Position numbers and translations under genes: made by a program
Origin: Scyliorhinus canicula
Taxonomy: Eukaryota
Length of the DNA stretch: 64,000 bases
Assembly (NCBI RefSeq): GCF_902713615.1
Contig: NC_052161.1
Span: forward strand, 89,940,236-90,004,235
Direction of reading: 5' to 3'
In this document: in pieces, positions 1 to 64,000 of the stretch
How positions within the stretch are numbered: the first letter of the stretch is position 1
Layout: each line of letters begins with the position of its first letter
Notes under the pieces: generated by a model
Databases searched by the model: none
Told to the model about the DNA's origin: nothing
Seen by the model: only the letters and a program-made list of their open reading frames with translations

Positions 1-12114: not shown

Positions 12115-15100
12115 TGGCAGAGATTCCTCCTCCCCCCCCTCTCTCCTCCTCCCCCCCCTCTCTCCTCCTCCCCCCTCTCTCCTCCTCCCCCCCTCTCTCC
12201 TCCTCCCCCCCCTCTCTCCTCCTCTCCCCCCCTCTCTCCTCCTCTCCCCCCTCTCTCCTCCTCTCCCCCCCTCTCTCCTCCTCTCCCCCCCCTCTCTCCT
12301 CCTCTCCCCCCCTCTCTCCTCCTCTCCCCCCCCTCTCTCCTCCTCTCCCCCCCCTCCTCCTCCCCCCCTCTCTCCTCCTCCTCCCCCCTCCCTCCTCCTC
12401 TCCCCCCCCTCCTCCTCCTCTCCCCCCCCCTCTCTCCTCCTCTCCCCCCCTCTCTCCTCCTCTCCCCCCCTCTCTCCTCCTCTCCCCCCCCCTCTCTCCT
12501 CCTCTCCCCCCCTCTCCTCCTCCCCCCCCTCTCTCCTCCTCCCCCCCCCTCTCTCCTCCTCCTCCCCCCTCTCTCCTCCTCCTCCCCACCTCTCTCCTCC
12601 CCCCCCTCTCCTCCTCCTCCCCCCCTCTCTCCTCCTCCTCCCCCCCTCTCTCCTCCTCCTCCCCCCCTCTCTCCTCCTCCTCCCCCCCCTCTCTCCTCCT
12701 CCCCCCCCTCTCTCCTCCTCCCCCCCTCTCTCCTCCTCCCCCCCCCTCTCTCCTCCTCACCCCCCCTCTCTCCTCCTCCCCCCCTTTCCTTCCTCTGTTA
12801 GGGGGGGGGGGGGTGCGGCGTTAGTGGGGGTGTGGGGGTGCGGCGTTGGAGGGGGGTAGGGGTGGTGAAGGGGGTAGGGGTGGTGAAGGGAGGGGGTTGG
12901 GGTAGGGGCAGCTGCGTGCAGAGGGGGGGCGACGGTGCGTTGGCCCCGGGCATCCGTCGCCCCCCTCCTCAGCACGCCGCTGCCCCTACCCCAACCCCCT
13001 CCCCTCACCACCCCTACCCCCTTCACCACCCCTACCCCACTCCAACGCCGCAGCCACCCCCCACTAACGCCGCACCCCCCCCCCACTAACGGAGGAAGGA
13101 AGGGGGGGAGGAGGAAGGAAGGGGGGGAGGAGGAAGGAAGGGGGGGAGGAGGAAGGAAGGGGGGGAGGAGGAGAGAGGGGGGGGGGTGTGGGTACCGGCC
13201 TTCAGAGGGAGGGGGACGGGGTGTGGGTTGCGGCGTTGAGGGTGGGGGGTGCCGGCGTTGAGGGGGGGGGGGGACCCGGCGTTGAGGGGGGGACCCGGCG
13301 TTGAGGGGGGGGGGGGTTGCGGCGTTGCGAGAGATGGGGGGCGGCGTTGGAGGGGGGTAGGGGTGGTGGGGAGGGGGGTAGGGGCGTTGGAGGGAGGTAG
13401 GGGTGGTGAGGGGGGGGGGTGGTTAGGGTAGGGGGCAGCGGCGTACAGAGGGGGGGGGGGCGACGGTGCGTTGGCCCCGGGCATCCGTCGCCCCCCCCTC
13501 TCTGCCCGCCGCTGCCCCCAAACCCCCCCGATGGCCGCAACTCCCCCGATGGCCGCAACCCACTCCCCCGATGCCCGCAACCCCCCGATGCCGCAACCCA
13601 CCCCCCCCGATGGCCGCAACCCACTCCCCCGATGGCCGCAACCCACTCCCCCGATGGCCGCAACCCCCCGATGCCGCAACCCACCCCCCCCGATGGCCGC
13701 AACCCACTCCCCCGATGGCCGCAACCCACTCCCCCGATGGCCGCAACCCACTCCCCCGATGGCCGCAACCCCCCGATGCCGCAACCCACCCCCCCCGATG
13801 GCCGCAACCCACTCCCCCAATGGCCGCAACCCACTCCCCCGATGGCCGCAACCCACTCCCCCGATGGCCGCTACCCACTCCCCCGATGGCCGCAACCCAC
13901 TCCCCCGATGGCCGCTACCCACTCCCCCGATGGCCGCAACCCACTCCCCCGATGGCCGCTCCCCACCCCCCCGATGGCCGCACCCCCCCCCCCCGATGGC
14001 CGCAACCCACCCCCCCGATGGCCGCAACCCACTCCCCCGATGGCCGCAACCCCCTCCCCCGATGGCCGCAACCCACTCCCCCGATGGCCGCAACCCACTC
14101 CCCCGATGGCCGCAACCCACCACCCCCCCGATGCTGCAACCCACTCCCCCGATGGCCGCAACCCCCCGATGGCCGCAACCCACCCCCCCCCCAATGCCTC
14201 AACCCACCCCCGACACTGAACGGCGTCAACCATCATCAATGGTTGACGCCGTTTTAAATCAACTGTGATATTCGCCGACGTGACCCGTGGCTACCCCTAC
14301 CCCACTCCAACGCCGCAGCCACCCCCCACTAACGCCGCACCCCCCCCCCCACTAACGGAGGAAGGAAGGGGGGGAGGAGGAAGGAAGGGGGGGAGGAGGA
14401 AGGAAGGGGGGGAGGAGGAAGGAAGGGGGGGAGGAGGAGAGAGGGGGGGGGGTGTGGGTACCGGCCTTCAGAGGGAGGGGGACGGGGTGTGGGTTGCGGC
14501 GTTGAGGGTGGGGGGTGCCGGCGTTGAGGGGGGGGGGGGACCCGGCGTTGAGGGGGGGGGACCCGGCGTTGAGGGGGGGGGTTGCGGCGTTGCGAGAGAT
14601 GGGGGGGCGGCGTTGGAGGGGGGTAGGGGTGGTGGGGAGGGGGGTAGGGGCGTTGGAGGGAGGTAGGGGTGGTGAGGGGGGGGGTGGTTAGGGTAGGGGG
14701 CAGCGGCGTACAGAGGGGGGGGGCGACGGTGCGTTGGCCCCGGGCATCCGTCGCCCCCCCCCTCTCTGCCCGCCGCTGCCCCCAAACACCCCGATGGCCG
14801 CAACTCCCCCGATGGCCGCAACCCACTCCCCCGATGCCCGCAACCCCCCGATGCCGCAACCCACCCCCCCCGATGGCCGCAACCCACTCTCCCGATGGCC
14901 GCAACCCACTCCCCCGATGGCCGCAACCCCCCGATGCCGCAACCCACCCCCCCCGACGGCCGCACCCCACCCCCCCGATGGCCGCAACCCCCCCCCCCGA
15001 TGGCCGCAACCCACTCCCCCGATGGCCGCAACCCCCCGATGCCGCAACCCACCCCCCCCCGATGGCCGCAACCCACTCCCCCGATGGCCGCAACCCACTC

Positions 15101-17456
15101 CCCCGATGGCCGCAACCCACTCCCCCGATGGCCGCAACCCACTCCCCGATGGCCGCAGCCCCCCGATGCCGCAACCCACCCCCCCCGATGGCCGCAACCC
15201 ACTCCCCCGATGGCCGCAACCCACTCCCCCGATGGCCGCAACCCACTCCCCCGATGGCCGCAACCCACTCCCCCGATGGCCGCAACCCCCCGATGCCGCA
15301 ACCCACCCCCCCCGATGGCCGCAACCCACTCCCCCGATGGCCGCAACCCACTCCCCCGATGGCCGCAACCCCCCGATGCCGCAACCCACCCCCCCCGATG
15401 GCCGCAACCCACTCCCCCGATGGCCGCAACCCACTCCCCCGATGGCCGCAACCCACTCCCCCGATGGCCGCAACCCCCCGACGCCGCAACCCACCCCCCC
15501 CGATGGCCGCAACCCACTCCCCCGATGGCCGCAACCCACTCCCCCGATGGCCGCAACCCACTCCCCCGATGGCCGCAACCCACTCCCCCGATGGCCGCTA
15601 CCCACTCCCCCTATGGCCGCAACCCACTCCCCCGATGGCCGCTACCCACTCCCCCGATGGCCGCAACCCACTCCCCCGATGGCCGCTACCCACTCCCCCG
15701 ATGGCCGCAACCCCCTCCCCCGATGGCCGCAACCCACTCCCCCGATGGCCGCAACCCACTCCCCCGATGGCCGCAACCCCCTCCCCCGATGGCCGCAACC
15801 CACTCCCCCGATGGCCGCAACCCACTCCCCCGATGGCCGCAACCCACCCCCCCCCGATGCTGCAACCCACTCCCCCGATGGCCGCAACCCCCCGATGGCC
15901 GCAACCCACCCCCCCCCCCCCCCCAATGCCTCAACCCACCCCCGACACTGAACGGCGTCAACCATCATCAATGGTTGACGCCGTTTTAAATCAACTGTGA
16001 TTTTCGCCGACGTGACCCGTGGCCACCCCTACCCCACTCCAACGCCGCAGCCACCCCCCACTAACGCCGCACCCCCCCCCCCCACTAACGGAGGAAGGAA
16101 GGGGGGGAGGAGGAAGGAAGGGGGGGAGGAGGAAGGAAGGGGGGGAGGAGGAAGGAAGGGGGGGAGGAGGAGAGAGGGGGGGGGTGTGGGTACCGGCCTT
16201 CAGAGGGAGGGGGACGGGGTGTGGGTTGCGGCGTTGAGGGTGGGGGGTGCCGGCGTTGAGGGGGGGGGACCCGGCGTTGAGGGGGGGGGGGGACCCGGCG
16301 TTGAGGGGGGGGGTTGCGGCGTTGCGAGAGATGGGGGGCGGCGTTGGAGGGGGGTAGGGGTGGTGGGGAGGGGGGTAGGGGCGTTGGAGGGAGGTAGGGG
16401 TGGTGAGGGGGGGGTGGTTAGGGTAGGGGGCAGCGGCGTACAGAGGGGGGGGGGCGACGGTGCGTTGGCCCCGGGCATCCGTCGCCCCCCCCTCTCTGCC
16501 CGCCGCTGCCCCCAACCCCCCCCGATGGCCGCAACTCCCCCGATGGCCGCAACCCACTCCCCCGATGCCCGCAACCCCCCGATGCCGCAACCCACCCCCC
16601 CCCGATGGCCGCAACCCACTCTCCCGATGGCCGCAACCCACTCCCCCGATGGCCGCAACCCCCCGATGCCGCAACCCACCCCCCCCGATGGCCGCAACCC
16701 ACTCCCCCGATGGCCGCACCCCACTCCCCCGATGGCCGCAACCCACTCCCCCGATGGCCGCAACCCCCCGATGCCGCAACCCACCCCCCCCGATGGCCGC
16801 AACCCACTCCCCCGATGGCCGCCACCCACTCCCCCGATGGCCGCAACCCACTCCCCCGATGGCCGCAACCCACTCCCCCGATGGCCGCAACCCCCCGATG
16901 CCGCAACCCACTCCCCCGATGGCCGCAACCCACTCCCCCGATGGCCGCAACCCACCCCCCCCCGATGCTGCAACCCACTCCCCCGATGGCCGCAACCCCC
17001 TCCCCCGATGGCCGCAACCCACTCCCCCGATGGCCGCAACCCACTCCCCCGATGGCCGCAACCCACCCCCCCCCCGATGCTGCAACCCACTCCCCCGATG
17101 GCCGCAACCCCCCGATGGCCGCAACCCACCCCCCCCCCCCCAATGCCTCAACCCACCCCCGACACTGAACGGCGTCAACCATCATCAATGGTTGACGCCG
17201 TTTTAAATCAACTGTGATTTTCGCCGACGTGACCCATGGCCACGTCGGCGGGACTTCGGCCCATCCGGGCCGGAGATTTCAGGTCAGTGCTAATAAAATG
17301 AAATCCCGCCGGCGCCAGCTGTTTTCACAGGCTGCCGACGGGATTTGCACAACGCCGGTTTTTTACCGGCGGGAGAATTCGAAAACCTGCGGGAGCGGAA
17401 ATGACGCCGCTTCCCGCCAATTCTCCGACCCTGCGTGGGGTCGGAGAATCCCGCCC
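12115..17456. repeat. G/C-rich composite macrosatellite: three higher-order units (about 1266, 1732 and 1217 bp) containing 22-bp GATGGCCGCAACCCACTCCCCC arrays
   Basis: GGTACCGGCC recurs at 13191, 14457 and 16189. A 15-bp-stem hairpin recurs at 14219, 15951 and 17168. The right end resembles the MITE TIR. Confidence 0.88.
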
Positions 17457-20179
17457 ATGGAGAGAGATACGGAGGGAGATACGGTGAGACAGTGAAAGAG
17501 AGAGACAAAGTCAGAGAGACAGAGATGGATGGAGAGAGACAGAGGTGCGTGTTTGATGTTCGATGTCTCGCAAGGAATCTACCAAACAATTTGCCTTGAC
17601 CAAACCAGGATCTTTATTGAATCACACATTGTAAGATAATGATCTGTTGCAGATAATGATCTGTTATCATGGAGTTTCTGTGTACTCCTCTGGAACTACC
17701 CTCACACGACTGTCTACTTGTACGTCTTATAACCATCTGAATATAGCCGTAGGTGCCCCCACTTATATTGGAGTCCCTTGTCACATGACACCTGTCTTGA
17801 GCCAGCATGGTGTGTCTGTACCGCCACCTGCTGGTTGGAGGTCACACCACCAGCCATCACACATCCCCCTTCCTCAGCAAATATTAAGGTTTTGTTTACA
17901 ATCACATTAGTCCTTTAACTTTATTCATTCATGATATGCCTAACAATGTGAATAAGTTTAACAAGGGTCTCCAGAAACATGATATGCCTGGCCAATGTCC
18001 GTCTCTTTCACACATGTCATTGTGCTCCTCTTGCCATAACGTTGCTTGCAGTTTGCTGCTTCTCTTTGTTTCTGTTTCTGGTTTGTTAATGGGATTAGCT
18101 AGGTCTCCCAGTCTTCTCCTATTCCTTCTCTTTGTTCTGAGGATGGAATGATGCAGTTTCTTGTGTTGGACTTGGCTGCCTCTGGGTCGGTGCTGGTCTT
18201 CACCCTGTGCTCGGAGGTCTGCAGAGTTTCAGGTGGACCCTGAGGGGGTCATCACTGGGCTGTGTGACCACATCCACTTCTGCGGCCTCCATGGACTGTA
18301 GGAGCGTCACGGTTTCTGGTGCTTGGGTGGAGACTGCAACTGCGGCAACAGGTGCCACCCCTTCTTGGCTCACTGGAACATCACTTAAACGCTCTTCTTC
18401 ACTCGAGATTACAATGCTCTCTGGCCATGATGATCCAGGCGTTGGGTGACCTTGGCCAAATTCAAGAATGTAGAAGTAATCTGTTGTTGCGTAATGAGAT
18501 TGGCGTCAGCTCCTCCTCTGGGTCACTTTCGGAGTCGCCAATCACTTCAACATCTGAGTTACTGTCTGCATTTTCATCATCCATGTCTTCCCATTCATCG
18601 TCAGTGTCCTCAAGGAGCTTCACTGCTTCAGCCCTGGAGTCGTCAAACTCTCCAACACCAGAATTGCCATTGCTGCAGGCTGCCACCGGAAGTCCCTTCC
18701 ACCCCCCCCCCCCCCCCCCCCCCCCCTCGGTGGTCCATTAAAGTTGATGAAAGAGAAGTTTCAAAAACCAACAAAGAGTTAAATCCTCAACGTTGGATTA
18801 CGGGTCCATATTTCTGGAAAGACTCACAGGGGTTTGTCCGGTAGCCCAAGAGAATTTAAAGGTTTCGGGAGTAAGAATGAAAATGTGGGTGGACAAACCT
18901 GGCAGGTCCAGAACATTCCAGACTGGAGATGAGGTATTCGCATTGTTGCCTTTGCAAGACGAAGCTCTGAAAGTGAATTTCAGCGGCCCCTATAAGGTCG
19001 TTAGGAGAGTGACTTATCTAATGGATCCTCCAGACAGGAGGAAGAAGGACCGATTATTCCATATAAACATGTTGAAGAAATATCACCAATGGGAAGAAGA
19101 TAGGAAGGAACCAGTGTGTCAGGTGGTGGAAGTGGTGAAGGAGGACAGAGATAGCAATAGTGAGGTAGGGGATGAGGTCGACAGTTCACTGAACAACCCT
19201 CCTATCGATTAATAGCAAATACGATAATACTGGAACAGACTTTTAAAAATATTTTTATTAACGCCTTACATTTTTACACTGTACATAAAGATAAAGGAGA
19301 CGGTTACAGTTTACATTTTGTTCCTTTTCGCACCCCCCTCCCTCCCACTTTCCCATAATATTCTTGTTGGATGGCCTGATTTATATTACAAGAACACTTG
19401 TAGCTAAAGCTATAATGATTCATCAACATTAACTGTTGGTCAAATATGTACAAAACAACACATAACAGAATTAACATGCACAAGCAACCTCTCTCTCAGC
19501 TTCCTCGTCGGTCTGAGGTCACCTGACTCTAACATTCACTTATATATTAATGAGGCTCCTGGTGGTTAGTCGGTGAATTACAACACAACCATGATATCAC
19601 TACATTCGAGAGTTCTAGTTTCTCCAGTCAGCTCTTCTGGGGTCGCAAGTCTGTTCTCCGTGGAAAAGTCCCTAACATCAGTGTTCCACACCCACCCGTC
19701 CTGTGTCCACCTCTTAAAGGTGTCGTCTATCATGCCTGGTGGAAACCTGTGGTTGCCGCAGATGGGGGCCATGGTGGACACTTTGCTCAGGACGAAGTGC
19801 TGCCTCATCTGGTTTCAGGTTCTCAGTGTTGCTATTACCACTGGGCTGGTTGAGTGTTTTGCTGGCAGGGATGGGAGCGCTATCATATCGTTCCTGTACA
19901 AGAGGACTCTTCCATCCTCACCCATTCCATGTTTGGTTCCTTCACCCATCCCCTCACTCTCTCGGCCGTGGCTGCCCAGTGGTACTATTGTACGTTCGGG
20001 AGGGCCGGGCCACTCATGCTTCTTCTCCTTTGCCGTGTTGTTTTAGGGATTCTTGGATTCTTCCCCCCAATGCAAACACCAGAATCATTTTGTCTATTAC
20101 TTGGGAAAAGGCTTTGGGATGTAGATTCATATGTTCTGAACAGGCAGAGGAACTTGTGCAATACGTTCATCTTGATTTT

Positions 20180-20528
20180 GGGCAGCACGGTAGCATAGTG
20201 GTTAGCACAATTGCTTCACAGCTCCAGGGTCCCAGGTTCGATTCCCGGCTTGGGTCACTGCCTGAGCAGAGTCTGTACGTTCTCCCCGTGTCTGCGTGGG
20301 TTTCCTCCGGGTGCTCCGGTTTCCTCCCACAGTGCAAAGATGTGCAGGTTAGGCACATTGGCCTTGCTAAATTGCCCTTAGTGTCCAAAATTGCCCTTAG
20401 TGTTGAGTGGGGTTAATGGGTTATGGGGATAGGGTGGAGGTGTGGGCTTGGGTAGGGCACAAGAGCCGGTGCAAACTCGATGGGCCGAATGTCCTCCTTC
20501 TGCACTGTAAATTCTATGAAATCTATGA
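20180..20528 (+). mobile_element. HE1-type SINE variant
   Basis: Same head and core as 3070-3414 with a different tail ending ttctatgaaatctatga. Confidence 0.88.
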
Positions 20529-20701
20529 TCGTCTGCACCCTCCCCACCAGGGAGAGTGGGAGTGCACCCCATCTCTGTAGGTCCGTTTAACTTCCTCCGC
20601 AGGACCGGTCAGGTTCCACTTGTGGATCTGTGTCCAGTCCTGGGCTGTCTGGATCCCCAGGCAGCAGAATTTGTTTTGGGCTAGTTTAAATGGTAGACCC
20701 T

Positions 20702-20960
20702 TGATGCACGATCAATAACCCTCGAAGCGAGATTTGAGTACAATTGAAGGCTTTATTGGACTATATGTTTTCCCCAGCAGTGCAGTAAGAATGCAGCAGC
20801 TAGGGAGACACAGAGTCTTATACTCCGCCTTACTGGGCGGAACCAGCAGGCAGGCTTCACCAATGGTCTTACAGTATCAGGTACCTCCAACGCCAATGGT
20901 CTTACAGCACCGGGTACCTCCAACGTAGGTACCGTAATACCCCTAATACCGACTACCACA
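20702..20960 (-). mobile_element. Solo LTR-like sequence related to the LTR at 55919
   Basis: The reverse strand starts tgtggtagtcggtattagggg and ends attgatcgtgcatca, resembling both ends of the 55919/62027 LTR. No clean TSD. Confidence 0.6.
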
Positions 20961-22371
20961 TCCGTCCAGCTCTGCTCATCCCCGTCTCTTTGCCCAGGTT
21001 GTGATTGTAGCCCAAGAAAGATCTGAACGCTCCCAGATGCTTCTTGATTTCTTTCAGGCTGTTCTGTGGGTCCGAGATGTAAAGGAGCAAATCAACAAGA
21101 TAGAGTGAGATTCTGTTTTCTTAGCCTGCTCTTCGGATTTCCATCCAGCCTCGCGCTGCTCTGAGGGTGGTCGTCAGCGGCTTAATTGCTCGGACGAACA
21201 GGAGCAGGACAACGGGCATCCCTACCTTGTGCCTCAGTGCAACTGGAAGTATTCCGAGCTTGTGGTGTTGACCGAATGCTCAGCTTGGTGACGTTGTACA
21301 GCAGTGTGAACCAGAAGGTGAACCCTGACCCTTGCACAAACCTCTCCAGTACCTCAATGAGTTACTTCCACTCACTCTGTCGATGGCCTTTTCTGCGTCC
21401 AGGGAAACAATCATCTCTTGCGTGCTCTCTCCGGATGGGGTCAGTACCACATTCAGAGTCATCTGATGTTCACAGTTAACTCTATCCTTGACAGTCTGGT
21501 CCTCTGAGACCATCTCTGGTACGCAGTCCTCCAGTCTCTTGGCCTGGACTTTTGCGAGTCCACATTTTTGCGTCCACATTGAGCCGCAAAATGAGTCTGT
21601 ATGATCAGCATTTCGTCGGGTCTTTGTTTTTTATAGGTATCTGCAAAATGGTGGCATGTGTTAGCATTGGACGCAGGGTGCCCCTCGCTCGCGAGTCTAC
21701 ATTTCCCACAGGCGCAGGGTGAGAGCCAACATGAATTTTTGTGGAAGTTTGCTGAGAACCCATTGGGACCTGGCTCCTTCCCCGCCTACATGTAACTGAT
21801 TCTTTCCATGACTCTCCCAGTTCTATTGGTGCTTCCAGCTCCTCCACCTGTCATCCTCACAACTGGCATGTCCAGTCCATCAAGGAACTGTTTCATTCCC
21901 AGGTCCCCGTCGGGGGGCTTGGAGGTGTACAGTAGAAGGCCTCAAAAGCTTTGTTGACCTTTTTTTGGTTTGGCTACCAGTCCTAGGTTATCCTTCACCT
22001 GCGCTATTTCCTTTGTGGTTGCTTGCTTTCTCAGCTGGTGAGTCAGCAGGCAGCTAGACTTCTCTTCATGTTCATAGACAGCCCCCCCGCATCTGGCGGA
22101 GTTGGTGTACTGCCTTCCTGGTGGATCGCAGGTTAAAGCCCATTTGTAGGTTTTTCCTCTCCGCCAGAAGGTCTAGGGTCGGGGCCTTGGAGTATCTTCT
22201 GTTGACCTCCAGGATGGATTTGATCAGTTGCTGCCTGGCTGCCATCTCTTCCCTGTCACTAGGTGCCTTGTCGGCAATAATTCCTCCCCTAATCACAGCC
22301 TTCAGTGCCTCCCAGAACATGGAAGGTGAGACTTCCCCGAATACTGGAACAGTTAGACTCTGGGTTTGCAT

Positions 22372-23025
22372 ACTTAGAACATAGAACATTACAGCGCAGT
22401 ACAGGCCCTTCGGCCCTCGATGTTGCGCCGTCCTGTGAAACCCCTCTAAAGTCCCTCTACACTATTCCCTTATCGTCCATATGCCTATCCAATGACCATT
22501 TGAATGAGTTTGGTGTTGGCGAGTCCACTACTGTTGCAGGCAGGGCATTCCACACCCTTACTACTCTCTATCTCCCCTCAATTTAAAGCTATGTCCCCTC
22601 ATGCTGGACATCACCATCCGAGGAAAAAGGCTCTCAATGTCCACCCTATCTAATCCTCTGATCATCTTGTATGCCTCAATTAAGTCACCTCTTAACCTTC
22701 TTCTCTCTAATGAAAACAGCCTCAAGTCCTTCAGCCTTTCGTCATAAGATCTTCCCTCCATACCAGGCAACATCCTTGTAAATCTCCTCTGTACCCTTTC
22801 CAATGCTTCCACATCCTTCCTATAATGTGGCGACCAGAACTGCACTCAATACTCCAAATGCGGCCGCACCAGAGTTTTGTACAACTGCAACATGACCTCA
22901 TGGCTCCGAAACTCAATTCCTCTACCAATAAAAGCTAACACACCGTACGCCTTCTTAACAAGCCTATCAACCTGGGTGGCAACTTTCAGGGATCTATGGA
23001 CATGGACACGAAGATCTCTCTGCTC
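22372..23025 (-). mobile_element. CR1 LINE 3' fragment
   Basis: QFWSPHYRKDVEALERVQRRFTRMLPG...LRGDLIE, with an (ATGTTCT)n tail at about 22375. Confidence 0.9.
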
Positions 23026-24185
23026 TACTTAGAAGTAGAGAAATGAAATGATCTCATGAGGCTACTGCGCAAGCATAAGTGACACACCAGGGTACGCTAT
23101 GTTAACTGACCATAATGTAGACGTAGGTGACTCCAATCCAACTAAACAGCAGCAATATCAACTGAACCCTCAGCAACTAGCTCAGATAGAAGGGGAAATC
23201 CAAAACATGATGGAGAATCAGTTCCATGTAGGCGGAGAAGGCGCCAGGGCCCAATGGGTTCTCGGCAAACTTCTACAAACGTCCACGTTGGCTCTCACCC
23301 CGCACCTGTGGCAAATGTTCGCAGACTCGCAAGCCGAGCAAGAGGAGTTGGGAGTTCACCTGTCATGTTAATACCTAATCCGGATGGGACAACCTGATTC
23401 TGTATAGTTCAGCAGAAGGTGACCAATGCAGACTCCTATCTGATTTCCAGGTTGGAGGGCTGTATCGAGAGGATAGGTAGTGCTCATGCCTTTTGAAAGT
23501 GTATTTATTAAGGAGGTATTGGCAGGTTCCTTTAATGCCCGAGGCAAAATAGATGCCTGCCTATGTATGATGCGGTGGTATTTTACAGCAAAACATGGAA
23601 GGAGCATGCAGGACAAATGGAGGAGTTATTTAAACAACTGGAGTTGGCTCATTTAATCATCAGTTTGGTCAAAAGTGAGTTTGTCAAAGAAAAAGTGACC
23701 TACCTAGGGGACAGGAACGAGTGGTTCATAGAATGGCCATGGCAAGGGCGTTACTAGATTTCCCCGTTCCCCAAACCAAATGGGTGACTTTGAGGTTCTT
23801 AGGCATGTGATAGAAAATTTGTACCTAACAGCGGTACCTTTGACTTGTGTTGCGGAAACAAGCACAATTGGTCTGGTCCGTAGAATGCCAATCAGCGTTT
23901 GAGAAATTGAGAGCCATATTGGTCAGCAAACTAGTGTTGGCCGCCCCTGATTTATCCAAACTCTTTAAAATGGCCACGGATTCCAGTGACCTGGAAGTGG
24001 GGGCAGTGTTACTACAGGATGACGACTCAGGAATAGAGAAGCCGATGGGATACTTTTCAAAAAATTTAATCTGTGCCAAAGAAAGTACTCCACCCTTGAG
24101 AAGGAAGCTTTAGCATTGCTACTAGCCCTTCAGCATTTTGAAGTTTATGTCTGGCATGATAATAAGCAAAGCCTAATCTATACTA

Positions 24186-24534
24186 GGCAGCAGGGTAGCA
24201 TGGTGGTTAGCATAAATGCTTCACAGCTCCAGGGTGCCAGGTTCGATTCCCGGCTGGGTCACTGTCTGTGTGGAGTCTGCACGTCCTCCCCCTGTGTGCG
24301 TGAGTTTCCTCCGGGTGCTCCGGTTTCCTCCCACAGTCCAAAGATGTGCGGGTTAGGTGGATTGGCCATGCTAAATTGCCCGTAGTGTCCTAAAAAAAAG
24401 TTAGGTTAATGGGGGGGGGGGTTGTTGGGTTACGGGTATAGGGTGGATACGTGGGTTTGGGTAGGGTGATCATGGCTCGGCACAACATTGAGGGCCGAAG
24501 GGCCTGTTCTGTGCTGTACTGTTCTATGTTCTAT
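24186..24534 (+). mobile_element. HE1-type SINE inserted in the Gmr1-type RNase H region
   Basis: Near-identical to 3070-3414. Confidence 0.9.
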
Positions 24535-24752
24535 AATCCACTTTTGTTTGTGGAAAAGTTTAAAACCTGGAACCCAAGATTGTTCCATTGGAGTTCATTA
24601 TTGCAACCATTCATATCAAGTTTCGTGAAATGTACTTTGGTAGGAAGAATAAAGAAGCTCAATATTATCTAAATGGTGAAAGACTTCAGAAAGCTGCAGC
24701 ACAGAGGGGTATGTGCATATTCCAGGAAAGAACAATATTATTGCAGGTGCAT

Positions 24753-26484
24753 TGTCATGGGTTTAAGTGCTGATATATGGTAGATCTAAGATCGGGGGGA
24801 ACTTAAGTCATGGGTAAGGAAAGATGAATGAATATGTGTCACATACCTTGTGATGAGATGCCCTTGCAAGGACGTGCCCATAATTGGGATGTGCCTTTAA
24901 GCAGAAGACTCAAAGTTGAAAACAGCATGCTTGCCGGGATAGTGTTCCCAGGTTTTATATATTTGGAAAGGAGAAGCCAAACTCTTCGACTCTGAGTAGA
25001 AAAAAGGAAGCAGCTTTAGGGGGAGTCCGTTTGATTGGTTAGCTGGCAACCGCTGGGTTGGCCAGGGACAGTATTCTGCCTGACAACAGTGATTGGCTCC
25101 TGTGTCATGCTTTCTGAGAAAATGTACGAGAATTGTTTAGACCTTGGAAGTGAAAGGATCTTGCACTCTCTCTCTCCTGCTTGTCGTTAGGAAGGAACTG
25201 CTCCTTGTTCTGATAGCACATCCTTTTCTGTGAATTTTAAATGATGCTGAGTCTGCAGAGAAGGTAGACAAACTTGTCAGAGAAAACCATCTCAAGCCGA
25301 GAAGGAAAAGGTACCAAAACAAAAGCCCGAACTTCAGAAAGACATTAACTGAAATCATCCCAGTTCATCAAAGATCCAAATCCTTTTTATTTTTATTAAT
25401 ATTTTCTTTCTCTTTCGAACACCCCTCCCCCTCTGTGTTGTTTTTCTGTGTGTGTCTGTATGTGTGTATAGAGAGTGGGCAAGTTAGAAAGCGGAGGGTT
25501 GAGAAAGGGATAGTAGATAGTCAGTTACATTTTCTGTCCATTGGGCTCAACCAAGGACTTTGAGCATTAAAAAAAAATCTAATTTCACCGGCGTTGTGAC
25601 TCTGGGTCAAGTGGGGCTGGAATTGACCGCCGCAAGCCCAGGGGGTCACCAGAACCAGAAATAACATCCATGAACAACTGCGATTAATCAACCCAGATTT
25701 CTGCGAGCAATGAAAGAAACCTGCAGACAAAATCTGGGCATAACACCTATACTTTAGAGACCAATAGATTCATCAACACTTAATGAATGGTTGCGAAACG
25801 TGAAGCTGTATTGTTAATAGACACACTTATTTGGAAGGGAGATAAACATCTGTAAAAAGAAAGGGGGATGTTGTATTATGCCTTTAAGGGATGGCAGCAT
25901 GACCTCACGAGAAGCGAGGTCTGTTGTGTGATGCAGGTGTTGCAACACCCTGATCTAGTGCACCATGAATTCCAGTCCCACAGGCCCCGGAGTCACAACA
26001 CAAGTGAATTAACCAATAATTCTCATTTGAAAAACCTCAAATATTTTGCCCTTGGCTGCCCAATAATTACAGTCACCAGGTTAGTAAATGTAAACACAAT
26101 TACTGTTTATTTATACCAAGAACTGGAATGAAATATGCAGCAAATGCAACTGATTAACTATTAACTAATACCTAATTCCCTAAACTATTAACTTTCCCCT
26201 AACCTCTACACACAAGCACAAGACAGACAAACACAGAGGAGTGGAAAGGGGTAACAATCACAAGTAAAAGGAAAAAATAGTCCTGTTTCAGATAATGGTC
26301 TTTAGCATTTTGGTTTGCAACCTGTAATGCTCTTCTCTGTAGATTCATTCATTTAGGTACTCTGTCATTTATGAATGCAGTACTCACAGCTTTTATGGAG
26401 AGAACTTTATTTCTCTTGAAACTTGAGTTTGTGGTTTATATTCAGGCCTCTGTAGTTTCAGAAATATAGCACTCACAGGCCTTC

Positions 26485-26532
<48 letters not shown>

Positions 26533-26965
26533 ACTCACAGGCCTTCGTGAAAGAGATAGCACTCACAGAGGCTGTCTGGAAAGTGATTTGGAGGAGAGAG
26601 AGGAGCAGGACCTTTCTCCGTGCTGCCAAGATCAAAAACTGAAACTCCTCAGGACTCGAAAGGCATTCCACTGGGATATAATCCAATCACCACCTGTTAT
26701 CAGGCAGAGTGAAACCTTTTGGGCCAATTCATTGGCCACCAGCAAATCAATCAAACTGAGTCGCAACCCCATCTGTCTCACTGAACCCAACAAGTCTGTG
26801 ATCTGTTCAAACCAGCGCAGGCTAGCAAATTGACCTCTGCTGTACCTTCTGAAATCTCCTGCTTGAATTAAAGACACATGCCCATTAATCATCCATGGAT
26901 GAATATAAGAAAGGCAAAAATGCAAGGGGAAGTAAAGGAATAAAGAGGGAGGACCCTTACACAGT
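24753..26965. mobile_element. One or two probable solo LTR-like repeats
   Basis: TG...CA-bounded non-coding segments (about 24753-25666 and 25928-26963) following the Gmr1-type pol. Boundaries are uncertain. Confidence 0.4.
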
Positions 26966-27743
26966 CTTAGTTTTGATTTTGCCTGTGAGCCGGGGGCATG
27001 CGCACGGCTGTGCTACTAATGTCTTCAGATTTCTAGCTTTGTACATCTGTCCTCATTGCACCCCCCATCCATAAACAAACCCATGACCTATTTGATCAAT
27101 CCTTTATGAGTGATTGATGTTGACATACAGCGGGTCACTGGTGCATCTCGTAGATGGCATGCGCCAGTGTGTGCCAGTGGTGGAGAGAGTGGATGGCGAA
27201 GGTGGCGATTAGAGCGCGATCGAGCTTTGTTCTGGATGGTGTCGGTCTCCATCACATGTACATCAGCTACCTTTGATATACATCAATGATTTGGATGAGG
27301 GGACCAAATATGATATTTCTGGGTTTGCAGGTGACACCAAACGTGGTGGGATGCTTAGGGGTGAAGGGGAGGCGAAGAGGCTTCAAGATGATACAGACAA
27401 GTTGAATGAGTGAGTGGGCAAAAACATGGCAGATGCAGTCGAATGTGGAGTAAATGTGAATTGATCCACTTCAGATGGCGAAACAGAATGGCAGAGTCTT
27501 ATTTGAATAGTGAGAGATTACCAGAGCCCAACAGTGGCTGGGAAACTGGACCCAAACCCCAATATTTTAGTTTAATTTATAAGACTGTAAGGAAAGAATA
27601 ATTCGCTCCAGGAGTGATTATATACGAAAATGGTGCTTTGGTATTTTTAAAAGATAACCTTTATTATGAATGACAATATTAAACTTCAAAACTTCACACC
27701 TGAATAGGACATCTTACAATTATCCCTTAGACACTACTATGCC

Positions 27744-27970
27744 AAGCAGCACGGTAGTGTAGTGGTTAGCACTGCTGCCTCATGGCGCCGAGGTCCCAGG
27801 TTCGATCCTGGCTTTGGGTCACTGTCTGTGTGGAGTTTTCACATTCTCCCAGTGTTTGCGTTGATCTTGCCTCCACACCCCAAAGATGCACAGGGCAGGT
27901 GGATTGGCCACGCTAAATTGCCCCTTAATTGGAAAAAATGAATCGGGTATTCTAACTTTCTAAAAAAAAA
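27744..27970 (+). mobile_element. Shorter tRNA-derived SINE
   Basis: A/B boxes (TAGTGGTTAGC, GGTTCGATCC) and an A-rich end. Confidence 0.75.
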
Positions 27971-28433
27971 ACACTGCTACGCAATTTCCCATTAAACAAC
28001 GAGAAAAGAAACATACAGCACTCGATTTATCTTAATGTGGGAGAATTGTGGACTCAACTTCAGGCAGATCCCAATTCAACTCCTTTCTCCAAAACCTGTT
28101 CCAAAAGCTTTCTCTCGAAGGCTTTTCAAAATGTCTCCCTGCCTTCCTTGGCTCCACATGACAATGACCTTATCTCCCCAAGCTGGAAAACAAATTTTAT
28201 CTGCAGGCTGCAAAGCACATTAACTCCCCAGGGACTTTCTCCAGTCAAACCACAGCCCATTAGCCCAGCCTGAAAAACACAGGTTGCTAAAAGCTCCCAG
28301 CCCTGCAAAACAGAATTCTAAAAAAAACCACACAAGGACTGCATTCAAACAGACTATAATCTCAGGCTTGTAACCCTTAAATTGCCCAGTATTTAGAATC
28401 CAATATTCCTAAAGTCTTCCAGTTGTTACAAGG

Positions 28434-31400
28434 TGTCATAATATACACCAGTATATCATGGTGCAGACACACACTGATGGACACACAGGGACCAATCAAC
28501 ATGTACAAATACCGCAGCCAATCACCAGTTAGAATACACACACTATAAAGGCAGAGGGCACCACGGTTCCCGCTCATTCTGGGTGCTGCCTCTCAGTGTA
28601 ACAAGAACTCATCCAGCCCGGCACAGACTTACAACACGTGCTGAGTGAATCAACTGGTTTGGACAAGGCTTAGGTCTCTAGTTTAAGTTAGCATCATTTA
28701 GACCCACAGTCATCGTGTCTTAGTTAGTTAGAAGTAGTTAATAAAATTGAGTTGAACCTTCATCAGTGTTGGAAGTGTCTGTTCATCTTTCAAGTCTACA
28801 CTAACCAACACTTAATGGTACCAGAAGTTGAGGGATGCTCGCACTTCTGAGACCTACCTTTCAGTGATCTTCCTTCCACCAGTCTCGCCATCCTACAGAA
28901 TGGACTCCATTCGCCCGCCGGATCCTGTCCGCATTGCAGGGAATCTGGGCTCCAACTGGAAACTTTTCAAACAGCGCTTCCAGCTGTACCTCGAAGCCAG
29001 GGACCTGGAAGCTGCCTTGAACACACGGAAGATTGCTCTCTTCCTCTTCACAGCCGGTGCTGCACATTTACAACTCACTCACCTTCGATGAGGGGGAGGA
29101 CAAATCGAAGTTCAAAACCATAATTCTGAAGTTCGACAGTCACTGCGCGGTCGAGGTCAACGAGAGCTTCGAGGGATACATGTTTCAGCAGCAAATTCAG
29201 GGTAAGGACGAGCCTTTCCAGTCCTTTATTACCCACTTCCGCATCCTTGTGCAGTCCTGCAACTACGGGTCCACCTCTGACTCCATGCTCCGTGACCAGA
29301 TTGTTTTTGGTGTTCAATCTGAGCCCCTGCGCCAGCAGCTACTAAAAGTAAAGCAGCTCACTCTCGCTACGGCCATTGAGACCTGTGTACTTCATGAACA
29401 TGCCTCCATGCGCTACTCCTGCATCCAGGCCGCTGAAACGGCGCGGCAAGCCCCTTACGAGGCAGAACGGGTCCAGATGATAAAATCTCTTCAGGCTCTG
29501 GATTTGAACGATGGCGGCCATTTTGCGCGCTTTTCGCGTAGTCCCGTGCTTACACGCAGCGAGCGTGCTGACGTCACCGACCGCTTCGCACAGGTACGCG
29601 CTATGCTGGATCGCCCCGCGCATATGCAGTGGCGCGACGAACGTCCCAATGCTCCGGCGTGCGGCTCCGCCCACTTAAAGCGGCAATGTCCTGCGAAGCC
29701 CCGACGCTGCCTGCAGTGTGGCAAAAGAGGCCACAACGCCGCAAATCTTCCATGCCTGCTGTTTTTAGGAGGTCCTCCCAGCCCCACAGAGACGTCAGGG
29801 CTATCCAGCCTGCCATCAATTAACCTAATCCAGACCTTGCTTCCGACTGTGCCTGCAATGACCCACGGGTCCCGTTCCAAATCGGCGTCATTACTACGAA
29901 CAGGATGTCCCCCAAGCGTGGCACTGAACCCGTCCACGTCCACAGCGTCAGCCAGGATGATGAGTGGTGTGCCACCCTTACGGTCAACCGGTCCCCTGTC
30001 AGGTTCCGCCTGGACACTGGCGCTTCTGCCAATCTCATCGCGTCGTCTGATTTTCACAAGCTCTGCGTACAGCCTGCTGTCCTGCCATCTGCGTGTAAAT
30101 TGCTGGACTACAATGGCAATGCCATCGCCTCCAGCAGCTCCTGCCGCCTTGAGGTGACACATCGCGCTCACACAGCCATTCTCCCGTTCGAGATTGTTGC
30201 TGCCTCAAAAGCCTCCTTGCTTGGTGCGCAGGCATGCAAGCTGCTCCACTCAGTGCAGAGAGTACACTCTCTCTCTTCAAGCGATGTGTCTGCATCCTCT
30301 GACACAGACTTCAGGGCACAACTCGACTCCATCATCCAGCAATACCATGATGTTTTTGAAGGCTCCCGTACACGTATAAAATCTTACTCAAGCCCAACAC
30401 CACGCCTGTCGTTCACGCACCTCGCAGAGTCCCAGCGCCCCTCAGGGACTGCCTCAAGCAACAGTTCCAGGACCTCCAGGACCAAGGAGTCATTTCTAGG
30501 GTCACGGAACCCACAGATTGGGTAAGATCAATGGCGAGCTGCGGATCTGTATTGATCCTAAAGTCATGAATCAGAATATCATGCGGGAGCACTACCCGAT
30601 CCCGAAACGTGAGGAGCTCACGTCCGAGATGGCCCACACCAAACTATTCTCAAAACTGGATGCCTCGAAGGGTTTCTGGCAGATCCAACTAGATGAATCA
30701 AGCAGGAAGCTGTGTACGTTCAACACACCCTTTGGCAGGTTCTGCGACAACCGGATGCCATTCGGCATCATCTCTGTGTCCGAAGTTTTCCACTGGATCA
30801 TGGAGCAGATGATGGAGGGGATCGACGGCGTCCGGGTATATGTCGACGACATTATTATCTGGTCAACCACCCCGCACGAACACATTGCCCGCCTTCAGCG
30901 TGTTTTCAGGCGCATCCACGAACACGGCCTCCGCCTCAATAGGGCCAAATGCTCCTTCAGCCAGCCAAGTATCAAGTTTCTGGAGGATCACATCTCCCAC
31001 CAGAGGGTGCGTCCAGGCGAGGACAAGATTGCAGCAATCACGTCCATGAAGACGTCCGAGGACAAGAAAGCGGTTCTCCGGTGCCTGGGTATGGTGAATT
31101 TCCTCGGGAAGTTCATCTCAAATCTTGCCAAACACACCACGGCCCTCAGAGACCTGATTCGCAAAACCACAGATTTCCAATGGCTCCCTGCTCACAAGCG
31201 TGAATGGCAGGAGTTGAAGTCCAAGCTTTCCACAGCCCCAGTCTTGACCTTTTTCGACCCGACCAAAGAGACCAAAATCTCTACCGATGCCAGTCAGTCG
31301 GGAATTGGTGCCGTGCTCCTGCAACGAGATGAGACCTCGTCATGGGCTCCCGTTGCGTATGCGTCGTGGGCGATGACCACCACAGAGCAGCGCTATGCGC

Positions 31401-34017
31401 AGATTGAGAAAGAGTGTCTCGGCCTTCTCACTGGAGTTGTGAAGTTCCACGACTAAGTCTATGGACTTCAGCAGTTCACGGTTGAAAAATCAAAAAGGAC
31501 CTGAATGACATGACGCCTCGCCTCCAGCGTATCCTACTCAAGCTGCGCAGGTACGACTTTCAACTGATCTATACCCCGGCAAGGACCTTGCTGTTGCCGA
31601 TGCCCTCTCAAGGTCGATCACAACTCCGTCTGATCATGATGGCTTCATTTGGCAAATAGATGCTCAAGTTCAGCTTGCAGCCTCCCATTTGCCAGCTTCC
31701 GATGCACGACTGATACAAATTCGCCATGAGACAGCGGCTGATCCACTTCTGCAGTGGGTGATGTGCCTAATGTCAGACGGGTGGCTCAAGGGCCAATGCC
31801 CGCAATTTTACAACATCCGCGATGACCCTGCGGTTGTCGACGGGGTGCTCTTGAAATTGGATCGCATCGTCATCCCACAAAGCATGCGCCAGCTAGTGTT
31901 GGAGCAACTCCATGAAGGCCATTTAGGAATCGGGAAATGCTGCCGCAGGGCCAGAGAAGCCGTCTACTGGCCGGGCATCAATGATGACATCGCCAATGTG
32001 GTGCTCAACTGCTCTACCTGCCAACGTTTTCTGCCCGCCCAACCACGAGAGACCCTGATGCCCCATGAGCTCGTCACATCGCCAGGGACCAATGTGGGCA
32101 TTGACTTGGTCCATGCATTGGGCAGCGACTACGTCATCACCATTGACTACTTCTCCAGTTACCCGGAGGTCATCAGGCTGCACGATCTCACATCCTCGGC
32201 TGTGATCAGGGCATGTAAGGAGACATTTGCCCGACATGGCATTGCGCTGACGGTCATGTCGGACAATGGCCCCTGTTTCGCGAGCCAGGAATGGGCCGGC
32301 TTCGCCCGACACTACAACTTCGAGCACGTTACGTCCAGTCCCCTATACCCCCAATCCAATGGGAAGGTGGAAAAGGGGGTCCACATTGTCAAGCGGCTCC
32401 TCAGCAAGGCCGCGACGCCGGCTCAGATTTCCATCTTGCTCTGCTGGCCTATTGCTCCGCCCCGCTCTCCACCGGCCTGTCGCCTGCTCAGCTGCTAATG
32501 AACCGCACCCTCAGAACGACGGTGCCATCAATTCTCACTCCCAGCCTCGATTATGTCCCCGTGCTCCACCGCATGCACATGTCTCAACTGCAGCAGAAAA
32601 CCTCCTACGACTCACGGGCTGCTGACCTTCCCGACATCCATCCACGCGACAAGGTTCGCATCCACCTCCCGGATGGTGGCTGGTTTGCGCCTGCTATCGT
32701 TCTAAAGCAGGTGGCCCCCCGCTCCTTCCTGCTCCGCTTCCCGGATGGATCCATTCGGCGCCGCAACAGGCGTGCTCTTCGCCTGATTCCAGGGTCGTCA
32801 CGGGATCCTCCGACCAGCTCTTCTACTGATCCCGCCGTGGACTGTGTGGCTCTTCCGGTCGCTCTGCCTGCCCCTGACAATGCTGCAGCCCTCCCGGCTC
32901 CTGAGCTGCCAGCCATTGCCCCACCCTTGATGCCGTCAACCAGAGTTCGTCGCCCACCTCAGAGACTGAACTTATGAACTCTGTACACATGTGGACTCTC
33001 TGAAATGTTCTTTTTCCTCTATCCTTTATTGTTGCATTCGTTATCCAGTGATTTGTAAATAGATTCGTTGGTTGTTCCAGTTCATGGTAGTCATCTGCAC
33101 CAGGCACCTTCCTCTGTAAATAGTCTTGTTCCCTGGCTTTGTATATATGTCTTGCACCTCACACGTAGCTAGGTACATTCTCCACATACCCACACTATTT
33201 ATTATCACATGCCTACATCAACATTTTTTTTATAAAAGGGGGGATGTCAGAATATACACCAGTATATCATGGTGCAGAAACACACTAATGGACACACACA
33301 GGGACCAATCAACATGTACAAACACCGCAGCCAATCTCCAGGTAGAATACACACACTATAAAGGCAGAGGTCACCACGGTTCCTGCTCATTCTGGGTGCT
33401 GCCTCTCAGTGTAACAAGAACTCATCCAGCCCAGCACAGACTCACAACACGTACTGAGAGAATCAACTGATGTGGACAAGGCTTAGGTCTCTAGTTTAAG
33501 TTAGCATCATTTAGACCAGGGGTGGGCAAACTACGGCCCGCGGGCCGCATGTGGCCCGCCAAAGGTATTTCTGCGGCCCACCAAGTCATTAAAAAAAAAA
33601 AAAAAAAAAAATTTTTTTTTAAAATTTTTTTTTTTTTTTTTAAGGTTAATGGGGGGGGGGCTGTTGGGTTACTTACTGGTATAGGGTGGATACGTTGACT
33701 TGAGTAGGGTGATCATTGCTCGGCACAACGTCGAGGGCCGAAGGGCCTGTTCTGTGCTGTACTGTTCTATGTTCTATATGAGGCGTCCAGAATCATAACC
33801 GGGTGAAGTAATTATTTTACTTAATATACTATGCGGCCCTTTGTGAATTGTGAATTTCTGAATGTGGCCCTTGCACGGAAAAGTTTGCCCACCCCTGATT
33901 TAGACCCACAGTCATCGTGTCTTAGTTAGTTAGAAATAGTTAATAAAATTGAGTTGAACCTTCATCAGTGTTGGAAGTGTCTGTTCATCTCTCAAGTCTA
34001 CACTAGCCAACACTTCA
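28434..34017 (+). mobile_element. Full-length Ty3/Gypsy LTR retrotransposon, frameshifted; same broad family as 6140-11141
   Basis: LTRs 28434-28815 and 33245-34017 (the latter interrupted by a MITE), about 95% identical by eye. 5-bp TSD CAAGG, PBS TGGTACCAGAAGT (tRNA-Leu UAA), PPT before 33245. PR FRLDTGAS, RT YVDDII, RH TDASQ, IN SDNGPCF. Confidence 0.95.
33517..33897. mobile_element. hAT (Charlie-type) MITE carrying a SINE 3' fragment, inserted in the 3' LTR
   Basis: TIRs CAGGGGTGGGCAAACT / AGTTTGCCCACCCCTG, 8-bp TSD ATTTAGAC, HE1-type SINE tail at about 33640-33778. Confidence 0.9.
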
Positions 34018-37000
34018 CAAGGGACCTGGGTGTCCTAGCACACCCATCATTGAAAGTAAGCACGCAGGTACAACAAGCCATTCGAAAGGCAAAACACATG
34101 GTTTGCCGGCCTTCATTGTAAGAGGACATGAGTACAGGAAAAAAGATGTCTTATTGCAGCTGAACAGGGCTGTGGAGAGGCCACAGATGGAATATTGTGT
34201 GCAGCTTTTATCTCTTTATCTAAGAAAGGATATACTTGCCATTGAGAGAGTGTAGCAGAGGATCACCAAACTGACTCTGGTGTGGCAGGATTGTTGTATG
34301 AGGAGAGATTGGGTGGACTGTGTGGGAGTATGGTATTGAGATGGAGGATATGCCATGTTCATATTGTGGTAAAATGGCCAATAGCCTGAAACTTAGGCCC
34401 GATTCAGAATTGGGCACTTTGAATTAAGAATTGGACATTTTCAATTTAAAACCACAGGTCAGAACCACAGACAGGCCTGATGGGAATTCCAACAGCTAAG
34501 TTGGGATACACTGGACAGGGACAGACAGCCAGGTCAGATCTGGGAATGCCCTGTAAGACATCTGGATGGAACGGTCCCATTCAAATGAATTGCTTGTTGT
34601 GGATTGCCCAGATGAAGCTAGAATTTTTGGCACCCAGATCAGCTTATATGGGCTAAGGTTACGTGAGGACAGTGCACCTGAGAATTGACATTGGGGGGTG
34701 GGTTCCTGGTGTCCTTCAGAGTTGTCACCAGCAACTCCATTGGGTGTTGCGACCTGCGACAACAAACTCATTGCCTGAGGGCCACAGTAGCTTCTGGAAG
34801 GGTGGGAAGAGGGGGATAAGAAGGAGGCTCGATGAAGACTGGATGCAGAGACAGTGGAGAAGACTCAAAAGCACCGGAGGACGGGTGGAAGAGGCTTGCC
34901 AGATCCACCTCCGCAGACAAAGGCCCTGAGAAGACCGAGACTCAGAGGATCGGACCCGCGGCTCAATCCAGTTCACTGGCATTTGTAGTGTTTAGCATTT
35001 TAGGCATACATTACCTGGGATAATATGGGGGGGGGGGGAAATAAACTTTTTTATTGTGTTTGAAAATAAACTTGGGTTGAATTGTGAACCTATTTTGTCC
35101 TTTGCTCATCACGCGAATAAAGGCCCCTGGGAAAAATATTTTACTAATAAACTGGTCAAAGTGTCTGATAATTTACAGGCAACAATATTGAATTGTGGAG
35201 CAGGCTCGAAGGGCTGAATGGCCTTCCCCTCCTATTTTCTATGCTTTTTTAGTGTTGTTGGGAGCCTCACTCATCCATGCAAATGTTCCTTGTAGATGGT
35301 GGACAGGCTGTGGGGGGAGTTAGGAGGTGAGTTACTCTCCGTAGAATTCCCAGCCTCTGACCGGCTTTTGTAGCCGCAGTATTGAGATGGCTGGGTTCAG
35401 TTCAGTTCCTGGTCAGTAGTAACCCCCCAGAATAGTCATGTTAATGTGTGTGTCTATTATCTACGCTACAGTGCTGAATTCGCTGTGAGTTCTCAGAGTG
35501 GCAGTGTGCGGTGACCATTGACTGTAAACAGGATGTCCTGTGACCATTCAGAGAGCGCGTGGGAGACATGTTTTTAAATCTAGCGGGTTTTAAATCGAGC
35601 GCTCCCTCGCCCTCTCAGCGCAGCTGCCTCGCTGCCATGCCACCTGTCAACACTCTCTCCGTCACTCGCTCTAGTATATATATCTCAGCGTGCAAACCAC
35701 TTCCTCAAGAATCACTTTCACACAATCTCCTCCACACCTAGTCCAGAGCACCCAGCTCAACCCCCACTCTCGCACAGACACACGCACAGCAGCTGCTACA
35801 GCAGAGGACTAGCTCAGAGAGAGTGATAGACAAAGATATATATACATATGTTAGCGAGAGAGAGAGAGACAGAGGCACATCAAGACAAAGACAGATCGAG
35901 ACAAAGAGAGATCGAGACAGAGAGAGAGATCGAGACAGGGAGAGATCGAGACAGAGAGAGAGATCGAGAAAGAGAGAGAGACAGAGAGATCGAGACAGAG
36001 AGATCAAGACAGAGAGAGAGATCGAGACAGAGAGAGATCGAGAAAGAGAGAGAGATCGAGACAAAGAGAGAGATTGAGGCAGAGAGAGAGAGATCGAGAC
36101 AGGGAGAGATCGAGACAGAGAGAGAGATCGAGAAAGAGAGAGAGACAGAGAGATCGAGACAGAGAGATCAAGACAGAGAGAGATCGAGAAAGAGAGAGAG
36201 ATCGAGACAAAGAGAGAGATTGAGGCGGAGAGAGAGATCGAGACAGGGAGAGATCGAGACAGAGAGAGAGAGATTGAGAAAGAGAGAGAGATCGAGAAAG
36301 AGAGAGAGACAGAGAGATCGAGACAGAGAGATCGAGACAGAGAGAGAGATCGAGACAGAGAGAGATCGAGAAAGAGAGAGAGATCGAGAAAGAGTGAGAG
36401 ATCGAGACAGAGAGAGAGATCGAGACAGAGAGAGAGATCGAGACAGAGAGATCGAGACAGAGAGAGAGAGATCGAGAAAGAGAGAGATTGAGACACAGAG
36501 AGATCGAGACAGAGATTGAGACAGGGAGAGAGAGATCAAGACAGGGAGAGATAGATCGAGAGAGAAATCGAGAGAAAGATTGAGACAGAGCGAGATTGAG
36601 GCAGGGAGAGATTGAGACACAGAGAGAGGGATCGGGACTGAGAGAGAGAGGTCGAAACAGAGAGAGAGAAATCGAGAGAGATTAAGACAGGAAGAGATTT
36701 AGACACGGCGAGATCAAGACAGGAAGAGATCGAGACGGAGAGATCGAGACAGGGAGAGATCGAGACGGGGGAGATCAAGTTCGGGAGAGATCGAGACAGA
36801 GAGATTAAGACAGGGAGAGATCGAGACCGAGGGAGATCGAGAGAGGGAGAGAGATTGAGTCAGGGTGTGATAGATCGAGAGAGAAATCGAGAAAGGGAGA
36901 GATCGAGACAGGGAGAGAGGGAGATCGAGACAGGGAGAGAGAGAGATCGAGACAGAGAGAGAGAGATCGAGGCAGATAGAGAGAGAGGGAGATCGAGAGA

Positions 37001-38013
37001 GAGAGATCGGGACAGAAAGAGAGATCGGGACAGAGAGAGAGATCGAGACAGAGATAGAGATCGAGACAGAAGAGAGATCGAGACACAGATTGAGACAAGG
37101 AGAGAGAGAGGTCAAGACAAGGAGAGATAGATCGAGAGAGAAATCGAGACAGAGAGAAAGATCGAGACAGGGAGAGATCAAGACGGAGAGATGGAGACAC
37201 AGAGAGAGGGATCGGGATTGAGAGAGAGCGGTCGAAACAGAGAGAGAGAAATCGAGACAGGGAGAGAGATCAAGACAGGGAGAGATTTAGACACGGCGAG
37301 ATCAAGACAGGAAGAGATAGAGACAGAGAGATCGAGAGAGGGAGAGATCGAGACAGGGAGAGATCGAGACAGGGAGAGATCGAGTTAGGGAGAGATCGAG
37401 AGAGGGAGAGATCGAGACAGGGAGAGATCGAGACAGGGAGAGATCGAGTTAGGGAGAGATCGAGACCGGGAGAGATCGAGACGGGAAGAGATCGAGACAG
37501 GGAGAGATCGAGACAGGGAGAGATCGAGGCAGGGAGAGATTGAGACAGGGAGAGATCGATCCAGGGAGAGATCGAGACAGGGAGAGATCGAGACAGGGAG
37601 AGATCGAGTTAGGGAGAGATCGAGACCGGGAGAGATCGAGACGGGAAGAGATCGAGACAGGGAGAGCTCGAGACAGGGAGAGATCGAGACCGGGAGAGAT
37701 CGAGACGGGAAGAGATCGAGACAGGGAGAGATCGAGACAGGGAGAAATCGAGCCAGGGAGAGATCGAGAGGGAGAGAGATTGAATCAGGGAGTGATAGAT
37801 CAAGAGAGAAATCGAGACCGAGAGAAAGATTGAGACAGAGATCGAGAAAGGGAGAGAGAGAGATTGAGACAGAGAGAGAGAGATCGAGACAGAGAGAGAG
37901 AGGGAGATCGAGAGAGAGAGAGTGAGATCGGGACAGAAAGAAAGAGAGATCGAGACAGAAAGATCGGGTCAGAGAGAGAGATCAAGATAGAGAAAGAGAG
38001 AGATCGAGATCTC

Positions 38014-38143
38014 GGGCGGGATTCTCCGGCCGTGTGTGTCCGCCCAGGACCGAAGAATCCCACCTGAGGTCAATGGAGTTCTCCATTGTCCGCCTCCCGC
38101 CTATGACATTCCTGCAGCGGGCGGGGTGCAAGAATCCAGCCCA
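38014..38143. mobile_element. Small MITE-like element
   Basis: Imperfect TIRs GGGCGGGATTCT / AGAATCCAGCCC, matching the end at 17443-17456 (GGAGAATCCCGCCC). The superfamily, possibly PIF/Harbinger, is inferred. Confidence 0.55.
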
Positions 38144-38494
38144 TAGAGAGAAGTTGAGAAAGAAAGAGTGGAATCGAGAAAGAGGGTGATCAAGACAGAG
38201 AAAGAGAGGTTGGGNNNNNNNNNNNNNNNNNNNNNNNNNNNNNNNNNNNNNNNNNNNNNNNNNNNNNNNNNNNNNNNNNNNNNNNNNNNNNNNNNNNNNN
38301 NNNNNNNNNNNNNNNNNNNNNNNNNNNNNNNNNNNNNNNNNNNNNNNNNNNNNNNNNNNNNNNNNNNNNNNNNNNNNNNNNNNNNNNNNNNNNNNNNNNN
38401 NNNNNNNNNNNNNNNNNNNNNNNNNNNNNNNNNNNNNNNNNNNNNNNNNNNNNNNNNNNNNNNNNNNNNNNNNNNGAGGGAGATCGACAGAGAG

Positions 38495-38706
38495 AGTAAG
38501 AAGCCTTACAACACCAGGTTAAAGTCCAACAGGTTTGTTTCAAACACGAGCTTCTGGAGCACTGCTCCTTCCTCAGGTGAATGAAGACTGAGGAAGGAGC
38601 AGTGCTCCGAAAGCTCGTGTTTGAAACAAACCTGTTGGACTTTAACCTGGTGTTGTAAGACTTCTTACTGTGCTCACCCCAGTCCAACGCCGGCATCTCC
38701 ACATCA
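38495..38706. mobile_element. Penelope-like terminal fragment as an inverted repeat, with hammerhead-like cores
   Basis: Arms 38495-38576 and 38588-38669, about 82 bp, with an 11-nt spacer. Contains CTGAGGA-aGGAGCagtGCTCC-GAAA. Confidence 0.65.
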
Positions 38707-39704
38707 AGACAGAGAGAGAGAGAGGTTGAGACAGAGAGAGAGAGAGAAAGAGAGAGAGAGAGGGAGATCAAGACAGAGAGAGAGAGGTCGAGACAGAGTG
38801 AGTGACAGAGAGAGAGAGAGGGAGATCAAGACAGAGAGAGAGAGAGAGGTCAAGACAGAGAGAGTGACAGAGAGAGAGAGAGAGAGAGAGAGGGAGATCA
38901 AGACAGAGAGAGAGAGAGAGGTCAAGACAGAGGGTGACAGATTGAAACAGGGAGATCAAGACACAGAGAGAGGTCAAGACAGAGAGAGAGAGAGGATCAA
39001 GACAGAGAGAGAGAGAGTGACAGAGAGAGAAAGAGAGAGGGAGATCAAGAGATGGTGACAGAGAGAAAGAGAGCTAGAGAGAGTGACATAGAGAGAGAGG
39101 AACAACTAGACAGAGAGTGACAGAGAAAGAGAAGGGAGAGAGTGTGAGAGAGAGGGGAGAGATAAAGTGACAGAGAAGGGAGAGAGAGAATGACAGAGAG
39201 AATGACAGGGAGAGGGGAGAGAGAGAGTGGCAGAGGGGGGAAAGAGAAAGGAGAGAGAGAGAGAGTGACAGGAGAGAGAAAGGGGAGGGAGTGATGTGAG
39301 AGAGCGGAAAGAGAGAGAGTGACAGAAGAGAGTGTGACAGGAGAGAGGGGAGAGAGAGAGTGATTGGGAGAGAGTGAGAGAGGGGAGAGTGACACTAGGG
39401 AGGGGAGAGAAAGTGACAGGAGAGATAGAGGAGAGAGAGATGGTAGAGAGAAGGGAGAGAGAGAGAGAGGAGAGAGTGATGGGAGAGAGTGAGGCAGAGT
39501 TAGAATGGAGGAGTTTCCGTTCCCACTGAGGTTAGGGGAAATCTAATTGCGTGATTTTAGATGATTAAAGGATTTAATTTGATCAATAAGAATAAACTAT
39601 TACCTCTTAACCTGAATGGGGAGAGGGTGGAAAGAGGAAACTAGAACAATGGGGATAAAGAGTAAAATTTGAGATAAGGCTTGGGAATGTTTGATTGGGT
39701 CAGT

Positions 39705-39985
39705 GTAAAAGGAGATTTATTCTGTATCTCACCCCGTGCTGTAACTGTCCTGGGAGTGTTTGATGGGGACAGTGTAGATGGAGCTTTACTCTGTGTTTAA
39801 CCCCGTGCTGTACCTGTCCTGGGAGTGTTTGATGGGGACAGTGCAGCGAGAGCTTTATTCTGTATTTAACCCTGAGCTGTACCTGTCCTGGGAGTGTTTG
39901 ATGGGGACAGTGCAGCGAGAGCTTTATTCTGTATTTAACCCTGAGCTGTACCTGTCCTGAGAGTGTTTGATGGGGACAGGACAGA
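39705..39985 (+). repeat. 69-bp minisatellite, about 4 copies, just upstream of the AICDA promoter
   Basis: Same unit; 23-aa periodicity in the ORF track. Confidence 0.9.
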
Positions 39986-40004
39986 CAGAGTTTAAACTCT
40001 CTGT

Positions 40005-40124
40005 CGCCAATCAGGAGCGTGGCTGTGTATGTGTCAGTGTGGGAGGGAACACTCTCAGTCGCTGATTTGAGTTTGGTGCTTGAGCGTGGCAGAGTCAAAT
40101 CTGTAGAAGAACAGCAGTGAGTCA
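40005..40124 (+). promoter_or_regulatory. AICDA proximal promoter / 5' region
   Basis: Non-repetitive segment directly upstream of exon 1, with a CCAAT box (GCCAATCAG, CCAAT at 40007) and a perfect AP-1-type TGAGTCA (40118-40124). Confidence 0.45.
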
Positions 40125-40164
40125 TTCAGAGAGAGTGAGCGGGGAGACAGTCAGATTAAAACCA

Positions 40165-51788
<11,624 letters not shown>

Positions 51789-52144
51789 TCTCAGTGACCC
51801 TAATAACCCTTGGTGAACGGCTGCCTCCTCTCGCCAACCAACAATCAACTGACTGACCGCAGGAGAAAGCAGCCGCCCATTTCTCCACCTCCTCCGCCGG
51901 CCTCCTTTCAGGCCTCTTCAGAGCCCAGGCAAGGGGCTTGCATCACGCACGGCAACTACTTAGGCCCCAGGCTTGTCAGGACACCCCCAAACTCTACCAA
52001 AAACAGTTAGAGAGTGGAAAATCTGGTTTGCTTCAGTCACAACAAGATCAACCCTGGCTGCCCCACTCAGACCAGGCCGAGACTGAAGCATGGGACTTGC
52101 CATGATGTGTGCCTGAGTATCAAACACCAACTGGGAGCAGTACC

Positions 52145-52326
52145 AAGTCTTACAACACAAGGTTAAAGTCCAATTGGCTTGTTTGGAATTTCGGAGCGCA
52201 ACTCCTTCATCAGCATCGCTCCGAAAGCTAGTGATTCCAAAGCTAGTGGTTAAAGTGACTTTAACCTGCTGATGTAAGACTTATTACTGTGCCCACCCCA
52301 GTCCCATGCCAGCATCGTCACATCAT
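52145..52326. mobile_element. Degenerate copy of the same Penelope-like inverted fragment in the AICDA 3' UTR region
   Basis: Shares ttacaacac.aggttaaagtccaa...gactttaacctg...gtaagactt...actgtgc..accccagtc with the 38495 copy. Confidence 0.6.
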
Positions 52327-52372
52327 ACCAACTGGGAGGACATTCCACTCAAATTCAATTTTAAAAAGCATT

Positions 52373-52428
52373 AATAAAGCAAGACATATTCACCTGTACA
52401 GTCAAACCTTGTACTCCGGTTAAATAAA
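52373..52428 (+). terminator. Candidate AICDA polyadenylation signals
   Basis: AATAAA at 52373-52378 and 52423-52428, about 0.6 kb after the stop codon. Usage is untested. Confidence 0.45.
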
Positions 52429-52845
52429 ATACTTGAAACTAACTTTCTACATCAATTAATTTCAGGGAGTTTATAATGTCAAACGGACAGGAGCAAGTTG
52501 CATGCCGGAGTCTAATCGAGGGATTCGGGTGGTGTTTATATAGAATAATAGATACCAGAGTGTGAGTTCCACACTGGAATCTAATCGAGGATGTCTGGCT
52601 TTGGGCTCAGGACCACATGGTCCCTTGTTCTCACAGTAGGAAGGATTTCAGACACATTCGGATTTGCTCGGATTTTATTGTGATATTTGAGTGGGTGAAC
52701 AAGGGCTTTGGAGAGCGGGCCCCACACCAGGCTGGTCCAGGCAGTGATGACAGGTTGTAGGAGGTTCATGTCCTCATTCAGGCCCCTTAATTCCGTGCCA
52801 GGCCTGCTCCCCTTCTGTCCACATCCTGGTACAAACGCAAGGCAA

Positions 52846-52938
52846 TCAGAACCTCTTCTGGCCCCACACACTTGTGGCTGTCTGTCCTACAACAGCTCTG
52901 AACACGGGGAAATCCTCAGTGCTGCTGAGATCGGGAGC
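52846..52938 (-). CDS. HDLBP: Vigilin-like terminal coding exon
   Basis: ctttccttccacag|APDLSSTEDFPVFRAVVGQTATSVWGQKRF*, versus human APDMSSSEEFPSFGAQVAPKTLPWGPKR*. A - strand AATAAA lies at 52674-52679. Confidence 0.88.
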   Translation of the reverse strand, partial: APDLSSTEDFPVFRAVVGQTATSVWGQKRF

Positions 52939-52964
52939 CTGTGGAAGGAAAGAGAGAGGCTGAG

Positions 52965-54765
52965 AGATGGGTCAGTCCAGAGGGAGTGCCGCACTGTCAG
53001 AGGGCCAGTACTGAGGGAGTGCCGCACTGTTGGATACTCAGTTCTGAGGGAGTGCCGCACTGTCAGAGATTCAGTCCTGAGGGAGTGCCGCACTGTCAGA
53101 GGGTCAGCACTGAGGGAGTGCCGCACTGTCAGAGGGTCAGGACTGAGGGAGTTCCGCACTGTCAGAGGGTCAGTACTGAGGGAGTGCCGCACTGTCAGAG
53201 GGTCAGTACTGAGGGAGTGCCGCACTGTCAGAGGGTCTGTACTGAGGGAGTGTCTCACTGTCGGAGATTCAGTCCTGAGGGAGTGCCGCACTGTCAGAGG
53301 GTCTGTACTGAGGGAGTGTCTCACTGTCGGAGATTCAGTCCTGAGGGAGTGCCGGACTGTCGGAGATTCAGTCTTGAGGGAGTGCCGCACTGTCGGAGAT
53401 TCAGTCCTGAGGGAGTGCCGCACTGTTGGGGATTAAGTCCTGAGGGGGTGCCGCACTGTCGGAGATTCAGTCCTGAGGGAGTGCCGCACTGTCGGAGATT
53501 CAGTCCTGAGGGAGTGCCGCACTGTTGGGGATTAAGTCCTGAGGGGGTGCCGCACTGTCGGAGGGAGATTCAGTCCTGAGCGAGTGCCTCACTGTCGGGG
53601 ACTCAGTCCCGAGGGGGTGCTGCACTGTTGGGGATTAAGTCCTGAGGGGGTGCCGCACTGTCGGAGGGAGATTCAGTCCTGAGCGAGTGCCGCACTGTCG
53701 GAGATTCAGTCCTGAGAGAGTGCCGCACTGTCGGAGACTCAGTCCTGAGGGAGTGCCGCACTGTCGGAGATTCAGTCCTGAGGGAGTGCGGCACTGTCGG
53801 AGAGCCGCACTGTCAGAGATTCAGTCCTAAGGGAGTGCCGCACTGTCAGAGGGTCTGTACTGAGGGAGTGTCTCACTGTCGGAGATTCAGTCCTGAGGGA
53901 GTGCCGCACTGTCGGAGATTCAGTCCTTAGGGAGTGCCACACTGTCGGAGATTCAGTCCTGAGGGAGTGCCGCATTGTCGGAGATTCAGTCCTGAGGGAG
54001 TGCCGCACTGTCAGAGGGCCAGAACTGAGGGAGAGCTGCACTGTCAGAGGGTCAGTACTGAGGGAGTGCCTCACTGTCGGGGACTCAGTCCTGAGGGGGT
54101 GCTGCACTGTTGGGGATTAAGTCCTGAGGGGGTGCCGCACTGTCGGAGGGAGATTCAGTCCTGAGCGAGTGCCGCACTGTCGGAGATTCAGTCCTGAGGG
54201 AGTGCCGCACTGTCGGAGACTCAGTCCTGAGGGAGTGCCGCACTGTCGGAGATTCAGTCCTGAGGGAGTGCCGCACTGTCGGAGACTCAGTCCTGAGGGA
54301 GTGCCGCACTGTCGGAGATTCAGTCCTGAGGGAGTGCCGCACTGTCGGAGACTCAGTCCTGAGGGAGTGCCGCACTGTCGGAGATTCAGAACTGAGGGAG
54401 AGCTGCACTGTCAGAGGGTCAGTACTGAGGGAGAGCTGCACTGTCAGAGGGTCAGTACTGAGGGAGGATCGCAGGTCGGAGACTCAGACCTGAGGGAGGG
54501 TCGCACTGTCGGAGGGTCAATACTGAGGGAGCGCCGCACTGTCGGGGGATCTGTACTGAGGGAGTGCTGCACTGGCAGAGAGTCAGTACTGAGGCATTGC
54601 CGCACTGTCAGAGGGTCAGTCCTGAGGGAGTACCGCACTGTCGGAGGGTCAGTACTGAGTGAGTGCTGCACTGTCGGAGGGTCAGTACTGAGGGAGTACC
54701 GCACTGTCAGAGAGTCAGTACTGAGGCATTGCCGCACTGTCAGAGGGTCAGTATTGAGGGAGTTC
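52965..54765 (-). repeat. Same 33-bp minisatellite family, reverse orientation, in the last vigilin-like intron
   Basis: Reverse complement of the intron-1 unit, with GATTCAGTCCTGAGG variants. Confidence 0.93.
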
Positions 54766-54803
54766 CGCTCTGTAGCCTTCCCCCACCCTCTCCCCTCCCA
54801 TAC

Positions 54804-54920
54804 CTGCTGCTGGTCCCAGGGAGCGTCTCGGACGGTGAATCCTTGGTGGTCTGGTTTCTCCACACTGCAGGTGTCCGGAGTGGGCGGCGGGGCCTGGTCG
54901 ACCTCTGCGATGTCCAGGAG
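54804..54920 (-). CDS. HDLBP: Vigilin-like penultimate coding exon
   Basis: ccag|LLDIAEVDQAPPPTPDTCSVEKPDHQGFTVRDAPWDQQQ|gtatgg, phase 0/0. GFTVRDAPW matches vigilin GFVVRDAPW. Confidence 0.85.
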
Positions 54921-55305
54921 CTGGATTGGCGATTGATAGGACAGTAGTGAGGGGAAAGGAGAGGATGGAAAACGAGAGGCAGAGTGAGGAACCGAGCGAA
55001 GTGGAGACATTTGTCCGGAGCTCCTGGCATTACCAAGAGCGGCAGTAGTCAGTCAGAGGGTTGAGAAACAAACTGACCAATCCCACAATGACCCAGTAAC
55101 CCCAGACCCTGGCGTTCTTCAAACTACCCGGTCAACAAACCCGCGGAGGGCCGGCCTGGAGTCCTGAGGGAGGGGCTGGGGCCAGAGCCCCAAGGGAGGG
55201 GGGACAGGGTAGAGCCCCGACACGAAGCAGAAAAGCCCGAGGGCGACGGGGTGGTGAGGAAATCCACCATCAATCCCTCACATTCCTCCACCCGCCTGTA
55301 CTTAC

Positions 55306-55422
55306 ATATTCCTCCTCCAGATTGAGGAGATGGTCGACAGCCTCCTCGACATCATCAAGCAGTCCGGTTACAGTCACACATCTGTTATCCCCAGCGTCAG
55401 ACGGGGGGAATTGAATCTCTAC
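55306..55422 (-). CDS. HDLBP: Vigilin-like exon (end of last KH domain); acceptor lies at the edge of an N gap
   Basis: VEIQFPPSDAGDNRCVTVTGLLDDVEEAVDHLLNLEEEY|gtaagt, versus human vigilin VDIRFPQSGAPDPNCVTVTGLPENVEEAIDHILNLEEEY. 117 nt. Confidence 0.88.
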
Positions 55423-55651
55423 CNNNNNNNNNNNNNNNNNNNNNNNNNNNNNNNNNNNNNNNNNNNNNNNNNNNNNNNNNNNNNNNNNNNNNNNNNNNNN
55501 NNNNNNNNNNNNNNNNNNNNNNNNNNNNNNNNNNNNNNNNNNNNNNNNNNNNNNNNNNAGGCGGAGAGAGAGAGAGAGGCTGAGTGAGAGAGAGAGAGAG
55601 TGGGAGTGGAGAGGCGGAGTGAGAGAGAGAGAGGCTGAGAGAGAGAGAGGC

Positions 55652-55706
<55 letters not shown>

Positions 55707-57265
55707 CAGAGAGAGAGGGACGAAGTGAGAGAGAGAGAGACACGAAGTGAGAGAGGGAGAGACGAAGTGAGAGAGAGAGGCGGAGAGAGAGAGAGAGGCT
55801 GAGTGAGAGAGAGAGAGAGAGTGGGAGTGGAGAGGCGGAGTGAGAGAGAGAGAGGCTGAGAGAGAGAGACGGAGTGAGAGAGAGAGAGAGAGAGAGAGGC
55901 AAAGAGGTGGGGAGAGAGTGTGGTGAACCACTGTACATCTGTATTAGGGGATGTAAGGTAAGACTTGTACTACAGGTTCGCCGGTAGCCCCTGTCGGCTA
56001 GCTCCGCCCACTAGGATCTGTATAAATATGCGTGTCCTCCATTGATCTGCCATTTAGCCAGCTGCAGCAGGAGGCCACGCATCTGACTGCAATAAAGCCA
56101 AACTTGTACCCTGTAGCCATGCTGGCCACGCAAAATGGACACTGAGCCAAACTAAAATGGAAGGCTGCTGAGAAACAGACAGTTCAGCCAGAACAGCAGT
56201 CTGCAAAGAGCAGTTTGCATTCTGCAGCAGCAGAAACCAGTTTGGGCTCAGGTGCAGAGACCTTAGCTAGGTGCAAATGGCAAAACGCTTTGCATGCTAA
56301 TGAGGCCATCAGACTTGAACACCCACACAATAGATACATTTGGTTCTGAATGGACACATTCCAATCAAGACCCAGACATCGAGGCACCAGAAACCTCCGA
56401 ACAAAAGGACATAAGAAACGCCCCCTCCATCACGGAGACCCCCTCGCATTGGGGAATTAATCCAGTATCGATAAGAAATTGATCCAATAGGTAGAGCCCG
56501 CCCGAGAAGAGGGAAGGACAACGGAACCCCTATAAAAGATAGGGACCTCGTGTTGTCCGGTCTGTTAAACCTGTGCTCCGGTCCCGACTGACACCTGGTA
56601 TCCTGACTCCAGCCGTTGAGCACCAGCCGCCGAAACCGTAAGTTCAACGCTCGCTACGCGATCCAAGCCCACTAGACTCCCAAGTGCCAGAACGCTTGCT
56701 GAAGGCTGCAGACAAAACCAGGACGAAGGCCTCGTTCTCTGACCTTGCCTGTTCCTGTTAGATAAGTATTCTGTTTGCTTATGTTTAGTTGTAGCTTAGT
56801 CTCTTAGTGTGTGTGCATGAGTATTTATTATTAACTGTATAATAAATATTGATCGTTTGAACTTGACTAATCGGTGTATAGCTTTTATTCGTTTGAACCC
56901 TTGAGGACCAATAAACGCGTTTTACGCCCATAGTAAAACGTGCAACATTTAGTGGCGACTCTGATGGGACCCTGTTGTAAGTGGAAACACCACAGTGTCC
57001 AGGACCCTGAAATTTGAATTAGAACTCCAAATTGCAGAGAAAGAAAGAGATCACAAGTATTCAAGGTGTTCAAAATAATAAGCGAAATTCGGAAGTGTGT
57101 TTAGTGCATGCGTACTAACAGGGCTGTAAGGTAAAACTGAAAGCTTTTTGTTGCGACAAACTTTCGGTAGTTTTGTAATCGGAAAATAGCGTAAGCCGTA
57201 CCCTTTTCACGAAACACCACCCCAGCAACCCCCTGTTCCAAATTATAAAAAGAGAGTCAGAGGAA

Positions 57266-59314
57266 ATGGCCATGCAGGCAATGGAACGTCTGATGGATCC
57301 AGCAAAGTTTGTGGTCGCAGCGACCAGCAGCAGTAGCAGAGTAGGCCAGTGTCCCACGTGGGAGCTGGAACTCCGCAAATATTTACAAGGAAAGGGATGG
57401 CCCCTTTGGAAAGAGTTTTGTGCAAATGAGGAGACAGGTCCCGGAAGTATAGGTCATACTTGGTGGGAGAACCTCTCTCAGATACACAAAAAGAGTTTAA
57501 GTAAAGCACGCAAGCCGATGGCGATTGTGTCCTGCTTGGCACAGTTGCGAGGCGCAGAGGAGGTTATCAGGACGCTCCGGGCAGATTTAGAGGAAAGGAA
57601 CCGAATGAGTAAGGTCGATGTCAGGGACATCGAGAAAGAAAACCTGGATCTAAAAGGGAAGTTGGCAGAGAAGGGTAGAGAGGTGGATGATGCCAAGAGG
57701 GCTCACCAGTCTTGTCTAGCTCATCTGAACAGTTCCCAGACCCAGTATGAGAAAGCCTATCAGGACGTGCAACGTGCCGTTCTGATAAGACAGGAATCGG
57801 AAAAGCAGGTGGAGGCATTGCAGAGGCAATGCTCTGATCTCAAAGCAGCTTTGAGAGCACTCCACGCTGCAACGACCGAACAAAGACAAAGCACAGTTGA
57901 CCACGCGAAATGCAGAAAACAGATTGCGGAACTGCAATCTCTGCTTTCGGTGCAGAATGGCTTCCAAAGCACCTTTGGAGCTCAGTTAGATGGGGAAAAC
58001 GCCCCAGATTGGCAGGAATTAAGCGAGACAGCGCAGCGTTATGTTCAGGGAACATGTGCGCCCGCAGCTCAGCAGAAACGACAGGCACCCCAACCCCCCA
58101 CAGCTCAGATCATAACCGCACCCATGAATCCCGTAACCACACAGAGGAAAGCCGAATCAGAAGGCGCCCCAGACATAACTTACACCACCCCTTTAACAGT
58201 AACCCAGCTAAGGGACGCTTGTGAAAAGATCACTCCGTTCCTCCCCACCGCAGACCCCCACCAGTTCTTTGCGAAAGTAAAACAGCAGGCTACCATGTAC
58301 GGCCTGGATGAGAGAGAGCAGGTTAAGCTCACCGTGCTGAGCTTAGACCAGAGTGTAGTGGCAGCCCTCCCCGACCCACAAAACGTGGCAGGAGGCAGCC
58401 TAGAGGAGATGCACACTGCTATTTTAGATGCCATCGGGTACAATAGAGGTGACCCCGTAGAAGGATTGAATAAGTGCAGGCAGAAAAGATCCGAACACCC
58501 CACAGCATTCGCAGGAAGGCTGTGGATTCATTTCAGCGCAGTTTTTGGAGAGTTAAATAGAGCGCATTTAACCCGTGAAAACATGATTAAGTGGACGCGC
58601 ACAATAATCTCACACGCGACAGAGGCAGGACAGAATGTCTGCAGCAATTATGACCCCTCAGAGGAGGCCCATAATGAAAAATGGGTCTTGAAAAGATTGT
58701 CCCGCATTTGGCAGCAATCCGTCCACAATAAAACAGCATTTATAAATCCCGAAGAGCAGGCAGATGCAGACATGAATCCAGTTAAAACACATCAAAACCC
58801 CGCATGTGTAAATGAGGGAAGGAACAGCCCACAGCAGATCAAGTCAAAGGAATGTTTTAACTGTGGACAATTAGGACATTACGCTCGAGAATGTCAAGCC
58901 CCCCCGAAACAGCAACAGAATCAGCCCACCAATGCCCCCCGAAGCAGCAATGAAACCAACAGCCCAGACCCCCCTCTCAGGGAACAGTACACAAGGGAAC
59001 AATGCACCAGAGTGCCTGCTCCGCCTTATGTGCCTCAGGGGTCATGTTACAACTGTAGGCAGCCAGGACACTTCTCCCGAGATTGCAGGAGACACCCAGC
59101 ACCAGCTAGACCCGCCCCCAGATATGAAAGAGAACACCACCCACAGCAGCTACAAGGTCCCAGCTTCCCCATGCAAACTATGAGTGCTTACCCACCACTT
59201 CTCATGGCAGGGATACCTCAGCAATGCCAGTTCATTTTTGTTTCTCTCCTTCCCCTCTTCTTCGGTCACACTGCACTGGCTCCATATGCTAGTTACACCC
59301 CCAGCCAAATGTAA
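57266..59314 (+). CDS. gag: Gag polyprotein, intact, 682 aa
   Basis: Uninterrupted ORF after the PBS with a long predicted coiled coil, a capsid-like region and two CCHC knuckles (CFNCGQLGHYAREC, CYNCRQPGHFSRDC). Confidence 0.88.
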   Translation: MAMQAMERLMDPAKFVVAATSSSSRVGQCPTWELELRKYLQGKGWPLWKEFCANEETGPGSIGHTWWENLSQIHKKSLSKARKPMAIVSCLAQLRGAEEVIRTLRADLEERNRMSKVDVRDIEKENLDLKGKLAEKGREVDDAKRAHQSCLAHLNSSQTQYEKAYQDVQRAVLIRQESEKQVEALQRQCSDLKAALRALHAATTEQRQSTVDHAKCRKQIAELQSLLSVQNGFQSTFGAQLDGENAPDWQELSETAQRYVQGTCAPAAQQKRQAPQPPTAQIITAPMNPVTTQRKAESEGAPDITYTTPLTVTQLRDACEKITPFLPTADPHQFFAKVKQQATMYGLDEREQVKLTVLSLDQSVVAALPDPQNVAGGSLEEMHTAILDAIGYNRGDPVEGLNKCRQKRSEHPTAFAGRLWIHFSAVFGELNRAHLTRENMIKWTRTIISHATEAGQNVCSNYDPSEEAHNEKWVLKRLSRIWQQSVHNKTAFINPEEQADADMNPVKTHQNPACVNEGRNSPQQIKSKECFNCGQLGHYARECQAPPKQQQNQPTNAPRSSNETNSPDPPLREQYTREQCTRVPAPPYVPQGSCYNCRQPGHFSRDCRRHPAPARPAPRYEREHHPQQLQGPSFPMQTMSAYPPLLMAGIPQQCQFIFVSLLPLFFGHTALAPYASYTPSQM

Positions 59315-60359
59315 TTTACAGTATCCTTTGTTCTGATGGAACCTGTACGATATTCGTTGCATGTTTGTTTGTATGTGTTTGTTAAATGTTCAGTGTTTAA
59401 ATTTAAACAGCTTTTCACAGACCCACGCCACCACTGATGGAACCTGCACGTATGTTTGTCTTCGTTTTATGTTTGTTTGTTTTCAGGAATGTAAATGTTT
59501 CAGTTGGAGGATGGACATCTTCTTTTCAGCTGAAAAGATTGTGACCACCTCACATACACGTTAGCTTGTCTGCCGAAACTTTTGAGAACTTCGGTTTGAT
59601 TGGAGATCCTTTCCAAAGTTGTAAGGCCACACGCCAAATAGCTTGTCCGCAGATATTTCTGAGAACTTCAGTTGTATCCTCTGGTGAACCGACACGGTTC
59701 ACGACTTGTTCCCTGTTTTCAGAACGGAGCATCTTGGCTCCCTTGGTTTTTTAGGTGCCCCTCTATTCGGCGAAATAGAGGCTGCAAGTCATGGTCAACA
59801 CATTCGTACCCGTTTCTTTCCAGGTTACTCAGGCAGTGGACAAACGGCACTGAGGACCCGCCCTGTCTGAGAACCAACCCTTGGTCAGCCAAGCTCGGGT
59901 ATGGCACAGCACGCCCTACCCGGGGATTCCATCCAACTCATACCCGTAGCGGCCCATACGCAACTCATTCGGATGTTTATTTCCAAGTTTGTTTTTCATT
60001 TTACGTTAGGTAGCCCTTCGGCCACCATCCCACATGCTATTTACATCCGGAAACATTCGGATGGTAAATCAGCAATGCCTGCGAGACGGCTCGCAGAAGG
60101 AAGGATTGTTAGGTGTATGCTGGTCTTTAAATTCGCTTTTTGAAAAAAAAATGAGGGGAGTCACAGGGTGTGACTTAGCCAGTCATTTTAAAGGGTCAAT
60201 TGGGATTTGAAAGACAGATGCACTAACAAGTAAAGGTCTTAAACTGTGTATTGACAGATACTGTGCTTGATCCCAAAGGTTTCAAAGGACGAGACAGAGG
60301 TCGAAGCCAGGATTGTCAATACCGGAGGAAGAAGGAAGAGAAAGAAGAAGAACAGCAAA

Positions 60360-60713
60360 ATGATGGAAGCCCACTTATTACTATTTAATGTCATATGTAT
60401 ATGTGTGGAAACAAGACACGTTTCCCCCACAACCCCCACCGTAAATGTTAGTACAGCAAACCCCCAGTGCTCAGCTCTGATCAGCGAGGTTCAGACCTGG
60501 TGTACTAAATTCATGACGTGGTACTCCATGTCCTACATAATCGAATCACTGTTGGTGATTGCGATCCTCACCATCCTAGTGCAGACCCTCAGGTTGAGGA
60601 AATGGAAGAGGAGAGCCTCTCGTTCCAGCACCTCACCCATCTATAGAGTGCAATCCCCCATCTTCGGATTCCACCAAACCCCTCAACCCCTCACTGATTA
60701 CAACACTCTGTAA
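60360..60713 (+). CDS. Small predicted membrane protein (117 aa from ATG) inside the LTR element
   Basis: Hydrophobic N-terminus LLLFNVICICV, NVS sequon, TM-like YIIESLLVIAILTILVQTL, polybasic RLRKWKRR and C-terminal YNTL. Confidence 0.55.
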   Translation: MMEAHLLLFNVICICVETRHVSPTTPTVNVSTANPQCSALISEVQTWCTKFMTWYSMSYIIESLLVIAILTILVQTLRLRKWKRRASRSSTSPIYRVQSPIFGFHQTPQPLTDYNTL

Positions 60714-63700
60714 ATAAAATTCAGCCATGTATTATATTGTTCCATACTCGACTGCCGAGTTGGGAAGTGTGATGTTGTGGTGTGAATGGTTAAGGTTTAG
60801 AGTGATTAAATGTTTAAGTTAAGTTAAGGTTAATAGTGATAGGTAGAGGTTCCCAATTGTAGTAATGCATGTCCCTTTGACATAGGGCCAAGTAGAAATG
60901 TTAGTTAAATTTTTTTTCTCTTCTTCCCATAGTTTAGAACAGAGTAGAACAGGAACTGGCAAGAGGTCAGAACACAAGGAGGCAAAGTACATAGGTGATC
61001 CTTCACAATAGTATGATTGTGAGGATCACAAGGAGGGAATGTAGCCATGCTGGCCACGCAAAATGGACACTGAGCCAAACTAAAATGGAAGGCTGCTGAG
61101 AAACAGACAGTTCAGCCAGAACAGCAGTCTGCAAAGAGCAGTTTGCATTCTGCAGCAGCAGAAACCAGTTTGGGCTCAGGTGCAGAGACCTTAGCTAGGT
61201 GCAAATGGCAAAACGCTTTGCATGCTAATGAGGCCATCAGACTTGAACACCCACACAATAGATACATTTGGTTCTGAATGGACACATTCCAATCAAGACC
61301 CAGACATCGAGGCACCAGAAACCTCCGAACAAAAGGACATAAGAAACGCCCCCTCCATCACGGAGACCCCCTCGCATTGGGGAATTAATCCAGTATCGAT
61401 AAGAAATTGATCCAATAGGTAGAGCCCGCCCGAGAAGAGGGAAGGACAACGGAACCCCTATAAAAGATAGGGACCTCGTGTTGTCCGGTCTGTTAAACCT
61501 GTGCTCCGGTCCCGACTGACACCTGGTATCCTGACTCCAGCCGTTGAGCACCAGCCGCCGAAACCGTAAGTTCAACGCTCGCTACGCGATCCAAGCCCAC
61601 TAGACTCCCAAGTGCCAGAACGCTTGCTGAAGGCTGCAGACAAAACCAGGACGAAGGCCTCGTTCTCTGACCTTGCCTGTTCCTGTTAGATAAGTATTCT
61701 GTTTGCTTATGTTTAGTTGTAGCTTAGTCTCTTAGTGTGTGTGCATGAGTATTTATTATTAACTGTATAATAAATATTGATCGTTTGAACTTGACTAATC
61801 GGTGTATCGTCTTTATTACTTTGAATTTGACCTTGGAATACTTGTGACGTTGCCTATACGGCAGCTGGCGACTCCAGAGCTTAAATAATTACATAGAACA
61901 GAGCCTAGCAGTGTTAAGCACACGTCGAACTCGGAGGCGTGTTAATACACTCCAATAAACGCGTTTTACGCCCATAGTAAAACGTGCAACAACCCAACCT
62001 TAGTCTTTGTGCAATTGATCGTGCTCAATTTATTGCAGTCAGTTTTTCACCAAGATGGACCTCCGAATCAAACCAGATCGCCTGAAGCTGGATCCACACT
62101 CGCCCGACGCTAGAAAAGACTTTAATCACTGGCTAGTTTGCTTCGAGGCTTACATCAACTCAGTGACCCCCACACCGACGGAGGCTCAGAAGATACAGGT
62201 CTTGTATTCCAGGTTGAGCTCAAGCGTGTTCCCGCTGATCCAGAACGCCCCGACTTACGTCGAAGCCATGGCACTCCTCAAAGAGGAGAAAGTGAACACG
62301 CTCTTCGCCAGGCACGTACTCGCCACTCGCTCGCAACTCCCTGGTGAGTCCATCGAAGACTTCTGGCGGGCCCTAATACCACTAGTCCGGGACTGTGACT
62401 GTCAGACCGTTATGGCCACCGAACATTCTAATCTCTTCATGCGCGATGCGTTCGTAACGGTGTTTGGGTTGGACCTCATCAGACAACAAATGCTGGAAGG
62501 GACCATGCTCGACCTAGCGAAGACAAAAACATTAGCGCTCTCCATGACGGTTGCCTCCCGTAATATTCAGGCCTACCCCTCACGCCGCGCGGCCCACCCC
62601 TCCTATCCCTCCTGGACTCCGCAACTGACCCCCCAGCTGGGGCCCTGCATAGCCAATATTCCTGCGCCACATGCCAATCTGCGCACCCCGGGGGTCCCCA
62701 CTGCTACTTCTGTGGCCAACAGAAGCACCCCCGGCAACACTGCCCAGCTGCGCCGCCACTTGCAAGTCTTATAACAAAAAGGGCCACTTCGCCGCAGTGT
62801 GCCAGGCCCGCACAGTCGCCGCTATCGCCCCCTCCCCCCTGCCTACCGCACAATGTGCACTGCCATCTTCACCTCCTGGGGCCACATGCGGCCAGTGGGT
62901 GCCGCCATCTTCATCCCCTCAGTCCACGTGTGGCCCATGGGCGCCGCCATCTTGTCCCACTCCTGCAATGTGCGCCCCATGGGCGCCGCCATTTTGTTCC
63001 CCGCAGGACCTCTTGTCGCCGCCATCTTGTCTTCCCCACGGGGCAGGAACGCCAACGACATCCCACGACCTGCGCCCCCAACGCTCTCCGTCTGAAACCT
63101 TTGACGATCACCCGCTGCTCGCCTCGATGATGCTGGACCAGTCTCGTCCACACAACCTGGCCACCGCTTCGACAACGGTGAAAATCAACGGCCACGTGAC
63201 CTCCTGCCTGCTGGACGCCAGGAGCACCGAAAGCTTCATACATCTGGATACGGTAAGGCGCTGCTCCCTCGCGGTCCACCCCACCAATCAACGGATCTCC
63301 CTGGCCTCCGGATCCCATTCTGTCTCAATCTGAGGGTTCTGCACAGTCACTCAGTCCAGGGTGTAGAATTCAGCGGTTTCTGTCTCTACGTTCTTCCTAA
63401 TCTCTGCGCTGCACTATTGCTGGGCCTGGATTTTCAGTGCAATCTCCAGAGCCTCACCCTCAAATTCGGCGGGCCCCTACCTCCACTGACCGTTTGCGGC
63501 CTCGCGACCCTAAAGGTCGATCCCCCCTCCCTCTTTGCCAATCTAACTGCGGATTGCAAACCCGTTGCCATCAGGAGCAGACGGTACAGCGCCCAGGACA
63601 AGGCCTTCATCAGGTCCGAGGTCCAGCGGCTGCTTCGGGAGGGTATCATCGAGGTCAGCAACAGCCCCTGGAGAGCCCAAGTGGTAGTAGTTAAAACCGG

Positions 63701-64000
63701 GGAGAAACACAGAATGGTCTTGGACTACAGCCAGATCATCAATTGGTACACGCAGCTCGACGCATACCCCCTCCCATGCATATCTGATATGGTCAATCAG
63801 ATCGCGCAGTACCGGGTCTGAACCGCACCCTTCATGCCTCTGAAATTCGGCACTCATCCGTCGAAAAAGAGGCCCAGGCTATCGTTGAAGCTGTGCGGCA
63901 TTGGAGGCATTACCTGGCCGGCAGGAGATTCACTCTCCTCACTGACCATAGCCTTCATGTTCAATAACACACAGCGGGGCAAGATCAAAAACAATAAAAT

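Follow-up and report, generated by a model that had tools for sequence, protein, structure and literature searches.

A pol-less, gag-keeping LTR element of Scyliorhinus canicula as a probable recombinant of a young env-less retroviral family

How does an LTR element that has kept gag and lacks pol come to be copied, and on whose enzymes might it depend? The question is raised by an element confirmed here at positions 56112-61991 of a 64,000-nt stretch of Scyliorhinus canicula contig NC_052161.1 (the window; all features lie on its plus strand). Very probably, the element is a pol-less recombinant of a young, env-less family of retrovirus lineage, likely copied through packaging together with the RNA and Pol of a full-length sister.

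The element is flanked by matching target site duplications (TSDs), ACCC, at 56108-56111 and 61992-61995. It splits the 5' LTR of an old, high-copy Gypsy-type element (55919-62774) with a gag-like ORF at 62055-62774; the other LTR of this host element is 86% identical to the split one, and the partner copy of the older LTR has a single ACCC at the insertion site. The 5' LTR (56112-56947, 836 nt) carries TATA at 56531-56538 and AATAAA at 56841-56846, from whose positions its R and U5 borders were inferred, and the 3' LTR (61040-61991, 952 nt) has a standard U5. The original prediction held the LTRs to be identical by eye over 768 bp. Their first 768 nt and last 40 nt are identical, but the 28 nt between these parts in the 5' LTR correspond to 144 nt in the 3' LTR, a U5 difference missed earlier: a short-U5 patch (56880-56907) stands in for 144 nt of standard U5. 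Since there are no differences in 808 nt, the age of the element has an upper bound of about 2-8 My, set by the assumed rate, and the predicted extreme youth holds as a relative term. The TSD, the primer binding site (PBS, 56953-56970) and the polypurine tract (PPT, 61028-61039) are intact, as had been stated. So is the reported absence of PR, RT, RH and IN from the interior of about 4.1 kb borne out: tblastn with the partner Pol gave no match to the 4,092 nt between the LTRs at E<=1.

The pol-less form is multi-copy, and a pol-bearing partner is present in the same genome. A marker of the pol-less junction has 136 exact matches on many contigs and a marker of the partner pol 1,773; these are exact-match counts rather than curated copy numbers, and pol-less copies number at least 136. 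The best 39 other gag matches comprise 15 copies of pol-less and 24 of long layout, and their LTRs are 98-100% identical to those of the window in 36 cases and 81% in three, with partner LTRs reaching 99-100%. With these matches, the same junction in 23/23 pol-less copies read and the cassette spanned by contigs of independent public sequencing runs, the chance that a single private deletion or an assembly error explains the missing pol is practically nil. Pol-less copies have LTR pairs with 0-2 substitutions per ~950 nt (13 standard pairs) and matched 4-bp TSDs in 12 of 13 measured insertions. They are dispersed, have their own TSDs and the same interior structure, carry no RT or IN and retain intact cis signals common with the autonomous partner, which supports the earlier view of a recently mobile non-autonomous element that borrows Pol.

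The common parts of the two forms are the LTR, the tRNA-Arg PBS, the leader, most of gag, a small ORF and the PPT. The long class encodes a 582-aa Gag with one CCHC, a single in-frame stop and then a 1,408-aa Pol, open in 18/24 copies, with the order PR-RT-tether-RH-IN in frame with gag and a dual RNase H. The gag/pol junction reads TGA-CGG in 65/65 cases. Between pol and the 3' LTR, all 24 long copies hold only an ORF of 117-118 aa in place of env, and the two LTRs of partner elements are often unlike. None of the sequencing runs recorded as RNA contains a stretch of the element, and no splice joints occur in the element-covering contigs of 8 runs guessed to be RNA; a candidate splice donor (56637) and acceptors (59487 and 60257) were picked by eye only.

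Judged from sequence comparisons among copies, the pol-less form is a recombining cassette and not a plain deletion. The cassette (58560-59433) comprises about 800 nt of a divergent gag 3' end with a second zinc knuckle and no pol, and its left crossover, at ~58470-58660, differs among copies. It is 97.7-100% identical in 13/13 pol-less copies tested, on gag backbones that are 80-99% identical, and therefore was moved by recombination. Against the best long copy, the window copy is 98.7-100% identical in U3, the leader, the N-terminal and CA parts of gag, the 3' region and the small ORF, and only 81.5% in the gag 3' end. A source of the cassette was not found among its best 40 genome matches, all of 97-100% identity; the closest protein from elsewhere, at 47% identity, is the end of an unnamed Gag with one knuckle. 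A satellite of an uncharacterised shark retrovirus-like family had been proposed. The nearest named homologues, from Scyliorhinus, are consistent with a shark host; the passenger is a recombining cassette and not an independent satellite with its own LTRs.

The PBS matches 18/18 nt complementary to the 3' end of a tRNA-Arg(TCT) gene from the same genome plus CCA. It differs among copies as different tRNA-Arg isodecoders do, and of 26 loci found with tRNA 3' patterns, 14 lie inside elements as copies of spliced tRNA that carry CCA. A second tRNA-complementary site (57013-57030; 17/18 to the anticodon arm of the spliced tRNA) marks the point at which tRNA read-through landed in other copies. PBS switching, the recombinant cassette and the recombinant U5 would be footprints of packaging and reverse transcription with partner Pol.

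The short U5 is almost confined to 5' LTRs. Its exact matches precede a PBS in 70 of 74 cases, against 775 of 1,813 standard ends (p 9e-21), and LTR pairs are short/standard in 52 copies and short/short in 2; TSDs of short/standard copies are matched in 27/31 and 15/15 measurable cases in two sets. As the variant is so distributed and the TSDs are mostly intact, the pattern points to reverse transcription of two RNAs, with short-U5 RNA seldom supplying the 3' LTR. The two short/short elements indicate that the block on short-U5 copies is not absolute. Exact-variant short-U5 copies with a measured interior are pol-less in 3/36 cases. Short/standard pairs show 136 other LTR differences in 52 copies, against 16 in 31 standard-pair controls, which are biased towards youth because they were chosen by closeness to the window gag. 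The extra differences are overrepresented 3' of the inferred start site (p 5e-4) and often fall at recurrent positions. Five short/standard pairs (L163, L170, L147, L152 and L154) differ mainly in U3; intermolecular transfer of the plus strand, or a greater age, would account for this better than run-through of the minus strand.

A leader arm (57049-57084) would, by predicted folding, form a duplex with the initial segment of U5, in its standard as in its short form. The predicted duplex with the standard arm has -36.4 kcal/mol, a value reached by 2/300 shuffles, and that with the short arm is matched by 23/300. Occlusion of the PBS was not supported as the short-U5 defect, the predicted opening energies of 10.0-10.3 (short) and 9.7-9.9 kcal/mol (standard) showing no difference; because these are alike, direct structural support for a putative priming defect is limited to the predicted loss of a hairpin adjoining the PBS. 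An origin of the short U5 as a reverse-complement copy from the leader was rejected, as the matches were short and partial.

Copying of the pol-less form could then proceed as follows. Transcription from the 5' LTR would yield an RNA that holds every cis signal and encodes a two-knuckle Gag of its own; this Gag would co-assemble with the Gag and Gag-Pol (by TGA read-through) of full-length copies. The partner RT would prime on tRNA-Arg and switch templates between co-packaged RNAs, placing the cassette on whichever backbone is active, and the partner integrase would insert the pol-less copy. The unlike U5s of the window copy would be a two-RNA footprint: a standard RNA would have supplied the R-U5 of the 3' LTR, and the 5' patch would stem from a short-U5 RNA, a type that on its own likely rarely primes or rarely integrates. 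Cassette and short U5 might instead have spread by ectopic gene conversion between proviruses at the DNA level. Conversion would explain the 5' bias, as the U5 of the 5' LTR has homology on both sides and that of the 3' LTR does not; it would leave TSDs intact, and hybrid, nested U5s that cross over at different points are present. It would nevertheless require that short-U5 RNA still be unable to give rise to short/short copies, of which 2 are seen beside at least 70 short 5' LTRs, and that dozens of conversions took place in a family with mostly identical LTR pairs, and the window copy joins its short patch to a tRNA-copied PBS, a product of reverse transcription. We consider gene conversion improbable.

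The pol-less element probably makes its own capsid, as its gag (57266-59314) is open and selected. The predicted unbroken 682-aa Gag, with a capsid-like region and two CCHC, is upheld: the knuckles (58853-58894 and 59045-59086) match Pfam zf-CCHC (E 6.5e-14), and a model of residues 270-545 resembles retroviral capsids, with MLV CA as top PDB match (probability 1.00, E 4e-3) and an ERV Gag match in BFVD (E 1.4e-6). The long N-terminal helix is predicted in a low-confidence single-sequence model (mean pLDDT 44), and the single-sequence fold of residues 1-545 was too poor for use. Shared variants of gag in 23 pol-less copies have a pN/pS of 0.06; the selection behind it may have acted on long-class backbones, acquired by recombination, and not in the pol-less state. 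The RNA could accordingly be a passive passenger, packaged wholly by partner Gag, with its own gag merely young and undecayed. Such a view is favoured by the singleton pN/pS of the cassette tail (0.75), by the refreshing of most of gag from long copies by recombination, and by the 9 of 24 pol-less copies without a two-knuckle Gag of 681-683 aa, most of them through breaks; the other 15 have it. Yet the chimeric frame across the crossover and a second, intact CCHC persist on backbones that differ by up to 20%, and shared variants of the tail lean synonymous, if weakly (pN/pS 0.33, p 0.047). On balance, a passive passenger seems doubtful, and we retain an element that contributes its own Gag to mixed particles.

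A small membrane ORF had also been predicted, and an ORF of 117 aa (60360-60713) occupies the env position in both element classes. Starting with MMEAH, it has a hydrophobic N-terminus (an apparent signal peptide), an NVS sequon, an amphipathic stretch (ecto-helix moment 0.51), one transmembrane (TM) segment, the polybasic RLRKWKRRASR (7 of the 15 residues that follow the TM are K/R) and a tail. An N-terminal extension was rejected, as other subfamilies have a broken frame 5' of the MM start. The ORF is open in 87/89 copies with a pN/pS of 0.22 on shared variants (p 0.006) and is, by these values, under purifying selection. It has no Pfam family; among longer proteins one homologue was found, from Scyliorhinus, and Atlas matches were all <0.9. 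Its length within 60-210 aa, single TM, polybasic patch and amphipathic ectodomain (by hydropathy and moment only) are those of FAST/sORF2 proteins, and the MGxxxS/T myristoylation motif is absent from its N-terminus. The product likely functions in the family as a type I membrane protein, and a role in cell-to-cell passage may be hypothesised. Env loss with intracellular amplification is a common path of ERVs, and we see an even chance that the ORF is a shrunken env remnant, a signal peptide joined to the membrane anchor and tail, retained because it harbours an RNA element or aids membrane trafficking and without part in transmission, in a family that moves inside germ cells. Its place 5' of the PPT, an N-terminus unlike that of typical FAST/sORF2 proteins and the lack of an informative homologue agree with a remnant. 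Its openness and low pN/pS speak against one, as do the ecto-helix, TM and polybasic patch, which hardly vary between subfamilies or in a Scyliorhinus relative that is 69% identical and of the same short layout; a weak search found no longer env-like homologue.

Spuma- or loki-like and Gypsy relatives had been suggested, and the partner turned out to be none of Gypsy, Loki proper or the catshark foamy-like ERV. Its RT groups with frog and coelacanth ERVs, near snakehead retrovirus (SnRV) and lokiretroviruses (Loki). The first RT tree had no outgroup; tblastn at E 1e-5 found no Gypsy RT, and two were then cut from open frames by motif. A starred clade unites shark, frog, coelacanth, turtle, SnRV and Loki, its interior branching not settled, in a tree that has no foamy, ERV-L or Odin rows and an unreliable root. 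Grouping with SnRV is not rejected (p-AU 0.18), grouping with Loki has 62/87, and the partner lies outside the Loki branch (100/100) in a tree with two to four Loki rows. RT identity is 51% to SnRV and 39-44% to Loki, whereas tether and integrase, the latter with best matches annotated NYNRIN-like, are nearer Loki by identity (39-46% and 41-45%, against 25% and 34% to SnRV). The SnRV reference RT matched the sequence given for SnRV in the supplement to the Loki paper (PMC7947760), where the PFGYANSP motif, missing from the partner RT, occurs 31 times. Gypsy/Metaviridae membership was rejected on the dual RNase H and an RT not outside retroviruses; Loki membership on the RT position, the domain layout and the absence from long copies of an F-like Env (a relative of Mononegavirales F), a Loki trait; and membership of ERV4, ERV-L or spumaviruses on the CCHC and 4-bp TSD, these groups having no zinc finger and ERV3/ERV4 a 5-bp TSD (PMC4299795). 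The catshark ERV-Spuma.0-Sca has a different layout (866-nt LTR, ~750-aa gag, ~980-aa pol, and env), and a motif search for it was negative. A predicted coiled-coil-type long helix, one zinc finger and in-frame gag-pol with a stop are as in SnRV-like/Huo elements, whose env is missing from the 24 long copies. As far as sequence can tell, the partner is an env-less lineage near SnRV/Loki.

These elements represent a recent, large retroviral burst in a cartilaginous fish, in a poorly classified region of the tree between SnRV and Loki. With the 5'-only U5 variant, nature offers a genetic test in vivo of strand transfer and of which RNA does the priming, and LTR pairs that can differ already at insertion would distort both the dating of LTRs and their annotation by LTR finders. 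Should the small membrane protein serve in spread, Env-independent transmission, known from insect retrotransposons, would also occur in a retrovirus lineage of vertebrates. One could imagine, although as a whole we think it unlikely, that a near-SnRV lineage swapped Env for a 117-aa FAST/sORF2-like protein, reached well over a thousand near-intact germ-line copies by means of it and hosts two layers of co-packaging parasites: a pol-replacing gag cassette that hops from subfamily to subfamily, and short-U5 genomes that are unable to start reverse transcription, borrow the strong-stop DNA of a partner and are inherited only via the 5' LTR.

Gag-only satellites such as Bhikhari and ENS-1 are already known; in the open-access articles and preprint text searched, we found no account of this family or of a U5 variant restricted to 5' LTRs, and the family may be present in subscription papers, Repbase/Dfam or bioRxiv supplements under a library name. 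SnRV is primed by tRNA-Arg, as is the shark family. In the accessible parts of its descriptions, SnRV also has a coiled-coil Gag with one zinc finger and a stop between gag and pol, which share a frame (PMC2717909). An ERV lineage of the elephant shark that clusters with SnRV is known; compared with SnRV and clade Huo as there described, the partner has no env, a TGA stop and hundreds to thousands of young copies (PMC2717909, PMC6001957, PMC4977317, PMC4422223). Loki resembles it in the dual RNase H and the NYNRIN/CGIN1-like integrase annotation, and Odin, from sea anemones and absent from our RT tree, also has no env, according to the available sections (PMC7947760, PMC9040795); the Loki survey, in its accessible text, screened sharks and did not list them as hosts (PMC7947760). 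The small ORF is like the sORF2 of the Drosophila MDG1 group and reovirus FAST proteins, as portrayed in the consulted portion of bioRxiv 10.1101/2025.03.14.642691, in being a small single-pass protein with an amphipathic ecto-helix and basic residues after the TM, and like sORF2 in belonging to an env-less LTR element. It differs in having no myristoylation motif, an apparent signal peptide with an N-glycan site and a position 3' of pol; the retroelement families are different, and the likeness is one of layout. The chicken ENS-1/ENS-3 (ERNI) pair parallels the shark pair as a Gag-keeping variant of an autonomous non-class-I ERV with a coiled coil before the capsid, although ENS-3 is placed sister to ERV-L and the comparison is by description only, from part of the source (PMC12067270). 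Zebrafish BHIKHARI-1/-2, in the excerpts available, are young LTR elements with near-identical copies, one long Gag (coiled coil and capsid) and no pol, for which complementation by a partner is presumed, as here; they are described as loki-related, with a glycine-rich end in place of zinc knuckles, in contrast to the two CCHC of the shark Gag, and the small TM ORF is kept in the shark element, unlike Bhikhari (PMC12067270). No Bhikhari Gag was recognised among the matches to the shark Gag. For Bhikhari-like satellites no helper has been identified, and that source, as far as available, places no partner in the reference (PMC12067270), whereas in the shark the helper exceeds its passenger more than 10-fold in the same genome, leaving a readable record of co-packaging.

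The pol-less LTR element (56112-61991) is real, and the original prediction is correct in outline. Its 4,092-nt interior holds a 682-aa ORF with two CCHC motifs and a 117-aa ORF, and no trace of Pol was detected anywhere in it, as had been claimed. ACCC stands on both flanks of the element and once at the corresponding place in the other LTR of its host, an old Gypsy-type element split by the insertion (LTRs 86% identical), which bears out the expected target-site duplication (TSD). The LTRs, predicted to be identical over 768 bp, are so over their first 768 and last 40 nt, but they differ in length (836 nt for the 5' LTR, 952 nt for the 3' LTR), 144 nt of the 3' LTR being replaced in the 5' LTR by 28 nt (56880-56907). 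The position of this difference downstream of AATAAA suggests that it lies in U5. An alignment-based model of Gag residues 270-545 (16 rows, mean pLDDT 73) resembles retroviral capsids, in agreement with the capsid-like region foreseen in an intact Gag. ERV and epsilonretrovirus Gags account for 13 matches in BFVD at E<=1e-3; in the PDB no match fell below 1e-3, and MLV CA was the top one (E 4e-3).

An intron of a KH-domain gene may harbour the element in antisense orientation. An exon-sized KH piece on the reverse strand (55303-55422; Pfam KH_1, E 2.4e-4) resembles the last KH repeat of vigilin. On the forward strand, about 12 kb from the element, an exon (43783-44187; Pfam APOBEC_N, E 4.5e-44) covers most of an AID/APOBEC deaminase domain and resembles AICDA. 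Two further Gypsy-type elements are present: one (29021-32977, forward) is broken, its gag, PR, RT-RH and integrase fragments lying in different frames, and the other (about 6700-9800, reverse) is decayed.

A gag search of the 4.2-Gb genome, in which the best 40 of 4,399 candidates were scored and the 39 of these other than the window copy were fetched, recovered both the same-structure copies and the pol-bearing partner that had been anticipated: 15 fetched copies share the layout of the window copy and 24 are long. Long copies carry about 4.4 kb in place of 530 nt and encode a 582-aa Gag, one stop, a 1,408-aa Pol with PR, RT, tether, RH and IN, and then the same small ORF; none of the 24 has env, the small ORF following pol instead. 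The Pol frame is open in 18 of them. Among all fetched loci, TGA-CGG marks the gag/pol junction in 65 of the 65 long copies with a whole gag followed by PR, 41 of which have an open pol; UGA-CGG is a read-through context. Of the exact 26-nt markers, the pol-less one matched 136 times and the pol one 1,773 times (reversed controls, 0), which excludes a single-copy element. In 13 standard pol-less pairs the LTRs are 0-2 substitutions apart, and 12 of 13 insertions measured have a 4-bp TSD. The closest named Gag homologues, 71-77% identical, are from Scyliorhinus torazame. Tandem proviruses with one common LTR occur at loci L032/L033, L125, L143 and L165.

Outside the 3' end of gag, where identity is 81.5%, every region that the window copy shares with its best long copy is 98.7-100% identical. 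Over roughly 58470-58800, identity to long copies drops from 99% to 73%. Among themselves, 13 of 13 pol-less copies match at 97.7-100% over 58620-59430, their upstream gag being 80-99% alike, and the crossover points differ between copies. The uniformity of this cassette on varied backbones shows that the pol-less class is one cassette moved onto several subfamily backbones. Template switching between co-packaged RNAs would yield such an arrangement, and recombination in heterozygous virions is established (PMC5086612).

With three duplicate loci removed, shared variants have a pN/pS of 0.06 for the shared part of gag, 0.33 for the cassette tail (13 variants, p 0.047) and 0.22 for the small ORF (p 0.006). 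The small membrane ORF (60360-60713) is retained, as predicted, being open in 87 of 89 copies. It has a hydrophobic N-terminus, an NVS sequon, one TM segment (hydropathy 2.06), an amphipathic helix (moment 0.51) and 7 K/R in the 15 residues after the TM; its core is near-invariant between subfamilies and is also kept in a Scyliorhinus protein that shares the short layout (69% identity). These features resemble sORF2/FAST in size, TM, polybasic stretch and amphipathicity, but not in myristoylation (bioRxiv 10.1101/2025.03.14.642691). The ORF may be a shrunken env or a mini-fusogen.

The partner RT finds its best matches in proteins of frog, coelacanth and turtle that are annotated as NYNRIN-like (frog and coelacanth, 59-61%). 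The Loki paper's supplement (PMC7947760) identifies one match (P0016) as SnRV RT and the eel and cyprinid matches as Loki-type. With SnRV the partner RT shares 51% identity and with Loki 39-44%, but the partner's tether and IN are nearer Loki than SnRV. A 22-row RT tree, built with a long outgroup and containing no foamy, ERV-L or Odin rows, joins the shark sequence with its relatives, SnRV and Loki in a single starred group, from which class I ERVs and Gypsy are separate; it does not reject a grouping of shark with SnRV (p-AU 0.18). The shark row falls outside the Loki branch. We class the partner as a lineage neighbouring SnRV and Loki rather than as a member of either; the suggested Loki-like affinity holds as neighbourhood but not membership, and the Gypsy one does not hold. 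SnRV-like ERVs are reported from elephant shark and coelacanth (PMC4422223, PMC4977317, PMC6001957). Among Gag relatives that are distant yet alike in layout (P0130, P0133, P0134), one is named and comes from horn shark (Heterodontus), which shows that the lineage extends beyond catsharks. Locus L174 is flanked by a degenerate RT from an older related family, whose identity to the RT of the partner is 44-50%.

The 28-nt patch has 40 exact matches in the genome, 39 in 5' or shared tandem LTRs and one in a terminal 3' LTR; where the downstream LTR is visible, it is standard in 35 of 36 copies. A wider short-U5 pattern gives 74 exact matches, 70 of them immediately 5' of a primer binding site (PBS), the others being the 3' LTRs of two short/short elements, the only two seen, one hybrid 5' LTR and one unread match. 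Standard U5 ends, counted in one LTR subtype only, precede a PBS in 775 of 1,813 cases. Matching TSDs in 27 of 31 measurable short/standard copies of one set, and in 15 of 15 of another covering 17 of 20 loci, rule out a fusion of two insertions as the source of the asymmetry. Textbook reverse transcription copies a single U5 into both LTRs, and short-U5 parents should therefore produce short/short offspring. The unlike LTRs are best explained by priming on standard RNA and a jump to short-U5 RNA: the minus strand would be primed on the former and, after the jump, would run through PBS, U5 and R of the co-packaged latter. The 52 short/standard copies hold 136 further LTR differences; the 31 standard copies used as control, a set biased towards young copies, hold 16. 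Those of the short/standard copies are more closely spaced downstream of the inferred start site (76 differences in 315 nt, against 60 in 445 nt; p 5e-4), and many fall at recurring sites. DNA-level conversion may instead have made the unlike U5s. Among 5' LTRs, 6 of 54 short and 14 of 46 standard ones are followed by a tRNA-copied PBS (p 0.02). In predicted folds the short U5 retains the arm pairing with the leader and loses the hairpin adjoining the PBS, while predicted PBS accessibility is the same in both forms; the short-U5 defect may accordingly lie in priming or in a poor integrase end. Pol-less copies make up 3 of 36 exact-patch copies, and the patch has thus crossed between the two classes.

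The PBS varies between copies, and several forms fit tRNA-Arg(TCT) genes of this genome, that of the window copy at 18 of 18 positions. Spliced, CCA-bearing tRNA copies sit inside elements at 14 of 26 loci found with tRNA 3'-end patterns, which shows that mature tRNA-Arg is the primer. The copies extend to the anticodon arm and then rejoin the leader at a site (57013-57030) complementary to that arm at 17 of 18 positions and exact in 82 of 105 loci scanned; we infer a second tRNA contact there. At L070, L072, L075, L101, L103, L104, L185-L189 and L191-L193, some 40 nt of spliced tRNA-Arg stand in place of the leader between PBS and second site; in L189 and L191 two tRNA isodecoders are combined as chimeras, and L185/L186 show this kind of event in divergent families. 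The commonest element-encoded PBS (L031-L069), at 19 nt one base longer than the tRNA form, persists alongside tRNA-corrected forms. A PBS-like motif, TGGCGACTCC, lies in standard U5 (61865-61874), kept in every subfamily read and missing from short U5.

The literature searched yielded no published account of this pol-less/long family or of a 5'-restricted U5. A catshark genome paper describes declining LTR activity (PMC11979771). Surveys of invading ERVs demanded env (PMC10435555) and would therefore miss the present family. Young Gag-only ERVs such as Bhikhari and ENS-1 are known (PMC12067270); beyond these, the catshark family has a probable helper identified in the same genome, a hopping cassette, a 5'-only U5 and a small membrane ORF under selection.

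Follow-up and report, generated by a model that had tools for sequence, protein, structure and literature searches.

A young, high-copy endogenous retrovirus (ERV) family of the catshark Scyliorhinus canicula carries a small open reading frame (ORF) where env would be expected, and this ORF is a real, conserved gene of a family that has no env. The copy described here lies in the window, the whole stretch of 64,000 nucleotides that was analysed, where the ORF is found directly before the polypurine tract (PPT) and 3' long terminal repeat (LTR) of an LTR element at 56112-61991. That a small membrane protein stands in the place of env was the original prediction from this sequence, and the protein proves to be genuine and under selection. 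The features of the element, each with its basis or distribution where one applies, are as follows.

56112..56947, + strand: 5' LTR (TG...CA), its U5-side stretch shorter than in the 3' LTR (LTR alignment)
56953..56970, + strand: primer binding site, tRNA-Arg(TCT) type (complementarity to the tRNA 3' end)
57266..59314, + strand: gag, with a coiled coil, a capsid region and two CCHC knuckles (73-77% identical to Scyliorhinus torazame proteins)
58908..59433, + strand: segment standing where other copies have the usual end of gag and the whole of pol (marks a multi-copy pol-less subfamily)
59434..60359, + strand: conserved non-coding region with hairpins, an A-run, an acceptor-like site and a purine tract (alignment, folding)
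60221..60257, + strand: branch-point-like CACTAAC (60221-60227) and acceptor-like ACAG (AG at 60256-60257)
60324..60352, + strand: purine-rich tract, read as RRKRKKK in the subfamily of the window copy and as EEEKKENEEK or R-rich elsewhere
60360..60713, + strand: the small ORF in the env position, whose 117-aa product is predicted to be a type I membrane glycoprotein (translation, alignments, dN/dS)
60528..60614, + strand: predicted transmembrane (TM) helix with the juxtamembrane polybasic motif; no other part of the ORF is as conserved (invariant residues, pLDDT)
61030..61039, + strand: PPT (identical in 16/16 full-length young copies)
61040..61991, + strand: 3' LTR (LTR alignment)

A conserved gene in the place of env

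The frame of the small ORF is open from 60255 to 60713 (+), 152 codons without a stop, and is kept in 30/30 best DNA matches, a sample biased to near-identical copies. Between subfamilies, which share 54-82% amino-acid identity, dN/dS over the whole ORF is 0.19-0.37 (Fisher p 1e-4 to 1e-7, five of five pairs significant, the pairs sharing ancestry and thus not being independent), and two shifted frames contain stops and give values of 0.8-3.7. Because the frame is kept throughout the matches and its dN/dS is low where shifted frames lie near or above 1, the ORF is more than a chance reading frame. For one same pair, dN/dS was 0.21 for the ORF versus 0.08 for gag and 0.09 for pol; within the ORF, divided at a boundary chosen after the alignment had been viewed, the TM-tail part gives 0.08-0.16 and the signal-stalk part 0.3-0.9. 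The original prediction was staked on the ORF not being disrupted in most copies, and it is not: a strict motif test found it intact from Met to tail in 25/32 copies picked by pol alone, and by hand it was intact in 27/31 informative copies of the same set. Among gag-picked older copies, the region is missing in 4/20 and the ORF is intact in 12 of the 16 that retain it, and pol-less copies have kept it in 11 of 12 cases.

The product read from the ATG at 60360 has the features first ascribed to it, namely an N-terminal segment that is hydrophobic (Kyte-Doolittle mean over 11 residues up to 2.3), a stretch rich in Thr and Pro that holds NVS and two cysteines (C37 and C48), a TM segment (19-residue mean 2.2) followed by RLRKWKRR, and YNTL at the end. 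Across copies the product is 113-118 aa long with one strong predicted TM segment, the N-terminal hydrophobic segment is found in every subfamily, and NxS/T is kept in 27/27, 29/29 and 12/13 copies with a start in three copy groups. Two of the ascribed features turn out to be local. Both ectodomain cysteines are present in the window copy, but C48 is the sole invariant one and a second is found in 1/27 L078-like copies; the sorting-type YNTL end occurs in 30/30 youngest copies, but in 0/15 gag-picked older and 0/27 L078-like copies, and no Yxx-hydrophobic motif is conserved at the C-terminus across copies. The tail ends in a conserved SPIF.FHQ. An MG start, as for N-myristoylation, was found in 0 copies in all groups checked, and neither a cystine noose nor a cytosolic di-cysteine is conserved among copies.

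The residues invariant in 9 ORF sequences (W47, C48, W54, Y55, S56, S58, Y59, E62, L65, A68, V74, T76, R78, K81, W82, R84 and R85) are concentrated in W47-R88, and R78, K81, R84 and R85 belong to the juxtamembrane polybasic motif RxRKWxRR. The predicted structure has pLDDT 81-90 at residues 51-80 and 63 for the whole model; residues 76-104, after the basic motif, have a charge-driven hydrophobic moment of 0.5-0.8 and low pLDDT. From its sequence the product is predicted to be, after a cleaved signal peptide, a Ser/Thr/Pro stalk of about 38 residues with one N-glycan, and in the model a Trp/Tyr-rich membrane-proximal helix is predicted to run into the TM helix, with the polybasic motif following.

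A profile search of 1.84 billion proteins returned six matches. Five are Scyliorhinus gene models with the ORF as last exon, labelled from two Scyliorhinus species and three of them from S. torazame, and the sixth is a repetitive chance match. Pfam and PDB sequence searches gave no match to the product, the best ESM Atlas hit (0.87) lay below the threshold for recognition, and a viral fold search with the ORF model (pLDDT 63) gave no E under 1. In the S. torazame models P0129 and P0131, host exons (HEPACAM2-like, PTGER3) are joined to the ORF; such joins would give an Ig protein a viral TM and tail, and may be a prediction artefact or real exonisation.

With a coelacanth Pol as query, 32 copies were selected, and we found no env-sized ORF on either strand of the 2.6 kb downstream of their pol: frames starting with ATG reach at most 113-166 aa there, except in one copy interrupted by a nested family member. 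What separates pol from the 3' LTR is the small ORF, preceded by non-coding DNA of about 1 kb. The 117-aa product has no furin site, fusion peptide, heptad repeats or CX6CC, and no Pfam or profile match. The genome also holds a separate multi-copy gamma-type env family (L132, L142, L150 and others) with open frames of about 563 aa. Residues 1200-1331, which close the Pol model of the frog relative P0006, comprise a signal-like stretch and a weakly matching Ig domain (E 0.012) and may represent a further non-standard gene in the position of env.

The host element and its family

The two LTRs of the window copy align over 786 bp at 99.4% identity, plus the last 40 bp, and the element is flanked by a 4-bp ACCC target duplication (56108-56111 and 61992-61995). 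It is inserted into the LTR of a Gypsy-like element, antisense within an apparent intron of a KH-domain gene (exon 55273-55422, KH_1 E 5e-4). The primer-site match is to an ARAGORN tRNA-Arg(tct)-like genomic sequence, apparently a primer remnant joined to the element's leader. About 116 bases of the 3' LTR (61808-61951) are missing from the 5' LTR (56880-56907); the short form is also the 5' LTR in L087, L093 and L097, 16 other copies have two long LTRs, and the extra 3' LTR stretch contains a second primer-site-like TGGCGACTC.

The window copy has gag, whose product lacks a myristoylation motif at its N-terminus, and no pol. The segment at 58908-59433 is absent from 20 autonomous copies and marks a pol-less subfamily (40/40 scored matches at 97-100%; 951 candidates). 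The gag end of this subfamily (58908-59314) is foreign, has the second CCHC knuckle and a hydrophobic C-terminal stretch, and is open in 9/11 copies where it was detected; the hydrophobic stretch could anchor Gag to membranes. Zebrafish BHIKHARI, as described in the available part of bioRxiv 10.1101/2024.03.25.586437, is likewise a set of gag-only ERVs, multi-copy and with a coiled-coil Gag; it is lokiretrovirus-related with one ORF, whereas our family lies outside the loki-like clade and keeps the small ORF.

Autonomous copies have the order LTR-gag-TGA-pol-about 1 kb-small ORF-LTR. Twenty copies were chosen for their similarity to the ORF region; all are about 9.8 kb long, and 18 of them have an open 1408-aa pol after the TGA. 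Sixteen LTR pairs could be measured, of which nine are identical and the others have at most 2 mismatches or 1 gap, and 4-bp target duplications flank 15/16 young copies. First-look searches with the ORF region gave 1863 candidates, those with gag 13178 and those with an older variant of the ORF 5350; these are not copy numbers. The family is very young and clearly large. Primer sites of the young copies L081-L100 vary among several Arg-tRNA types, and in L223 and L225 half a tRNA-Arg, copied up to the anticodon, adjoins the leader.

Pol contains protease, reverse transcriptase (RT), tether, RNase H and integrase, in that order. Frog and coelacanth elements share 54-57% identity with the RT, loki-like fish RTs 37-39%. 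In a tree of 49 of 121 stored Pol-like proteins, with rows chosen to span labels and snakehead retrovirus (SnRV) not among them, the family groups with the frog and coelacanth rows (support 91/87) and is split from Gypsy plus loki-like rows (96/91). On this tree a lokiretrovirus assignment is rejected; lokiretroviruses have a paramyxo-F-like env, and the family has no env. A viral contig scan for RT relatives found none. SnRV presumably uses an Arg-tRNA primer, as the family does. A comparison by eye only finds long motifs common to the RT and the SnRV row of the supplement to PMC7947760; because of these motifs, the Arg-tRNA primer and the coiled-coil, non-myristoylated Gag, we say that the family resembles SnRV. 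SnRV Gag is coiled-coil and non-myristoylated with one zinc finger, according to the available part of PMC2717909, and the family Gag is similar. SnRV-like ERVs are clade Huo of PMC6001957. Stop-codon readthrough into pol is a further feature in common, but SnRV reads through UAG and has a full env as well as small ORFs of 52, 94, 76 and 205 aa, whereas in our family the readthrough codons are UGA-CGG and the small ORF is present without any env. ERV-Spuma.0-Sca, as given in the available part of PMC10699275, is a different family with another LTR start and an env.

What the small protein may do

Env-independent transfer by a small membrane protein is so far proposed only for insect retroelements, and to our knowledge env-less vertebrate ERVs are held to stay within the expressing cell. 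When an active, env-less family of high copy number keeps a selected membrane protein where env would be, this suggests another route or a further membrane need, and retention of the protein even in pol-less derivatives adds to this suggestion. We consider it quite possible, though short of probable, that the ORF product aids Env-independent cell-to-cell transfer of capsids, like sORF2 of Drosophila MDG1. The small glycoprotein would be made from its own ATG, lose its signal peptide by cleavage and reach the cell surface, where, taking over from an envelope protein, it would let capsids cross between touching cells, such as from the soma into germ cells. We propose a role beyond copying in germ cells because a purely intracellular germ-cell element would need little such protein; since the ORF core is conserved about as well as gag and is kept by pol-less derivatives, a membrane or transfer role is favoured over germ-cell-only copying. 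The idea of transfer or fusion comes by analogy with two systems, Drosophila MDG1 sORF2 and the reovirus FAST proteins.

As described in the available part of PMC11952523, sORF2 of the Drosophila MDG1 group is, like our ORF, a short single-pass membrane protein of an env-less LTR element, with a juxtamembrane basic patch and a short ectodomain, and in some insects it lies downstream of pol. It differs in that it belongs to insect Metaviridae, is 63-107 aa long and mostly myristoylated, and has no signal peptide in that account, whereas our ORF belongs to a vertebrate Retroviridae-type element and encodes 113-118 aa with a signal-like segment and an NxS site. The screen in PMC11952523 covered arthropod Metaviridae and NCBI viruses and required myristoylation; the same text reports that fusion by sORF2 in cultured cells was not reproduced. 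We detected no sequence similarity between our ORF and sORF2.

The FAST proteins (p10, p14, p15 and p22), at 100-200 aa with one TM, a small ectodomain and a disordered tail, are laid out like the ORF product, which shares with the hallmarks given in PMC7412057 the size, the single TM, the juxtamembrane basic cluster and an ectodomain that, not counting the signal, has fewer than about 40 residues. FAST proteins are acylated and type III, without signal peptide or glycosylation according to PMC3952855, whereas the ORF product has no acylation motif, has a signal-like segment and keeps NxS. It thus departs from FAST proteins in signal peptide, glycosylation and acylation, and for this reason we do not class it among them. 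The resemblance is one of layout, as originally put; profile, Atlas and fold comparisons with FAST or sORF2 gave no match. A TM helix followed by basic residues is usual in most type I proteins. We think it rather unlikely that a vertebrate retrovirus lineage swapped env for a small FAST-like fusogen, which spread to thousands of catshark copies by direct soma-to-germline transfer. Were the fusogen reading true, the protein would be a vertebrate counterpart of insect MDG1 sORF2; counting against a fusion role, the stalk evolves fast (dN/dS 0.3-0.9), unlike a fusion peptide.

It is also possible, if on the doubtful side, that the ORF is a minimal env remnant, in which an old internal deletion fused an env signal peptide to the anchor and tail, and which was kept as a non-fusogenic anchor directing Gag assembly or trafficking. 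The env position would fit such an origin, as would the signal, Trp-rich membrane-proximal stretch, TM and tail in env order, the acceptor-like site with its purine-rich tract upstream and a Gag without a myristoylation motif, and elephant shark has SnRV-like elements with env (available part of PMC4422223). Against it, in a comparison confined to env loci of the same genome, 30 loci of gamma type taken from 78 matches bear no resemblance to the ORF (best profile E 1.6; HHalign probability 0.6%); these loci come from other families, with integrases 25-47% identical and no nucleotide match to the ORF's family. The original prediction was also staked on the ORF not aligning as a fragment of a longer env, and neither the profile search nor HHalign gave such an alignment, nor was a longer env-like homologue present among the 1.84 billion proteins.

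A host-modulating accessory protein of the Vpu, Nef or viroporin kind, which would remove or block a host membrane factor or guard the cell against related viruses, is another reading to which we give a fairly low chance. SnRV counts as a complex virus and carries several small ORFs, according to the available part of PMC12193657, the invariant polar Glu at the TM start and the SPIF.FHQ tail motif suggest a protein partner, and Flu M2, at 0.84 and so short of the level of a lead, is among the weak Atlas matches. But an element that stays inside germ-line cells would gain little from such a protein, there is no match to known accessory families, and a conserved Yxx-hydrophobic C-terminal motif is lacking.

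The ORF offers something to test in a vertebrate, as a candidate either for transmission without Env or for a reduced env that has taken on a new role, and its host is a laboratory shark with embryo and single-cell data. Neither this ORF nor any FAST-like protein of a vertebrate ERV turned up in the literature searched, which left subscription journals, Repbase and Dfam outside; repeat libraries or subscription journals may list the family already.

The upstream region and its RNA

The acceptor-like ACAG upstream of the ORF is kept in 16/16 aligned copies. MMTV Rem and JSRV Rej have a basic tract before the hydrophobic segment, and a layout like theirs had been proposed for the ORF, with the frame open back to the acceptor and RRKRKKK within it. 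The open frame and the tract stand for the window copy and its youngest subfamily, but not for older copies. The frame is open back to the AG in 30/30 youngest, 0/15 gag-picked older and 0/27 L078-like copies, and at least 6 K/R in 7 residues occur in frame in 30/30, 1/15 and 0/27 of these; a stop closes the frame 6 codons after the AG in 12/12 older copies scored, and in most older copies the tract is acidic or out of frame, the purine-rich DNA yielding K/R/E whatever the frame. No ATG lies between the AG and that of the ORF itself, and partial reads of three raw-read and two contig runs showed no GT..AG joint. With tract and frame limited to the youngest subfamily and no upstream in-frame start codon, it is most unlikely that a spliced N-terminal extension gives an arginine-rich signal peptide exporting viral RNA, as in a Rem/Rej-like precursor. 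In-frame basic tracts recur in L061, P0126 and P0128, which weakens the case against such a precursor, yet no start codon feeds them.

We give scarcely any credence to the idea that the ORF frame makes no useful protein and is incidental to a conserved RNA element or to recent copying, for although the upstream non-coding region is equally conserved in nucleotides and the SnRV 3' ORF acts mainly in cis (available part of PMC12193657), changes cluster at synonymous sites of the ORF frame alone and indels between subfamilies keep that frame. The non-coding region has 72-93% column identity over L081 7650-8200 in 7 subfamily representatives and local folding z down to -3.4, and by these features 59434-60359 is a candidate internal ribosome entry or RNA export element.

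The small ORF is transcribed. The RNA examined comprised three raw-read runs of the same species label (about 1, 32 and 34 in 100 of each) and two contig runs. In two bulk oligo-dT runs, depth over the ORF was 138 sense versus 4 antisense (X24) and 65 versus 2 (X23), where sense is the strand presumed to be so in most stranded libraries. Sense RNA over the ORF is about 3 to 6 times the pol level, and the rise in depth falls close to where pol ends rather than at 60257; this 3' excess could be due in part to 3' bias or to capture at internal A-runs. Translation may occur by internal initiation on unspliced RNA or from a subgenomic RNA absent from the reads examined.

ATG frames upstream of the ORF lack conservation; the one beginning MLFT at 60037 was rejected as a second gene, as it reaches at least 90 aa in just 1/74 copies. 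Another frame, 2 nt after the AG (60260-60388), has neither a start codon nor a splice junction that we could find; in 11/12 older copies it encodes a peptide of 30-33 residues that stops at the start of the ORF and in most copies has an arginine-rich end.
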